Shown in pieces: positions 1 to 64,000 of a stretch of DNA of 64,000 nucleotides; the stretch's first letter is position 1; every line of letters starts with the position of its first letter. The DNA comes from Acidimicrobiia bacterium (GTDB taxonomy: Bacteria; Actinomycetota; Acidimicrobiia; IMCC26256; BP-133). Where the stretch lies: NCBI GenBank assembly GCA_044867425.1, contig JBIOUX010000220.1, forward strand, positions 4,942 through 68,941, read 5' to 3'. The position numbers and the translations under genes are program-made. The notes beneath the pieces are model-generated. The model had not been told where the DNA came from. It did no database searches and saw only the letters and a list, made by a program, of their open reading frames with translations.

Positions 1-1516
1 CGCCCAGGCCGGCGCCGAGGACGCCGCCCAGGAGCCCCTGGACGAGCGACTCGCCCACCACCTGGCGGACGACCATCCGCTGCGACCAGCCGATGGCCTT
101 GAGGGTGCCCAGCTCGCGGACCCGCTTGGCCACCGACGACAGGGTGAGCAGGGCGGCGACCAGGAAGGCGGCGGCCAGGACCACGATGGCGAGCACGTTG
201 CCGAGCCGGTCGGCCAGGCCGGCGGCGTCGACCAGGGAGCCCGACACCTGGTCGGCCAGGTCCTTGGCGCTGGTCACCTTGGCCCCGGGGAAGGCCTCCT
301 CGATGCGCTTGGTCAGGTCGGCCACGTCGGCGGCCGAGGTGGCCCGGACCAGGAGCACGTTGGCTCGATCGGTGCGGGAGCTGAGGCGCTGGAGGTCGCC
401 GAGCGGCAGGTAGACGTCGGCCGTCTGCCCGCCGAGCGGCGGCTTGGCCAGCCCCACCACGGTGTAGGTCTCCCCGTTGAGGTCCAGGGTGGAGCCGACG
501 TCGAGGTTCTTGCGCCCGGCGTAGGCCTCGGCCAGGACGACTTCCCGGGCGTCACCCGTGCCGCTGAAGAAGGCGCCCTCGTTGACCTGGGCGGGGGTGA
601 GGAGCCCGAGCCCGGAAGCGGCGTCGGCGAGGTCCACGCCGGCGATGGTGTAGGGCTCGGAGGTGATGTCGGTCTGGGGCGGGTCGAGGACCTGACGGAT
701 GGTCCGCTGCGGGGTGGTCACCTTGGCCCGGAACTGCTTGAACCGCTCGGGGAGGCACTTCCCGAAGGCGCCGCCGCCCGGCCCGGGAGCGACCATGACG
801 CCGGAGGTGGGGCCGTCCGGCGGGGCGGCGCTGGCGCTGCCGCCGTCGGGTCGGGCCGCACTGGGCGGCGTGATGGTCACGCCCTCCTTGGCCAGGCAGG
901 CCTCGATCTCCTGCTGCTCGGCGGCGGTGGGCGGGGTGATCTCCTGGTTGACGTCGATCTCCTCGCCGCCGGTCTGGAGTTCGGCCACGATCTCGGGGAC
1001 CTTGCCCTCCTGGTGCTGGGCCAGGAGGGTCAGGCCCTGGGCGACCGACTCGACGCCGTCGAGCTTGGCGATGGCCTCGGCCTGGGTGGCGGGGAAGGTC
1101 AGCTGGGTGGCGGGGAGGAAGAAGTCGTGGACGAACTCGTCGCCCGGTTCGCCGAGCTTGGACAGGTCGGTCACCACCGACTGGTTCTCGGCGATGAGCG
1201 CCTGCTGGTCCTCGGGGCTGAGGCCCTCGGCGCCGGGGATGGCGCCGCCGCCGCCGAACGTGAAGACCCGCCCGCCGTCGGGCGCCGCCTGAGCGGCGTC
1301 GGTGTCAGTGTCGGCTTCGACAGTGCGGGTCACGAGGAGGTCGGTGCCGAGGCTCTCGAGGGGGTCGAGGACCTTGGCCTGGGCCTGGTCAAGGCCGGAC
1401 GACACAGCGGTGATGGCCACCACCAGGGCGATGCCCACGGCCAGTCCGGACACGGTCAGGGCGGTGCGGCCCGCCCGGCGACGGAGCTCACGGCGGATGT
1501 ATGTCAGATGGAACAT
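1..1516 (-). CDS. ABC transporter permease, FtsX/MacB-like (C-terminus runs off the window)
   Basis: Absent from the ORF track because there is no stop in the window. Minus-strand ATG at 1514-1516 opens MFHLTYIRRELRRRAGRTALTVSGLAVGIALVV (N-terminal TM). A long extracytoplasmic loop follows. At the window edge it reads KRVRELGTLKAIGWSQRMVVRQVVGESLVQGLLGGVLG, typical of the FtsX domain. Confidence 0.8.
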   Translation of the reverse strand, partial: MFHLTYIRRELRRRAGRTALTVSGLAVGIALVVAITAVSSGLDQAQAKVLDPLESLGTDLLVTRTVEADTDTDAAQAAPDGGRVFTFGGGGAIPGAEGLSPEDQQALIAENQSVVTDLSKLGEPGDEFVHDFFLPATQLTFPATQAEAIAKLDGVESVAQGLTLLAQHQEGKVPEIVAELQTGGEEIDVNQEITPPTAAEQQEIEACLAKEGVTITPPSAARPDGGSASAAPPDGPTSGVMVAPGPGGGAFGKCLPERFKQFRAKVTTPQRTIRQVLDPPQTDITSEPYTIAGVDLADAASGLGLLTPAQVNEGAFFSGTGDAREVVLAEAYAGRKNLDVGSTLDLNGETYTVVGLAKPPLGGQTADVYLPLGDLQRLSSRTDRANVLLVRATSAADVADLTKRIEEAFPGAKVTSAKDLADQVSGSLVDAAGLADRLGNVLAIVVLAAAFLVAALLTLSSVAKRVRELGTLKAIGWSQRMVVRQVVGESLVQGLLGGVLGAGLG

Positions 1517-1625
1517 GGCGTGAGGGTCAGGCCTCGGGCTGTGGGCCGGCTGTGAGGGCCTGAGGAAGTAGCTGAGAAGAGGCCCGAACCGGGAACGAAA
1601 GCCCCGAACCTCTACCGGGCACGAC

Positions 1626-1656
1626 GAGGGGGCCGGGCTCCGAACCCGGCCCCCTC
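1626..1656 (-). terminator. GC-rich hairpin downstream of the LPXTG gene
   Basis: Perfect 12-bp stem GAGGGGGCCGGG / CCCGGCCCCCTC with a 7-nt loop, about 30 nt past the minus-strand stop at 1689. No clear U-tract. Confidence 0.5.
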
Positions 1657-1688
1657 GAAAGAAGCGATGAACCCAGCGGGAAGCCGGA

Positions 1689-2714
1689 TCAGACGGGCAC
1701 CACCCCGCGCCGGCTCGCCTTCCTGAGCGCCCCACCCAGGGCGATGGCCAGCGCCGCCAGAGCCGTCAGGGCCACGCCCGCCCCGGTGCGGGGCAGCATC
1801 CCGCCGGCGATCTCCGCGGCAGCGGTGTCGGGCGCCCGGGCCGTCTCGGTGGCGGCGGCTTCCGGCGCCCCGGCCGTCCCGGTGGCGGCGGACACCGGAG
1901 CGGGCTCGGCCACCGCCCCGAGCACCGAGTCGCCGGTGCCGCCCGAGGTCCCGACCGAGAAGGCCGAGGCCAGGTCGGCGGGCGGCACGAGCTCGCTGTT
2001 GATCCGGGCCACCTCGGCGGCGCCGCCGCCCATACCGCCGGCGACGTCGAGACAGCTGACCGCGAGCAGCGGGTGGGCAACCAGCGCGCAGATCCCGCTC
2101 AGCTGCTCGTCGCTGCCGATCTCGGTGCCGTTCAGGCCGACCAGGAACGAGCTGCCCTCGCCCTCCGAGCTGACCTCGGAGTGGAAGAGCATGATGCGGA
2201 GGATGTCGAGCAGGCCGAGCTTGAACCCGGTGGAGAAGCCCTCGCCCGTGCTCCTGCCGTCGGTGTGGGTGGCCCGCGACTCCGACTCGAGGACGTCGAC
2301 GTCGAGGACCCCGGGGACGTCGGCCCGGGCGGCGGCGGCGGACCCGCGCGACGATCGCTCGGTGTCCGACTGGGATGCGGTCGCCTCCCACGGCGCCACC
2401 TGGACCTGGGCGGGAAGGGCGGAGCCGGTGTCGAGCAGGGCCCCGCCACTGGTGCCCGGACCGGACTGGGTTCCGCCCAGGCCGAGCAGCGGCTCGCCGC
2501 CCAACGCCACCACGGTGGCCTGGGCGCTGGAGGTGTCGGTACCGGCCTGGGCGCCGGTGGTCGAGACGTCGACGATGTCGGCCACCGACAAAGCCGTGGC
2601 CGTGGCGCTGGCCGGTGGCGCGGGGGTCAGCCCGGATCCGGCCGCCTGGGCGGCCACCGGCACAGCCAGAAGGATGCATGCCGGAGCAGCGGCGGAAAAG
2701 AACAGGCGTCGCAT
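1689..2714 (-). CDS. LPXTG-anchored secreted surface protein (sortase substrate), no recognised domain
   Basis: ORF 1689..2828 trimmed to the internal ATG at 2714, giving signal peptide MRRLFFSAAAPACILLAVPVAAQA. The C-terminus has LPRTG, a hydrophobic stretch and an RKASRRG tail, which is a sorting signal. Confidence 0.75.
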   Translation of the reverse strand: MRRLFFSAAAPACILLAVPVAAQAAGSGLTPAPPASATATALSVADIVDVSTTGAQAGTDTSSAQATVVALGGEPLLGLGGTQSGPGTSGGALLDTGSALPAQVQVAPWEATASQSDTERSSRGSAAAARADVPGVLDVDVLESESRATHTDGRSTGEGFSTGFKLGLLDILRIMLFHSEVSSEGEGSSFLVGLNGTEIGSDEQLSGICALVAHPLLAVSCLDVAGGMGGGAAEVARINSELVPPADLASAFSVGTSGGTGDSVLGAVAEPAPVSAATGTAGAPEAAATETARAPDTAAAEIAGGMLPRTGAGVALTALAALAIALGGALRKASRRGVVPV

Positions 2715-2909
2715 GACTTCTCCTTCGTCATTGGAGGGAAGAGGGCACCATGGGCGGGAGGGTGTCCGGGGCGGAGCGCCCCGCACTGGCCCGCCATACC
2801 CGATCCTTCCGTCCGTACTCAGCGACAAAAGGGCCTCTCGTCAGGGTTGAGTCCTTTGCCCGGTTTATCCCACCCAGTCGCGCCCAGCGCGGCCACTTAC
2901 GATTGCCCG

Positions 2910-4109
2910 GTGAGCACGACCGTGACGCCCCTGCGGTGGGTCCGGCCCATGCGGCCCCGGGACCCCGGCGAGGACCACCGGGCCGCTACCCCGCTCGAGC
3001 TGTTCTTCGACCTGTGCTTCGTGGTGGCAGTGGCCCAGGCGGCCGACGGGCTGCACCACGGCCTGGCCGCCGGGCGTCCCCGGGAGGCACTCGTCTACCT
3101 GCTCGTCTTCGCCACCATCTGGTGGCCGTGGGTCAACTTCAGCTGGTTCGCCTCCGCCTACGACATCGACGACGTCCCCTATCGCCTGGCTGTGTTCGTC
3201 CAGATCGCCGGGGTGCTGATCCTGGCCGCCGGCGTCCCCCGGGCCTTCGAGAACCGGGACTTCTCCATCACCACGCTGGGCTACGTGGTCATGCGCGCCG
3301 CCCTCATCCCCCAGTGGCTGCGGGCCGCCGCCGGCGATCCGGCCTGCCGGCGCACCGCCCTCCGCTACGCCGCCGGGGTGGCCGCCTGCCAGGTGGGTTG
3401 GGTCCTCCTCCTGGCCGTCCCCGACGGTGCCTACCTCTGGGGCTGGCTGGTCCTGGGGCCGGCCGAGCTCCTCGTGCCCCTGTGGGCCGAGCGGGCGGGA
3501 GCGACCCCGTGGCATCCCTCCCACATGGCGGAGCGCTACGGGCTGTTCACCATCATCGTGCTGGGCGAGTGCGTGCTGGCTGCCACCATCGCCGTGCAGT
3601 CGGCGCTCGACGCCGGCGATGCGGTCGAGCGGGTGGCCCGCATTGCCGCCGGCGGCCTCCTCGCCGTCTTCGCCATGTGGTGGGCGTACTTCGACGGGCC
3701 CCGGGAGCGGGTCGTCTCCCGGGCCCGGCAGGCGTTCACCGCCGCCCCCGGCGCCTTCTTCTGGGGCTTCGCCTGGGGCTACGGCCACTTCGTGCTCTTC
3801 GCCGCCGCGGCCGCCGCCGGCGCCGGGATCGAGGTCGCTGTCGCCCACGCCACCGGCCACACCACGCTCGCCGGGTGGGAGGCGGGGGCGGCCTTCACCG
3901 TGCCCGTGGCCGTCTACCTCCTCGGGGTCTGGGCGCTGCTGGCGCCCTACAAGCGGCCGGGCCCGATGCGCACCTTCGCCGCGCCGGTGGCCGCCGCCCT
4001 CATCCTCGCCACCACCGGCCTGGACGAGGCGCCGCTGGCCACCGGGGCGGTGTGCGCCGTCCTGCTGGCCGCCGCCGTCATCAACCAGGCGTGCCAGCCG
4101 GCGGGTTAG
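2910..4109 (+). CDS. LtrA (low temperature requirement A) family membrane protein
   Basis: C-terminal ~400 aa of ORF 2073..4109. It has the ELFFDLCFVVAV motif and many hydrophobic segments. The start could be GTG 2910 or ATG 2949. The upstream part of the ORF is Arg/Gly-rich noise. Confidence 0.75.
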   Translation: MSTTVTPLRWVRPMRPRDPGEDHRAATPLELFFDLCFVVAVAQAADGLHHGLAAGRPREALVYLLVFATIWWPWVNFSWFASAYDIDDVPYRLAVFVQIAGVLILAAGVPRAFENRDFSITTLGYVVMRAALIPQWLRAAAGDPACRRTALRYAAGVAACQVGWVLLLAVPDGAYLWGWLVLGPAELLVPLWAERAGATPWHPSHMAERYGLFTIIVLGECVLAATIAVQSALDAGDAVERVARIAAGGLLAVFAMWWAYFDGPRERVVSRARQAFTAAPGAFFWGFAWGYGHFVLFAAAAAAGAGIEVAVAHATGHTTLAGWEAGAAFTVPVAVYLLGVWALLAPYKRPGPMRTFAAPVAAALILATTGLDEAPLATGAVCAVLLAAAVINQACQPAG

Positions 4110-4624
4110 GCCGACGCGTTGGTGGCGTAAGCCATGGCCACGCTCGGGGAACCCACCAGCGTCTGGTAGACGACGCAGTAGCGCTCGGTGAGGCGCAGCA
4201 GCGTGGCCAGCTGGTCGGCGTCGGCGTCGGTGTCGAGGTCGAAGCGCAGCCGGATATCGGTGAAGCCCACCGGCGCCTCCTTGCTCACCCCGAGCGTGCC
4301 CCGGAAGTCGAGGTCGCCCTCCGCCCGTACCGTCCCGCCCCGCAGCGGGATCTCGAGGGCGGTGGCCACCGCCCGCAGGGTCACCCCGGCGCAGGCCACC
4401 AGGGCCTGGAGGAGCATGTCGCCCGAGCAGGCCAGCGACCCGGTGCCCCCCGTCGCCGGGTGGAGCCCGGCGTTGACCAGGGCCCGCCCCGTCTCCACCG
4501 AGCAGCTCAGCTCCTCGTCCCCGAGCCGGCCCTCGGCGGACAGGGTGATGGCGGCCGCCTCGGGCTCCTCCCGGTATCGCTCCTTGAACGGCGCCTGGAG
4601 CGCCTGGAGAGCACTTCGGTCCAT
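4106..4624 (-). CDS. OsmC family peroxiredoxin-like protein
   Basis: ORF 4106..4756 trimmed to MDRSALQALQAPFKERY. It has the paired-Cys OsmC pattern (SLACSGDMLLQALVACAGVTL) and the conserved tail LTERYCVVYQTL. Confidence 0.75.
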   Translation of the reverse strand: MDRSALQALQAPFKERYREEPEAAAITLSAEGRLGDEELSCSVETGRALVNAGLHPATGGTGSLACSGDMLLQALVACAGVTLRAVATALEIPLRGGTVRAEGDLDFRGTLGVSKEAPVGFTDIRLRFDLDTDADADQLATLLRLTERYCVVYQTLVGSPSVAMAYATNASA

Positions 4625-4891
4625 GACTCGGCCCCTTTCTCCAAGCGCCGAGCGTAGGCGAGCATCGATTGCCGGGAGGTTCGGAAAAGAGGCAGTGAAG
4701 GAGGCCGGGGCGTGTGGTGAGCGGCGCCGGGCGGTTTCGGCGTACATCCGCAACACCTGTCGTTGCGCAGGAACGCCGCAAGCCGTTGACGCCCCAAGTT
4801 CCGAAGTAGGCCCCTCGCCCGGTCACCCCCGCCCCTTCATTGCGCCTTTGCCTTTGCGGCCTCGTCACTCCCCGCGTGCTAAGGCTCAGGC

Positions 4892-5734
4892 ATGGACCCG
4901 CCACGCCCGGTCGCCGTCGACCATGACGGCCTCCGCATCTCCGCCCTCGACTGGGGCGGCGACGGCCCGCCGCTCCTGCTGCTCCACCCCAACGGCTTCT
5001 GCGCCGGCTTCTTCGACCCTCTGGCCCGGCGCCTGACCTCCCGGTTCCGGCCCGTGGGCGTCGATCTGCGGGGTCACGGCGCGTCGGACAAGCCGCCGCC
5101 TCCGGAGCCGTATCGCACCGAGCTGATGGCGGCCGACGTCATCGCCGTTCTCGACGCCCTCGGCCTCGACGAGGTGGCCGCCGTGGGCGGTTCCCTGGGT
5201 GGCGGGGTCGCCATCCACCTGGACCGTCTCCAACCCGGGCGGCTGCGCCGGTTGATGCTGTGCGAGGCCATCGCCCGACCCGCCCCCCGGGGCCGATCGC
5301 CGGAGAATCCCTTGGTGGCCACCGCCCTGCGCCGCCGCGTGTTGTGGCCCTCCCGGGCGGCGATGGTCGCCTCCTACGGCGCCCGGCCGCCCCTCGACAG
5401 CCTGGCCCCCGAGGCGCTGGAGGCGTACGTGGAATGGGGCACGGTGGTGCGGGAGGACGGGAGCGTCGAACTGGCCTGTCCCCCCGAGGTGGAGGCCGCC
5501 ATCTTCGGAGCCCCACCGATGGTGGCGAGCGTGGTCGCCGCCTGGGAGCACCTGGCCCACCTGTCGGCGCCGGCCGTCGTCCTCGCTGGCGCCCGTTCCG
5601 GCCTCTCCTCGGCGTGGTTCCAGGAGCAGGCGGAGCGGGCGGGCGCGACCTTCGCCCTGGTGGACGGGGGCCACTTCTTCCTCCACGAGGACACCGCCCG
5701 GGCCGTGGCCCTGGTCACCGACCACCTCGCCTGA
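4892..5734 (+). CDS. alpha/beta hydrolase fold protein
   Basis: Contains LLLLHPNGFCAGFF, RGHGASD and the nucleophile elbow GGSLGG, with a C-terminal GGHFFLHED. Confidence 0.8.
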   Translation: MDPPRPVAVDHDGLRISALDWGGDGPPLLLLHPNGFCAGFFDPLARRLTSRFRPVGVDLRGHGASDKPPPPEPYRTELMAADVIAVLDALGLDEVAAVGGSLGGGVAIHLDRLQPGRLRRLMLCEAIARPAPRGRSPENPLVATALRRRVLWPSRAAMVASYGARPPLDSLAPEALEAYVEWGTVVREDGSVELACPPEVEAAIFGAPPMVASVVAAWEHLAHLSAPAVVLAGARSGLSSAWFQEQAERAGATFALVDGGHFFLHEDTARAVALVTDHLA

Positions 5735-6158
5735 CGGCCTCGGGGCGCCGTGACCAGCAGCATTGGAGCCGCTGGTGGACGACCCCGACCCCGCCCCGGA
5801 GGAGTTCGGGGGGTCCGCCGCCGTCGGGGCGGAGGATGGTGACGTCCTCCCCGGCGCCGCTCATGACCACGGTGATGTGGACGTGGCGGCGATCGGGATG
5901 CCGGCTGGGCCGGGCGGACATCGTCCCGTCATCCTCCATGGGGGCGGCCCAGGCCGTGGCCGTCAGGGCGATGGCAGCCAGGCCGGCGGGCGGGCGGACC
6001 TGACGGGGCAGCACCCGGGCTTCTCCCCGTCCCAGCTCCTCCAGGTGGACGGGCCCGCCGTGCGCCAGCCTCACGCCGAAGAGGCGGGCCGGCAGCCGTT
6101 CCGTGCCCGGGGTGTGGGCCTGCTCGTCGACCGCCCAGGCCAGCGCTTCGAGATCCAT
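5715..6158 (-). CDS. hypothetical protein
   Basis: ORF 5715..6206 trimmed to MDLEALAWAV. It has high third-position GC and a non-degenerate composition. No family recognised. Confidence 0.5.
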   Translation of the reverse strand: MDLEALAWAVDEQAHTPGTERLPARLFGVRLAHGGPVHLEELGRGEARVLPRQVRPPAGLAAIALTATAWAAPMEDDGTMSARPSRHPDRRHVHITVVMSGAGEDVTILRPDGGGPPELLRGGVGVVHQRLQCCWSRRPEAVRRGGR

Positions 6159-6309
6159 GCCGTCCGCCTCCCGCTCGGGAACCTGAAGGGGGCGGCGGGT
6201 GGCCACCGATACGGCTCACACATCCGGCGCACGGCCGGGGCGCGGACCTCGATCAAGAGTCTGCCGCCGCCGGGCGCGTGACTGCCAGTGAATTCCAGCA
6301 GCCCGGAGT

Positions 6310-6474
6310 TTGACAACGGGGCCCGTGCGGACCGCTAGGCTGGCCCCGAGGGTTGCACCCGAGCAAGACCGCTTCCGCAGTATCGCTTCAGGCACTTCCC
6401 TCACCCCGGCAGCAGCCGGAACCGGCCGACGGACCGTTGGATGTCCGGCCCGGCCAGGAAGGGAGGGATTGCTT
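6310..6474 (+). promoter_or_regulatory. candidate promoter plus long 5' leader of the cold-shock gene
   Basis: TTGACA at 6310-6315 and a TAGGCT (TANNNT-like) at 6336-6341, with a long spacer. About 130 nt of leader precedes the SD GGAAGGGAGGG. Long structured leaders are typical of csp genes. Confidence 0.35.
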
Positions 6475-6681
6475 GTGGCTACTGGAACCGTGAAGTGGTT
6501 CAACGCCGACAAGGGTTATGGGTTCATCACCCAGGACGACGGCGGCTCCGATGTGTTCGTGCACTTCAGCGCCATCCAGGACACCGGTTACCGGAGTCTT
6601 TCGGAGAACGAGAAGGTCGAGTTCGACGTCACTCAGGGCCCGAAGGGCGCCCAGGCGGCGAACGTCCGGCGCCTCGGCTGA
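6475..6681 (+). CDS. cspA: cold-shock protein (CspA family)
   Basis: GTG start after a strong SD. Sequence [34 protein letters not shown] carries RNP1/RNP2-like motifs. 68 aa. Confidence 0.95.
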
Positions 6682-6706
6682 TCAACCCGAAGGGGATCTT
6701 TCTTTC

Positions 6707-6737
6707 GGTCGCCGGCCTCCAGGTGGGGCCGGCGACC
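6707..6737. terminator. hairpin between convergent csp and ferritin-like genes
   Basis: Perfect 11-bp stem GGTCGCCGGCC / GGCCGGCGACC with a 9-nt loop. Confidence 0.55.
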
Positions 6738-6773
6738 GTCGTCTTCGGCGCCGCCGCGGCACGGTGACGCCCA

Positions 6774-7241
6774 TCAGTCGATCGAGTAGTCGCGCAGGAG
6801 CTTGTTCATCTCCAGCATGTGCATCTCCTCGGCGCCGATCTGGTTGCGGGCGTACTCCTCGAGGTACACCGACTGGCCCTCCACCGACTCCAGCAGCCGG
6901 CGGTAGAGCGCCAGGGCGGCCCGCTCGTGGGCGATGGACTCCCGCAGGATGTCGTCGATGTCGTGGTCGTGGGTCTCCTCGATGGGGGCGATGCCCTGCT
7001 CGGGGTGACCGCCGAGGCCGGTGAGGATCTCCCCGGCCTGCTGGGCGTGGAGCAGGGATTCGCTGGCCTGGGCCTGCATGAAGCTCACCAGCGGGATGCG
7101 GTTGGGACCGGTGATCACCAGCGAGTAGTGGGTGTAGCGGACCACGCCCGACAGCTCGGTCTTGATGATCTCGTTGAGGACGGCAACGGTACGGGGGACG
7201 TCGATCAGGTCGTTCACGGTTCCTACCCTATGCAGGGCCAC
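6774..7241 (-). CDS. ferritin-like (bacterioferritin family) protein
   Basis: Four-helix ferritin-like pattern: LNEIIKTELSGVVRYTHYS, ESLLHAQQAGEIL, ESIAHERAALALYRRLL and EEMHMLEMNKLL. The start may instead be the GTG at 7217. Confidence 0.7.
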   Translation of the reverse strand: MALHRVGTVNDLIDVPRTVAVLNEIIKTELSGVVRYTHYSLVITGPNRIPLVSFMQAQASESLLHAQQAGEILTGLGGHPEQGIAPIEETHDHDIDDILRESIAHERAALALYRRLLESVEGQSVYLEEYARNQIGAEEMHMLEMNKLLRDYSID

Positions 7242-7255
7242 GACGAGGAGGACGC

Positions 7256-8142
7256 ATGACCGCCACCGATGCCAACCCGGACTTCGACGCCCAGCTCAAC
7301 GCCTTCGCCGAGCGGCTCTTCGAAGCCACGGAGTGGCTGGAGCACCAGGCGATGGCCGGCGTGCTCAGCGTGGACGACCCGGCCGCCCCCGCCGGCGAGC
7401 GCCGCTACACGCTGCCCGAAGCCCACGCCGTGGCCCTGCTCGACGAGGAGCATCCCGCCTACGCCGGTGCCCTGGCCGACATTCCGCCCATCATCGCCCG
7501 GACACTCGAGGCGCTGGTCGACTCGCCAACGACCTCGCGGGCCAGTGGCTGGCGGCCCTGCCCGACATCCACGCCCGCCTGGAGGCGGGCGAACCGCTGC
7601 GCGTCGCCGACTTCGGCTGCGGCGAGGGCTGGGCCGCCATCTACCTGGCCGAGGCCTACCCCAAGATCACCGTCCACGGCTTCGACCTCGACGACGCCTC
7701 CATCGCCGCCGCCCGCAAGAACACCGCCGGCCGGGGAGCCGGCGACCGGGTGCGCTTCGAGGTCCAGGACGTCACCGACCCCGGCTTCGATGCCCGCTAC
7801 GACCTGGTCTACGCCTGCGAGGTCATCCACGACCTGGCCGACCCCGTCGCCGCCCTGTCCGCCGTGCGCCGCATGACCGGCGACGGCGGGGCGGTCCTCA
7901 TCATCGACGAGCGGGCCGATGAGGAGTTCGATCCCTCCGGGGACCCGATCCAGCGGCTGCTGTACGGCTTCAGTGTCCTGCACTGCCTGCCCGCCGGCCG
8001 GGACGCCGAGACGTCGGCCGCCACCGGGACGGTCATGCGCCCGGCCACGTTCCGGGCCTATGCCGAGGCCGCCGGGTTCGCCGCCGTCGACGAGCTGCCC
8101 CTCGAGCACCCCTTCTTCCGCTTCTACCGGCCCCGGGGCTGA
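7256..8142 (+). pseudogene. class I SAM-dependent methyltransferase interrupted by a 1-nt frameshift near 7518-7526
   Basis: ORF 7256..7876 reads sensibly only to ...IIARTLEALVDS. The frame of ORF 7162..8142 reads sensibly from LANDLAGQWLAAL onward (VADFGCGEGWAAIYLA, GFDLD, ACEVIHDL). The two frames abut at about 7520. Confidence 0.7.
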
Positions 8143-8157
8143 GGGAGAACGCGCGCC

Positions 8158-8958
8158 GTGACCGAGAGGCCGCTGGAGGACGGGTGGCTGCCCGACACGC
8201 CGGTGGCGGACAGCCTGCTGCGGCAGTTCGTCCACAACCAGGGTGAGCTCAACGCCGTGGTGGCGGTGGCTGTGGGCGGACCGGCCCAGGACAGCCCTCG
8301 GGTGTTCCTGGCCGACGCCGCCAGCCCGGTGCCGTACTACAACCAGGCCATCCTGGCCCGGCCCCTGGGGAGCGTCGACGACGAGGTCCTCGACGAGGTC
8401 GAGTCGTTCTTCGCTCCCGGGCGGACGATGTCCACGCTTCTGTCCATCTGGCCGACGCCCGACCTGTCAGCCCGGGGCTGGTCACTGATGGGCCATCCCG
8501 CCTTCGTGGCCCGGGGCCCGGCGCCCCAGGACATCCCGACCCGTCCCGGGGTCGAGGTGCGGGTGGTCGCCGGCGCCGGCGATCTGGCCGTCGCCGAGCG
8601 GATCGCCATCGAGGGATATCCGATGCCCGAAGCGGACAGCGACCAGCCGGGCTCGGCCCTGTCTCCCAACCTGCTTTCCACCGGGCTCCGGGTCCGTCTG
8701 GGAATGTGCGACGGGGAGCCGGTGGCGGTGGGCAACTCCTACGTGAGCCACGGCGTCGTCAACCTCTGCTTGGCGGCCACGCTGCCCGCCGCCCGGCGGC
8801 GGGGGGTGTGGGAGGCACTGGTGTGGGCCCGGGTGAACGACGGGCCCGACCTGCCCGCCGTCGCCTACACCAGCGACTACTCCCGGCCCGGCTTCCTGCG
8901 CATGGGCTTCCTGCCCATCACCCGCTTCACCCTCTGGGCCCGCTCGCCCGTCACCTGA
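8158..8958 (+). CDS. GNAT-family N-acetyltransferase-like protein
   Basis: The C-terminal half has a GNAT-like core (VAVGNSYVSHGVVNLCLAATLPAARRRGVWEALV, YSRPGFLRMGF). Confidence 0.6.
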   Translation: MTERPLEDGWLPDTPVADSLLRQFVHNQGELNAVVAVAVGGPAQDSPRVFLADAASPVPYYNQAILARPLGSVDDEVLDEVESFFAPGRTMSTLLSIWPTPDLSARGWSLMGHPAFVARGPAPQDIPTRPGVEVRVVAGAGDLAVAERIAIEGYPMPEADSDQPGSALSPNLLSTGLRVRLGMCDGEPVAVGNSYVSHGVVNLCLAATLPAARRRGVWEALVWARVNDGPDLPAVAYTSDYSRPGFLRMGFLPITRFTLWARSPVT

Positions 8959-9045
8959 CGGAATCAACCGAACATCAGGGATCCTTCCGGGTGATCCCCG
9001 ATACCGCCCGGGTCCGGGATGCCCCACCATGGCGCGGTGGACGAC

Positions 9046-10257
9046 ATGAGGCCGAGGCCTTCCTTCCCGGTCCGAGTGCGCCGGCTGCTGACCGCCCTGG
9101 TGCTGGTGACGGCGGGCTGTGCGCAGGGGAGCGGTCCGGTGACGGCCGTCCGGGCCGGCAACGAGCTTGAGGCTCCGCAGCTGCCCGGGGTTCCCGGCGA
9201 GGAATTGCCGGACCTCCCGGGGGCGCCCGGGATCGAAGGGCCGGAGGTGCCGGGCGCCATCTCATCGGAGGGCGGGGGTGGGCCTTCGGCCGACGGGACG
9301 GGCTGCGGGCCGATGATCCTCTACGCCCTGGCCGCGCCCGGGGGGTCGCCGTCGGGCGTCGCCGCCGGAGACGCCGGTTCGGTGTGGTTCACCGACCCGG
9401 CGACCTCGTCCATCGGGCACCTCGAAGTGGACGGGACGGTCCGCCGCTACGCCCTCCTGCCGGGGCGCCGGCCCGGGCCGATTGCCAGGGCGGCCAACGG
9501 CGACCTGTGGTTCACGGACCAGTCCGGCCCCCGGATCGGCCGGATGACGCCCGCCGGGGTGGTGAGCGAATTCCCTCTGCCTACGGTGGAGGGCAATCCC
9601 ATGGGTATCGGCGGTGTCAACGCGGCCGCGTCAATCATCGCCGGCGGCGACGAGGCCATGTGGTTCACCGAGGCGGCCGCCGACAAGGTGGGCCGCATCA
9701 CTCCGGAGGGAGTCGTCTCCGAGTTTCCGCTGCCCCGCCGGGAGCGGATGCACGCCTACCCGACCGGCATCGCCGCCGGTCCCGACGGCGCCGTGTGGTT
9801 CAGCGAGCCGCTGTTCGGCATCATCGCCCGCATCGACGTGGGCACCCACGCCATCAAGGAGTTCCCCATCCCCCGCGACGGTCGGGGGGGTCTGGTGGGA
9901 ACCAACAGCCTCGCCGGCGGGCCGGCGGGAGCGCTGTGGTACGAGGACCCCGGCGCCTCGGCCATCGGCCGCTTGGGCACCGACGGGACCGTGCGCTCGT
10001 TCCGCCTCCCGAATCCCCTCTGGCAACCGCTGGCGGTCAGCGCCGGCCCCGACGGTCAGGTGTGGTTCCTGGAGACGTTCGACGGCACGGTGATCCGCAT
10101 GACCACCGACGGCCGCTTCAGCGGGTGGGCCACCGGCGAGGCGGCGGCCGGGATCGGCGCCGGCAGCGCCACCCAGATGGTCGCCGGCAGCGACGGCGCC
10201 ATGTGGTTCGCCGCGCCGGCGGGCAACCGGATCGGCCGCATCCCCTGCGGAGTCTGA
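9046..10257 (+). CDS. lipoprotein with Vgb (streptogramin lyase)-like beta-propeller repeats
   Basis: Lipobox LVLVTAGC after MRPRPSFPVRVRRLL. Repeated blades follow the pattern G(P)DG(A)(L/V)WFTE...IGRITP.G.V.EFPLP. Confidence 0.7.
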   Translation: MRPRPSFPVRVRRLLTALVLVTAGCAQGSGPVTAVRAGNELEAPQLPGVPGEELPDLPGAPGIEGPEVPGAISSEGGGGPSADGTGCGPMILYALAAPGGSPSGVAAGDAGSVWFTDPATSSIGHLEVDGTVRRYALLPGRRPGPIARAANGDLWFTDQSGPRIGRMTPAGVVSEFPLPTVEGNPMGIGGVNAAASIIAGGDEAMWFTEAAADKVGRITPEGVVSEFPLPRRERMHAYPTGIAAGPDGAVWFSEPLFGIIARIDVGTHAIKEFPIPRDGRGGLVGTNSLAGGPAGALWYEDPGASAIGRLGTDGTVRSFRLPNPLWQPLAVSAGPDGQVWFLETFDGTVIRMTTDGRFSGWATGEAAAGIGAGSATQMVAGSDGAMWFAAPAGNRIGRIPCGV

Positions 10258-10347
10258 CCCCGGCACCTCCCGTTCCGGCAACGCTTGGTTCACCGTTGCC
10301 CCTGGGTCATGCGAAGTTGCTTGAATGGGCGCCAAAGGTGGTGAGCG

Positions 10348-11346
<999 letters not shown>

Positions 11347-11351
11347 GAGTC

Positions 11352-12314
11352 CTAGGCCGGCACGTCCAGGGCGTCGAGACGGTCGGCGTAGAAGGCGATC
11401 CGGCCGGCGATGTCGGCCCGGCCCGGCAGCGGGTCCGGGTAGGCCCAGGCCATGTCGACGGCCTGCCGGTCGCCCACCTGGAGGCTCCAGTAGGAGGCTT
11501 CGCCCTTGAACGGGCAGCGGGTGTGGTGCTCGGTGGGCGTGAGCAGATCCATCCGGACGTCCTCCCTGGGGAAGTAGACGACCGGCGCCAGGCTCGCTTC
11601 CCGCAGCAGGAGGGCGTCGCTGCTCTGCGCCACGACCTCACCCCCCCACCGGGCGGACACCACCCCGTCGATCTTCTCGGTGGTGATGGAGTGGCCAGCC
11701 GGTGCCGGGTGGGGCGTGGATTGCTCGCTCCGGCGGGTCCAGGGGTATTCCAGGCGGGTCGCTTCCCGCTCGGCCGCCTCGGGGCCGGCCAGGCGCTCGA
11801 CGAGGCGCAGGGCCAGGTCGATCCCGCTGGTGACGCCACCGGCGGTGACCAGGTCACCGTCGTCGACCACCCGCTGGTCGAGCACCCGGGCGCCGGTGGC
11901 GGCCAGGTCGTCCACGGCACCGCGATGGGTGGTCGCCGGTCGGCCGCCCACCACCCCGGCGCGGGCCAGGAGCATGCCCCCGGTGCACACGCCGGCCATC
12001 ACGGTCCCCGAGTCCGCCGCCGCCTTGAGGAGGGGGAGCCAGTCCCCCCGCTCCGCTTCGCCCCACGCCCCGTGTTCGGTCCGGCTCCGCCAGCCGCCGC
12101 CGGGCACGACGAGGACGTCGGCGCCGGGCTGGTAGACGGCGTCGGCCCGCAGGGATAGGCCGTGGGCCCCCCGCACCTCGAGGGGTTCGGTCCGGCACAC
12201 CAGGCGGACGGTGAGGTCGGCTCCGGCCGCCGCCGCACCGCGCAGCACCTCGAGGGGGCCGACGACGTCGAGTTCGTCGACGCCTTCGTAAACGAGGATG
12301 TCGATGGTGGTCAT
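11352..12314 (-). CDS. DJ-1/PfpI family domain fused to a DUF427 domain
   Basis: ORF trimmed to MTTIDILVYEGVDELDVVGPLEVL. It has the DJ-1 nucleophile elbow AGVCTGGMLLARAG. The C-terminal ~100 aa read VVYFPREDV...HTRCPFKGEASYWSL...AFYADRLD, which is the DUF427 pattern. Confidence 0.7.
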   Translation of the reverse strand: MTTIDILVYEGVDELDVVGPLEVLRGAAAAGADLTVRLVCRTEPLEVRGAHGLSLRADAVYQPGADVLVVPGGGWRSRTEHGAWGEAERGDWLPLLKAAADSGTVMAGVCTGGMLLARAGVVGGRPATTHRGAVDDLAATGARVLDQRVVDDGDLVTAGGVTSGIDLALRLVERLAGPEAAEREATRLEYPWTRRSEQSTPHPAPAGHSITTEKIDGVVSARWGGEVVAQSSDALLLREASLAPVVYFPREDVRMDLLTPTEHHTRCPFKGEASYWSLQVGDRQAVDMAWAYPDPLPGRADIAGRIAFYADRLDALDVPA

Positions 12315-12411
12315 GGACCTGAACCTACCGGTCTTCGTGCCAGAGGGGTTCCCTCGGCCCCGATTGGGCAGAAGGAGAGCCACCAGACGTCACGACACGA
12401 GGAGTGAGGAC

Positions 12412-12546
12412 ATGGCAGAGACCACCACGCAGCCCCAGGCCGAGACCAGCGAGGAGAACAAGCCGGAGATGTGCTGCGACGGCCAGCAGACGGCCGAGGA
12501 GCACCGGAAGAGCTCCCCCGACGGGAAGTGCTGCATCGACGAATAA
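12412..12546 (+). CDS. 44-aa acidic peptide with two Cys-Cys pairs (unknown function)
   Basis: SD GAGGAG lies 8-9 nt upstream of the ATG. Sequence is MAETTTQPQAETSEENKPEMCCDGQQTAEEHRKSSPDGKCCIDE. Nearly every codon ends in G/C, as in neighbouring genes. A hairpin follows. Confidence 0.55.
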   Translation: MAETTTQPQAETSEENKPEMCCDGQQTAEEHRKSSPDGKCCIDE

Positions 12547-12558
12547 GGCCCAGATACT

Positions 12559-12598
12559 TGTGGGGTTCTTGCCAGCAATCACTGGCAGAAAACCCACA
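12559..12598. terminator. 17-bp imperfect hairpin between convergent genes
   Basis: TGTGGGGTTCTTGCCAG / CTGGCAGAAAACCCACA with a 6-nt loop, two mismatches and one G-U pair, in a locally AT-richer spacer. Confidence 0.5.
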
Positions 12599-12618
12599 GA
12601 AACGGCTGGCGCCCAGTC

Positions 12619-13542
12619 CTAGGGCGCCGGCGGGTCGGTCGACAACGCCCAGGCCAGGGCCGCTGCCCACCGGGCGTTGTCCTCCACCAGGGCGACGTTG
12701 GCGGCCACGCTGCGCCCGTCCGTCCCCGCCGCCACTCGCTCGAGCACGAAGGGAGTCACGGCCCCGCCGGTCACGCCGGCGGCGGCCGCCTCCTCCAGAG
12801 CCCGGGCCACGATCGGCTCCACCTCCTCAAGGGGCACCTCGTCGGTCTCGGGCACGGGAGCGGCGAAGAGGAGACCGCCCCGGTAGCCCAGGGCCCGGGC
12901 GGCCCTGACCACGTCCGCCGCCTCCTCGGCCGTCGCCACCCGGTGGGGCACGGCCAGGCCGCTGCGCCGGGAGTAGAAGGCGGGGAACTCGTCGGTGCCC
13001 AGGCCGACGACGGGCACGCCCAGGGTCTCGAGGCGCTCGAGGGTCCGGCCCAGGTCGAGGAACGACTTGGCCCCGGCGCACACGGTCGCCACCGGATGGC
13101 GGGCCAGGGCGATGAGGTCGGCGCTCTCGTCGCCGGTCCGGTCCCAGTCCCGGTGCACCCCGCCGATGGCGCCGGTGGCGAAGACAGGGATGCCGGCTGC
13201 CGCCGCCAGAGCCAGGGAGGCCGACACCGTGGTACCCGCCGCCGGCCAGCCCTGGGCCACGGCCACCGGAAGGTCGCGCTCCCCGACCTTGCGGACGGCG
13301 GACAGCACCGCCTCGAAGTCGGCTTCGCCGACGCCGATCCGGGCCACGCCGTCGAGCACGGCGGTCAGGGCGGGCAGCGCCCCGCCGGCGACCACCCCGT
13401 CCACCGACCGGCGCAACGCCTCCTTCCCCGCTGGGCCGGGCAGGCCGAGGCGGCTGAAGACGGTGGATTCCAGCGCCACGACCGGCGTCCCGGCGGCGAC
13501 GGCTGCTTCCACCTCGGGGGCGATCAGGAGGGCGGGAGGCAT
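12619..13542 (-). CDS. psuG: pseudouridine-5'-phosphate glycosidase
   Basis: Contains VVALESTVFS, TTVSASLALAAAAGIPVFATGAIGGVHR and VCAGAKSFLDLGRTLE, the IndA/PsuG family pattern. Confidence 0.85.
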   Translation of the reverse strand: MPPALLIAPEVEAAVAAGTPVVALESTVFSRLGLPGPAGKEALRRSVDGVVAGGALPALTAVLDGVARIGVGEADFEAVLSAVRKVGERDLPVAVAQGWPAAGTTVSASLALAAAAGIPVFATGAIGGVHRDWDRTGDESADLIALARHPVATVCAGAKSFLDLGRTLERLETLGVPVVGLGTDEFPAFYSRRSGLAVPHRVATAEEAADVVRAARALGYRGGLLFAAPVPETDEVPLEEVEPIVARALEEAAAAGVTGGAVTPFVLERVAAGTDGRSVAANVALVEDNARWAAALAWALSTDPPAP

Positions 13543-13574
13543 CCGGCCAGGCTAGGGGCCTACCGTCGTGGATC

Positions 13575-14138
13575 ATGAGTCCGGCTCCACGCAAGATCCC
13601 GACCCGATGCGTGGCCCTGCTGCGGGGCATCAACCTGGGGGCCAAGAACAAGGTGGCCATGCCGGCGCTGCGCGCACTGGTGGAGTCGCTGGGCCACGAG
13701 GACGTCGAGACCTACATCCAGAGCGGCAACGTCGTGTTCAGCGCTCCATCGGGGACGCCGGCCGACCTGGCCGCCGGGTTGGAGGCTGCCATCACCGCGG
13801 AGTTCGGCTTTCCGGTGCCGGTGGTGGTGCGGACCGCGAAGGACATGCAACGGGTCGCCGGTGCCAACCCCTTCCTCGCCGCCGGCGCCGACCCGTCCAC
13901 GCTGCACGTGGTGTTCCTGGGTTCGGCCCCGACCAGAGCGGCGGTGGCCAAGCTCGACCCCGACCGCTCGCCGGGAGACGAGTTCGCCGCCGCCGGTGCC
14001 GAGGCGTACCTGCACTGCCCCAACGGCTTCGGGCGCTCGAAGCTCGGCGTCGACTACTTCGAGCGGGTGCTGGGCGGGCCGGCCACCATCCGGAACTGGA
14101 AGACGGTCACCAGGTTGGTCGAGCTGAGCCGGGCCTAG
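13575..14138 (+). CDS. DUF1697 family protein
   Basis: Contains CVALLRGINLGAKNKVAMPALRALVESLGHEDVETYIQSGNVVF, with IRNWKTV near the C-terminus. Confidence 0.75.
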   Translation: MSPAPRKIPTRCVALLRGINLGAKNKVAMPALRALVESLGHEDVETYIQSGNVVFSAPSGTPADLAAGLEAAITAEFGFPVPVVVRTAKDMQRVAGANPFLAAGADPSTLHVVFLGSAPTRAAVAKLDPDRSPGDEFAAAGAEAYLHCPNGFGRSKLGVDYFERVLGGPATIRNWKTVTRLVELSRA

Positions 14139-14147
14139 TGTGACCCC

Positions 14148-15740
<1,593 letters not shown>

Positions 15741-15808
15741 CGACCCAAACCCGGCGTAGGTCCCACCCCAGCCTTGCCCTGGCGCGAAGGCGGCCACAGG
15801 CTGATCGC

Positions 15809-16639
15809 ATGCGAGTGGGAGGAACCCGGAGCGTTGGCGTGGTGAGCGAGCGGGTCGGCGGTGCAGGTCTCCTGGTCAGTCTCCTACTGGTCGGCGCGGC
15901 CGGCCTGGCGGCGTTTGGCGGAGGAGACCGAACCGGGCTCGTGACCACTTTCCTTGGCACCGCCGTCGTCGCCTTCGCCGTGGGCATGTTCGGCGTGCGA
16001 CGACGGGTGACCGGAGTCGGCGTCCGGGTTCCTCTCCTCGTTGCCTCGGCGGTCGCCGCCGTGGCCGTCATCGCCGGAACGGTCCTGCCCGTGTCGGGGG
16101 TCGTCCTGGCCATCCCGGTGGTCGTGCTCGCCGTCTTCGTCATCGCCCAGGGTGGCTGGCGCGTGGGTGATGCCGGGATCTTCGCCCTGCTTCTCGGCAT
16201 GGGGACGGGCGCCGGCTACATACTGGCCGCCACCTTCGATTCCGACACCGGCAGCTACGGCGACCAGGGCGCGCTGCTGCTCATCGCCCTGGGCGTGATG
16301 GCGTCCTGCGCCGCGGTAGCCCTGCACCGGGGGTGCGGCCGGCGGCTGCGGTGGGCATTGGTCCTTCCTCCGGCACTGGCCATGGCCGCGGCCGTGGGCG
16401 GTGCCGACCTGGTGGGGGACGCGGCCCTGTTGGTCTTCGGGCTGCCCGCCCTCCTCTCCCTGGCCGGCGCCTGGATGTGGATCGGCGTGGCCCTGGTGCG
16501 GGGGTCAGGGCAGATGCACCTGAACCGAGTTGCTGCGCCCGCTCTTGGTGAGAAACCGCTCCAGCTGAGGGCGGAAGTGCGGGTGGGTGACCGAGGCGAG
16601 GACGTTCTGGATCTCGAACTCCGTGCACTCCTCGACTGA
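15809..16639 (+). CDS. polytopic membrane protein, unknown function
   Basis: Tail of ORF 15356..16639 from MRVGGTRSVG, with 7 or more hydrophobic segments. The last 135 nt overlap the convergent enoyl-CoA hydratase gene. Confidence 0.5.
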   Translation: MRVGGTRSVGVVSERVGGAGLLVSLLLVGAAGLAAFGGGDRTGLVTTFLGTAVVAFAVGMFGVRRRVTGVGVRVPLLVASAVAAVAVIAGTVLPVSGVVLAIPVVVLAVFVIAQGGWRVGDAGIFALLLGMGTGAGYILAATFDSDTGSYGDQGALLLIALGVMASCAAVALHRGCGRRLRWALVLPPALAMAAAVGGADLVGDAALLVFGLPALLSLAGAWMWIGVALVRGSGQMHLNRVAAPALGEKPLQLRAEVRVGDRGEDVLDLELRALLD

Positions 16640-17314
16640 CTGGCGCCAGCCCATGTGGAAGCGGTCCTTGGCCATGGCCTGCAGGTGGGTGGGTGCGGCG
16701 GCGAGGTCGGTGGCGATCCGGGTCACGTGGGCGGCGAAGTCGGCGGCGGGGTAGACCCGGTTCACCAGCCCCCACTCCAGCGCCTCAGTGGCATCAAGCG
16801 TGCGGTTGGTCAGCATGAGCTCCATGGCCCGGCGCATCCCCACGATCCGGGCCAGGGAGTAGCTGGTGGCCGTGTCGTTGGCGATCCCGATCGAATGCCA
16901 GGCGCACACGAACCGGGCGCGGTCGGCGCACACGGCCAGGTCGGCGGCGAGGGAGATCCCGAAGCCGCCGCCGGCGGCGACGCCGTTCACCGCCGCCAGC
17001 ACCGGCTTGTGCAGCCGGATGATCCGGTGGAGCACCTGGTGCCACCACCGCGCCAGCTCGTCGAAATGCTCACGGACCTCGTCGTCGCTGCCGGTGGGGA
17101 TCTCCTTCAGGTCGAAGCCGGAGCAGAAGGCACTGCCGGCGCCGGTCAGGACCACGGCGCCGACGTCCTCCCGGACATCGCAGGCGGCCAGGGCGTGGAG
17201 GGTCTCCCGCAGCGCCACCCGGCCGAGGGCGTTGGCCCGCTCGGGGATCTGGAAGGTGATGGTGGCGGCGCCGCCACCATCCACGTCGAGCCGGATCTTC
17301 TCGTAGTCCTTCAC
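16505..17314 (-). CDS. enoyl-CoA hydratase/isomerase (crotonase) family protein
   Basis: GTG start preceded by GGGAGG. Contains VVLTGAGSAFCSGFDL and AAVNGVAAGGGFGISLAADL. Confidence 0.85.
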   Translation of the reverse strand: MKDYEKIRLDVDGGGAATITFQIPERANALGRVALRETLHALAACDVREDVGAVVLTGAGSAFCSGFDLKEIPTGSDDEVREHFDELARWWHQVLHRIIRLHKPVLAAVNGVAAGGGFGISLAADLAVCADRARFVCAWHSIGIANDTATSYSLARIVGMRRAMELMLTNRTLDATEALEWGLVNRVYPAADFAAHVTRIATDLAAAPTHLQAMAKDRFHMGWRQSVEECTEFEIQNVLASVTHPHFRPQLERFLTKSGRSNSVQVHLP

Positions 17315-17391
17315 GGTTGCCTCCCGCTGGTCGATGCCACCGGGAAGCATGCCTGGTGGCGGACCGGTCAGGGCAGGTACCCTCAAGAGCA

Positions 17392-18132
17392 ATGGGGAGG
17401 AGAGAGGGCTGGGGCCTCTCACCGATCGGTTGGGTGCTCGTCCATGTCATCGCCGTGGTCGAGCTGGCCACCATGGTCGGGCTGTGGCGGCCGTTGGGGA
17501 CCTTGGGGATGGTCCGCGTCTCCGCGTCCGTGGTGCCCGTACTGGTGCTCCTGGCTGTGTTCGGCTCCCGGCTCCACTCGGGCCGGTGGCTGCCGTTCCT
17601 GGTCTGGGCCGCAGCGATCGCCGCCGTCCCCGCCTGGTGCTACCCCGACCTCTTCGGCGGGCTGGGCGGGCTCTGCGGGTACGTCCTCGCCGCTCTCCAT
17701 GAGGAAGTGGTGTTCCGGGTCGCCCTTCCCCTCATCGTGTGGCGCATCCTCCGCCGGGCCGACTTCAGCCGGGGATGGTCGCGGGCCGGGGCCATCCTCG
17801 TCCCGGCCGCGCTGTTCTCCGTCCTGCCCAACCACCTCCGGCAGGCCGACTCCGTCCTCGGGGTGCTGCCCTTCTTCACCTTCGCCGTCCTCCTGGGTCT
17901 GCTGGTCCGGCGACCCGACGTGCTGCCCGCCGCCGCGCTGACCCACCTGGCGGTGAACCTGCTCACCATCCCCGTCCTCTCCGGCGCCGTGAGCCCCCTG
18001 GCCCGGACGGTGGCCGTCGCCGTCCTCCTCGGCACCTTCGCCTTCTGCGCCCTCTTCCTGTCCGGCGAGCCCGACCGGGGCGGAATACCGGCCGGCGGCA
18101 CCGGTGTTGGCTCTTGGGATCCCACTGTTTGA
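17392..18132 (+). CDS. CPBP family intramembrane glutamic endopeptidase (CAAX protease-like)
   Basis: Contains the HEEVVFRVALP (EExxxR) and THLAVNLL (HxxxN) motifs within multiple TM segments. Confidence 0.7.
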   Translation: MGRREGWGLSPIGWVLVHVIAVVELATMVGLWRPLGTLGMVRVSASVVPVLVLLAVFGSRLHSGRWLPFLVWAAAIAAVPAWCYPDLFGGLGGLCGYVLAALHEEVVFRVALPLIVWRILRRADFSRGWSRAGAILVPAALFSVLPNHLRQADSVLGVLPFFTFAVLLGLLVRRPDVLPAAALTHLAVNLLTIPVLSGAVSPLARTVAVAVLLGTFAFCALFLSGEPDRGGIPAGGTGVGSWDPTV

Positions 18133-18146
18133 CCAGGAGCTTTCCC

Positions 18147-18506
18147 GTGCCCACCATCGCCTTGACCCAGGACACCTTCAGCGACACCGTCGCCGGCAAG
18201 GACATCGTGCTCGTGGACTGGTGGGCCTCGTGGTGCGGGCCGTGCCGGAGCTTCGCTCCCGTGTTCGAAGCGGCCGCCGAGGAGCACCCCGACGTCATCT
18301 TCGGCAAGGTCGACACGGAAGCCGAAGCCGAGCTGTCCGGCGCCGCTCGGATCGCCTCGATCCCCACGATCATGGCCTTCCGGGAGGGGATCCTGGTCTA
18401 CCGCCAGTCCGGCGCCCTCCCGCCCGCCGCCGTCGACGAGCTCATCAGCAAGGTCCGGGCCCTGGACATGGACGAGGTCCGCCGGATGGTGACCGTCGGC
18501 CAGTAA
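18147..18506 (+). CDS. trxA: thioredoxin
   Basis: GTG start after CAGGAG. The active site is WWASWCGPCR. Confidence 0.9.
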   Translation: MPTIALTQDTFSDTVAGKDIVLVDWWASWCGPCRSFAPVFEAAAEEHPDVIFGKVDTEAEAELSGAARIASIPTIMAFREGILVYRQSGALPPAAVDELISKVRALDMDEVRRMVTVGQ

Positions 18507-18512
18507 CCAAGG

Positions 18513-18905
18513 TCAGCCGGTGTAGCCCCCGCTGCCGTAGGGGCGGGTGAGGATCTCGAGGAAGTGGCCGCTCGGGTCCTCGAAGTACACCCCGCGCCCG
18601 CCGTCCCGGGTGTTGATCTCCCCGGGGTGCTGGCGGAAGGGATCGGCCCAGTAGGCGAGCCCGCGCTCCTGGATGCGGCCGAAGATCTCGTCGAACTCGC
18701 CCTCCGTGATGAGGAAGGCGTAGTGCTGGGACGTGATGTCGCCGTCGGCATCGATGAAGTCGAGGGTGACGTCGTTGTCGACCTCGACCCCCAGGAAGGG
18801 GCCGAAAGGCTTGGGCGCCGGCAGACCCAGGATCTCGGAGAGGAAGGTGGCCGAGACGTGCTTGTCCCGGGCCGAGACGATGGTGTGGTTCAGCTGAACG
18901 GTCAC
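18513..18905 (-). CDS. VOC (glyoxalase/bleomycin resistance) family protein
   Basis: GTG start after AAAGGAG. Sequence begins VTVQLNHTIVSARDK and includes HYAFLITEGEFDEIFGRI and YFEDPSGHFLEI. Confidence 0.75.
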   Translation of the reverse strand: MTVQLNHTIVSARDKHVSATFLSEILGLPAPKPFGPFLGVEVDNDVTLDFIDADGDITSQHYAFLITEGEFDEIFGRIQERGLAYWADPFRQHPGEINTRDGGRGVYFEDPSGHFLEILTRPYGSGGYTG

Positions 18906-18939
18906 GGCCGGGACGCTCCTTTCCAAGCGCCGCAGGCGC

Positions 18940-19221
18940 TCAGTCCACCGGAAGCCGGGACAGTAGCTCGGTCTTCTTCTCCTCGAACTCCTCCAGGTCG
19001 ATCGTCCCGGCTTCGAAGCGCTCATGGACGATCTCGACCATGCGCAGGAGCTCGGCGGGGGAAAGGGGCTTCAACTCTTCGCTGGGCTCGGCCTGGGTGT
19101 CGAGTTCCGGCTCGTTGGCAGCCGCGGCGCGCTCCTCCCGGCGGGCCCGCTTGGCCGCCGCTTTGGCCTTCTTCTGCCGCTCACGCTGCAGCTTCTCGAA
19201 GCTGGTTCGTTGTACGCCCAT
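18940..19221 (-). CDS. small charged protein with a SHOCT-like C-terminus
   Basis: Lys/Glu-rich and non-degenerate. The C-terminal AELLRMVEIVHERFEAGTIDLEEFEEKKTELLSRL resembles the SHOCT motif. Confidence 0.6.
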   Translation of the reverse strand: MGVQRTSFEKLQRERQKKAKAAAKRARREERAAAANEPELDTQAEPSEELKPLSPAELLRMVEIVHERFEAGTIDLEEFEEKKTELLSRLPVD

Positions 19222-19409
19222 ACCGGATCCTCACCGTCGGGAATCCCCCGTCCTTTGGCCTCCACCATAGAGGTCCATACCCGGTAATGGTCCGCATTCC
19301 CACCCCGGCGGTGCTCCGAGGGGTCGCATGGCGCCACTCCAAGGGTCGTCTCGCGCCCAACTGGGTAGTGGCTCAGGTGACCGTGATCCGGAACACCTAG
19401 GGTGGAAAC

Positions 19410-19898
19410 GTGCAAACCAGACCGGTCCAACGCCTTCTTGTCTCCCCGCTGGTCCTCCCGCCGGTCCGCCTCCTGGCCGGCCTGGCCGCCGCCGTCGCCA
19501 TGACGGTCGGTCTGATGTCGTGCGGCTCGGATGAGGGCAAGCCCCCCGCCACGGCGTCGGCTGCCTTCAGCCGCCTCGACCCCGAGCAGTTCGCCGCCCG
19601 GATGGGCGACGCCGCCCAGGTGATCAACGTCCACGTCCCCTACGAGGGCGAGCTGGAACACACCGACGCCTTCATCCCTTTCGACCGCATCCTGGGTGAC
19701 GACCGGCTGACGGCTGACAAGCGCTCCGAGGTGTTCCTCTACTGCAAGTCCGGGCGCATGTCGGAGATCGCCGGGAACGCCCTCAACCAGGCCGGCTACA
19801 CCAACGTCTCCCACCTCGAAGGCGGCATGAAGGCGTGGGAGGCGGCGGGCAAGCCGCTCCTCCACCAGCAGACCGAGACTCCAACCGACAACCATTAG
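19410..19898 (+). CDS. rhodanese-domain lipoprotein
   Basis: Signal and lipobox-like AVAMTVGLMSCG. The rhodanese active-site loop is YCKSGRMS. Confidence 0.75.
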   Translation: MQTRPVQRLLVSPLVLPPVRLLAGLAAAVAMTVGLMSCGSDEGKPPATASAAFSRLDPEQFAARMGDAAQVINVHVPYEGELEHTDAFIPFDRILGDDRLTADKRSEVFLYCKSGRMSEIAGNALNQAGYTNVSHLEGGMKAWEAAGKPLLHQQTETPTDNH

Positions 19899-20018
19899 CC
19901 ACGCTCCGTCCGACAGCCAGTGTCGGCACCGATACAATGAAGTGGCTGGTTGTCCCCTCGGGTCGACGGCCAGTCACTGTGGCGCCTGCCATGCGTCCCG
20001 AGTCCCGTATGGCCCCGG

Positions 20019-23000
20019 ATGCGCCCGACAACTGACCGGGGGACCGAACTGAAGATCAACTTCGAGGCGCTCGCCTCCTCGGAGGCGGCTGGCTACGCGA
20101 CAGCCGAGGAGCAGGCCACCCTGCGGGCCGCCCCGGCGGAGTGGGCCGCGACCTTACGGCGCCTCCTGGCCGAAACCGAAGCCGCCATCCCCGCCGCCCG
20201 GCGCATCACCGGCCCGGAACGCGACCAGGTGGTGGCCGACTTCACCGAGGAGCGGGACCGGCTGCGGCGCTCCCTCTCCCGGCTGGAGGGCCGGCCGGAA
20301 CCCCCCGCCCGCCAGCCCAGCCGCTCCGACGGCGATCGCCGGCCGGCCAGTGAGCCCCTGCCCCCCGCTCCCCCCGCCCTGCAGGCCTCGTGGCAGGACG
20401 GGCACATCGTGCTGTGGGCCGCCAGCCACTCCACTCCCCGCCCCGCGGTGGAGGAGCGCGACCGGCTCCTGGACGAAGCCGGCGCCGGTTCGATGGCCTG
20501 GGAGCACCATCCCGGTGTTCCTGTTCCCGGCGGCGGGCGGGCGGCCGCCGTGTCCGCCCCCGTGGCCGATGCCCTCGGCTGGCTGGTGGGGGTCGGGACT
20601 GGACAGCTGGCGCCGGGCGCCGCCCCCAGCCTGCGCTGGCTGGGCGAGGTGGCGGCCTGGGCCACCGAGCTGGTGGCCCGGGGACAGATGATCCCGACCC
20701 TGGTGGGTCCGGGTGCCGGGTCCCGTTCGGGACGGTCGGCCACCGCCGAGCACCGCATCCGCTGGGTCCCCGCCCTGGTCGACGCCGACCGGCTCCGCGA
20801 CCTGTCGTCCCGGATGCCCGGGGCCGTGGCCGCCGTGGAACAACCCCGGGGGAGACCCGCCCAACTGTGCCGGTCGGTGCTGGGGGCCGCGGTCGACGCC
20901 GTGTGCCGGGCCGGCGCCGGCCGGCTGGTGACGGCGGCGACCGTACCCGTGGCCCGCTCCCGGGCCGAGGTCCGCGAAGCCGTCCTCGCCGCCTTCGACG
21001 GGGGACCCTTCGTCGCCGCCGTGCGGCCAGCCACCGAGCTGGCCGACGAGCTGGCCCGGTGGACGGCGCCGGTGACCGGCGACCGGACACTGACCCTCAC
21101 CGTCCGCCTCGCCGCCCCGGAGGACGACGGCGGATGGCTGCTCAGCGTCGAGGTCGACGGGCCCGACGGCAGCCGCCAGCACGTGGAGGATGCCCTGGAC
21201 GGCGACCGCCCGGCCCGGGCCACCGCGGTGGAGACGGAGCTGCGCCGCCTCGAGCGCCTCTTCCCCGCCCTCCAGCGCCCGGGCCGGCGCCGGGGGCGGG
21301 TGGTCCTCGACGGCTCCGAAGCCCTCGACCTCATGACCACCACGGGACCGGTGCTGGAGGCCGCCGGGTTCCGGGTGCGGGTTCCCGCTCTGGCCCGGCG
21401 CCGGCCCTCGCCCCGGCTTCAGCTCACCGCCGAAGCGTTCAGCGGGCCGTCGCTGGTGGGCGCCCAGCAGCTGTCCAAGGTCCGCTGGTCGGTGCTGGTC
21501 GACGACGTGGAGCTCGACGCCGCCGCCATCGGCCGCCTCGCCGCCCAGGCCCGGCCGCTGGTCAAGGTCAAGGGCGGGTGGGTCGAGCTGGACAAGGCCG
21601 ACCTCGACGCCGCCGCCGCCGCTCTGGCCGAGCGGGAGGGCATGACCGAGCTGTCCGGAGCCGCCATCCTCCGCCATGCCGTCGGCCTCGAAGGCGGCCC
21701 CCTCAGCGGCCCCACCGTGGTGGACGGGAGCGGCTGGGCCGTCGACCTGGTCCGGGGCGCGGCCGCCGGTGCCGCCCGTCCGCTCCCGGCCCCCGCCGGC
21801 TTCGACGGTGAGCTCCGCCACTACCAGGCCGAGGCCCGGGGCTGGCTCGGGTTCCTCGACCGGGCCGGCCTGGGCGGCTGCCTGGCCATGGACATGGGAC
21901 TGGGCAAGACCCCGACCGTCCTCGCCCACCTGCTGGAGGGGCGGGAGGCCGGACCGGCCCTGGTCATCGCCCCCGCCGCCGTCCTGTCCAACTGGGCGGC
22001 GGAGGCCGGGCGCTTCACCCCCGAGCTCGACGTGCGGATCCACCACGGCGCCGACCGGGCCGGGGCCGAGGACGTGGCCGCCGAGGTCGCCGGAGCCGAC
22101 GTCCTCCTCACCACCTACGCCACCGCCGTGCGCGACGTGGACGCCCTGGCCGAGATCGAGTGGGACCACCTGGTGGTCGACGAGGCTCAGGCCATCAAGA
22201 ACCCGGCCAGCGACACCGCCCAGGAGCTCCGCCGGATCCCGGCCCGCAGCCGGCTGGCCCTCACCGGCACGCCGGTGGAGAACGGCCTGGGTGACCTGTG
22301 GGCCATCCTCGACTTCACCAACCCGGGCCTGGTCGGGCCCCGGGCCACCTTCGTCGAAGCGCTCTCCCGCAGCGGAGAAGGCAAGGGGCGGGCGGGGGAG
22401 GCCGCGCTGCGGGCCCTCAACGGGCTGCTCGTGTTCCGGCGCACGAAGGCCGAGCCGGAGATCGCCGCCGAGCTTCCCGACAAGATCGACGAGCTCGACC
22501 GCTGCGCCATGACCCCCGAGCAGGTCGGGCTGTACCAGGCGGTGCTGGACAACCTCTTGGCCGAGGGCCCCGAGGATGAGGACCGGGGCGCCCGCAAGGG
22601 TCATGTGCTGGCCGCCATCACCCACCTCAAGCAGATCTGTGACCATCCCGCCGCCTACCTCGACGACGACACCGGCCCGCTCGACGGACGGTCGGGCAAG
22701 CTGGCCCGGCTCGAGGAGCTGGTCGACGCCGTCTTCGAGGCCGGGGAGCGCATGCTCGTGTTCACCCACTTCGCCCGGTGGGGGGAACGGCTGGCCGCCC
22801 ACCTGTCGAAGCGGACCGGGGTGGAGGTCGACTGCTACCACGGCGGGCTGACCCGCAACGCCCGGGACCGCCTGGTGCGCGAGTTCCAGGAAGGCACCGG
22901 GCCGGGAGCGCTGGTCCTGTCGATCAAGGCCGGGGGCACCGGACTCAACCTCACCGCCGCCAGCCACGTCGTCCTCTACGACCGGTGGTGGAACCCGGCG

Positions 23001-23261
23001 GTCGAAGACCAGGCCCGCGACCGGGCCTGGCGGATCGGGCAGTCGCAGACCGTCGTCTCCCACCGGCTCATCTGTCCGGGCACGGTGGATGAGCGGGTCG
23101 AGGAGGTGGTGGCGGGCAAGCGTCACATCGCCGACCTGGTCCTGCCGGCCAGCAGCACGCTCGGCGATCTCGACCCCGAGCAGCTGCGCGTCGCCCTCGG
23201 CCTGGGTCCCGGGGCCATCGTCGATGAGGTGTCCCCCGCGTCGCGGGAGGCGGCGGCATGA
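20019..23261 (+). CDS. SNF2-family ATP-dependent helicase with a long N-terminal accessory region (HelZ-like)
   Basis: The helicase core has LRHYQAEARGWL, LAMDMGLGKT, VVDEAQAIKN, LALTGTPVEN, SIKAGGTGLNLT and DRWWNPAVEDQARDRAWRIGQ. The start is uncertain (ATG 20019 chosen). Confidence 0.85.
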   Translation: MRPTTDRGTELKINFEALASSEAAGYATAEEQATLRAAPAEWAATLRRLLAETEAAIPAARRITGPERDQVVADFTEERDRLRRSLSRLEGRPEPPARQPSRSDGDRRPASEPLPPAPPALQASWQDGHIVLWAASHSTPRPAVEERDRLLDEAGAGSMAWEHHPGVPVPGGGRAAAVSAPVADALGWLVGVGTGQLAPGAAPSLRWLGEVAAWATELVARGQMIPTLVGPGAGSRSGRSATAEHRIRWVPALVDADRLRDLSSRMPGAVAAVEQPRGRPAQLCRSVLGAAVDAVCRAGAGRLVTAATVPVARSRAEVREAVLAAFDGGPFVAAVRPATELADELARWTAPVTGDRTLTLTVRLAAPEDDGGWLLSVEVDGPDGSRQHVEDALDGDRPARATAVETELRRLERLFPALQRPGRRRGRVVLDGSEALDLMTTTGPVLEAAGFRVRVPALARRRPSPRLQLTAEAFSGPSLVGAQQLSKVRWSVLVDDVELDAAAIGRLAAQARPLVKVKGGWVELDKADLDAAAAALAEREGMTELSGAAILRHAVGLEGGPLSGPTVVDGSGWAVDLVRGAAAGAARPLPAPAGFDGELRHYQAEARGWLGFLDRAGLGGCLAMDMGLGKTPTVLAHLLEGREAGPALVIAPAAVLSNWAAEAGRFTPELDVRIHHGADRAGAEDVAAEVAGADVLLTTYATAVRDVDALAEIEWDHLVVDEAQAIKNPASDTAQELRRIPARSRLALTGTPVENGLGDLWAILDFTNPGLVGPRATFVEALSRSGEGKGRAGEAALRALNGLLVFRRTKAEPEIAAELPDKIDELDRCAMTPEQVGLYQAVLDNLLAEGPEDEDRGARKGHVLAAITHLKQICDHPAAYLDDDTGPLDGRSGKLARLEELVDAVFEAGERMLVFTHFARWGERLAAHLSKRTGVEVDCYHGGLTRNARDRLVREFQEGTGPGALVLSIKAGGTGLNLTAASHVVLYDRWWNPAVEDQARDRAWRIGQSQTVVSHRLICPGTVDERVEEVVAGKRHIADLVLPASSTLGDLDPEQLRVALGLGPGAIVDEVSPASREAAA

Positions 23262-23611
23262 GCAACGGTGGCGGAGGCGGCGGAGGCGGCGGGAACCGGC
23301 GGCGGCGTCCCAAACAGGGCAGCCAGCCTGCTGGTCCGAGCAAGGGGCGGGCCTCCAGCGGCCGCCGCACCTCGGATGCCGACTTCTGGGGCCGGCCCCC
23401 CGAGTCGCCGCCGGCCGTCACCAGGATCCGGGCCACCGCCGACCCGGCTGCGCTGCCCCGCTCGCTGGGCGACCCGCCGCTCGGGCCCAACCCCGCCGCC
23501 GCCGCCCACCACCTGGCGGTGATCTACGAGGAGGCGGTACGGGCGGGTACCGCCCTGGCCGCCGCCAGCGGGCTGCTCGACGACGAGGCCGAGGGCCTTC
23601 CCCCCGCCTGA
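23258..23611 (+). CDS. small Gly/Arg-rich protein translationally coupled to the helicase
   Basis: ATGA start/stop overlap with the SNF2 gene. N-terminus MSNGGGGGGGGGNRRRRPKQ, with a more ordered C-terminus HHLAVIYEEAVRAGTALAAASGLL. Confidence 0.5.
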   Translation: MSNGGGGGGGGGNRRRRPKQGSQPAGPSKGRASSGRRTSDADFWGRPPESPPAVTRIRATADPAALPRSLGDPPLGPNPAAAAHHLAVIYEEAVRAGTALAAASGLLDDEAEGLPPA

Positions 23612-23817
23612 CCGCCGCCTCCGGCGTTTCCGTCGCCGGGCCGCGTCCCTTCACCCGCTCCAAACGCCGGCGCCGGCCACTTTCGGTCGCCGGGTGGCAA
23701 AGGGGACTTCTTCCGGCAAGCGCTTCCGGGCTAGTTACGGTCGCCCTGGGGCCCTGCCGACACCCTCCTTAAGTCCGCAAGTCCGCGTGAAGTCCCGCGG
23801 CGCGATTGGAGGGCACT

Positions 23818-25200
23818 GTGGCAAGCGTTATGACGATCCCCCCTCGGGCCAAGGACCCCTTCACCAAGGTTGTGGCCGCCGGAGCAGCTGTGGTGTTCCT
23901 GGCCGGCGTGGCCAGCGCCTTCGCCATGTCCGGACCCTCCGGCTCGGGCGGCTTCGACGTGCAGGCCGCCGCTCCCGGCGCCGCCGGCACGTCGGGATCG
24001 GCGACCGTCCAGACACCGGTCGGCTCGGCCTCGGCCCACAAGAAGTCGTCCCCGACGACGCTGGGCGGCTCGTTCTCGTCGCCGGTCGGCGGGGCGGCGG
24101 CGACCGCCACGGCGCCGGCCGCACCCGGCGGTCTTCTTCCGGCCCCGGGCGTGACCGGGGGGCTGCGCACCCCGGCGCCGGCCGCCAGCAGCCTGCTGCC
24201 GGGCGCCAAGCCGACCACCGCTCCCAAGCCCGGCTCCAGCACCCCCAACGCGGTCGTGGAAGCCGACGGCACCCTCACCCTGCCGGGCCTCGACGTCCCC
24301 ATCCTCGGCGACCTCCTGGGCGACCTCGGGGTCACCGAGGTGCCCGTGGTCTCGGACCTGCTCAACGGCCTCTCGCCCGAGGTGCTCGCCCTCGTCAACC
24401 AGCTGCTGGGCTCGGTTCCGGCCGAGGACCTGCTTGCGCTCCAGAACGTCCTCGCCACCCTGCCGCCCGCCGCCGTCCCCGACCTGACCGCCCTCCTCGG
24501 CGGCATCTCTCCGGAGAGCCTCCCGGTGGTCGGCCAGCTCCTCAATCTCCTGCCGGTCGCCAACGCGCCGCTGGCCGGTTCCGTGCTCTCCGGGCTGCCG
24601 GCGGGCGGCGTCCCCGCCCTGGGCGGGCTGCTCACCTCGCTTCCGGTGGGGCAGGTCGATGCGGTGGGCACGGTGCTCAACACGCTCTCGGCGGCCGACC
24701 TGACGACGCTCGGCAACCTCCTCGCCGCCTCCGACGGGACGAAGTCGCTGACCAGCCTGGTCGGGGGCAGCTCGGGTGGGCTCGTCGGTGGGCTGCTCGG
24801 GGGGCTGCTCGGTGGGTCGAGCCCCCTGTCGTCCTCGGGCCTGTCGACCGTCAACTCGCTCCTCGGTGGCCTGCCCACCTCCAGCCTGCCCCTGGTGGGA
24901 ACGCTCATCAACTCACTGTCCACGGCCCAGGCCCGCGATGTCGGCCAGCTGCTGACGGGCCTGCCCGACGCCGGGCTGCCCGTCCTCGGCCAGGTGCTGG
25001 GGGCGGTGCCGGCCAGTGGCCTGCCGCTGGTGGGCCAGCTGATCGGCTCGGCCACCGCCGACGGCGGCCTCCCGTTGGTCGGCTCGCTCCTCACCGGCCT
25101 GCCGACGGGGAGCCTGCCGGTGGTCGGCACCCTGCTCAGCACCAGCACGGTCGAGAGCCTCCCGCTGGTCGGCGACCTCCTGGGCATCCTGGGCCTGTAG
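23818..25200 (+). CDS. membrane-anchored Leu/Gly/Pro/Ser-rich repeat protein
   Basis: GGAGGG lies before GTG 23818. One N-terminal TM (VVAAGAAVVFLAGVASAFAM). About 300 aa of degenerate 10-16-aa units follow, such as LPVVGQLL, LPLVGTLI, LPLVGQLI, LPLVGSLL, LPVVGTLL and LPLVGDLL. Confidence 0.65.
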   Translation: MASVMTIPPRAKDPFTKVVAAGAAVVFLAGVASAFAMSGPSGSGGFDVQAAAPGAAGTSGSATVQTPVGSASAHKKSSPTTLGGSFSSPVGGAAATATAPAAPGGLLPAPGVTGGLRTPAPAASSLLPGAKPTTAPKPGSSTPNAVVEADGTLTLPGLDVPILGDLLGDLGVTEVPVVSDLLNGLSPEVLALVNQLLGSVPAEDLLALQNVLATLPPAAVPDLTALLGGISPESLPVVGQLLNLLPVANAPLAGSVLSGLPAGGVPALGGLLTSLPVGQVDAVGTVLNTLSAADLTTLGNLLAASDGTKSLTSLVGGSSGGLVGGLLGGLLGGSSPLSSSGLSTVNSLLGGLPTSSLPLVGTLINSLSTAQARDVGQLLTGLPDAGLPVLGQVLGAVPASGLPLVGQLIGSATADGGLPLVGSLLTGLPTGSLPVVGTLLSTSTVESLPLVGDLLGILGL

Positions 25201-25254
25201 ACCGCCGGCCTGACCGGCCCGGCTCCACCGCCGGTCGGGCCCTCAGAGAACCCG

Positions 25255-25295
25255 CCTGTCCGGCCGGCCCCCCGCCAGGGGCCGGCCTGGACAGG
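25255..25295 (+). terminator. strong GC hairpin after the repeat-protein gene
   Basis: CCTGTCCGGCCGGCCCC / GGGGCCGGCCTGGACAGG, a 17-18 bp stem with one bulge and a 6-nt loop. Confidence 0.55.
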
Positions 25296-25322
25296 CCGAG
25301 GACCCCGGCTTACCTTCGCCCG

Positions 25323-25703
25323 GTGCCGGCGATCCGTGATCGAGCGACCGACGTGCTGGCCGGGGTGATGGGTGGCGTCGGCTCGCTGCACTTCTTCGCC
25401 GCCGACTTCCTGGAGACCATCGTGCCCGCCTGGATGCCGGCCAAGCGGGCGGTGGTCTACGGGAGCGGCATCCTCGAGATCATCTGCGCGCTGGGCCTGG
25501 CCCGACGGAGACGCTGGGCCGGCCCACTCAGCGCCGCCGTGCTGCTGGCCATCTGGACGGCCAACATCCAGATGGCGCTCGACGCCGGCTCCGGCCACCA
25601 CGCCGGCATCTGGGACAGCCGGATCGCCATGTGGGCCCGGGTCCCCATGCAGATCCCGATGATCTGGGTGGCCTGGCGCGCCCACCCGGCACGCCGTCGA
25701 TGA
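25323..25703 (+). CDS. small DoxX-like membrane protein
   Basis: Tail of ORF 23694..25703 from VPAIRDRATDVLAGVMGGVGSLHFFAADF. It has 3-4 hydrophobic segments. The family call is tentative. Confidence 0.5.
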   Translation: MPAIRDRATDVLAGVMGGVGSLHFFAADFLETIVPAWMPAKRAVVYGSGILEIICALGLARRRRWAGPLSAAVLLAIWTANIQMALDAGSGHHAGIWDSRIAMWARVPMQIPMIWVAWRAHPARRR

Positions 25704-25776
25704 TTCTCTCCGGGCCGCGCCTCCCCAAATCCGCACGTCACCGTGGAGGGAAGACCCGTCCCGCAAGGAGGCCCGG

Positions 25777-26937
25777 TCAGGGCGGATCAGGTCCGCGTGC
25801 CCTGCCTCGGAGGAGGCCGGCGTCGCGGTCCCGGCGGGTCTTCGCCTGATGGTGGGGCCAGCACAGGAGTTGCAGGTTCTCGAGGGATGTTGGCCCGTGG
25901 TTGCCGCGGGGATTCCGATGGTCGCGTTCCAGGTGGTAGCGACGGTCACAGCCCTCCTCGGCGCAGCTGACCCCGTCGAACTCCGGAGGGGCGCCCAGGG
26001 TCAGGGCGGTAAGAACCTCGGCGTTGATGTGCCGGCCGAAGTGGGCCACCGTTTCGATCCGGGTCCCGTCGTGGACCACCGCCTTCAAGAAGGCGTCCTC
26101 CGCCAGCTCCTTGATCACCGACACCGGGACAGGTCCGCCGCCCACCAGGTGAACCGGCTCGCCCGGGTGGGCGTGACCCCGCCGGAAGGCCCCCAGATCA
26201 CACACGATCACCAGATCCGCCGACCGGGCCCTGCCCTTCCCTCCGCCGGCCACCACACGCATCAGGGCGTCAGCGGCGTGGGCCTCCCGGTGCTCAGGTT
26301 CACCGTCCCGTTTCGCCTGGCGAAGCAGCCGATCCGTCTCAGCGTCGAGGCGGTTCACGAACGGCAAGCCCACCTCCGGGGGCAGCTCGCCCCTGAACCC
26401 CACCATGCCCAGGTCTGTCCGCCAGTGCCGGAACGTTCTCGCCTGATGCTGGCGGGCGTGCAGGGCCTCGGGGTCGATGGCCCCCAGCCGGCGTTTGCGG
26501 CCCTGCGCTCTCAGGGTCTTCAGGCTGCCGTCCCTGGCCACCGCCAGCAGCTCCGCCTCCGACCCCGGACACTCCGCTTCCGTCTTGGCCACCTCGGCCG
26601 CCTGGGCCAACGACAGCTCACCCGCCGTCACCGCCGCCCGGGTGTCCGGCATCTCTCTCAATGCCCGGGCCGTCTCCAGCTCCGCCTTGGCCTCCACCGT
26701 CGACGTCCCCGACGTCCGCGCCAGCCAGTCAGCGGCATCGGCGAACCCCTTCTGCCGATGGGCCCCGCACTCCACCGCCCGGGCCGCGGCCAGCACCCGA
26801 GCCGCGTCACAGGCCTTCCCCGTCTCCGCCAGCTCCTCCGCCACCACGGCCGAGTCCTCACCGGCCCAGAGCCTGGGATCGAAAGCGACCAACGCCTCCC
26901 GCAGCGCTCTCGCTTTGGCAAGCAGACCCTCGGACAC
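25777..26937 (-). CDS. DUF222 domain HNH endonuclease (13E12-repeat-like family)
   Basis: N-terminal DUF222-type helical region. The C-terminal HNH reads CDRRYHLERDHRNPRGNHGPTSLENLQLLCWPHH. Confidence 0.8.
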   Translation of the reverse strand: MSEGLLAKARALREALVAFDPRLWAGEDSAVVAEELAETGKACDAARVLAAARAVECGAHRQKGFADAADWLARTSGTSTVEAKAELETARALREMPDTRAAVTAGELSLAQAAEVAKTEAECPGSEAELLAVARDGSLKTLRAQGRKRRLGAIDPEALHARQHQARTFRHWRTDLGMVGFRGELPPEVGLPFVNRLDAETDRLLRQAKRDGEPEHREAHAADALMRVVAGGGKGRARSADLVIVCDLGAFRRGHAHPGEPVHLVGGGPVPVSVIKELAEDAFLKAVVHDGTRIETVAHFGRHINAEVLTALTLGAPPEFDGVSCAEEGCDRRYHLERDHRNPRGNHGPTSLENLQLLCWPHHQAKTRRDRDAGLLRGRARGPDPP

Positions 26938-27104
26938 GACACCTCCGCTCGATGCCCGGCGCGCAAGAACGCCGAATCCGAATCGGTAAGGAGGGCCGTG
27001 GATCTACGGTGACCTCGAGGCCACGTGCGGCGAACCGCCTGGCGGGGCCAGCCTAGCGAACAGACGTACGGAATGTCAAGACGGTAATTCTTCGATCGGG
27101 CCGC

Positions 27105-27335
27105 TCAGCCGGTGACCTCGCGGCGGTGCCCGGCCTGGAGGACGACCGCGCTCTCCCGGTCGATCAAGGCGGGATCCGCCACCGCCACCCGGCAGGGGGT
27201 GACGGCCACCAGCGTGGCCGTGCGGCCGCCGCCCTCCAGGCCCGCCCGCTCGCCGACCAGGGCATGGGCGCGATGGAAGGATCTGGGCGGGGCTCGGAGA
27301 TCGCCGGAGTGCGTCAGGGTACGGGTGCGCCGCAC
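27105..27335 (-). pseudogene. possible remnant of a cyclic-nucleotide-binding domain
   Basis: LVGERAGLEGGGRTATLVAVTPCRVAVADPALI resembles the FGE.ALL...R.ATV.A phosphate-binding cassette. There is no intact N-terminal part. Confidence 0.25.
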
Positions 27336-27523
27336 CGCCCCGGGCGGGGCCGCCGACGTTTGTCCCCCGCTGTCACACTTCGGACAGAGGGGCTAGTCCG
27401 ACATGATCAGGACCTGAGCTCCCAGACCTTCGTCCGGGCGGGCCGGCAGTCTGGCCGCCGGCACCGGGGCAAAGGGCACGAAGCTGGCGGGAGGCTGTTC
27501 CCGGGCCTGGGTATATCCCGTAT

Positions 27524-27538
27524 ACATACTCAGTATGT
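27524..27538. promoter_or_regulatory. palindromic candidate PadR operator in an AT-rich promoter patch
   Basis: ACATACT-C-AGTATGT, a perfect 7-bp inverted repeat, lies 20 nt upstream of the padR ATG within GTATATCCCGTATACATACTCAGTATGTTGAC. PadR operators are typically ATGT/ACAT-type inverted repeats. Confidence 0.55.
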
Positions 27539-27557
27539 TGACTCCTGGAACCCCATC

Positions 27558-28148
27558 ATGAGCGTCCGGCACGCCCTGCTGGCGCTGCTCAGTGAGGGGC
27601 CGAAGTACGGCCTCCAGCTGCGCCACGAGTTCGAGGCCCGGACCGGAGAGGTCTGGCCCCTCAACGTCGGGCAGGTGTACACCACCCTCCAGCGCCTGGA
27701 GCGCGACGGGCTGGTGGAGTCCGACGACGCCGAGCCGGACGGGCCCCAGAAGGGCTTCCGGATCACGAGCGCCGGCCAGGGTGAGCTCATCGGCTGGCTA
27801 CGGACACCGCCCGACACCGACGTCCCGCCCCGGGACGAGCTCGTCATCAAGGTGCTGGTCGCCCTCACCGTCCCCGGGGTCGACATCGCCGACCTCCTCC
27901 AGGTCCACCGCCGGCACCTGGTGGAGGGGATGCAGCGCTACACCCGTCTGAAGCAGGACGCCAGGGAAGAAGACGTGAGCCTGGCCCTGGTGGCCGACGC
28001 CGAGATCTTCCGGCTCGAGGCTCTGGTCCGCTGGATCGACGCCGCCGACGTGCGCCTGGCGCGCTTCCCCGTGGCGCAGCCCGAGGCGACGCCGGCGACC
28101 CCGCCGGTGGCCCGACGGGCCCGGCGAGCGACGGGAGCCCGGCGATGA
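27558..28148 (+). CDS. PadR family transcriptional regulator
   Basis: Contains MSVRHALLALLSEGPKYGLQLRHEFEARTGEVWPLNVGQVYTTLQRLERDGLV, followed by a C-terminal dimerisation region. Confidence 0.9.
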   Translation: MSVRHALLALLSEGPKYGLQLRHEFEARTGEVWPLNVGQVYTTLQRLERDGLVESDDAEPDGPQKGFRITSAGQGELIGWLRTPPDTDVPPRDELVIKVLVALTVPGVDIADLLQVHRRHLVEGMQRYTRLKQDAREEDVSLALVADAEIFRLEALVRWIDAADVRLARFPVAQPEATPATPPVARRARRATGARR

Positions 28149-28870
28149 CCCCGGCACTGGAGCTGCGCCAGGTGTCGAAGACCTACGGGTGGGGCCCCGG
28201 CGAAGTGCACGCCCTGCGCACCGTGGACCTGGTGGTGAACCCCGGCGAGCTGGTGGCCATCATGGGTCCCAGCGGCTCGGGCAAGAGCACGCTGCTCACC
28301 ATCGCGGGGACCCTGGAGGAGGCCACGGCCGGCGAGGTCGTGATCGCCGGCGCGGCCGTCTCGCAGATGTCGAAGAACGACCGGGCCCGGCTGCGCCGGC
28401 GGTCCATCGGCTACGTCTTCCAGGACTTCAACCTCCTGGCCGGGCTCAGCGCCCTGGAGAACGTCATCCTGCCCCTGGAGCTCGACGGCCTGGGCGGGAA
28501 GGCGGCCCGGGCGGCGGGACTGGAGGCGCTGGACCAGTTCGGCCTGGCCGACAAGGCGGCCCGCTACCCCGACGAGCTCTCCGGCGGGGAGCGCCAGCGG
28601 GTGGCCATCGCCCGCGCCGTCGCCGGCGACCGCCACCTGCTGCTGGCCGACGAGCCCACCGGCGCCCTCGACTCGGTCAACGGCGAAGGGGTCATGCGCC
28701 TGGTGCGGGGCGCCTGCTCGCGGGGCGTGGCCGGCGTGATCGTCACCCACGACGCCCAGCTGGCGTCGTGGGCCGACCGGGTCGTCTTCATCCGGGACGG
28801 GCGGGTCATCGACCAGACAGCGGCACCGGCCGGTCCCGAGTCCCTCCTCGCCTCGGGCCTGAATTCATGA
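28145..28870 (+). CDS. ABC transporter ATP-binding protein (MacB/LolD-type)
   Basis: ATGA overlap with padR. Walker A GPSGSGKST, signature LSGGERQRVAIARA and Walker B LLLADEPTGALD. Confidence 0.95.
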   Translation: MTPALELRQVSKTYGWGPGEVHALRTVDLVVNPGELVAIMGPSGSGKSTLLTIAGTLEEATAGEVVIAGAAVSQMSKNDRARLRRRSIGYVFQDFNLLAGLSALENVILPLELDGLGGKAARAAGLEALDQFGLADKAARYPDELSGGERQRVAIARAVAGDRHLLLADEPTGALDSVNGEGVMRLVRGACSRGVAGVIVTHDAQLASWADRVVFIRDGRVIDQTAAPAGPESLLASGLNS

Positions 28871-31311
28871 AAGCCGCCTCGGCCCGGCGGGCCGTGCTCC
28901 GCTGGGCGTGGCGCCTGTTCCGGCGCGAGTGGCGCTCGCAGATCCTGGTCGTGACCCTCCTGGCGGTGGCCGTCACCGCCGCCACCTTCGGCGCCGCCTT
29001 CACCTACAACATGTCGTCGGACGGCGAGGGCCAGTTCGGCTCCGCCGACCAGCTCATCAGCTTCGGCGGGTCCGACCCCGACGCCACCGCCACCGACATC
29101 GCCGCCGCCCGCCGGTTCTTCGGGACCATCGACGTGATCACCAGCCGCCCGTTCCGGGTACCGGGCCTGGGCAAGCCGTTCCCGCTCCGGGCCCAGGACC
29201 CGGACGGCGCCTTCACCGGCACCATGCTGGCCCTCCGTTCCGGCCGTTACCCCACGGGTCCCGGCGACGTCGCCCTCACCGAGGACCTGGCCCAGCTCTT
29301 CGTCGTGGGCGTGGGCGGGACGGTCGAGATCGACGGCCGCCGGCTCCAGGTGGTCGGCCTGGTGGAGAACCGGGGTGACCTGAGCGAGGACTTCGCCCTG
29401 GTGGCACCCGCCCATGCCGGGACGCCGGAGACGGTGACCATCCTGGTGGCCGGGAGCCGCGACAACGTCGAGGCCTTCCGGAACACCATGACCGTGACCG
29501 GCAACGTCAGGCGGGAGTCGCGCCGCAACGACAAGGCGGTGGCGGCCCTCGCCACCTTCAGCATGGCGGCGGTGGCCATGCTCCTCGTCGCCCTCATCGC
29601 CGCCGCCGGCTTCGTGGTGCTGGCCCAGCGCCGGCTCCGCTCGCTGGGCATGCTGTCGGCGCTGGGCGCCACGGAGCGCCATGTCCGCCTGGTGACCCTG
29701 CTCAACGGCACGCTGGTCGGGATGGTGGCGGCCGCCACCGGCACGGTGAGCGGGCTCCTGGTATGGGCGGCGGCCATCGGACGGGTGGAGGAGGCGGCCG
29801 GGCACCGGATCGACGGCCTGTCGGCTCCCTGGTGGCTGGTGGCCGCCGGCATCGGGCTGGCGGTGGCCACCGCCACGGGGGCGGCGTGGTGGCCGGCCCG
29901 GGCGATGGCCCGCATCCCCACCGTCCAGGCCCTGTCCATGCGACCGCTCCGGCCCAAGCCGGCGCACCGGTCGGCGGTGCTGGCCGTGCTCCTGATCCTG
30001 GCCGGGGTGGGCTGCTTCGCCCTCGCCCGGGAGGTGGAACCCGGCCCCATGGGAACCGGGGCGGCGTACCCCTGGCTCATCATCGCCGGCACCCTGGCCA
30101 TCCCCATCGGGGTGCTCATGATCTCGCCCCTCGCTGTCCGGGCCGCCGCCCGGTGGACGGCCCACCTGCCCGTCGCCGGCCGGCTCGCTCTGCGGGACCT
30201 GGGCCGCTATCAGGCCCGCGCCGGAGCCGCCCTGGCCGCCATCAGCCTGGCCCTGGGCGTCCCCGTGGCCGTGGTCATCGCCGCCAGCGCCGCCGAGCGG
30301 GTGCCCGCCGAGGGCAACCTGTCGGACCGCCAGCTCCTGATCCGCTTCGACAGGCCCGTCATGGGCACCGAGCGCACCGCCGCCGAGATCGAGGCGCTCG
30401 ACGGCCGCATCGACGAGTTCGCCGCCACCCTGGGCTCGGGCTCGGGCGAGGCCGGCGTCACGCCCCTGGACGTCCCCGTCAACCCGAACGTCGCCCCCGA
30501 GGTCGGCCCCCGGGGCCTGGTCCGCCCGCCCGTCGCCCTGTTCCGGCGGTCCCCGGGCGCCGAGCACGCCGAGGGCGTCCCCCTGTACGTGGCCACGCCC
30601 CAGCTCCTGGCCGCGGTGGGCGCCGACCCCGGCGCCCTCGACGCCCACGAGCTCTTCACCACCGACCCGGACGCCGAGCTCATGCTGTTCAGCACCAAGA
30701 TGGACCACATCGCCGTGACCGACGCGGCGGCGATCCAAGCTCCCGCCTACGACTCCCTGCCCGAGAGCTTCCTCAGCCCGTCGGCCGTCCGCGCCCATGG
30801 GTGGGAACAGGCCCGGACCGGCTGGCTGGTCGAGAGCGCGCAGGCGCTGACCGCCGAGGAACGGGACGCCGCCCGGGACCTGGCTCTCGAGGAAGGGCTC
30901 AGCATCGAGACCAGGCAGGACCAGGCGTCGCTCTCGACCCTGCGCACCGGGGCCACCGCCGCCGGCATGCTCCTGGCCTTGGGCGTGCTGGCCATGACCG
31001 TGGGGCTCATCCGCAGCGAGGCCGCCGGCGACCTGCGCACCCTCACCGCCACCGGAGCGACGGGCACGGTCCGGCGGAACCTGACCGCCGCCACCGCCGG
31101 AGCCCTGGCCCTGCTCGGCGTCGTGCTGGGCACGGCCGGCGCCTACCTGGTGATGTTCGGGGCCTACCTCGGCCGCCTCGGCGACCTCACCAACGTGCCC
31201 GTGGCCCACCTCGGCGCCATCGCTCTCGGCGTCCCTCTCCTGGCCGCCGTGGTCAGCTGGCTCCTGTCCGGCCGCCAGCCGAGCGCCATCGCCCGGGCCG
31301 CCTTCGAGTAG
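28867..31311 (+). CDS. ABC transporter permease with two FtsX domains
   Basis: ATGA overlap with the ATPase gene. About 814 aa, with two FtsX-like TM bundles separated by large loops. Confidence 0.85.
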   Translation: MKAASARRAVLRWAWRLFRREWRSQILVVTLLAVAVTAATFGAAFTYNMSSDGEGQFGSADQLISFGGSDPDATATDIAAARRFFGTIDVITSRPFRVPGLGKPFPLRAQDPDGAFTGTMLALRSGRYPTGPGDVALTEDLAQLFVVGVGGTVEIDGRRLQVVGLVENRGDLSEDFALVAPAHAGTPETVTILVAGSRDNVEAFRNTMTVTGNVRRESRRNDKAVAALATFSMAAVAMLLVALIAAAGFVVLAQRRLRSLGMLSALGATERHVRLVTLLNGTLVGMVAAATGTVSGLLVWAAAIGRVEEAAGHRIDGLSAPWWLVAAGIGLAVATATGAAWWPARAMARIPTVQALSMRPLRPKPAHRSAVLAVLLILAGVGCFALAREVEPGPMGTGAAYPWLIIAGTLAIPIGVLMISPLAVRAAARWTAHLPVAGRLALRDLGRYQARAGAALAAISLALGVPVAVVIAASAAERVPAEGNLSDRQLLIRFDRPVMGTERTAAEIEALDGRIDEFAATLGSGSGEAGVTPLDVPVNPNVAPEVGPRGLVRPPVALFRRSPGAEHAEGVPLYVATPQLLAAVGADPGALDAHELFTTDPDAELMLFSTKMDHIAVTDAAAIQAPAYDSLPESFLSPSAVRAHGWEQARTGWLVESAQALTAEERDAARDLALEEGLSIETRQDQASLSTLRTGATAAGMLLALGVLAMTVGLIRSEAAGDLRTLTATGATGTVRRNLTAATAGALALLGVVLGTAGAYLVMFGAYLGRLGDLTNVPVAHLGAIALGVPLLAAVVSWLLSGRQPSAIARAAFE

Positions 31312-31323
31312 CGGCGGACCCCC

Positions 31324-31351
31324 GCCGGCGGCCGGACCACTGGCCGCCGGC
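31324..31351 (+). terminator. hairpin between the permease and cyclase genes
   Basis: Perfect 10-bp stem GCCGGCGGCC / GGCCGCCGGC with an 8-nt loop and no U-tract. Confidence 0.35.
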
Positions 31352-31367
31352 ATCCGCCGGTACCAAC

Positions 31368-34300
31368 ATGGCGCCAGCCATGGAGATCTCGACTGGCGTC
31401 GTCGCCCTGCTGTTCACCGACCTGGTCGGATCGACCGAGCTGCTCGGCCGCCTCGGTGACGACGCCGCCGAAAAGGTGCGCCGCGCCCACTTCTCCCTGT
31501 TGCGGGAGGCGGTGGCGAGCTTCGGCGGCCAGGAGGTCAAGACCCTCGGGGACGGGCTCATGGTCTCCTTCCGGAGCCCGGTCGACGCCATCGGCTGCGC
31601 CGTCGCCATGCAGCAGTCCACGGAGGCCTCCAACCGCCGGGAGCCGGGCCCCGACCTGGCCATCCGCATCGGGCTCCACGCCGGTGAGCCCCATCAGGAA
31701 GCGGGGGACTTCCACGGGACGGCCGTGGTGGTGGCCAGCCGGCTGTGCAACGCCGCCGGCGGCGGCGAGATCCTGGCCGGTGAGGTCGTCGCCGAGCTGG
31801 TGGGCTCCCGGGGCGGGTTCCGGTTCCGCAGCGTCGGGCCGCTCAACCTGAAGGGCATCGACCGGCCGGTACCGGCCGTCTCGGTGGACTGGCGGGCCGG
31901 TGGGCCGGCGGAGCCGGCGGCCGCCGCCACGTCACAGCCGGCCCCGTCCAACCGACCCAGCACCGTGCCCCGACCCCGAGGGCCCGAGCTCGTCGGCCGG
32001 GACGGGGTCCTGGCCGAGCTGGAGGCCGAGCTCGACCGGGCGGCAGGCGGCGAGCTGCGCTGTGTGCTCCTGCTGGGCGACGCCGGTGTCGGCAAGACCC
32101 GCCTCACGGCCGAGCTGGTCGCCCACCACACCGGCCGGGTGACGGCCTTGTCGGCGCGGGCCTACCCCCTGGGCGCCACCGCCTCGCTGGGGCTGTGGGT
32201 CGAAGCCCTGGAACGGCACCTCCGCCAGTTGCCGGCGCACGAGATCCGCCGCCTGTGCGGAGCCCATCTCGACGACCTCGCGGCGCTGTTCGGAAGCCTG
32301 ACGGCCCTGGCCGGTGGACGGCCGGGGCCGGAGCCGTCGCGGGTCCGCATCCTGGAAGGGCTGGTGACGCTGCTCGAAGGTCTCGCCGGCACCGGACCGC
32401 TGGTCATCGTCCTCGACGACGTCCATCTGGCGGACGGCTCGTCGTGGGAAGCAGTGGCGTTCCTGGCCCGCAGCCTGGCGGCCAGTCCGATCCTGATGGT
32501 GCTCGCCGCCCGGCCCGTGGAGCTGGCCGATCAGGCCGTCGCCGGAGATGTCCTCCACGCCCTCGACCAGGAGGGCTTCCTCCGGCGGCTCCCCGTCCAC
32601 CCCCTCGACGCCGCCGACGTGCGCCGCTTGGCCGGTGCCATCGTCGGGCGGGCGGCCCCCGAGGCGCTGGCGGGCTGGCTCATGGAGCGCACCCGGGGAA
32701 ACCCGCTCTTCGTCCTGGGTCTGGTCCGGGCCCTGGTCGAGGAGGACGCCGACCTGGACGCGCCCGTCCTGCGGCGTCTTCCCGAGGGCCTGGCCGAGCG
32801 CGTGACCTCCCGCGTCGCCGGCCTGGGACACGCGGAGCTGGGCCTCCTCGAGCTGCTGGCCGTGGCCGGCCGGCCGGTCGAGTTCGAGGAGCTCGTCACC
32901 TTGAGCGGACACGACGGCGGGGACCTGGCCCGGCTCCTCCCCGGCCTGGTGCGCTCCCGGTTCCTGGCCGAGGAGGAGCGCGACGGCGGGCTGGCCTACG
33001 GGATGGCCCATCCGCTCGTCCAGGAGGCGCTCTACCAGGCCACGGGCGGGGCCCGCCGGCGGGAGCTGCACCGCACGGTGGGTCGCCTGCTGCGGGCCGA
33101 GGGCCGGTTGGGCGAGGCCGCATCCCACTTCGCCCGGGCGGCCCGGCCCGGAGATCCGGACGCCATCTCCGTCCTCCTCGAGGCCGTCCGCCAGGCCGAG
33201 GAGCGCCAGGCGTTCCGGGAATCACTGGCGCTCCTGCGCTCGCTGGTCCAGCTCCTGCCCTCGGGGGATGACCGCTGGCTGGAGGTCGTCGACGCCATCC
33301 GCTGGGAGTCGAACTGGGTCATCGACCAACCGGCCGAGCTGGACGTGGCGCTGGGAATCGCCGCCCTGCGGGAGATGGACTCCATCCTCCGGCGGCGCCG
33401 GGACCCGGAGCGGGCGGCGACGGTGAAGTTCCGCCTCGCCGCCTCCATCTCCTGGGGAGAGGGCGCCCACGCGGAGGCCAGGCGTCTCTACGGCGAGGCC
33501 GAGGAGCTCTTCCAAGCCACCGGCAACCGGCGTGGGGCGCTGCTCTCGGCCAACGAGATGGCCTTCGTGGCCGGGATGGCCGGGGACTTCCGGGCCATGG
33601 AGGCCGGCGCCAACGCCATCCTGGCTGCGGCCGAGGCGGCCGGGGACGATGCCGTCGTCCGCCGGGCGCTCGCCACCATCGCCTGGAGTGCCTTCTTCCG
33701 GGGCCGGTTCGCGCTGGCGGAGGCGAGTTACCGCCGGGCCGCCTCGTTCGACAGCCCCGAGGTCACCACGACCGCCTTCCGCCTCACGCTCACGTTGTCG
33801 GGCCTGGCCATCTCGCTGGCGTTCGAGGGCCGGATGGCGGAGGCGCGGGTCCTCCTGGAAGAGGCCAAGGCGCAGAACCCGGCGCACCGCAGCACGCCGC
33901 TGTCGGAGTGGGAGACGCGGATCCACTGGCTGGCCGGAGATTTCCGGAGCGCGTTGACCAAAGCCCGGGAGTCGCTGGGCGAATCGCGCCGGGTGGTGAG
34001 TCCCCGGACGGCCATGGGCCTGCCCTTCGCCGCCCTCGCCGCCGCCGAGCTGGGCGAGCAGCAGGAGGCCGACCGGTTCCTGGCCATCGCCCGGGACGCC
34101 CCGGGAGGGGCGTTCTTCATCTACGAGCACTACTGCGAATCCGCCCGAGCCCTGCTCGCCGATCGGAGGGGGGACCCGGCCGCCTGTGTGGCGGGACTGG
34201 TTCCGGTGGTCGAGAAGCTGCTGGGGATGGATGCGTTGCCCTTCGCCGCCCTCGTCCTCGGCGAGCTCGCCGAAGCGGCGTCACGGTGCGGCGACCGGGA

Positions 34301-34628
34301 AGCCGCGGCCCGGGCCGCCGCCCAGCTGACGGAGGTTGGCGGCCAGATCGACCGTCCGCTGTATCACGCCCTGGCGGCGACCGGGACGGCGTGGAGGCAC
34401 TGGAGCGATGGGGCGGGCGGTTCCGGGCGGGACGCGGCCCGGCCGGCGGTCGGGATCCTGGACGGCCTCGGCTACCGCGCCCTGGCGGCCCGGGCCTGGG
34501 AGATCCTCGGCCGTTGCCTGGCGCTGGAGAACGACAAGGACGCCGGCGACGCCCTCGCCCGGGCGGCGGCCCTGTTCGAGGCATGCGGGGCGACATCGAG
34601 AGGTGCCCGGGTGACGTCGGTCCTCTGA
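31368..34628 (+). CDS. class III adenylate/guanylate cyclase - AAA/STAND NTPase - TPR-like repeat protein
   Basis: Tail of ORF 29763..34628 from MAPAMEISTGVVALLFTDLVGST (cyclase: KTLGDGLMVSF, IGLHAGEP). The P-loop is LLLGDAGVGKTRL with Walker B LVIVLDDVHLAD. A long helical-repeat C-terminus follows. No LuxR HTH is seen. Confidence 0.85.
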   Translation: MAPAMEISTGVVALLFTDLVGSTELLGRLGDDAAEKVRRAHFSLLREAVASFGGQEVKTLGDGLMVSFRSPVDAIGCAVAMQQSTEASNRREPGPDLAIRIGLHAGEPHQEAGDFHGTAVVVASRLCNAAGGGEILAGEVVAELVGSRGGFRFRSVGPLNLKGIDRPVPAVSVDWRAGGPAEPAAAATSQPAPSNRPSTVPRPRGPELVGRDGVLAELEAELDRAAGGELRCVLLLGDAGVGKTRLTAELVAHHTGRVTALSARAYPLGATASLGLWVEALERHLRQLPAHEIRRLCGAHLDDLAALFGSLTALAGGRPGPEPSRVRILEGLVTLLEGLAGTGPLVIVLDDVHLADGSSWEAVAFLARSLAASPILMVLAARPVELADQAVAGDVLHALDQEGFLRRLPVHPLDAADVRRLAGAIVGRAAPEALAGWLMERTRGNPLFVLGLVRALVEEDADLDAPVLRRLPEGLAERVTSRVAGLGHAELGLLELLAVAGRPVEFEELVTLSGHDGGDLARLLPGLVRSRFLAEEERDGGLAYGMAHPLVQEALYQATGGARRRELHRTVGRLLRAEGRLGEAASHFARAARPGDPDAISVLLEAVRQAEERQAFRESLALLRSLVQLLPSGDDRWLEVVDAIRWESNWVIDQPAELDVALGIAALREMDSILRRRRDPERAATVKFRLAASISWGEGAHAEARRLYGEAEELFQATGNRRGALLSANEMAFVAGMAGDFRAMEAGANAILAAAEAAGDDAVVRRALATIAWSAFFRGRFALAEASYRRAASFDSPEVTTTAFRLTLTLSGLAISLAFEGRMAEARVLLEEAKAQNPAHRSTPLSEWETRIHWLAGDFRSALTKARESLGESRRVVSPRTAMGLPFAALAAAELGEQQEADRFLAIARDAPGGAFFIYEHYCESARALLADRRGDPAACVAGLVPVVEKLLGMDALPFAALVLGELAEAASRCGDREAAARAAAQLTEVGGQIDRPLYHALAATGTAWRHWSDGAGGSGRDAARPAVGILDGLGYRALAARAWEILGRCLALENDKDAGDALARAAALFEACGATSRGARVTSVL

Positions 34629-34668
34629 GTGGTGGCCCGCCGCACCCGTTCGCGGTGATACTGGCCCG

Positions 34669-34929
34669 ATGAGCAGCCTGGTGGTCATCGTCGTGGCGCT
34701 GGCTCTGGCCGCGCTGGCACGGACCAAGACGGCGTCGGGGGTGCTGGGGAAGCGGGAGGCCTACGGCCGGCCCATGAGCGACTGGGCCGGCCTGTCCGTC
34801 CTCGGCCTCGGACTCGGTCTGGCCGCCCTCGTGGCCGGGTACCCCACGCTGGGCTTCCTGCTGCTGGGCCTCGTGCTGATCGAGTCGTACGCCACCGTGA
34901 GCCAGATCCGGCCCCGGCGCCGGCGCTGA
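34669..34929 (+). CDS. small membrane protein
   Basis: Three hydrophobic segments. Its stop abuts the next start codon. Confidence 0.5.
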   Translation: MSSLVVIVVALALAALARTKTASGVLGKREAYGRPMSDWAGLSVLGLGLGLAALVAGYPTLGFLLLGLVLIESYATVSQIRPRRRR

Positions 34930-35406
34930 GTGGCGGCGGCTCGCTCGCCCTATGTCCTCGAATATGAAGGGCGCTTCGACTTCCCGGTCCCGCCGGAGGA
35001 GGTGTGGTCGGCCGTCGAAGACCTGGAGAACTTCGAGACCTGGTGGGGCTGGCTCGGCGAGTTCCGGGTGGAGGGGCCCGGCCTGGCGGCGGGGTCCGTC
35101 CTCCACGGCGTGGTGGCACCGCCGCTCCCCTACCGCATGCGGGTGCGGGTGGAGCTGGTCCAATGTGACCCGCCCCACAGCATCGACGCCTCCGTCGCCG
35201 GCGATCTGGTGGGCCAGGCCCGGCTGGTGCTCGAGCCCGATCGCGCCGGCACCCGGGTCTGGGTGGCCTGGGAGATCGAGATGATGCAGCGCCCGATGCG
35301 GGTGGCGTGCCGGGTCGCCTTCCCGCTGCTGCGCTGGGGCCACGACCGGGTGGTGGACGCCACCGTGGCCGGCTTCCGGCGCCACCTGCGCGCCGCCCCG
35401 TCGTAA
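34930..35406 (+). CDS. SRPBCC (START/polyketide cyclase-like) family protein
   Basis: Contains FDFPVPPEEVWSAVEDLENFETWW and a mixed beta-rich pattern. GTG start. Confidence 0.65.
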   Translation: MAAARSPYVLEYEGRFDFPVPPEEVWSAVEDLENFETWWGWLGEFRVEGPGLAAGSVLHGVVAPPLPYRMRVRVELVQCDPPHSIDASVAGDLVGQARLVLEPDRAGTRVWVAWEIEMMQRPMRVACRVAFPLLRWGHDRVVDATVAGFRRHLRAAPS

Positions 35407-35408
35407 GG

Positions 35409-36152
35409 TCAGGCGAACCGGGCCACGGCCAGGCCCACCGCCAGCGCCACCATGCTCCACGACAGGGCCCGCAGCGCCTGCTCCAGGGGCGCGAGCATGA
35501 TCCGGTCGTCGAGGGGACGGACGGTGCCGTCCTCCATGGTCATGGAGCCTTCGACGGCCGTGACCCGCCGGCGCAGCATCCGGGCCGGCGTGCTCAGGCT
35601 GCGCTGGGCGTAGGAGAGGCCGAAGGCGACGGCGCCGGCGAGGAGGGCGACGAGATCGAGGCGCTCGGCCTGGGCGTAGTAGCCGGTGAGGGCGGGGAAG
35701 GCGCCCCAGGAGGCGGCGAAGCCGATGTCGGAGTGCAGCCGCCCACCCAGCAGCTCGAGGTTGTACCCCACCACCAGCACCGGCCCCACGGCGATGAAGG
35801 CCAGCAGGCCGGTGCCAACCCGGGGCACGCCGGCCAGGCCCAGGGCCATCGCCGCCGCCAGGCCGATGACGGCCGCCAGCCACAGGACCCGGTCGGGGAT
35901 GCGGGTGCGGAGCGGGTGGCCGTGCAGCTCGTCGAGCACATGGGCGGCGATGCCCACGGCGAAGAAGAAGGCGAGCACGGTGGCCAGCAGGCGGACGCCG
36001 TCGGTGCGGGGGGCCAGGCAGGCGCCGAGGACGACGTAGGAGAGGTGCCAGGCCGTGTAGGGCGGGTGGAGGATCGTCCACCAGTCCCGCCAGCCGCCGG
36101 CCCGGGCGGCGTAGAAGGCGGGGCGGCGCTCGTCGTCAGCCATTCCCGTCAT
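35409..36152 (-). CDS. polytopic membrane protein, unknown function (co-oriented with a MenG/UbiE-like methyltransferase)
   Basis: About 8 hydrophobic segments, including HPPYTAWHLSYVVLGA and AAHVLDELHGHP. Its start overlaps the upstream methyltransferase stop by 17 nt. Confidence 0.65.
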   Translation of the reverse strand: MTGMADDERRPAFYAARAGGWRDWWTILHPPYTAWHLSYVVLGACLAPRTDGVRLLATVLAFFFAVGIAAHVLDELHGHPLRTRIPDRVLWLAAVIGLAAAMALGLAGVPRVGTGLLAFIAVGPVLVVGYNLELLGGRLHSDIGFAASWGAFPALTGYYAQAERLDLVALLAGAVAFGLSYAQRSLSTPARMLRRRVTAVEGSMTMEDGTVRPLDDRIMLAPLEQALRALSWSMVALAVGLAVARFA

Positions 36153-36924
36153 CCCCCGGGCCCTGGGCTCCCTTCCGGCCCCACATGACCAGGCCGCCGC
36201 CCAGGCTCATGACCCGGGCCCCCACGTCGACCAGGCCGGCGTCACGCCAGGCGTCGACCGTCCACTGCAGTGGGAATCGCCGGTAGTGCTCGGAGATGTT
36301 GGGGCCGAGGAAGCGGCCCACCTCGAACCATGACCTCTTGCCGGCCAGACCGCCGGCGGCGGGCAGCACGCCCCGGGTGTACAGCCACCACCAGGCCCAC
36401 CAGAAGCGCGACGGCGGCACGTGGAACTCGAGGCTGGCCATGGGCGCGCCGGGCTTCACCACCCGGGCCAGCTCCCGCAGCGTGGCCGCCGGGTCGCGCA
36501 CGTAGCGCAGGAGATACGTGAAGGTCAGCCCGTCAAAGGTGGCATCGGGAAAGGGCAGCCCCTCAGCCCGCCCGGCGACCAGCTGGACCCGGTCGCCGGC
36601 GCCGGCTCTGGCGATGTTCTCCTGACCCGTCCGCAGCATGGCCTCCGTCAGGTCGATGCCGACGACCTGGCCCGGTGTCCGCCGGGCCAGCTGGAGGGCG
36701 ACGCCGGCGGTGCCGGTGGCGACATCGAGGATCCGACCGGCGCCGGCGGGAACGACCCGGTCGACCATGGCCCGCCGCCAGCGCCCGTTCTGGCCGAAGG
36801 AGAGCAGCTCGGCCAGGAGGTCGTAGCGGGCGGGCAGGGGAGTGAACAGCTCCTGGGCGAACCGGTTGTCGCGGGCAGGCTGCGCCCGAGTCGTCCCTGC
36901 CCCGGCGGCCCCTGGCCCTGGCAC
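36136..36924 (-). CDS. class I SAM-dependent methyltransferase, UbiE/MenG-like
   Basis: Contains ILDVATGTAGVA, VVGIDLTEAML, FDGLTFTYLLRYV and LRELARVVKPGA. Confidence 0.8.
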   Translation of the reverse strand: MPGPGAAGAGTTRAQPARDNRFAQELFTPLPARYDLLAELLSFGQNGRWRRAMVDRVVPAGAGRILDVATGTAGVALQLARRTPGQVVGIDLTEAMLRTGQENIARAGAGDRVQLVAGRAEGLPFPDATFDGLTFTYLLRYVRDPAATLRELARVVKPGAPMASLEFHVPPSRFWWAWWWLYTRGVLPAAGGLAGKRSWFEVGRFLGPNISEHYRRFPLQWTVDAWRDAGLVDVGARVMSLGGGLVMWGRKGAQGPGDDGNG

Positions 36925-36962
36925 GCCCGTACAGTAGGCCCTTCACCAAGGAGGGTCCGCCG

Positions 36963-38294
36963 GTGGAGCGCCGCTTCGACGTCCTCGTGGTCGGCTCAGG
37001 GCCGGCCGGCAGCATCGCCGCCCTGGTGCTGGCCCGGGGCGGGGCCCGGGTGGCGCTGGTCGACAAGGCGCGGTTTCCGAGGGACAAGGCCTGCGGCGAC
37101 CTGATCGGACCCCGGGGCGTGCAGCTCCTGGACGACCTCGGCGTCGACGTGCCCGGAACCGAACGGGTCGGCGACATGATCGTGGTGGGACCCACGGGGA
37201 GCCGGGTCCGGCTGCCGTGCCGGCCCGGCCTGACCTATCCCGGCCACGGCTTCGCCGTCCCCCGGACCGTCTTCGACCAGGCCCTGTGGGAGACGGCGGT
37301 GGCGGCCGGAGCCGAACCGTTCACAGGCCGGGCGGGCGAGCCGCTCCTCCGGGATGACGGCACCCTGGACGGGTTCGTGCTCGGAAGCGGCACCCGGGTG
37401 GCCGCTGACATGGTGATCGGCGCCGACGGCGCCACCAGCCGGGTGGCCGAAGTGACGGGGCTGGTCGACCCCGCCCGGGTGCTGTGGGGCTTCGCCGTCC
37501 GGGCCTACGTCGATGACCCCGTGACGCTGCCCCACATCCTGCTCTGGGAGCCGGACCCGTGGCGGGGCTTCCCCGGCTACGGGTGGCTGTTCCCCGGAGT
37601 CGACGGGCGGGCCAATCTCGGCCTGGGCGTCGGGGTGCTCTCCGATCGCAGCGCCGGGGCCGGCGCCACCCAGCGCTTCGACGCCTTCGTGGAGCACCTG
37701 CGGCGCCTCGGGATTCTGTCGGCACCCTTCTCGCCCGGGTCCAACGGGCACCGCCTCGGGGGCTGGCTGAAGATGGGCATGGTGGGGACAGCGCCGGCCC
37801 GGGGCCGGGTGCTCCTGGCCGGTGACGCCGCCGGCCTGGTCAACCCGCTCCAGGGCGAGGGGATCTCCCAGGCCATGGGCAGCGGCCGGGCCGCGGCCGA
37901 AGCGGTGCTGGCCGGTCCGGGAGACGCCGCCGGCCGGTACCGGCGGGTGCTGGCCGCCACCTACGCCCCCTATCAGTCCGTCACCGCCCCGGTGCACGGC
38001 GCCCTGCTCACCCGGCCCCGGGCCGTGGCCGCCATCGGCCGCCTGGTGACGGCCCCCGGCGTGGGCCGGGCCGTGGCCGGCGGCTGGTCCATCTTCTGGA
38101 ACGACCTGCTCGACGGCGCCGCTCCAGGCCCGCCCCGCAAGGTGGCGGCCGTCGCCGCCGGCGCCGGCCGGGCTCTGACCTTCCGCAGCCGCACCCGGGC
38201 CTGGTTCGCCCGGGAGGGAGGCCCTTATGCCGCCACGGGTTGGGCCAGCAAGGAACGGAGGTCGCGCTCGGCCACGGGGGCGGAGAACAGGTAG
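36963..38294 (+). CDS. geranylgeranyl reductase family FAD-dependent oxidoreductase
   Basis: Contains FDVLVVGSGPAGSIAALVLARGGARVALVDKARFPRDKACG, GADGATSRVA and LAGDAAGLVNPLQGEGI. The 3' tail overlaps the convergent EAL gene. Confidence 0.85.
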   Translation: MERRFDVLVVGSGPAGSIAALVLARGGARVALVDKARFPRDKACGDLIGPRGVQLLDDLGVDVPGTERVGDMIVVGPTGSRVRLPCRPGLTYPGHGFAVPRTVFDQALWETAVAAGAEPFTGRAGEPLLRDDGTLDGFVLGSGTRVAADMVIGADGATSRVAEVTGLVDPARVLWGFAVRAYVDDPVTLPHILLWEPDPWRGFPGYGWLFPGVDGRANLGLGVGVLSDRSAGAGATQRFDAFVEHLRRLGILSAPFSPGSNGHRLGGWLKMGMVGTAPARGRVLLAGDAAGLVNPLQGEGISQAMGSGRAAAEAVLAGPGDAAGRYRRVLAATYAPYQSVTAPVHGALLTRPRAVAAIGRLVTAPGVGRAVAGGWSIFWNDLLDGAAPGPPRKVAAVAAGAGRALTFRSRTRAWFAREGGPYAATGWASKERRSRSATGAENR

Positions 38295-40482
38295 CCCTGG
38301 AGGAGGTCGCATCCGAGCTGACCCAGCCGCTCCTGCTGCTCCGGGTGCTCGACGCCCTCGGCCACCGTGGTGAGGCGGAGCCGGCGGGCGATGTCGATGA
38401 TGCCCCCAGTGAGCTCACCGTCGGCCGGCACCCGCCCGAGCTCGGCCACGAAACACCGGTCGATCTTCAGCATGTTGACCGGCAGGTGGGTAGATGGGCG
38501 AGGGTCGACTGGCCCCACCCGAAGTCGTCGAGCGCCAGCACGACTCCGAGCGCCCGCAAGGCCTGGAGGTTGGGGAGGATCGTCTGCCTGTCCGCCAGCA
38601 CCGTTGACCCGCTCAGCTCCAGCACCAGCGCGCCGGGTTCGACCCCCGTCGCCGCCAGCGCCGCCTGCACCCGGGTGACGAGGTCGGTCCGGGAAAGCTC
38701 CTGGGGCGAGAGGTTGACGTTCAGGCGGCGTGGCGCCTCCGGCCCGAGGTCGGCGCGCCAGGCGGCGAAGTCCTCGAGGGAGCGACGCAGCACGAAGTCA
38801 CCGAGCCGGGGCATGAGCCCGCCGTCCTCGGCCACCCGCAGGAACTCGGCCGTGAGCAGGAGGCCGTGGCCGGGCCGGCGCCAGCGGACGAGGGCCTCGA
38901 CACTGTCGATCGCCCCGGTGCGGGCATCGACGATGGGCTGGTAGTGGCACTCGAGCTCGCCTCGGTCCAGCGCCTGCCGGAGGGCGCCCTCGAGCCCCAT
39001 GCGCTGCCGGCCCTCGGTCAGCATGCTGCGCCGGAAGAGGTGCGAGCGGCTCTTGCCGGCGGACTTGGCCGAGTACATGGCGGCGTCGGCGGCCCGCATG
39101 AGCTCATCGGGCCTCGACGTGCCGTCCCAGAGGGCCACGCCGATGCTGCCCCGGGGTGTGATCTCGACGTCGTCGACGGCAACCGGAGTGGACAGGCGGG
39201 CGACGATCCGGTCGGCGATCTCCAGAGCGGCCTCCTCGCCCTCCAGGTCGACGAGGAGGACGGCGAACTCGTCGCCACCGAGGCGGGCGGGTGTGTCGGT
39301 GGCCCGGGCGCCGGCCCCCAGGGCCTCCCCGACGTGGCCGAGGAGGGCGTCACCACCCTCATGACCGAGGCTGTCGTTGACGTGCTTGAACCCGTCGAGA
39401 TCGATCAGCAGCAAGGCGACCTTCTCGCCCTGGTCGGGCCGGAGTGCCTCCTCCAGCCGCTGGTAGAGCAGAGCCCGGTTGGGGAGACCGGTCAGGGCGT
39501 CGTAGTGGGCCTGCCGGCGCAGGTCCTCGGTCAGTGAGGCGCCACGAATGGCCAGAGCCACATTGGATTCGAGGCGCTGGAGGGCGTCGACCGAGTCCTG
39601 GGGCAGGGGCTCGGCGCTCGTGACGGTGATCATCGTGACCAGCTCGCGGCGGACTTCGAGCCGCATCTGGTAGACGGCCGGCATGGTGGCCGTGGCCGGG
39701 AGGTCATTCCGCCGGCAGGCGATCTGGGTCGAGCCGTCGACCGTCGTCTCGCTGATGTCGGCCTGGATGCCGGGACGGTTCACGAGCTCCACCACGGCAT
39801 CCAGCGCCACCTCGTAGATGTCCGCCCGGGACGTGCTCGAGACGAGGGCGACGCCGGCGCCGAGCAACACCCGCTCGCGGGCCAGAGCCAGCTCGTGGTG
39901 CTCGAGGACGGAGACGACGAGCCGGATGAGCCCCCCGACGAGCAGGTAGGAGGGCGGGAACCACAGCGTGTCGACCAGGCGGAGCCACCACGGGGCCCAA
40001 CCCCAGGCCTCCCGGAGAACCGCAGAGCCGAAGATTGCCAGGCTCCACCAGATGCCTCGAACGAGGAACTGGCGATTGGACCCGAAGGCGGCTCGCAGGA
40101 ACAGCCCGAAGGCGACGGTGCTGAACACCCACGCGCCCTTGCCTTCGAGCAGGAGAGCGATGAAGAGCAGGGCCGCCTCGCTGGCGTTGATGAGGGTGCT
40201 GGCCCGCTCGCCGTGGGCGCAGCGCCGCCACAGCCACCACACGGCGGCGAGGGCGACGGCAGCCGGAAGGTTGCGCCGCGACTCCGAGGTGACGTCGGTC
40301 GCCACCAGCACTACGCCCAGCGCCGCCAACGAGAGCACGACGGCGGAGATGCCGGCCTGCACGGTGGCCAGCACTCCTGACCCCGGGCGCCATCCCGCCA
40401 GGCTCTGCAGCCGTGTCCATGTCCGGGTGAGCCGGCCGACCGGCTCCTCTGCGCGCGCCTCAGAATCCTTTTTCGACGTCAT
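38225..40482 (-). pseudogene. membrane-sensor GGDEF-EAL protein with a 1-nt frameshift inside the EAL domain
   Basis: ORF 38467..40530 has TM segments, GGDEF (RLGGDEFAVLL) and EAL (EALVRW) motifs, and ends at DDFGWGQSTLAHLPTCRSTC*. ORF 38225..38518 continues in another frame with LPVNMLKIDRCFV...TTVAEGVEHPEQ...QGYLFS. The shift lies at about 38485-38490. Confidence 0.8.
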
Positions 40483-40694
40483 ACACCCTTTTTCGGCGTC
40501 CTTGGATGCCGGTTGAGCGCTCGGTGCCATTTCTTCAAATTTCCGGCCACGTTATTGGTTGAACCTTCCAGAGAATCGGTCGGAATTGTGACCCGGGGCT
40601 GGCAGGGCCTCCCAGTTGTTCGGCTGAGCGCCTGGCCGGTTGGGGAACCGCTGTGCTATGCAGCACGCGGCAGGCGGACGGCGAGGGAGCACGA

Positions 40695-41813
40695 GTGACT
40701 GCGCTCGCGGGGATCGTCACCAACTCGGCGTCCGGGCGAGACATCCGCCGCCTGGTGACGCGGGCCTCGGTGTTCCCCAACGCCGAGAAGTCGGCCATGG
40801 TCCAGCGCACCCTCGGCGCCTTGGGCGCGGTGGGGGTGGAACGGGTGCTGGTCATGACCGACCTGGGTGGTATCGCCGCCGGCGTCCTCCGGGCCCGCCA
40901 GCGGGGCCACCAGGACACCATCTCCTGGCCCGAGGTCGAGTTCTTGGACCTGCCCCTCACCGAGACCGCCTCTGACACCACCGCCGCCGTCACCGCCATG
41001 GTCGACCGAGGGGTGGGCGCCATCGTCGTGCTGGGGGGCGACGGCACCAACCGGGTGGTGGCCGGGGCCTGCGGGGACGTGCCCATCGTCTCGCTGTCCA
41101 CCGGCACCAACAACGTCTTCCCCGAGCTGCGGGAGGCGACGGTGGCCGGGCTGGCCGCCGGCCTCGTCGCCACCGGGGCGGTGCCGGCCGAGGCGGTGTG
41201 CCGGCGCAACAAGGTGCTCGTCGTTGACGATCTCGCCGCCGCCACCCATCCCGCGTTAACGAAACCCGGCTCCCAGCCGGGTTCGGTTAACGCGCGACGG
41301 GGTGGGGAGGCGCCGGCTCGCCGGCGGGAGCTGGCGCTGGTCGACGTGTGCGCCACCACCCACGCCTTCCTGGCCACCCGGGCAGTGTGGGAGGCCGACA
41401 GCCTCCGGGCCCTGTTCGTCGCCTTCGCCGAGCCCGACGCCATCGGCCTGTCCGCCATCGCCGGACTGCTGCGCCCCGTGGGTCGCGACGAACCCTTCGG
41501 CCTCGCCCTCCAGCTGGCCCCGGCGGCCGAGGCCCGGCTCCGGGTGCGCGCCCCCATCGGCCCCGGCCTGGTGGTCGACGTCGGGGTGGAGGACGCCACT
41601 CCGATGATGCCGGGGGAACGCTGGCCGCTTCCCGCCGGCACCGGGGTCATCGCCCTCGACGGCGAGCGCGAGATCGAGCCCAACGGAGCCCGGCCGACCG
41701 TCCGGCTGGAGCTCGACGGTCCTTACACCATCGATGTCCGCCGCACGCTGGCCCGAGCGGCCGAGGCCGGCCTGCTCACCGACGGCGTCGTTCGCATCCC
41801 GCCCGTGACCTGA
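40695..41813 (+). CDS. acoX: ATP-NAD kinase family protein (AcoX-like)
   Basis: GTG start after GAGGGAG. Contains VVLGGDGTNRVV and LSTGTNNVFP. It lies directly upstream of acoA/B/C-like genes and carries an internal palindromic insert. Confidence 0.7.
   Translation: MTALAGIVTNSASGRDIRRLVTRASVFPNAEKSAMVQRTLGALGAVGVERVLVMTDLGGIAAGVLRARQRGHQDTISWPEVEFLDLPLTETASDTTAAVTAMVDRGVGAIVVLGGDGTNRVVAGACGDVPIVSLSTGTNNVFPELREATVAGLAAGLVATGAVPAEAVCRRNKVLVVDDLAAATHPALTKPGSQPGSVNARRGGEAPARRRELALVDVCATTHAFLATRAVWEADSLRALFVAFAEPDAIGLSAIAGLLRPVGRDEPFGLALQLAPAAEARLRVRAPIGPGLVVDVGVEDATPMMPGERWPLPAGTGVIALDGEREIEPNGARPTVRLELDGPYTIDVRRTLARAAEAGLLTDGVVRIPPVT
41252..41294. repeat. GTTAAC-centred palindromic mini-repeat, copy 1 (inside acoX)
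   Basis: CGCGTTAACGAAACCCGGC-TCCCA-GCCGGGTTCGGTTAACGCG, with 19-nt arms and 2 mismatches. Its right arm (41275-41297) is an exact 23-nt reverse-complement match to 52197-52219. Confidence 0.75.
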
Positions 41814-41830
41814 GACAAGGAGGAGGACTC

Positions 41831-42805
41831 TTGGCTGCTCAACTGACCAAGGATCGGCTGCTCGAGGCCTATCGGACCATGAGGACGATCCGGGAGTTCG
41901 AGGACCGGATCCACACCGAGTTCGCCACCGGCACGATCCCCGGCTTCGTCCACCTCTACGCCGGCGAGGAGGCGTCGGCCACCGGGGTGTGCATGCACCT
42001 GGGACCGGACGACCGCATCGGCAGCACGCATCGGGGCCACGGCCACTGCATCGCCAAGGGCGTCGACGTGATGGCGATGATGGCCGAGATCTACGGGAAG
42101 GTCACGGGCGCCTGCCGGGGCAAGGGCGGGTCCATGCACATCGCCGACCTCAGCCTCGGGATGATGGGCGCCAACGGCATCGTCGGCGGCGGCCCGCCGC
42201 TCATCTGCGGGGCGGCGCTGGCGGCCAAGCACCGGGGCCAGGGCGGCGTCGGGGTGGCCTTCTTCGGCGACGGCGCCTCCAACCAGGGCACCACGCTGGA
42301 GGCCCTCAACCTGGCCACGGTGTGGGACCTCCCCGCCGTGTTCGTGGCCGAGAACAACGGCTACGCCGAGTCCACCTCGCCCAAGTGGTCGGTGGCGGGC
42401 GAGAGCATCGGCGACCGGGCGGCGGCCTTCGGGATGCCGGGGGCAACGGTGGACGGCTTCGACTTCTTCGCCGTCTACGAGGCGGCCGGCGAGGCCATCG
42501 AACGGGCCCGCCAGGGCGGCGGCCCGTCCCTCATCGAGGTCAAGTTCATGCGCTACTACGGCCACTTCGAAGGCGACGGCCAGACGTACCGGGGCGAGAA
42601 CGAGGTGGCCCGCCTCAAGGAGACCAGGGACGTGCTCAAGCAGTTCCGCGAGCGGGTGACGTCCCAGATGGGCGTCAGCGGCGACGAGCTCGACCTCGTC
42701 GACAAGGAGGTCGGCCAGCTCATCGACCAGGCCGTCGAAGCCGCCCAGGCCGCTCCCCTACCCGGGGCCGACGACCTGCTGACCGACGTCTACGTCTCCT
42801 ACTAG
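41831..42805 (+). CDS. acoA: TPP-dependent acetoin/pyruvate-type dehydrogenase E1 alpha subunit
   Basis: TTG start after AAGGAGGAGGA. Contains GFVHLYAGEEA, THRGHGHCIAKG, GSMH, GDGASNQG and ENNGYA. Confidence 0.85.
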   Translation: MAAQLTKDRLLEAYRTMRTIREFEDRIHTEFATGTIPGFVHLYAGEEASATGVCMHLGPDDRIGSTHRGHGHCIAKGVDVMAMMAEIYGKVTGACRGKGGSMHIADLSLGMMGANGIVGGGPPLICGAALAAKHRGQGGVGVAFFGDGASNQGTTLEALNLATVWDLPAVFVAENNGYAESTSPKWSVAGESIGDRAAAFGMPGATVDGFDFFAVYEAAGEAIERARQGGGPSLIEVKFMRYYGHFEGDGQTYRGENEVARLKETRDVLKQFRERVTSQMGVSGDELDLVDKEVGQLIDQAVEAAQAAPLPGADDLLTDVYVSY

Positions 42806-42824
42806 GGCGAGGAGGGAACCTCTC

Positions 42825-43838
42825 ATGGCACGCACGATCACCTACCGGCAGGCCATCAACGAGGCGCTCCGCCAGGAGATGGAGCGCGACGACACCGTCA
42901 TCGTCATGGGCGAGGACAACGCCGGCGGCCAGGGCACCGAGGGCGAGCGCGACGCCTGGGGCGGCGTGCTGGGCGTCACCAAGGGCCTCTACCCCACCTT
43001 TGGGGACCGGGTGATGGACACCCCCATCACCGAGTCGGCCTTCATCGGCGCCGCCATCGGGGCGGCCGCCTGCGGCATGCGGCCGGTGGCCGAGCTCATG
43101 TTCATCGACTTCATGGGCGTCTGCTTCGACCAGATCTTCAACCAGGCGGCCAAGTTCCGGTACATGTTCGGGGGCAAGGCCGTCACCCCCGTCGTCATCC
43201 GCACCATGTTCGGGGCGGGACTCCGGGCCGCAGCCCAGCACAGTCAGGGCCTCTACCCCATCTTCACCCACATCCCCGGCCTGAAGGTGGTCATCCCGTC
43301 GACGCCTTACGAGGCCAAGGGGCTGCTGATCCAGTCGATCCGCGACGACGACCCGGTCATCTTCTGCGAGCACAAGATGCTCTATGACATGACCGGCGAC
43401 GTCCCCGAGGAGAGCTACACGATCCCCTTTGGGGAGGCCAACGTGGTGCGTGACGGCGACCACGCCACCCTGGTGGCCGTGGGCCGGATGGTCCACACCG
43501 CCACCGAGGCGGCCGAGGAGCTGGCCGGCTCGGGCGTGGAGTGCGACGTCATCGACCTGCGCACCTCCAGCCCGCTCGATGCCGAGACCATCCTCGAGTC
43601 GGTCGAGCGCACCGGCCGGCTGGTGGTGGTCGACGAGGCCAGCCCCCGCTGCGGCCTGGCCGCCGACATCTCCGCCCTGGTGGCCCAGGAGGCGTTCGGG
43701 TCGCTGCGGGCCCCCATCCAGATGGTGACCCCGCCCCACACGCCGGTGCCCTTCTCCAGCGCCCTGGAGGACCTCTACATCCCCGATGCCCAGAAGGTGG
43801 TGGGCGCCGTCAAGACCGTCATGGACTACGAGAAATGA
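42825..43838 (+). CDS. acoB: E1 beta subunit
   Basis: Contains TYRQAINEALRQEMERDDTVIVMGED, DTPITESAFIGAAIGAA and PGLKVVIPSTPYEAKGLL. Confidence 0.9.
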   Translation: MARTITYRQAINEALRQEMERDDTVIVMGEDNAGGQGTEGERDAWGGVLGVTKGLYPTFGDRVMDTPITESAFIGAAIGAAACGMRPVAELMFIDFMGVCFDQIFNQAAKFRYMFGGKAVTPVVIRTMFGAGLRAAAQHSQGLYPIFTHIPGLKVVIPSTPYEAKGLLIQSIRDDDPVIFCEHKMLYDMTGDVPEESYTIPFGEANVVRDGDHATLVAVGRMVHTATEAAEELAGSGVECDVIDLRTSSPLDAETILESVERTGRLVVVDEASPRCGLAADISALVAQEAFGSLRAPIQMVTPPHTPVPFSSALEDLYIPDAQKVVGAVKTVMDYEK

Positions 43839-44959
43839 GCCAGATCCACAAGCTGACCATGCCCAAGTGGGGTCTCTCCATGACCGAGGGCAAGGTCGAG
43901 GCGTGGCTGGTGGCCGAGGGGGACCCGATCGAGCCCGGCATGGAGGTCGCCGACGTCGACACCGAGAAGATCTCGGGCTCGGTCGAGGTCCCGCCGGGCG
44001 TGACCGGGATCCTGCGCCGGCAGGTGGCGGCGACGGGCGACGTGCTGCCCGTCGGCGCCCTCCTCGCCGTCGTGGCCGGGGCGGAGGTGGCGGACGAGGA
44101 GATCGAGGCGCTGATCGCCGAGTTCCAGGCCACCTTCGTCCCCGAGGAGGCGGCCGAGGAGGGGCCGGCCCGCCAGGACGTCGAGGTCGCCGGCACCCGC
44201 CTGCGCTACGTCCAGGTCGGCGACGGCGACCAGGCCGTCGTCCTGCTCCACGGCTTCGGCGGCGACAAGGACACCTGGCTGTTCAACCTCGACGCCCTGG
44301 CCGAGGGCCGCACCGTCTACGCCCTCGACCTGCCCGGGCACGGCGAGTCGGGCAAGGAGGTGGCCGACGGCTCCGTCGCCGGCCTGGCCGCCACCGTGAG
44401 CGGCGCCCTCGACGCCCTCGGGATCGACCGCGTCGACCTCGTCGGCCACTCGATGGGCGCGGCGGTGGCCATGGCGGTGGCGGCCGCCGCCCCGGGTCGG
44501 GTCCGGTCCCTGGCCCTGCTGGCTCCCGCCGGGCTGGGCCAGGAGATCAACACCGGCTACCTGCGCGGCTTCGTGGCCGCCCAGAGTCGCCGGGAGCTGA
44601 AGCCCCACGTGGAGCAGCTCTTCGCCGACCCGGCGCTCGTCACCCGGGAGCTGCTCGAGAACGTGCTCAAGTTCAAGCGGCTGGACGGGGCGCAGGCGGC
44701 GCTGTCGGCCGTGCTCGACGGGTTCCTCGCCGGCGAGGGCCAGGCCACCGTCCTGGCCGAGCCGGTGGCCGCCCTCGGGATCCCGACCCTGGTCGTGGCC
44801 GGCGCCGAAGACCGGGTCATCCCCCCCGGGCACGCCGGCGCCCTGGGCGGGAAGGCGGCGGTGCACGTCCTGGAAGGCAAGGGCCACATGATCCACATGG
44901 AGGCGGCCGGCGAGGTCAACCGCCTGCTCGCTGACCACCTCGGTGCCGCATCCCGGTAA
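43835..44959 (+). CDS. acoC: AcoC-type E2-like protein (lipoyl domain fused to alpha/beta hydrolase fold)
   Basis: ATGA overlap with acoB. Lipoyl domain MPKWGLSMTEGKV...VDTEKISGSVE, then VLLHGFGGD and GHSMGAAVA. Confidence 0.8.
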   Translation: MSQIHKLTMPKWGLSMTEGKVEAWLVAEGDPIEPGMEVADVDTEKISGSVEVPPGVTGILRRQVAATGDVLPVGALLAVVAGAEVADEEIEALIAEFQATFVPEEAAEEGPARQDVEVAGTRLRYVQVGDGDQAVVLLHGFGGDKDTWLFNLDALAEGRTVYALDLPGHGESGKEVADGSVAGLAATVSGALDALGIDRVDLVGHSMGAAVAMAVAAAAPGRVRSLALLAPAGLGQEINTGYLRGFVAAQSRRELKPHVEQLFADPALVTRELLENVLKFKRLDGAQAALSAVLDGFLAGEGQATVLAEPVAALGIPTLVVAGAEDRVIPPGHAGALGGKAAVHVLEGKGHMIHMEAAGEVNRLLADHLGAASR

Positions 44960-44972
44960 TCGCCTGGAGGTG

Positions 44973-45395
44973 ATGCCAATGCGTAGCTGGACAGCACGGG
45001 TGGCGTTGGCGGGGACGATCACATTGGGGTTGGTCGCCCCCGCCGGTGCTCACTCCCCCGGTGTGCAAGGGACGACCACCGTGGACCCGACGAGCGGTTC
45101 CCGGGGTTCCCACGTCACCGCCGGCGCCCAGGGTGTCGATACGGCAACCGGTTCGCCCTACTCGCTGATGTTTGCCGACTCCAATTTCGTCAGGCGCTTC
45201 GACCAGTCACAGCCCGGACATTCGAGCGCCTGCGCCCACGGTACGCCGGTGGCCGAACCGGTGAGCCCGGAGGCCGACGGGAGCATCCCGGCGGTGGACG
45301 CCACCATCCCGTTCTGGGCGTCTTCCGGTACCGCGCAGTTGTGCTTCACCAACGGCTCGCACGTCACGGAGCCGGCCGCGTTCAACGTGACCTGA
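44973..45395 (+). CDS. secreted hypothetical protein
   Basis: GGAGG lies before the ATG. Signal peptide MPMRSWTARVALAGTITLGLVAPAGA. GC looks lower than in neighbouring genes. Confidence 0.55.
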   Translation: MPMRSWTARVALAGTITLGLVAPAGAHSPGVQGTTTVDPTSGSRGSHVTAGAQGVDTATGSPYSLMFADSNFVRRFDQSQPGHSSACAHGTPVAEPVSPEADGSIPAVDATIPFWASSGTAQLCFTNGSHVTEPAAFNVT

Positions 45396-45493
45396 GATCT
45401 GCACCTTTCAACCCGCCGTGCACCCCGGATCCCAGGTTCAAACGGCGGAGATTCCGGGGATAGGCAACCTGGCGTAACCAACGACATCAGGAG

Positions 45494-45691
45494 GTGTCCG
45501 TGACCCTGGGCGAGCGTCTGGAAGCGGCGGAGTTGAGCCAGCAGATCGAGGCGGCCTGCCTGCGGGCTGTCCGCCGGGCCCTGCGAGAGGTCCTCGAACC
45601 CCACTTTGAGATCCACCTCAGCGAGGAAGAGGCCCGCGCCACTCTCTCCGACATCGAGGCTTTCCGGACGCAGATGCTCGCACCGGCCTGA
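45494..45691 (+). CDS. small helical hypothetical protein
   Basis: AGGAGG lies adjacent to tandem GTG codons. The 65-aa sequence is Glu/Leu/Ala-rich and non-degenerate. Confidence 0.45.
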   Translation: MSVTLGERLEAAELSQQIEAACLRAVRRALREVLEPHFEIHLSEEEARATLSDIEAFRTQMLAPA

Positions 45692-45757
45692 GGAGTGGCT
45701 GAACGCCGTTCGCGAGGTGTGCGAGCCCGACTCCGGTCCCCGCCCGGCCTCGCCCGC

Positions 45758-48115
45758 TCAGCCCGGCGGCGTGTCGTGTTCGTAGACGCCGATGAGGGCG
45801 GCGTTCACGATGCTGGCGGCGGAGATGCCCGTGATCTGGTGGAGGTCGGCGATGGTGCCGGACTCCCCGAAGCGGTCGACGCCGAGGGGGTACTGACGGG
45901 CGGCCAGGGCTGAGCCGATCCAGCCCAGGGAATGGCTGGCCCCGTCGTGGACGCTGACCACGGGCCGGCGGCGCTCCTCGGGCGGGACCAGCCGGTGCAT
46001 GAGACTCGGCGCCCGGATGACGGTGGCTGAGGCCGCCGCCCGGGCGAAGCCCCGCTGCCAGCCCCGGTAGGCCCGGTCGGGACTGGTGAGGTGGACGACG
46101 GTGGCGTCGACGCCCTCGGCGTCGAGCTGCTCGGCGGCGGCCAGCGCCTCGGGCACCATGACGCCGGTGGCGACGATGGTGGCGCCGGGCCGGTCGGTGG
46201 GCGGCGCGTCGCGCAGCCGGTAGCCGCCGGCCAGGACCAGCTGGCGCAGCACGTCCTCGCCGTAGCGCTCCAGGGCGGCGGCGAAAGGCGCCTGGTCGAT
46301 GGGCCGGGTGGACAGGCGCAGGTACAGGCTCTCGCCGTCGGCGGCGCCGCACGAGGCGAGCCCGGCGCACAGCAGCCAGTCCACCTCGGTGGAGTAGGCG
46401 GGCTCGCACGCCACCAGGCCGGGCAGCTCGAGGCCGACCGAGGGGGTGATGGTCGACTGGTGGGCGCCGCCCTCGGGCGCCAGCGTCACCCCTGAGGGGG
46501 TGCCGACGATGATGAACTTGGAGCCGTTGTAGAGGCTGTAGATCAGGGCGTCGAGGCCCCGCAGCACGAAGGGGTCGTAGACCGTGCCGATGGGCAGCAG
46601 GTGCTGGCCGTGGTGGTCGTGGCTCAGCCCGAGCTGGCCGAGGAGCAGGAACAGGTTCATCTCCGAGATGCCCAGCTCGATGTGGCGGCCCTTGGGCGAC
46701 GGCGCCCACTTGAGCAGCCGGTCCCGGCCGCCGTGGTCGTCGCGCTCGTCGTGGGAGAACACGCCCGTCTTGTTGATCCAGCCGCCCAGGTTGGTGGAGA
46801 TGGCCACGTCGGGGGCCGTGGTGACGATCCGCGGGCCGACTTCGTCCACGTCGGCCAGGCGGGCCAGGACCCGCCCGAACGCCTCCTGGGTGGAGATGGC
46901 GCCCGAGGTGACGGGGCCGGTGGCCGAGGTGGGGATCGGCAGCTTGGGGCGGGGCACCGGCGCCGGGTTGTTGATCTCGAAACCAGCCCGGGCGCAGAGC
47001 TGCCCGGCGGGGCTGTCGGGATCGAACCGGTCCCACTCCGTCTCGGGCGTGAGCCCGGTCGCCGTCCGCAGGTCGTCGATCTGCTCGGGGGTGAGCATGG
47101 CGGAGTGGTTGAGGGGGTTGCCGGCCATGGGGAGCCCCCAGCCCTTGACGGTGTAGGCGAACACCACGCTGGGCCGGTCGGCCTCCCGGTCACAGGACCG
47201 GAACGTGTCGATGAGGAGCTCAAGGTCGTGGCCGCCAAGGTCGGTGACGAGCGACTTGAGCCCGGCGTCGTCGAACTCGCCGGCCAGGGCGTGCACGGCC
47301 GGGTCGGCGCCGGCCAGGAACTTGGTCCGCAGCGCCGGCCCCTCCAGGCCGAACAGCGACTGGTAGGCCTCGTTGGACATGGCGTCGATGTGGGCCCGCA
47401 GGGCTTCCCCGCCGGGTTGAGCGAACGCCTGGGTCAGCCGGGAGCCGTACTTGGCCTCGGTGACGTGCCAGCCGGCGTTGGCGAAGAACTGCTGGAGGCG
47501 GCGGGCCTGGATCTCGGGGACGACCCGGTCCAGGCTCTGGCGGTTGAGGTCGACGATGAGGGTCACGTTCCCCAGGCCCTGGGCGCCGGGGTCGGAGATC
47601 GCCTCCCAGACGTTGCCCTCGTCGAGCTCGGCGTCGCCCAGGGTGGCGATGAAACGGGCCGGCGGCCCGGCCCCGAAGTGGGCGTCGGTGTAGCGGCGCA
47701 CCAGCGAGCTGAACAGCGGCGCCACCGCCCCCAGTCCCACCGATCCGGTGGAGAAGTCCCGCACGTCGGGGTCCTTGGTGCGGGAGGGGTAGGCCTGCAG
47801 CCCGCCCCGCTGGCGCAGGGTGGTGAGGTAGGAGCGGTCGAGCTCGCCCGTCAGGTACTTGATGGCGTGGTAGACGGGCGAGGCGTGGGGTTTGACCGCC
47901 ACCTTGTCGGCCCCGTTGATATGGGCGAACCACAGCGCCGTCATCATCGACACCATCGAGGCCGACGACGCCTGGTGGCCCCCCACCTTGATCTCGGTCG
48001 GCCCCCGCCGGTTGGCGGCGTCGACGATCCGGACGGCGAGCCACAGCACGCGGCGCTCGATCTCCCGGAGGGCGTCGAGGTCCACGTCGGCGGGGGTGTC
48101 AGTCAGCTGGGTCAC
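45758..48115 (-). CDS. AceE-like homodimeric TPP-dependent E1 component
   Basis: Contains KVGGHQASSASMVSMMTALWF, FSTGSVGLG, LGDAELDEGNVWEAI and ISEMNLFLLLGQLG. 785 aa. Confidence 0.8.
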   Translation of the reverse strand: MTQLTDTPADVDLDALREIERRVLWLAVRIVDAANRRGPTEIKVGGHQASSASMVSMMTALWFAHINGADKVAVKPHASPVYHAIKYLTGELDRSYLTTLRQRGGLQAYPSRTKDPDVRDFSTGSVGLGAVAPLFSSLVRRYTDAHFGAGPPARFIATLGDAELDEGNVWEAISDPGAQGLGNVTLIVDLNRQSLDRVVPEIQARRLQQFFANAGWHVTEAKYGSRLTQAFAQPGGEALRAHIDAMSNEAYQSLFGLEGPALRTKFLAGADPAVHALAGEFDDAGLKSLVTDLGGHDLELLIDTFRSCDREADRPSVVFAYTVKGWGLPMAGNPLNHSAMLTPEQIDDLRTATGLTPETEWDRFDPDSPAGQLCARAGFEINNPAPVPRPKLPIPTSATGPVTSGAISTQEAFGRVLARLADVDEVGPRIVTTAPDVAISTNLGGWINKTGVFSHDERDDHGGRDRLLKWAPSPKGRHIELGISEMNLFLLLGQLGLSHDHHGQHLLPIGTVYDPFVLRGLDALIYSLYNGSKFIIVGTPSGVTLAPEGGAHQSTITPSVGLELPGLVACEPAYSTEVDWLLCAGLASCGAADGESLYLRLSTRPIDQAPFAAALERYGEDVLRQLVLAGGYRLRDAPPTDRPGATIVATGVMVPEALAAAEQLDAEGVDATVVHLTSPDRAYRGWQRGFARAAASATVIRAPSLMHRLVPPEERRRPVVSVHDGASHSLGWIGSALAARQYPLGVDRFGESGTIADLHQITGISAASIVNAALIGVYEHDTPPG

Positions 48116-48173
48116 CCTCCCAGGCTACCGATACGGCCCGGGCGTCGCCGGTTCGTTGGGCTGGCGCCTCCCG

Positions 48174-48539
48174 ATGAGTTTGGGCCCGTCGCGTCGTCGT
48201 AAGCGCGTGGGGCGACAAGGGCGCATCGACGCCGTGGTGGTGCTCGTCCGCGGCGAGGCCGAGGTGACGAGCTGGCCGCTGGGCGGATGCGCCTGTCCCG
48301 ACCTCGACCTGGTGGACCACCTGGCCCGCCTGCAGCTCACGGCCCGGCGCCTGGGCTGTGAGATCCGCCTGGTGAAGGCCGGCCCGGAACTCCGGGAGTT
48401 GCTCGACCTGGTTGGCCTGACCGGGGTCCTGGTGGGTCCCGGCGGGTCAGACCGACGCCGGCAGGTGGGCGGGGAGGCCGAAGGCGCCGAACAGCTCGGT
48501 GTCGAGGAAGCTGCACAACCCGGTGATGCGCCCGTCTGA
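48174..48539 (+). CDS. STAS-like (anti-sigma antagonist-type) small protein
   Basis: Tail of ORF 47892..48539. Contains DLDLVDHLARLQLTARRLGCEIRLVKAGPELRELLDLVGLTGVL and has high GC3. Its 3' end overlaps the convergent sigma gene by 93 nt. Confidence 0.55.
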   Translation: MSLGPSRRRKRVGRQGRIDAVVVLVRGEAEVTSWPLGGCACPDLDLVDHLARLQLTARRLGCEIRLVKAGPELRELLDLVGLTGVLVGPGGSDRRRQVGGEAEGAEQLGVEEAAQPGDAPV

Positions 48540-49442
48540 GATCTCGAGGACCTGGAGCGCCCACGGGGAATGGCCGCCCTGCGGATCACAGCGGTACTGG
48601 CCGAAGGCGGTGCCGCCGTTGGCCGCCACCGGGATCATGCGCGACCCCTGGCAGCCGATGCCCGGACCGAGCAGCCAGCGGGCCATCTCCGCCGCCCCCT
48701 GCAGCCAGAAGTTGTAGGGCGGCATCGACATGACCGCGTCCTCGTGGAGGAGCGTCACCAGGGAAGGGATGTCGTAGCGCTCGAAGGCGTCCACGTAGCG
48801 GGCCAGGAGCGCCTGCTGGTCGGCGTCCACCGGCCGCGGAGGAGCGGTGTCGAGATCGACCTGGCGGGCGGCCAGGGTGGCCCGGGCCCGCTGGAGGGCG
48901 CTGTTGACCGACGCCACGCTCGTCTCGAGCAGCTCGGCCACCTCGGTGGCCTGCCAGCGCAGCACCTCGCGCAGGATGAGCACCGCCCGCTGGCGGGCGG
49001 GGAGGTGCTGGAGGGCGGTGACGAAGGCGAGTCGGATGGTCTCCCGGGCCGCCGCCAGCTCGGCCGGGTCGCCGTCCTCGGGCAGGACCCGGGCGTCGGG
49101 GACCGGCTGCATCCAGGCGGCCTCGGGAAGCGTCTCGCCCTTGAAGGCATCCGAGGTCGAGGACGACCCCAGCTCCATGGGCAAGGCCCGGCGCCGGCGC
49201 CCTCGCAGCATGTCGAGGCAGACGTTGGTGGCGATGCGGTACAGCCAGGACCGCACCGCCGACCGGCCCTCGAAGCTGTCCATGCCCTTCCAGGCCCGGA
49301 CCAGCGTCTCCTGGACGGCGTCCTCCGCCTCGAAGAGCGAGCCCAGCATCCGGTAGCAGTAGCCGGTGAGCTCCCGGCGGTACTGGTCCAGATCCTCCGG
49401 CCGGACCTCGGGGGTCGCTACGGCGTCGGGGCGGGCAGGCAC
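48447..49442 (-). CDS. ECF-type sigma-70 factor with a C-terminal SnoaL/NTF2-like extension (SigG/ECF41-like)
   Basis: Region 2 reads YCYRMLGSLFEAEDAVQETLVRAW...SWLYRIATNVCLDMLR. Region 4 reads LPARQRAVLILREVLRWQATEVAELLETSVASVNSALQRAR. An extra domain of about 120 aa follows. Confidence 0.85.
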   Translation of the reverse strand: MPARPDAVATPEVRPEDLDQYRRELTGYCYRMLGSLFEAEDAVQETLVRAWKGMDSFEGRSAVRSWLYRIATNVCLDMLRGRRRRALPMELGSSSTSDAFKGETLPEAAWMQPVPDARVLPEDGDPAELAAARETIRLAFVTALQHLPARQRAVLILREVLRWQATEVAELLETSVASVNSALQRARATLAARQVDLDTAPPRPVDADQQALLARYVDAFERYDIPSLVTLLHEDAVMSMPPYNFWLQGAAEMARWLLGPGIGCQGSRMIPVAANGGTAFGQYRCDPQGGHSPWALQVLEISDGRITGLCSFLDTELFGAFGLPAHLPASV

Positions 49443-49463
49443 GGTGAGGCATTCTACGGCCGT

Positions 49464-50015
49464 TCACACCACCTTCACGAGGAGGACGATCAGCCCGCCG
49501 GCCAGGCCGAGGCCGAGGCTCACCAGCCCGGGCCGGACCCCACCGGCCGCCCAGCGCCAGCCCCGGTCGAGGGAGAGCTGGCCGGGGCCGGTGAACCCGA
49601 CGGTGACGGCGATGACCCCGAAGAGCAGGGCCAGCTCGTAGCCGCCGTTGGCCGCCCACACGCCGCTGTGCCAGTGCACGGCCACGATGGCGTTGAACAT
49701 CACACCGATGATGGCGGCGCAGCCCAGCGGGGTGAGGAAGCCGAGGGCCAGGAACAGGCCGCCCATCACCTCCGATGACGAGGCCAGCAGGGCGAAGAAC
49801 CTGCCCGGCGTGTACCCGGCCTGGGCGAAGCCGTTGACGATGAAGTCGAAGTCGGGGCCGTGCCACCAGCCGAAGAGCTTCTGGGCGCCGTGGCCGGCCA
49901 TGAGCAGGCCGGCGGCCAGGCGGACGGCCAGCAGGCCGAGATCCCGGCCCAGGGCGTCGTCAAGGGTGCTGGCCCTGGTGCCGGTGGTTTCGAGGGTACG
50001 AGCCGGTGTGGTCAT
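49464..50015 (-). CDS. DoxX family membrane protein
   Basis: Contains LLAVRLAAGLLMAGHGAQKLFGWW and four TM segments. It lies upstream of, and is co-oriented with, the sigma gene. Confidence 0.8.
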   Translation of the reverse strand: MTTPARTLETTGTRASTLDDALGRDLGLLAVRLAAGLLMAGHGAQKLFGWWHGPDFDFIVNGFAQAGYTPGRFFALLASSSEVMGGLFLALGFLTPLGCAAIIGVMFNAIVAVHWHSGVWAANGGYELALLFGVIAVTVGFTGPGQLSLDRGWRWAAGGVRPGLVSLGLGLAGGLIVLLVKVV

Positions 50016-50156
50016 CGGGAGCTCCTCCTTGCCCTTACGTATTGGGACGATGAGCGGCTTTCAAACCCATCGCTCAACCAGTACTTCGAACGCGAAAGGG
50101 CGAAATCGACACAGTGCGGAAGTTTTTCTCCGGGTTCTCTCGCCGGGACGGGCGGC

Positions 50157-50549
50157 TCAGTCCACCTGGATGAGCATGACGAGGTTCCCGCAGGTGTCGT
50201 CGAAGACGGCCTGGCTGGCCGGACCCGTCCGGGTGGGGTTCATGGTGAAGACGACGCCCAGCTCGACCAGGCGGGCGTGCTCGGCCTGGATGTCGTCGGT
50301 CACGAGGACCGTGTGCGAGGGAATCCCAGCTGCGTAGAGCGCCGACTGGTAGCTGCCGGCGATGGCGCTGGTGTTGGGTTCGAGGAGCAGCTCCACGCCG
50401 TCCGGGGAGGCGGGCGACACCACCGTCAGCCACCGGGCGGGCCCCAGGGGGATGTCCCGCTTGGTCTCGAAGCCCAGGACGTCGGTGTAGAAGGCCAGCG
50501 CCTTGTCCTGGTCATCGACGTACACGTTGGTCACCGCCAGGCTGATCAT
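50157..50549 (-). CDS. VOC (glyoxalase) family protein
   Basis: Contains VYVDDQDKALAFYTDVLGFE and FDDTCGNLVMLIQ. Confidence 0.8.
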   Translation of the reverse strand: MISLAVTNVYVDDQDKALAFYTDVLGFETKRDIPLGPARWLTVVSPASPDGVELLLEPNTSAIAGSYQSALYAAGIPSHTVLVTDDIQAEHARLVELGVVFTMNPTRTGPASQAVFDDTCGNLVMLIQVD

Positions 50550-50614
50550 GGCCCGCGAGTATGGCCTCTCTGCCGTGCCGGGCCGGACGGCGTGGCCAAC
50601 TTACGCTGGGCGGG

Positions 50615-52207
50615 GTGAGCACTGACGCGGTCGTCATCGGCGCCGGCCACAACGGGCTGGTGGCCGCCAATCTGCTGGCCGACGCCGGCTGGGACGTCAC
50701 CGTGCTCGAAGCCCAGGCCGAGCCCGGCGGGGCCGTGCGCAGCGGCGAGCTCACCCTGCCCGGCTACGTCCATGACCTGTTCAGCGCCTTCTACCCGCTG
50801 GCCGCCGCCTCCCCCGTGCTGCGGGCGCTGGATCTCGAGGCCCACGGCCTGCGCTGGTGCCGGGCGCCGGCCGCCCTGGCCCACCCTCAACCGGACGGTG
50901 CCTGCGCCGTGCTCAGCACCGATCTCGACGAGACGGCGGCGTCGCTGGACACCTTCCATCCCGGGGACGGGGACCGGTGGCGGGAGCTCTACGCGTGGTG
51001 GACGGGGACCGAGGGCGGCTTCGTCGACAGCCTGCTGTCGCCCTTCCCACCGGTGCGGGCGGCGGCCCGCCTGGCCGCCCGCCTGGGCCCGTCCGGTGGG
51101 CTGCGCCTCACCCGCCTGGCGCTCGGGCCCGTCCGGCGCCTGGCCGACCAGCGGTTCCAAGGCCCGGGCGGTGGCCTGCTCCTCACCGGATGCGCGCTGC
51201 ATGCCGACATCCCGCCCGACGCGGCCGGCAGCGGCCTGATGGGATGGATGCTCACCTGCCTCGGCCAGGAACACGGCTTCCCCACCCCGCAGGGGGGAGC
51301 AGCCCGGCTGATCGACGCCCTCGCGCGCCGGCTCGAATCGAGGGGCGGCCGGCTGCAGGTGGCCACGCCGGTGGAGCGGATCCTGCTCCAGGGCGGAGAG
51401 GCGGTCGGGGTGCGGACGGCCGGCGGCCGGGAGATCCGAGCCCGCCAGGCGGTCGTGGCCGACGTGGGCGCGCCGGCGCTCTACCTCGAGCTCATCGGGC
51501 GGGAGCATCTCCCCTCCCCGCTGCTGCGGGCCCTGGGCCGGTTCCGGTACGACCACGCCACGGTCAAGGTGGACTGGGCCCTCGACGGCCCCATCCCCTG
51601 GGCGGCCAAGGAGGCGCGCCGGGCGGGCACGGTCCACACCGGCGACAACGTGGATCACCTGAGCCAGGCCGCCACCGAGCTGGCCGAAGGGCGGATCCCG
51701 GCTCGACCCCCGCTCATCATCGGCCAGATGACGACCACCGATCCGAGCCGGTCGCCGCCGGGAACGGAAACGGCCTGGGCCTACACCCACGTGCCCCAGG
51801 CGGTGCGCGCCGATGCCGGCGGCAACCTCACCGGCGCCTGGAACGCGAGCGAGACCGGGGACTTCGTGGCCCGCATGGAAGCCGAGATCGAGCGGCTGGC
51901 CCCGGGATTCGCGGGGCTCGTGCGGGCCCGGCACGTGCTCGTCCCGGCGATGTTCGAGGCGGCCGACGCCAACCTGGTGGGCGGGGCCATCAACGGCGGC
52001 ACGGCCCGGCTCCGCCAGCAGCTCGTGCTCCGCCCCGTCCCCGGACTCGGCCGGGCCGAGACCCCCTTCCCCCGGCTGTTCCTCGCCTCCGCTTCGGCCC
52101 ATCCCGGCGGCGGAGTCCACGGCGCCTGCGGCGCCAACGCCGCCCGGGCCGCCCTGGCCCGGGGCGCCCGCCTCCGGTCCGGGGCCGCCCGCCTCCTCGC
52201 GCGTTAA
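50615..52207 (+). CDS. phytoene desaturase (CrtI)-like NAD(P)/FAD-dependent oxidoreductase
   Basis: GTG start giving VSTDAVVIGAGHNGLVAANLLADAGWDVTVLEA. The C-terminus has AHPGGGVHGACG. Confidence 0.8.
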   Translation: MSTDAVVIGAGHNGLVAANLLADAGWDVTVLEAQAEPGGAVRSGELTLPGYVHDLFSAFYPLAAASPVLRALDLEAHGLRWCRAPAALAHPQPDGACAVLSTDLDETAASLDTFHPGDGDRWRELYAWWTGTEGGFVDSLLSPFPPVRAAARLAARLGPSGGLRLTRLALGPVRRLADQRFQGPGGGLLLTGCALHADIPPDAAGSGLMGWMLTCLGQEHGFPTPQGGAARLIDALARRLESRGGRLQVATPVERILLQGGEAVGVRTAGGREIRARQAVVADVGAPALYLELIGREHLPSPLLRALGRFRYDHATVKVDWALDGPIPWAAKEARRAGTVHTGDNVDHLSQAATELAEGRIPARPPLIIGQMTTTDPSRSPPGTETAWAYTHVPQAVRADAGGNLTGAWNASETGDFVARMEAEIERLAPGFAGLVRARHVLVPAMFEAADANLVGGAINGGTARLRQQLVLRPVPGLGRAETPFPRLFLASASAHPGGGVHGACGANAARAALARGARLRSGAARLLAR

Positions 52208-52244
52208 CCGAACCCGGCTCACAGGCGGTTTTCGCTAACCCGCG
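52197..52244. repeat. GTTAAC-centred palindromic mini-repeat, copy 2 (at a gene 3' end)
   Basis: TCGCGCGTTAACCGAACCCGGCT is an exact 23-nt match to the reverse complement of 41275-41297. It is followed by a degenerate second arm, GCGGTTTTCGCTAACCCGCG. The TAA inside GTTAAC is the stop codon of the upstream gene. Confidence 0.7.
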
Positions 52245-52275
52245 ATGCCCCGGGGGGTGGCGAGCGGCGCGGTGC

Positions 52276-53019
52276 TCACTCGGCGTCGTGAAAGACGAGG
52301 CCCAGGGTGTGCCGGCGCCCGGAACGGACGATGCTGACAGAGTGGCGCATCGGGCTGCTGGCCCACCCCCGCCGGGTGCGGACCGGCCGGTCCCGGGTGG
52401 TGAACACCAGGGCCTGGCCCTGGCCGATGAGGGTGGACGTGGCCCGGGACTGGGCCCGGGGCCGCTGCTCGACGACCACGAACTCGCCCCCGGTGTAATC
52501 GACGCCGGGCTCGTCGAGGCCGATCACCACCTGGAGCGGAAACACCAGGTCGCCGTAGAGGTCACGGTGCAGGGCGTTCCAGTCGCCCGGCCCGTAGCGC
52601 AGGATCAGCGGCGTGGGCCGCTTCTGCCCGGCGGCGTGGCACCGCTCCAGCCAGCCCTGGAAGTCGTCGGGCCAGGGCGCCGGCTGGTCCCGCCGCTGCG
52701 CCCACTCCCGGGCGACGGGGAGCAGGTGGGGCCAGAAGGCGGCCCGCAGCTCGGCCACCTCGTCGGGCAGGGGACGGTCGAAATACCGGTACTGGCCCTC
52801 GCCGAAGCGGTAGCGGGCCATGTCGATGGTGGCCCGGAACCGCTCGTCGTCGTCGTAGAGGCCGGCCAGGGTGCGGCACTCGGCCACGCTGAGCACCGGG
52901 GCGGTGAGGGCGACGCCCACGTCGTCGAGGTCGCCGGCCGCCCGGCCCCAGTCCAGGGCGTCGACCCGTTCGGTGATCGACCGGGTGGTCCGCTCGAGGG
53001 CGGTGGCGGTGGCGTTCAT
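52276..53019 (-). CDS. 2OG-Fe(II) oxygenase superfamily protein
   Basis: ORF trimmed to MNATATALER. HxD motif NALHRDLYG, distal His MRHSVS and RRHTLGLVFHD. ATGA overlap with ogt. Confidence 0.7.
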   Translation of the reverse strand: MNATATALERTTRSITERVDALDWGRAAGDLDDVGVALTAPVLSVAECRTLAGLYDDDERFRATIDMARYRFGEGQYRYFDRPLPDEVAELRAAFWPHLLPVAREWAQRRDQPAPWPDDFQGWLERCHAAGQKRPTPLILRYGPGDWNALHRDLYGDLVFPLQVVIGLDEPGVDYTGGEFVVVEQRPRAQSRATSTLIGQGQALVFTTRDRPVRTRRGWASSPMRHSVSIVRSGRRHTLGLVFHDAE

Positions 53020-53681
53020 GATGCGGCCTCCATCTCCAGGAGGGCCGCCTTCATGTCCGATCCTCCGCCGTACTGGCCGATGGTGCCGTCGCTGCGCACC
53101 ACCCGGTGGCAGGGCACCACCACCGGGACCGGGTTGCGGGCGCAGGCACTGCCGGCGGCCCGGACGGCGGCGGGGTTTCCCGCCGCTCGGGCGACGGCGG
53201 CGTAGCTCTCGGTCCGGCCGTAGGGGATCTGCTGGAGATGGGAGATGACCGCCAGGCGGAACCCGCGGACCAGCTGCAGGTCGACGGGCAGCTCGAAGCG
53301 GCGGCGCCGGCCGGCGAAGTACTCGTCCAGCTGGCGGGCGGCGGCGTCGGTGCGCCGGGGCGAACGCAGGATGCGGGGGCTGATGGCACCGGCCAGGCGG
53401 GTGAGGACGGCGGCGTGGTCCTCGCACTCGAAGGCCACCCGCACCAGGCCCTTCGGGCTGGCGGCCAGCAGCAGCGAGCCGAAGGGGCTGTCCACCGTCC
53501 GGTAGGACACGTCCAGCAGTCCCTCCCGCTCGGCCTGCGCGGCCAGGCGGGCCCGCAGGTCCACGTCGGTGCTGCCGGCGGCCGGGAAGGAGGCGGCCAG
53601 GCGGCGGATGATGTCGTCCCCGAAGTCATCGGGGTTCGGGGTGTCCCCGAAGTCATCGGCGGTACGGGCGTCGGGGCTCAT
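53016..53681 (-). CDS. ogt: methylated-DNA--protein-cysteine methyltransferase
   Basis: Active site VVPCHRVV, plus IPYGRTESYAAVA. Confidence 0.9.
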   Translation of the reverse strand: MSPDARTADDFGDTPNPDDFGDDIIRRLAASFPAAGSTDVDLRARLAAQAEREGLLDVSYRTVDSPFGSLLLAASPKGLVRVAFECEDHAAVLTRLAGAISPRILRSPRRTDAAARQLDEYFAGRRRRFELPVDLQLVRGFRLAVISHLQQIPYGRTESYAAVARAAGNPAAVRAAGSACARNPVPVVVPCHRVVRSDGTIGQYGGGSDMKAALLEMEAAS

Positions 53682-54160
53682 GGCTGTGGTCCCTTCAGGT
53701 AGATCTTGCGGAGGGTGGCGATACCGTCGGCGGCGCGGCGCCGGGCGGCCGCCTCGCTGCCGTGGAGGAGGGCGGCCACCTCGGCGTAGGACAGGTCGGC
53801 CAGGTAGCGGTAGATGACGGCGCTGCGCTGCTTGGCGGGCAGCGCGTCCAACGCCGCTCGCAGGTCGTCGTCGCCGGGGTCGTCGGGAGGACGGCAGGCC
53901 GGTGGCTCGGGCACCTCGCTCGTGAGGCGGGGGGCTCGACGGGCGCTACGGATCTGGTCGATGGCCTTGTTGTGGGCGATGGTCACCAGCCAGCCCCGGA
54001 CGCGGCTGCCGGGCGCCAGGTCGGGATAGGCCCGCAGCGCGGAGAGGAAGGTCTCGGACCAGGCGTCTTCGGCGTCGACCGGACCCAGCAGGGCGCGGCA
54101 CACCCGCATCACCACCGGGCCGTGCTCGGTCACGATCTCTTCGAAGGGTCGCATGGTCAT
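53678..54160 (-). CDS. ECF sigma-70 family factor
   Basis: ORF trimmed to MTMRPFEEIV. Region 2 reads DAWSETFLSALRAY...GWLVTIAHNKAIDQIR. Region 4 reads LPAKQRSAVIYRYLADLSYAEVAALL. ATGA overlap with ogt. Confidence 0.85.
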   Translation of the reverse strand: MTMRPFEEIVTEHGPVVMRVCRALLGPVDAEDAWSETFLSALRAYPDLAPGSRVRGWLVTIAHNKAIDQIRSARRAPRLTSEVPEPPACRPPDDPGDDDLRAALDALPAKQRSAVIYRYLADLSYAEVAALLHGSEAAARRRAADGIATLRKIYLKGPQP

Positions 54161-54260
54161 GTCCAGTAAACGATCCGGGGTCTGAATCTGTGAGGTTTCA
54201 TGCCGCGCTTGACGGCTGAAGTACAAATCGCGCTCAGACCGCTCAGGCGAGGGAGGCAGG

Positions 54261-55196
54261 ATGGATGATGCCCATGAGACATGGCCGGCGCTTCCCGTGT
54301 CCGAGTGGGAGGACACCCGGGACACCCTCCACCTGTGGACCCAGATTGTGGGAAAGGTGCGGCTGGCGCTCGAGCCCTGGGTGAACCACTCCTGGCACAT
54401 TCCCCTCTATGTGAACGCCCGGGGCCTGACGACATCGCTCATGCCCCTCGGCCCCCGGGGCTTGGAGATCCAGTTCGATTTCGGCCGCCACGTGCTCGAC
54501 ATCCGCACCACCGACGGCGCCGAGCGCCACGTCCGGCTCGAGCCCCGCTCGGTGGCCGACTTCTACGCCGAGACCATGGCCCGGCTGGCCGAGCTCGACG
54601 TGCGGGTCGAGATCATGCCCCGACCGGTCGAGATACCGATGGCCACCCCCTTCCCAGAGGACAAGATCCACGCCAGCTACGACGCCGGGTGCGCCCACCG
54701 CTTCTGGCTGTCCCTGGTCCAGGCGCAGCGGGTCCTGACGGCCTTCCGGTCCCGCTTCCTGGGCAAGGTCAGCCCCGTCCACTTCTTCTGGGGCGGCTTC
54801 GACCTGGCCGTGACCCGGTTCTCGGGCCGGGACGCGCCCCGCCACCCCGGAGGGGTGCCCAACTGCGCCGACTGGGTCATGGTCGACGCCTACAGCCAGG
54901 AGGTGAGCAGCTGCGGCTACTGGCCGGTGGGCGCCGCCGAGGGCGTCTTCTACGCCTACGCCTACCCCGAGCCGGCCGGGTTCCGGGACTGGGCGGTCGA
55001 GCCCCGAGGCGCCGCTTACGATCCCGGGCTGGGCGAGTTCGTGCTGCCTTACGAAACGGTGCGGACGTCGGGCGATCCCGACGCCACCCTGCTCTCCTTC
55101 CTCCAATCCACCTACGAAGCCGCCGCTGAGCTCGGCCATTGGGACCGGCCCCACCTGGAACGCCGGCTGCCCACGACCGGCACGCCGACCGATTGA
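54261..55196 (+). CDS. DUF5996-like family protein
   Basis: Contains WPALPVSEWEDTRDTLHLWTQIVGKVRLAL and VHFFWGGFDLAVTRFSG. Family recall is from memory. Confidence 0.6.
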   Translation: MDDAHETWPALPVSEWEDTRDTLHLWTQIVGKVRLALEPWVNHSWHIPLYVNARGLTTSLMPLGPRGLEIQFDFGRHVLDIRTTDGAERHVRLEPRSVADFYAETMARLAELDVRVEIMPRPVEIPMATPFPEDKIHASYDAGCAHRFWLSLVQAQRVLTAFRSRFLGKVSPVHFFWGGFDLAVTRFSGRDAPRHPGGVPNCADWVMVDAYSQEVSSCGYWPVGAAEGVFYAYAYPEPAGFRDWAVEPRGAAYDPGLGEFVLPYETVRTSGDPDATLLSFLQSTYEAAAELGHWDRPHLERRLPTTGTPTD

Positions 55197-55240
55197 GGCT
55201 GTCCTTGGCGCCCCTGCTCCAGCTTGTACCATCCTCCGCC

Positions 55241-55507
55241 GTGAACAGCGGCGACCTGAAGCGGTTGATGTTCCTGGTGGGGCTGGTCCTCCTATTCGCC
55301 GGGGCGATCCTGCTCAACGACCCCATGGCGGTGGAGGACCGCAACTGCGGCTCCGCCCTGATGCGCAAGGAGCCGGAATTGGAACGCATCGCCGTCCGCT
55401 GCGATGAGAAGCTCGACCGCCGCCGCTGGCCCGGGTTCATCATGTTCGGCGCCGGCGCCGCCCTCGTCGTCAGCATCAGGCCCGGCGTCCTGCTCGCCCC
55501 CGACTGA
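55241..55507 (+). CDS. small two-TM membrane protein
   Basis: GTG start. Contains LMFLVGLVLLFAGAILL and GFIMFGAGAALVV. Confidence 0.45.
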   Translation: MNSGDLKRLMFLVGLVLLFAGAILLNDPMAVEDRNCGSALMRKEPELERIAVRCDEKLDRRRWPGFIMFGAGAALVVSIRPGVLLAPD

Positions 55508-55512
55508 ACGGC

Positions 55513-56028
55513 GTGATCCCGGCGCGGCTCGAGATCCTCGACCACGGCGATCTGATCGCCTTCTCCTTCGACGACGTGCTCAAGTACCACGGCCGCGGGG
55601 CCATGGGCGGCGTGGCCCACGGCTTCAAGTTGATGGAACGGGCCTTGCCGCTGCTGGCCGGCGGGGAGGCGCCGGAGCAGGCCGCCGTCAGCATCGAATC
55701 CGCCTTCGGGGGCGCCGGCGCCCGCGACGCCTTCGAGATGGTGACCCGGGCGGTGACCGGCGGGCGCTACCGCTTCGACCCGGACCTGGCTCCAGACGCC
55801 CCGCCGAGCCCCATCGGCCGCTACTTCTTCCGCTTCCGCCACGAGGCGGGAACGACCGTGGAGCTCACCCTGCGCCCCGGGCTCGTCACCGACGAGTTCC
55901 TCGAGCTCGCCACCCGGGGCGCGGCCACGCCGGCCGAAGAGGAGCGCCTCACCTGGCTGAAGCAGGACATGGCCGACCGGCTCATGAGCCTGCCCGCCCT
56001 CGAGGTCTACGACGTCATCACGCCGTAA
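55513..56028 (+). CDS. hypothetical protein
   Basis: Non-degenerate 171-aa ORF with high GC3. No family recognised. Confidence 0.5.
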   Translation: MIPARLEILDHGDLIAFSFDDVLKYHGRGAMGGVAHGFKLMERALPLLAGGEAPEQAAVSIESAFGGAGARDAFEMVTRAVTGGRYRFDPDLAPDAPPSPIGRYFFRFRHEAGTTVELTLRPGLVTDEFLELATRGAATPAEEERLTWLKQDMADRLMSLPALEVYDVITP

Positions 56029-56049
56029 GGCGAGGTTGAAACTTCCAGG

Positions 56050-57129
56050 ATGGGGTACTCAGCCAACAGGAAGCTCGCGGGGCTTCGGCCGTCAGTGATG
56101 GGCTCGTCCGGCTCGTCGGGGGAGGTCGCCGTGGAAGGCGTCGGCATCGATCTGGGGACCGCCAACACCGTCATCTGCCACACCGAGGCGGGAGTGCTGT
56201 ACGACGAGCCATCGGTGATGGCCTTCCGGCGCAACGGCGGGCCCCGGGCCAAGGTCATCGCCGTCGGGGGAGAAGCCCAGGCGCTGGTGGGCCGGGCCCC
56301 CGAAGGCGTCGAGGTGGTCCACCCCCTGGAGGACGGTGTCATCACCGACCTGGAGACGACCCGCACCTACCTGCGGGAGATCCTCGTGAAGATCGCCCCC
56401 GGCTGGTGGGAACGGCGCCGGCTCCCCGTCGTCCTGGGCGTGCCGGCCGGCGCCACCGCCCTGCAGCGCCGGGCCCTGCTGGAGGCGGCCGAGGAGGCGG
56501 GGATCGGCCGGGCCCAGCTGGTCCTGGAGCCGCTGGCCGGGGCGGTGGGATGCGGCGTCGACCCGTTGGCACCCCGGACGCACCTCGTCGTCGACGTGGG
56601 CGCCGGCACCTCGGAGGTGGCCGCCTTCGGTTCCGGAGGCCTGCTCGCCTACCGGTCCAGCCCTCTGGCCGGTACCGAGATGACCCTGGCCATCTACCAC
56701 CACCTGCGCCACGAGCATCAGCTGGTGATCGGCGAGCTGGCGGCCGAGGAGATCAAGTTCAAGGTGGGCACCCAGGATGCCTTCCAGTCGCTGGCGGTGG
56801 AGGGCCAGGACGCCTCGACGGGCAAGCCCCGGAGCGTCGACGTGCAGGTCGAGGAGGTCACCCGGGCCATGGCCCCGGTGGTGGACGACATCATCCAGAC
56901 CCTGACCGCCTGCCTGGAGGACCTCCCCGCTCAGAGCGCCAACGACGTGATGGCCGAGGGCATGATCGCGGTGGGCGGGGGGTCACTGCTGGCCGGCCTC
57001 GAGCAGACCCTGGAGGACGCCTTCGGGTTCTCACCCCGCATGGCCGAGCGGCCCCTCACGTGCGTGGCCGAGGGCTCGGCCCGCTGCCTGGCCGACCCGG
57101 CCCTGCTCACCGCCTGCGGCATCAGTTAG
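56050..57129 (+). CDS. mreB: MreB-like actin-family rod-shape protein
   Basis: Contains GIDLGTANTVI, PLEDGVITDLE, VLGVPAGATALQRRALLEAAEEAG, VVDVGAGTSEVA and VGGGSLLAGL. The true start may be internal (ATG 56098). Confidence 0.85.
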   Translation: MGYSANRKLAGLRPSVMGSSGSSGEVAVEGVGIDLGTANTVICHTEAGVLYDEPSVMAFRRNGGPRAKVIAVGGEAQALVGRAPEGVEVVHPLEDGVITDLETTRTYLREILVKIAPGWWERRRLPVVLGVPAGATALQRRALLEAAEEAGIGRAQLVLEPLAGAVGCGVDPLAPRTHLVVDVGAGTSEVAAFGSGGLLAYRSSPLAGTEMTLAIYHHLRHEHQLVIGELAAEEIKFKVGTQDAFQSLAVEGQDASTGKPRSVDVQVEEVTRAMAPVVDDIIQTLTACLEDLPAQSANDVMAEGMIAVGGGSLLAGLEQTLEDAFGFSPRMAERPLTCVAEGSARCLADPALLTACGIS

Positions 57130-60034
57130 GCGCCGGCGTGGCGACGATGTCGCCGCGGTGATCGAGGAAGTACTGCAGGGCGTGACGGGCCACCGGACCC
57201 GACGTCTGGGACCCTGACCCGCCGCCCCGCACGAACGAGACGACGACCACGGCCGGGTCCTCGGCCGGCGAGGCGGCGATGATCCAGGCGTCGGTGTCGC
57301 CGTTGGGGCTGGCCGGGTCCTGCGCCGTCCCCGTCTTGGCCATGGCCGAGGCCGGCAGCCCAGCCAGAATGCGCGCCGTCCCACCCACCACGGCCTGGCG
57401 CATCCCCTGGCGAATGGGTTCGAGCACGGAGGCGAAGGGGACGGGAGCAGGCGCCGGCGTGGGGACGGGATTGGCGTTCCCGTGGGCGTCGGCGAAGCTG
57501 AGCCCGAGCCGGGGCGTGACGAGCTGGCCGGTGGCGATGGCTCCCATCCAGCGGGCCGTCTGCAGCGGCGTGGCCGTGACGTTCCCCTGGCCGATCCCGA
57601 GCACCACGCTCGCCGCTGGATACCACGGCCGCCCTGCCTGGCGGGCAGCTTCCGGGGTGCCGAGGTAGCCGGCGCTCTCACCGCCCAAATCCACTCCCGT
57701 ACGCTGGCCGACGCCCAGGGCGGTCCCGATCTCGTGGATGCGCTCGGGGCCGAGCATCTGCGCCAGCTTGTAGAAGTAGACGTCGTTGGACCAGGCCAGG
57801 GCCCCGACGAGGTTCTGGGGACCCATCGCCTTCCAGTTCCCGAAGGTGTGACCGGCGGCGGTGAAGCTGGCGCCGGTGGGGATGACCGTCTCGGGGGGCA
57901 GGGCGACGGGGCCGGCCAGGTTGGCGGCGGCCACCACGGCCTTGAACGTGGATCCCGGCGGCGCCGCGACCTGGGTGACGTGCTCCAGGGTCGGATGTCC
58001 GGGTGCGGACGTGGCCTGGCGCAGCGCGGCCTCGTCCACCGGCGGGCCGTAGATGTTGTTGTCATGGGCGGGGAGGCTGGCCATGGCCAGCACCTGGCCG
58101 GTCTTGGGGTCCATGGCCACGGCGGCGGCCAGGTCGCCCCCCGACTTGCCCAGGGCGCCGGCCAGGGCGTCGTTCAGCTGTTGCTGGAGGCCGAGGTCGA
58201 CGGCGAGCCGCAGGTCAAGGCCGGGGACCGGGTCACGGTGGCGGCCCACGGCCACGGGCCGGCCCGGCGGGTCCACCAGGAAGCACTGCTCCCCCGGCAC
58301 CCCGCGCAGGACGGCGTCGTAGCGCTGCTCGATCCCGGCCCGCCCCACGCGCTCCCCGGAAGGCAGGCCGGGCCAGCGTTCGTGGTCCTCGGCGGTGTCG
58401 ACACCGACGAACCCGAGGAAGGGGCCGAGCAGGGGGCCGTGAGGGTAGGTCCGCTTGGCGGAGGGCAGGAGCACGACCCCGGGGAGGGCGGCGGCGGCCA
58501 CCCGCTCGGCCGTGGGTGCGTCGACGTCGGCCAGCTTGACCGCCATCTGCCTGGCGCCCTTCAGCGTCTTGCGCAACTCCCCCGGGGGGCGGCCCAACAG
58601 GCCGGCCAGCCGGCCCATCTCGGCCGGATGGCGCCGCAGGACGTGGGGGGCGGCGGCGACCTGGGTGCCGATGATGTTGGCCACGACGGGCGTGCCGTGG
58701 CGGTCGGTGATGATGCCGCGGGGCGCCGGGATGCGCAGGCAGCGGGTCATCTGGCTCTGGCCGGCCTGGCGCAGCGACTCCCCCCGGGCCGTCTGGAGGT
58801 GGCGTCCGTAGACGGCGCAGGCGACGAGCACGCCGGACAGGACCAGGGCGACGCGCTGCAGGCCCCGGGGATAGAAGGTGGCCTGCACCCAGCGGGGGGG
58901 CGCCCACAGCCGGCGCTTGGCCCCGTCCCGGCGGGCGCCGAGCACGACTCCGAAGCCGGCCAGGTAGGCGATGGCGGCCGTCCCGCCGTAGCTGAGCAGG
59001 GGGAAGGGGATTCCGGCGATGGGCAGCAGGCCGAGGTTGCCGGCCACGGAGATGACGACCTGGATGCCGAGCAGGGCGGCCAGTCCGGCGCCCACCAACA
59101 TGCCCAGCCGGGTGCGGGAGGACCGGCTGGCCAGCGCCATCCGCCACACCAGCAGGAGGGTGACGAGCGTGGCGGCGATGCCTGCCACCAGCCCGAACTG
59201 CTGGGTCAGGCTGGCGAAGGCCAGGTCGCTGTGGTTCTCGGGCAGGTACTGGGCCGCCAGATGGTCAGCCGGATCCCCGAAGCGGCCCGTCAGCCCACCC
59301 GAGGCCAGGGCGATGTGGGCCTGCTGGAGCGTGTAGCTGGCGCCGTCGTCGCCCGTCCCGCTGAAGAACCCCTGGAGCCGCTCCAGCTGGTAGGAGTGGA
59401 GCAGGGGGATGGCGAGGGGCACAGCCAGGGCCACCGCCACCACCGGGGGCAGCAGGTAGCGCCAAGGGATGCGGCCGAAGAGGAGCATGGCGGCGGTGAG
59501 GGCGATCAACAGCAGGGCCGTGCTGAGGTCGGGCTGGACGACGGTGAGCCCGATGGGCACCGCCGCCACCCCCAGGGCCTTGAGCAGCCGCCGCAGCGGC
59601 GGGTCGTCCGAGGCGAGGATATGGGCCAACACCAGGAGCAGGCCGAGCTTGGCGAACTCGGACGGTTGCAGGCTGAAGCCCCCGAAGCCCACCCAGCGCC
59701 GAGCACCCTTGGCCTCCACCCCTCCCACGAGCACCACGAACAGCAGGAAGATGGACAGCCCGTAGCAGGCCCAGCCGAGCATGGCGAGGCGCTCCGCCCG
59801 CGCCTGGCGGACCCGGCGCAGCATCAGGAGGAGTACGAGGCCGGGGGCGACCACGGCCAGCTGACGGGCGGCGACCGCCCACCCGCCGACGGCGTAGAGG
59901 TTGAGCGCCCCCAGCGCCACCAGGGCGACGGCGCCGAGCAGGGCGGCGGTGTCGAACACGTGGCCGACGACGTCCCGGAGCCGGGGCGACGGCGGGGCGC
60001 TCGGCCGGGGCCCTCCCTTCTCGATTCCCAGCAT
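57122..60034 (-). CDS. fused SEDS glycosyltransferase (RodA/FtsW family) and class B penicillin-binding protein (PBP2-like transpeptidase)
   Basis: A single 970-aa ORF. SEDS motifs SLQPSEFAKL, PENHSDLAFASL and PFPLLSYGGTA are followed by a retained TM anchor, PRGIITDRHG, STFK, SND and KTG. Confidence 0.8.
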   Translation of the reverse strand: MLGIEKGGPRPSAPPSPRLRDVVGHVFDTAALLGAVALVALGALNLYAVGGWAVAARQLAVVAPGLVLLLMLRRVRQARAERLAMLGWACYGLSIFLLFVVLVGGVEAKGARRWVGFGGFSLQPSEFAKLGLLLVLAHILASDDPPLRRLLKALGVAAVPIGLTVVQPDLSTALLLIALTAAMLLFGRIPWRYLLPPVVAVALAVPLAIPLLHSYQLERLQGFFSGTGDDGASYTLQQAHIALASGGLTGRFGDPADHLAAQYLPENHSDLAFASLTQQFGLVAGIAATLVTLLLVWRMALASRSSRTRLGMLVGAGLAALLGIQVVISVAGNLGLLPIAGIPFPLLSYGGTAAIAYLAGFGVVLGARRDGAKRRLWAPPRWVQATFYPRGLQRVALVLSGVLVACAVYGRHLQTARGESLRQAGQSQMTRCLRIPAPRGIITDRHGTPVVANIIGTQVAAAPHVLRRHPAEMGRLAGLLGRPPGELRKTLKGARQMAVKLADVDAPTAERVAAAALPGVVLLPSAKRTYPHGPLLGPFLGFVGVDTAEDHERWPGLPSGERVGRAGIEQRYDAVLRGVPGEQCFLVDPPGRPVAVGRHRDPVPGLDLRLAVDLGLQQQLNDALAGALGKSGGDLAAAVAMDPKTGQVLAMASLPAHDNNIYGPPVDEAALRQATSAPGHPTLEHVTQVAAPPGSTFKAVVAAANLAGPVALPPETVIPTGASFTAAGHTFGNWKAMGPQNLVGALAWSNDVYFYKLAQMLGPERIHEIGTALGVGQRTGVDLGGESAGYLGTPEAARQAGRPWYPAASVVLGIGQGNVTATPLQTARWMGAIATGQLVTPRLGLSFADAHGNANPVPTPAPAPVPFASVLEPIRQGMRQAVVGGTARILAGLPASAMAKTGTAQDPASPNGDTDAWIIAASPAEDPAVVVVSFVRGGGSGSQTSGPVARHALQYFLDHRGDIVATPAPN

Positions 60035-60047
60035 GGTCCCGCCCCCC

Positions 60048-60542
60048 TCAGCAGCGGTCGCCGGCGCCGGGTGGCTGCATGGCCCGGCCGGCGGCGCGCG
60101 CCGGTTGGGTCACGACGGGGATGACGGCCAGCGCCTGCCCGGGGGGCAGGTTGAGGGGCAGCGTCTGCACCAGGCGGTCCTGGCCGGGTGGGACGGAGGC
60201 GGTCCCACCCGCCTGGCGCTGCCGGGTGGTCCCGCAGCGGTCGACGACCTCGAGGTGCCAGGTGACCGGCACCGGCTGGCGCGCCGGGCTGAGGCCCACC
60301 TGCAGAAGGACCGTGCACGCCTGCCCCGCCCGGCACGTGTCGAGGGGCCGGAGTTCGACCTGGGTGATGGCTCCCGCCGCCGGAGGGGCGACGACCGGCA
60401 ACGGCGCCGGCCGGCGAGGCTCCGCCGCCCGGGCGGCCGACTGGTGAGTGAGCAGCACCTGGACGTTGTGCCTGACCTCGTCGCCGAAGAGCAGGAGCTC
60501 CAGCCCCAGCACCGCGGCGAGGACGCCCACGACCGCCGCCAC
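60048..60542 (-). CDS. N-terminally anchored hypothetical protein upstream of the SEDS-PBP gene
   Basis: TM segment AAVVGVLAAVLGLELLLF, then a beta-rich and Pro-rich ectodomain. Its stop lies 13 nt before the fusion gene start. Confidence 0.5.
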   Translation of the reverse strand: MAAVVGVLAAVLGLELLLFGDEVRHNVQVLLTHQSAARAAEPRRPAPLPVVAPPAAGAITQVELRPLDTCRAGQACTVLLQVGLSPARQPVPVTWHLEVVDRCGTTRQRQAGGTASVPPGQDRLVQTLPLNLPPGQALAVIPVVTQPARAAGRAMQPPGAGDRC

Positions 60543-60672
60543 CCTCCCAATCCTGGACAGGCGTCGTTGTTCGATAGTTGTTGGTTACCCGCCCCAGGAA
60601 AGGCGAGAACCTCGTGTGGCGGCCGCTACCGCTTCCGGCGGCGGAGCGTGGCCGGCGCCGCGGGGTTCAGGA

Positions 60673-61317
60673 TCATGCGAAGACGGGCCGCAGGGCCAGT
60701 ACCCGGTCGGCGTAGGCCTCCGCCTCGGCGTAGGGGCCGTTCCGGAGCAGCGCCGTCAGGCCCTGGTTGTAGGCGATGAGGGCCTGGCGGAGATCGCCCG
60801 ACGTCCGGTTGAGCAGATGCTGCATGAACCGGGCCGCCATCCGGGCGTTGGCCACAGGATCGAAGGGGTCAAGCTTGTGGTCGAGCTTCAGGAGCCGGTG
60901 GGAGATGAAGTCGACGGTGGCCGGGGTGAGCTGCAACACCCCGACGGCCTGGGCATAGGAGACGGCATTCACCCGCCAGCTCGACTCCGCCCACGCCTGG
61001 GCGAGGACGAGATCGGCGGGGAGCCCGTACTCGTGGGCGACCTGGGTGAGGATGGGCCGGAGCGCCATCCGTTCGGCGGGGATGGGCCAGCCGTCGACGT
61101 GGAGCGGGGCCGGCGCCGCCGGGGCGGGCGCGACGGCCGCGGCTTCGGGCGGGACGGGTGCGGCGGCCGCTTCCGCCGGGGCGGGCGCGGCCGGCGCCGC
61201 TTCGGCCGCCGCCGGCCTGGTCTCCAGGCTCGGCGCCGCCGCCATTCCGGCCCTGAGCGTCATCAGGAAGAGCACAATGACGGTTGTTCGGCGCGGTATG
61301 AGCACGCGTCGATGCAT
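60673..61317 (-). CDS. lytic transglycosylase (SLT domain) with an Ala/Pro-rich linker
   Basis: Signal/anchor segment TTVIVLFLMTLRAGMAAA, AP-rich linker and the catalytic region LVLAQAWAESSWRVNAVSYAQAVGVLQL. Confidence 0.8.
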   Translation of the reverse strand: MHRRVLIPRRTTVIVLFLMTLRAGMAAAPSLETRPAAAEAAPAAPAPAEAAAAPVPPEAAAVAPAPAAPAPLHVDGWPIPAERMALRPILTQVAHEYGLPADLVLAQAWAESSWRVNAVSYAQAVGVLQLTPATVDFISHRLLKLDHKLDPFDPVANARMAARFMQHLLNRTSGDLRQALIAYNQGLTALLRNGPYAEAEAYADRVLALRPVFA

Positions 61318-61500
61318 AAAAAGAGTCCCTCCTGGGTACTACCCCCACCTGCAAGGTGCCCGCGTGGGGTAGCCGAATTTCTCGCGTCTGCTGCGACACT
61401 GTGACGGCTACGCGCAAGTCGCGCAAGAGGTTTCGGGCTAACCGCGTCTCCTCTTGAGACAAAACTTTGGGTCGCGGCTATTGCAGGAAAATCCTGGAAT
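61318..61500 (-). promoter_or_regulatory. AT-richer, hairpin-containing 5' leader/promoter region of the SLT gene
   Basis: On the minus strand a GGCTACCCCAC...GTGGGGGTAGT stem sits immediately before the SD CAGGAGGG. The repeat AGACGCG occurs twice. CTGGAAT/ATTCCAG inverted repeats lie at 61494-61519. Confidence 0.4.
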
Positions 61501-61663
61501 CCCCTTTACGTTATTCCAGAATCAGGTATTCGGCCATTCCACAAATAACCAATGGCCCCGCCACCAGCACCTTTGCCTCCCCGGCGCCCCGAAGCGCGCT
61601 CGCATGGCAGATCCTGGGAGGGAGAACGGCGTCCGTAACGGGAGCCGTGCCCGGAAGGACTGA

Positions 61664-62326
61664 GTGGCGATGCGCTGGTACGAATTGGCACCCGAAGCTG
61701 TGCTCGGGGTGGGGCTCCTGGTCTTCCTCGTCGACGAGACGGACGCCGCCACCAGTGCGTTCAAGAGCGGCCGGGCCGTCGCCCTCATGGCCGGGGCCGC
61801 GATCGGATGGCTGGTTGTCCGGGTCGTCCTCGCCCGGGTGCTGCGCCGGCCGGCGGCCCGGGCCGCCGTGCTCCTGCCGGCGAGCCTCGCCATCCTGGCC
61901 GTCGTCGTCCTTCCCGCCTACCACGATGAGCGGGTGGTCGAGACGCTGAAGGCCGCCGCCGGGCCCGGCGTGCCGGCCACAACTCCGGCGCCGGCAGAAC
62001 CGGTCCGCCTCCGGAGCGGTTCGTTCCGGGGCATCGACCACCGGGCGGCGGGCATGGTCAACATCTACCGCCATCCCGACGGCCGCCACGTCGTCGGACT
62101 GGAGGACTTCGACATCCAGCCGGGACCCGACTACGACCTCTACCTGGTCCCCGGTCCCCACCGTACCGACCGCAGTGGCGGTGTGCGGCTCGACGACCTC
62201 CGAGGCAACCAGGGCACGCAGTTCTACGACACACCCACCGACCTCGAACTCGGCGACGGTCCGTGGACGGTGCTGGTGTGGTGCCAGACCTTCGGCGTGC
62301 CCGTCGCCCACGCCACCCCGGCCTGA
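61664..62326 (+). CDS. DM13 domain-containing membrane protein
   Basis: N-terminal TM segments, then FRGIDHRAAGMVNIYRHPDGRHVVGLEDFDIQPGPDYDLYLVPG. Confidence 0.7.
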   Translation: MAMRWYELAPEAVLGVGLLVFLVDETDAATSAFKSGRAVALMAGAAIGWLVVRVVLARVLRRPAARAAVLLPASLAILAVVVLPAYHDERVVETLKAAAGPGVPATTPAPAEPVRLRSGSFRGIDHRAAGMVNIYRHPDGRHVVGLEDFDIQPGPDYDLYLVPGPHRTDRSGGVRLDDLRGNQGTQFYDTPTDLELGDGPWTVLVWCQTFGVPVAHATPA

Positions 62327-62329
62327 CGC

Positions 62330-62845
62330 CTAGTTGACCAGGGTTTCCGGCACGGGAAGGTCGAGGACGGCGAGCAGTTCCGCCAGCCGGCGGTCGAGCT
62401 GTCGGCCGGTGGCGGCGATGTCAGGCTGCTCGAAGCTGGCGAAGCGCGTGCTCGGCTGATCGATGGCGAAGTGGGTCCCGCCATCGCGGTCCTCGTAGAG
62501 GACGGTCCGCAGCGGGGCGTAGAGCATCACTCCGGGATCGTGGCGGAACATCGTCTCGGCCACCGTGTGGTTGCCCATCAGGTAGGTGACGCAGCGCGAG
62601 GTGTGTCCGGCGAGGCTCATCACCGGCCCCACATCGACCGTCCCGTAGCGGAGAAAGCCGTTGGGGGCGAGCTCCGGCGTCCGCTCCAGGACGGCCTCCC
62701 AGGTCCCGAACTCGCCGAGACACGCCGGGTTGAACGCCGGCACCGCCTCCTCGTAGCGGGCTCGGAACTCGTCGAAGGGGACGTCGACGTCGAACACGAG
62801 CCTGGTGACCGAATGGGACGCGGCGGAGAACCCTTTGTCGGACAT
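62330..62845 (-). CDS. DUF302 domain protein
   Basis: ORF trimmed to MSDKGFSAASH. Contains YLMGNHTVAETMFRHDPGVMLYAPLRTVLYEDRDGGTHF. Confidence 0.65.
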   Translation of the reverse strand: MSDKGFSAASHSVTRLVFDVDVPFDEFRARYEEAVPAFNPACLGEFGTWEAVLERTPELAPNGFLRYGTVDVGPVMSLAGHTSRCVTYLMGNHTVAETMFRHDPGVMLYAPLRTVLYEDRDGGTHFAIDQPSTRFASFEQPDIAATGRQLDRRLAELLAVLDLPVPETLVN

Positions 62846-62879
62846 GGCAACTCCCCTGAAGCAGCGCGCTCCGGCCGCC

Positions 62880-63544
62880 TCAGCGTAGGACGATGGGGTC
62901 CCCGGCGCGCACCGTGCCCGGCGACTCGACGACGGCGTAGACGCCAGCACAGGGATGCCGATCGCCGCCGCCGATGTCGAGGCGGTTGTGCCGGGTGAGC
63001 GTCCGCAGGATGTGGGCGTCCTTGGGCAGGTCCTCCTGGGCCAGTGTCGTCATCACGCAGCGGGCGTCAGGCACGGCCACATGGAGGCGGACGTCATCGC
63101 CGGCAGCGAGGCCCCGGCCCACCCAGCCGTTCTCGACGAATCCGGTGCCGTCGGTGTCGACGATGATGTTCATCCGGAAGCGCCGCTCATCGAATTGGCT
63201 CCCGGGACGCAGCTTGTTCAGCGTGTCGAGCGTCGACGTGGTCAGCAACGTGACGGGAAACGCGTCGAAGAACGCACCGACGACGGAAGAAGACAGTCCC
63301 AGGTGGACGTCGCGTCCGAACCAGCGGGACAGCGTGGCGTCGCAGCCGGCTGCGTCGCTGGTCACCGATGTCCCGTCGGCCCGCGTGATCCGCACCGGCG
63401 GCAGCGTCGATGAAGGCGTAGGCCCGGTCGCCCACGAACCCGGAGGCGGTCAGCTCCAAGGGACGCGACCTGCTCTCCCAGCATCGACTTCACGGGGAAA
63501 CGCCAGAGCGCCGCCGTACACCCGACCGTGTCGCTCGAGGTCAT
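62880..63544 (-). pseudogene. MOSC domain gene disrupted by two frameshifts (and probably a deletion) near its 5' end
   Basis: Three frames each carry part of the protein. MTSSDTVGCTAALWRFPVKSMLGEQV occupies 63544 to about 63461. LELTASGFVGDRAYAFIDAAAG occupies 63459 to about 63394. RITRADGTSV through to PGTVRAGDPIVLR occupies 63395 to 62880. Confidence 0.7.
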
Positions 63545-63660
63545 GGGTTCCCCCCCCGTTCCCCGGCCCGTCCACGGGATTTTGCCGCACCGATGAGTTC
63601 CGGGATGGCGGATCGTCCAAGCTGGCGACCACGTTCACACTTCGTGAAGGAGCCACAGAA

Positions 63661-64000
63661 ATGCCCAAGCGTGACTCGGCGCCGCTCGGCGCCCCCTGTT
63701 GGGTCGACCTGTTCACCACTGATCCCGAACAGAGCAAGGCGTTCTACGGCCGGCTGCTGGGCTGGACCGCCGAAGACGCCGGCCCCGAGTACGGCGGTTA
63801 CATCAACTTCTCCAAGGACGGGGTGCCCGTCGCCGGGGGCATGCGCAACGACGGCACCCAGGGCGTCCCGGACCACTGGAACGTCTACCTGGCCACCGCC
63901 GACGCCAAGGCCACCGTCGACGCCGCCGCGGCCAACGGCGGCACCGTGATCGTCCCGGCCATGGACGTCCCGGGCGACATCGGCACCATGGCCGTCGTGA
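63661..64000 (+). CDS. VOC/glyoxalase-like protein (3' end runs off the window)
   Basis: GAAGGAG lies before the ATG. Sequence begins MPKRDSAPLGAPCWVDLFTTDPEQSKAFYGRLLGWTAE and continues with DHWNVYLATAD. It is open to the window end. Confidence 0.7.
   Translation, partial: MPKRDSAPLGAPCWVDLFTTDPEQSKAFYGRLLGWTAEDAGPEYGGYINFSKDGVPVAGGMRNDGTQGVPDHWNVYLATADAKATVDAAAANGGTVIVPAMDVPGDIGTMAVV

Follow-up and report, generated by a model that had tools for sequence, protein, structure and literature searches.

Why a gene for a housekeeping protein should carry, in frame and near its middle, a long and nearly perfect DNA palindrome was asked of a GTTAAC-containing hairpin in an Acidimicrobiia contig. 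The hairpin could be a regulatory structure, the trace of a useful peptide, a chance inverted repeat in GC-rich DNA or a copy of a dispersed element that happens to be translated. The window, by which the whole 64,000-nt stretch of DNA analyzed is meant, was therefore compared with a second assembly of the organism and with DNA of relatives, in which both further copies of the palindrome and alleles of the gene without it were found. Coordinates of all features are collected in Table 1.

Host gene and operon

The hairpin lies within an intact ORF (40653..41813, plus strand). In addition to its Pfam matches (PF01513, NAD_kinase, and PF00781), the product was analyzed by a fold search with its predicted structure, which matched sphingosine, diacylglycerol (DAG) and NAD kinases; the sequence searches returned 6,230 homologues, no NCBIfam equivalog and no solved homologue. 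The gene is located directly upstream of acoA, acoB and acoC, which together occupy 41831..44959, and because of this operon context and the PF01513 match it was identified as acoX. AcoX-like is, judged from sequence, a reasonable name for the product, and the arrangement can reasonably be written acoXABC.

Table 1. Coordinates of the palindromic element, its host and neighboring genes, and the family copies in related DNA. Positions without a locus prefix are those of the window.
Feature	Position	Strand	Remarks
AcoX-like host gene, ATP-NAD kinase/DAG kinase fold	40695..41813	+	372 aa, identical to P0001; PF01513, PF00781
30-codon segment LAAATHPALTKPGSQPGSVNARRGGEAPAR	41232..41321	+	replaces 2 codons (GG) of insert-less orthologues; net +84 nt
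Full palindromic element, copy A	41234..41312		38-nt arms, 79% complementary
Core hairpin, copy A	41252..41294	+	19-nt arms (17/19 paired), 5-nt loop TCCCA, GTTAAC in each arm
acoA (E1 alpha, E1_dh)	41831-42805	+	downstream of acoX
acoB (E1 beta, Transket_pyr)	42825-43838	+	downstream of acoX
acoC (lipoyl + alpha/beta hydrolase; Biotin_lipoyl + hydrolase)	43835-44959	+	downstream of acoX
FAD-dependent oxidoreductase (phytoene-desaturase-like)	50561..52207	+	3′ end overlaps copy B
Copy B, decayed, inverted	52182..52260		core 52200-52242, 13/19 stem pairs; fills spacer between convergent genes
TAA stop of FAD-dependent oxidoreductase	52205..52207	+	copy B supplies it through its GTTAAC; ORF ends GCG CGT TAA (A R stop)
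Convergent ORF, Oxygenase-NA (PF09859)	52276..53427	-	stop 34 nt from copy B core
Family copy	L001 14896-14974		from lineage DNA search
Family copy	L004 2461-2539		acoX-acoA junction; read as second THLAFTEPTSQEGSVHAQR peptide in P0006
Family copy	L010 1593-1671		Acidimicrobiia MAG
Family copy	L018 7746-7826		metagenome locus
Family copy	L019, duplicated as L032		metagenome loci
Family copy	L037 6590-6667		diverged; covariance model 43 bits
Family copy	L038 7416-7493		diverged; covariance model 36 bits

The hairpin and its second copy in the window

An earlier note on this DNA had described a 19-nt-arm hairpin in acoX, with a 23-nt reverse-complement match to it about 11 kb away, and had judged that match to be far beyond chance. 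These points were borne out. The core of copy A reads CGCGTTAACGAAACCCGGC-TCCCA-GCCGGGTTCGGTTAACGCG, exactly as given, and its sole arm mismatch is a GA opposite CG in mid-arm. The match between 41275-41297 and 52197-52219 is exact, and copies A and B are alike over 60 nt (82%; 41247-41306 versus 52188-52247). A degenerate arm pattern was present 3 times in the window versus 0.07 expected, a number that 0 of 100 shuffles reached, and the 3 GTTAAC sites in the 64 kb are all within copies A and B.

The palindrome proved larger than the 43 nt that the note had delimited, since the stem is lengthened by outer arms CCACCCATC and GACGGGGTGG; the full arms run 41234-41271 and 41275-41312, and no other local inverted repeat of the window is as long. 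Folding of a 67-nt stretch of copy A gave -46.3 kcal/mol (z -6.8) as RNA and -27.8 kcal/mol (z -5.9) as DNA. In a covariance model of the family, copy A scored 85.7 bits (E 2e-23) and copy B 64.8 bits, the latter with a fold z of only -1.5. When the window was scanned with this model with filters off, copies A and B alone were recovered and the next best match was at 16 bits. In the second assembly, L036 (GCA_044866285.1), 16.8 kb were 99.9% identical and acoX was identical; since this assembly is independent, copy A is not an assembly artefact.

An in-frame insert in AcoX

The peptide that the earlier note had read from the hairpin region, THPALTKPGSQPGSVNARRGGEAPARRRE, is correct and the frame is kept. 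Close AcoX homologues (70-88% identical, from Acidimicrobiia MAGs and metagenomes) are mostly ~342 aa long and read ..NKxLVVDD-GG-RRELALVDVC.. at this place. In the alignment with orthologues that the note had proposed, the window protein carries its 30 residues at the GG of the insert-less VVDD-GG-RRELALVDV. The DNA of the empty alleles L033, L034 and L035 reads GTGGTGGACGACGGCGGGCGCCGGGAG, and the filled alleles contain 54-84 nt extra at exactly this codon position. Because distant outgroups match the empty alleles in length, the extra segment is an insertion. Of the two possibilities the note had left, insertion into the gene or expansion within it, the former holds for the segment and the latter applies only to its G-rich tail, which is expanded in one relative only (L002).

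The AlphaFold model of AcoX had a mean pLDDT of 81, with residues 184-207 below 50, and placed the insert between strands 174-180 and 210-214, at a beta-hairpin turn. When the insert, residues 11-30 and the C-terminal tail are set aside, the mean pLDDT was 85-97 in most blocks of 10 residues. The insert is accordingly modeled as a predicted disordered surface loop, and the statement that the gene had not been destroyed was upheld, as the reading frame is unbroken and the remainder of the fold is confidently predicted. Within the insert, at 41256, is a TTA codon, one of 5 TTA among the 16,473 codons of the window's high-GC3 ORFs, a count that includes the antisense ORF of the insert itself. With this rare codon and a very stable stem, the acoX copy might possibly affect translation locally.

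A family of palindromic repeats in Acidimicrobiia

Fuzzy and model-based searches of fetched lineage DNA brought the collection to 14 distinct copies in ~200 kb of Acidimicrobiia DNA, all with the same 19+5+19 architecture: 5 at the AcoX site in 5 genomes, 1 decayed in the window and 8 intergenic or at 3′ ends in relatives. Because the collection is biased by the patterns used for finding, the density of about one copy per 25-50 kb, which looks low, describes an ascertainment-biased sample. The family consensus is ..CCACCC(C)RTCK-CGCGTTARCSRAACCCRSC-TCCCA-GSYGGGTTYSGYTAACGCG-MGAYGGGGTGG.., with a core of 43 nt and a full size of ~65-80 nt. Across 11 aligned copies, 80% of stem cells were paired, versus 19-39% when the partners were slid by 1-3 columns; the covariation beyond column conservation was modest, the observed score being reached in 65 of 500 shuffles. 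The covariance model gave 36-86 bits for the strong copies, and 43 and 36 bits for the diverged L037 and L038 copies. Concerted evolution within genomes, at which the 23/23 identity of copies A and B had hinted, was rejected because the identity matrix did not cluster by genome.

The genome and metagenome collections were scanned with exact arm patterns only. In genome contigs, GGGTTCGGYTAACGCGCGA gave 6 matches, 1 of them with a second arm (L010), in a collection that evidently does not contain the source species; in metagenomes, CGCGCGTTARCCGAACCC gave 22 matches, of which 4 were real (L018, L019, L028 and L032) and the rest single-arm chance matches. Viral contigs yielded 17 single-arm chance matches, 0 of which fit the covariance model, and plasmids nothing meaningful for the element. 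Since the second arm is always missing from the matches in unrelated bacteria and viral contigs, these serve as a negative control. Intragenic copies elsewhere were sought with a profile of the 42-aa concatenated peptide, and the 18 candidates, none at E <= 10, were uninformative at that database size. No Rfam family reached its gathering threshold anywhere in the window; the weak local hairpin matches were to miRNA precursor models (13-24 bits, thresholds 64-90) and the Pseudomonas sRNA P9 (18 bits, threshold 43).

All 8 copies that are not internal to AcoX are in convergent or unidirectional spacers and 0 in divergent ones, and 6 of the 8 overlap a stop codon or are within ~35 nt of one. In 2 cases, copy B and the copy in L018, the element supplies the end of an ORF as GCG CGT TAA. 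In the former the C-terminus of the FAD-dependent oxidoreductase is ..RLLAR* versus the native ..RRLAGA* of its orthologues, and in the latter the gene that ends within the element is that for 3-dehydroquinate synthase (aroB). The L019/L032 copy fills the 86-nt spacer between convergent genes for a CBS-domain protein and a LMW-phosphatase, the L001B copy also lies between convergent genes, the L037 copy is between co-directional genes and the L010 copy is ~10 nt past a stop codon. With the L038 copy, the oxidoreductase loses its stop and gains a read-through tail, ..PPIRVSDTRLPAGF.., translated from the element in another frame. The neighbors (aroB, a CBS-domain gene, an arsC-like gene, an ABC-F gene and an oxidoreductase) are unrelated. 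Convergent with the oxidoreductase of the window is the Oxygenase-NA ORF, whose true start is probably later than listed, because its orthologues have 243-247 aa.

Six-frame translation showed most copies to be open in only frame 0 on each strand. Because there is one stop-free frame per strand in most copies, the element can both survive in frame in acoX and donate stop codons elsewhere.

Conservation of the palindrome at the acoX site

An insert at the same AcoX position was present in 4 other homologues, P0002, P0006, P0008 and P0009 (loci L003, L004, L001 and L002, respectively), and the DNA of these acoX inserts forms the same 19+5+19 palindrome. The stem reads GTTAAC..GTTAAC and CCCGGC/GCCGGG in the window, and GTTAGC..GCTAAC and CCCACC/GGTGGG in L002 to L004. 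When the window is compared with L002A or L004A, 3 stem pairs are compensated and 1 change is uncompensated; the probability of at least 3 compensated pairs under 7 random stem substitutions is ~8.5e-5. Residue changes in the insert are coupled between genomes, T/A with V/A and G/T with P/V, because the pairing of the palindrome dictates them, and the residues encoded by the loop vary most (SQ, AH, CH, SD). Since the arms differ largely in pairs and the loop residues vary freely, what is conserved is the nucleic-acid palindrome and not the peptide. G-U pairs are symmetric between the strands, which gives no evidence for one RNA strand as the functional form. The orientation of the element relative to genes is ambiguous because it is a nearly perfect palindrome.

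History and possible mobility

When the insert was masked, insert-bearing AcoX proteins did not come out as monophyletic in a neighbor-joining (NJ) tree (bootstrap 86-88). P0001 grouped with the insert-less P0003, P0004, P0005 and P0010 (bootstrap 88), P0008 and P0009 grouped together (bootstrap 86), and P0002 and P0006 were among insert-less sequences. The flanking codons of the filled L003 allele are 92% identical to those of L033 and L035, both of which are empty. This patchy distribution requires at least three events of gain, loss or allele exchange. A similar polymorphism is seen at the oxidoreductase 3′ end, where the window and L038 carry the element and L037 and L039 lack it. Copy B and the L038 copy differ in junction and best-matching orientation, so common descent of these two was not established.

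The filled acoX alleles share a 5′ junction, GAN GRT CTC.., with additional outer-arm codons (ACCCATC) in those of the window and L001. Divergence at the acoX site is about equal in the element (72-91% identity) and its flanks (83-92%). The shared junction, together with element divergence that tracks the flanks, favors a single old insertion with later loss or recombination over repeated transposition. A difficulty with this is that the length of the empty alleles is exactly ancestral, and excision would have to restore it precisely. It is from the patchy distribution alone that we infer the label mobile. A target-site duplication, for which the earlier note had proposed a search, was not demonstrated in the alignment of filled and empty alleles, in which the junctions are G-rich and old; a possible GAAGG duplication was seen in L004 only, within low-complexity G-rich sequence. 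No transposase or RAYT gene was seen among the larger ORFs scanned in the 64-kb window in a partial Pfam survey, isolated arms bracketing a longer parent element were not found in ~197 kb of lineage DNA, and no autonomous IS with the same terminal inverted repeats was found in lineage DNA, plasmids or viral contigs.

Interpretation and alternatives

The reading we prefer, to which a probability of about three in four is assigned, is that the hairpin is a copy of a lineage-specific REP/MITE-like palindromic repeat of uncultured Acidimicrobiia, tolerated in frame by virtue of its stop-free frame. The usual home of the family would be 3′ ends and the spacers between convergent or co-directional genes. 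A copy transcribed at a 3′ end would form a stable RNA hairpin, and may, as judged only from the position of the copies, act as a 3′-end stabilizer or weak terminator. The acoX copy would be an unusual intragenic case that landed or was retained in a beta-hairpin turn of the C-terminal domain of AcoX, where the open frame through the element (TTA read as Leu, AAC as Asn) would encode a surface loop of ~20-30 residues that is probably disordered. The other two frames meet TAA or TAG in the arms, by which other copies terminate neighboring ORFs. The arms are kept complementary across genomes by paired substitutions, which points to constraint or correction at the level of the nucleic-acid palindrome, not of the peptide.

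Three other explanations were weighed against this reading. That the acoX hairpin is a selected cis-regulatory RNA or DNA structure tuning acoX and acoABC, with the repeat family merely its source, is unlikely, although it has several observations on its side: compensatory changes keep the stem across genomes whose flanks are 83-92% identical, the acoX copy folds much better than copy B does in its intergenic spacer (z -6.8 versus -1.5), and it brings one of the very few TTA codons of the window. Such a structure might, for example, pause ribosomes at the -46 kcal/mol stem and rare TTA, form an RNase barrier or act in internal attenuation. However, many equally close orthologues have the same operon without the hairpin, the same element adjoins unrelated genes, and the G-U pairs favor neither strand. 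In addition, palindromes can stay perfect by templated (quasi-palindrome) correction without selection.

Far less probable is an adaptive role at the level of the protein, in which the insert would give AcoX a new surface loop that has its own function, for instance in an interaction or in regulation. The frame is kept in 5 genomes and the motif AL(A/T)KP(T/G)..G(S/L)(A/V)(N/H)A(R/K) recurs, but the recurring residues are exactly those set by the palindrome and their paired changes mirror base-pair compensation, whereas the residues encoded by the loop vary freely in a segment that is predicted to be disordered. Moreover, the same peptide recurs as read-through junk at the C-terminus of P0006 and, from a different frame, at that of P0123, and close orthologues do without the insert. 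An ordinary coding sequence with a chance palindrome, or an assembly artefact, can practically be dismissed: short inverted repeats abound in GC-rich genomes, and this prior expectation is all that favors it, against 3 observed versus 0.07 expected patterns, the fold z of -6.8, the absence of the segment from most orthologues and its recovery in two assemblies of the organism and 4 other genomes.

A bolder version of the repeat-family reading was also considered, and is held to be doubtful. The family would be an undescribed, (recently) mobile Acidimicrobiia element with a preference for G-rich, GGCGGGCG-like targets. In different lineages it would have hit the same acoX codons and the same oxidoreductase 3′ end repeatedly, and thereby remodeled C-termini and protein loops. 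Selection or templated correction would actively maintain the hairpin while it is translated, and the machinery would be neither a RAYT nor a known IS. If true, proteins of a free-living, high-GC actinobacterial lineage would be evolving by a route like that of the RPEs.

For the reading as a lineage-specific repeat, what is new is the family; the class of small palindromic repeats that are occasionally in frame is known, and no new mechanism is revealed. The habit of palindromic repeats to decorate housekeeping proteins in frame, familiar above all from RPEs of Rickettsia and some proteobacterial REPs, is extended to free-living, ~72%-GC Acidimicrobiia known only from metagenomes. With 5 orthologous filled sites and several empty ones, nucleic-acid constraint can be separated from protein constraint, and the element illustrates a simple rule of survival, namely one stop-free frame per strand. 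Such elements also create annotation artefacts, including altered C-termini, read-through tails and spurious antisense ORFs with the same peptide, and can mislead protein alignments.

Comparison with known systems

The REP/MITE-type identity that the earlier note had suggested is supported by the extra copies, the empty-allele orthologues and the intact host gene. Several more specific identities were rejected. For an integron attC site, the order is reversed (GTTARC left, GYTAAC right), the heptamers depart from the attC consensus, which is RYYYAAC at the 5′ end and GTTRRRY at the 3′ end, and there are 2 copies in 64 kb and no array. For an intrinsic (Rho-independent) terminator, the sequence following the hairpin is CGACGGGGTGGG, with no T tract, and copy A was not called by a terminator scan. 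A Tn3-type inverted repeat and a CRISPR repeat were rejected by inspection.

Among known repeats, those of the REP type are similar in many respects. The family is a dispersed, multi-copy and mostly extragenic hairpin at 3′ ends, between convergent or unidirectional genes. According to Di Nocera et al. (2013, PMC3733652), REPs lie between convergent ORFs, no more than 20 bp from the 3′ ends, to which their termini contribute stop codons; some are inside genes and encode 20-30 aa, and in orthologues, such as recB of Xanthomonas, copies can occupy roughly the same site. The GTAG type, which is mobilized by a RAYT (an IS200/IS605-like Y1 transposase), has its unpaired GTAG at one end of an imperfect palindrome of 20-40 bp, and the stem of the CGTC type begins with A-T pairs. 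The short hairpin, the 3′-end bias, the stop-supplying termini and the occasional in-frame copies of ~20-30 residues are thus shared with the GTAG and CGTC superfamilies. Membership in either was rejected: GTAG/CTAC is at the end of 0 of 14 copies, which end in ..RTCK-CGCG and CGCG-MGAY.., and the 5-nt loop fits the CGTC type but the CCA tail is missing and the stems are 19-22 bp, in contrast to 8-9 bp in CGTC families. Unlike in REPs, there is no unpaired GTAG or CGTC tag, as the flanking (C/G)(G/A)TC(G/T) is itself within the palindrome and CGTC, present in only a few copies, is paired with the partner arm. HH or TT dimers and a RAYT were not seen here, and the copy number is apparently low. 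Actinomycetota and Acidimicrobiia do not occur in the text of the REP survey (PMC3733652).

RPEs are found in frame within housekeeping genes that are unrelated to one another, at sites that the protein fold can accommodate (review, PMC10969869), and the acoX copy resembles them in being a palindromic repeat in frame whose encoded peptide is tolerated by the protein fold. RPE-1-type elements are ~100-150 bp long, encode a family-specific peptide and are frequent in AT-rich, reduced genomes, where their intragenic copies number dozens. The element described here is 45-80 bp long, was found at a single intragenic site, lies in a ~72% GC genome and has no sequence similarity to them. Membership in RPE-1 to RPE-10 was rejected, given the Acidimicrobiia host and the lack of a match to known repeats, so that the likeness is behavioral only.

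With MITEs (Correia elements, ERIC, Nezha) the family shares its non-autonomous nature, two inverted arms, presence/absence polymorphism and in-frame fusions or new ORF ends; it differs in being shorter than most MITEs and in that no target-site duplication or parent IS was found for it. Like intrinsic terminators and 3′ stabilizing hairpins, the element is a GC-rich stem-loop directly after stop codons. Unlike intrinsic terminators, it has no T/U tract after the stem, and the presence of one copy inside the first gene of an operon is incompatible with efficient termination.

Gene order at copy B of the element

In relatives, a gene for an Ada Zn-binding-domain protein lies between the FAD oxidoreductase gene and the Oxygenase-NA gene (L037 11735-12413, L039 3565-3840). 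At the corresponding spacer in the window, which holds copy B of the palindromic element, the Ada gene is absent and the gap is only 68 nt (52208-52275); the 248-nt spacer of relative locus L038 contains no called gene. Because the Ada gene of relatives is missing in the window and none was called in L038, the element may, on this comparison of gene order, mark a local deletion or rearrangement at this spacer.

Other palindromes and repeats

Three further palindromes were recorded near element copies or acoC (see table). The L010 palindrome could represent a leader structure or a terminator. The palindrome shared by L002 and L028 scored weakly (17 bits) with the covariance model of the element and may be a distant relative of the element or simply a terminator. 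In the 3-dehydroquinate synthase of L018, the sequence GMSGTDPDP occurs four times as an in-frame tandem repeat separating the two Pfam domains.

Within the window, the direct repeats of families D1 and D8 arise at the protein level, as the propeller blades of a protein of the virginiamycin-B-lyase family, and are not a DNA element. The ORF holding family D2 had no Pfam match, and its product may be an uncharacterised repeat protein.

Positions of repeats, palindromes and associated reading frames
Feature	Locus	Position (nt)	Strand	Description
Families D1 and D8 (GTGTGGTTCACCGA..)	Window	9362-10242		Direct repeats, spacing 135-276 nt
Family D2	Window	24356-25181		Five 52-nt direct-repeat copies, within ORF 23806..25197
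Antisense ORF spanning acoX	Window	40535-41683	-	Long; element translated as RALTEPGWEPGFVNAG
Separate long palindrome GGGCTTTGCGGGGAAAGTGCACGT..ACGTGCACTTTCCCCGCAAGC	L010	1503-1574		Adjoins element copy, just upstream of ABC-F ATPase gene
Different palindrome GGAGGTGGTCGCGATC..GATCGCGACCACCTT	L002; L028	14239-14307; 5367-5437		Between convergent acoC and pyruvate-dehydrogenase E1 gene
Operator-like palindrome TTGACAACTATTCTTGTCAA	L037	6570-6590		Directly beside element copy, upstream of HTH_20 (ArsR-like) regulator gene
3-Dehydroquinate synthase gene	L018	7801-9006	-	Stop inside an element copy

Sequences around the acoX copy

In L002, which carries the element at the AcoX site, the G-rich tail 3′ of the element has grown into a (GGGCGGG)n-like tract (10583-10645; product GGVGGPGGAGGTGG), and an identical copy is present in L028. 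This tract looks like a local repeat expansion added onto the insertion. In the AcoX protein alignment (A1), several orthologues (P0006, P0008, P0009, P0011 and P0014) share a conserved C-terminal extension, ..HEEE(D/N)SWLLN, which overlaps the start of acoA; the window AcoX and others end earlier. Spurious antisense ORFs of the type found across acoX could enter annotation as genes with "the same motif".
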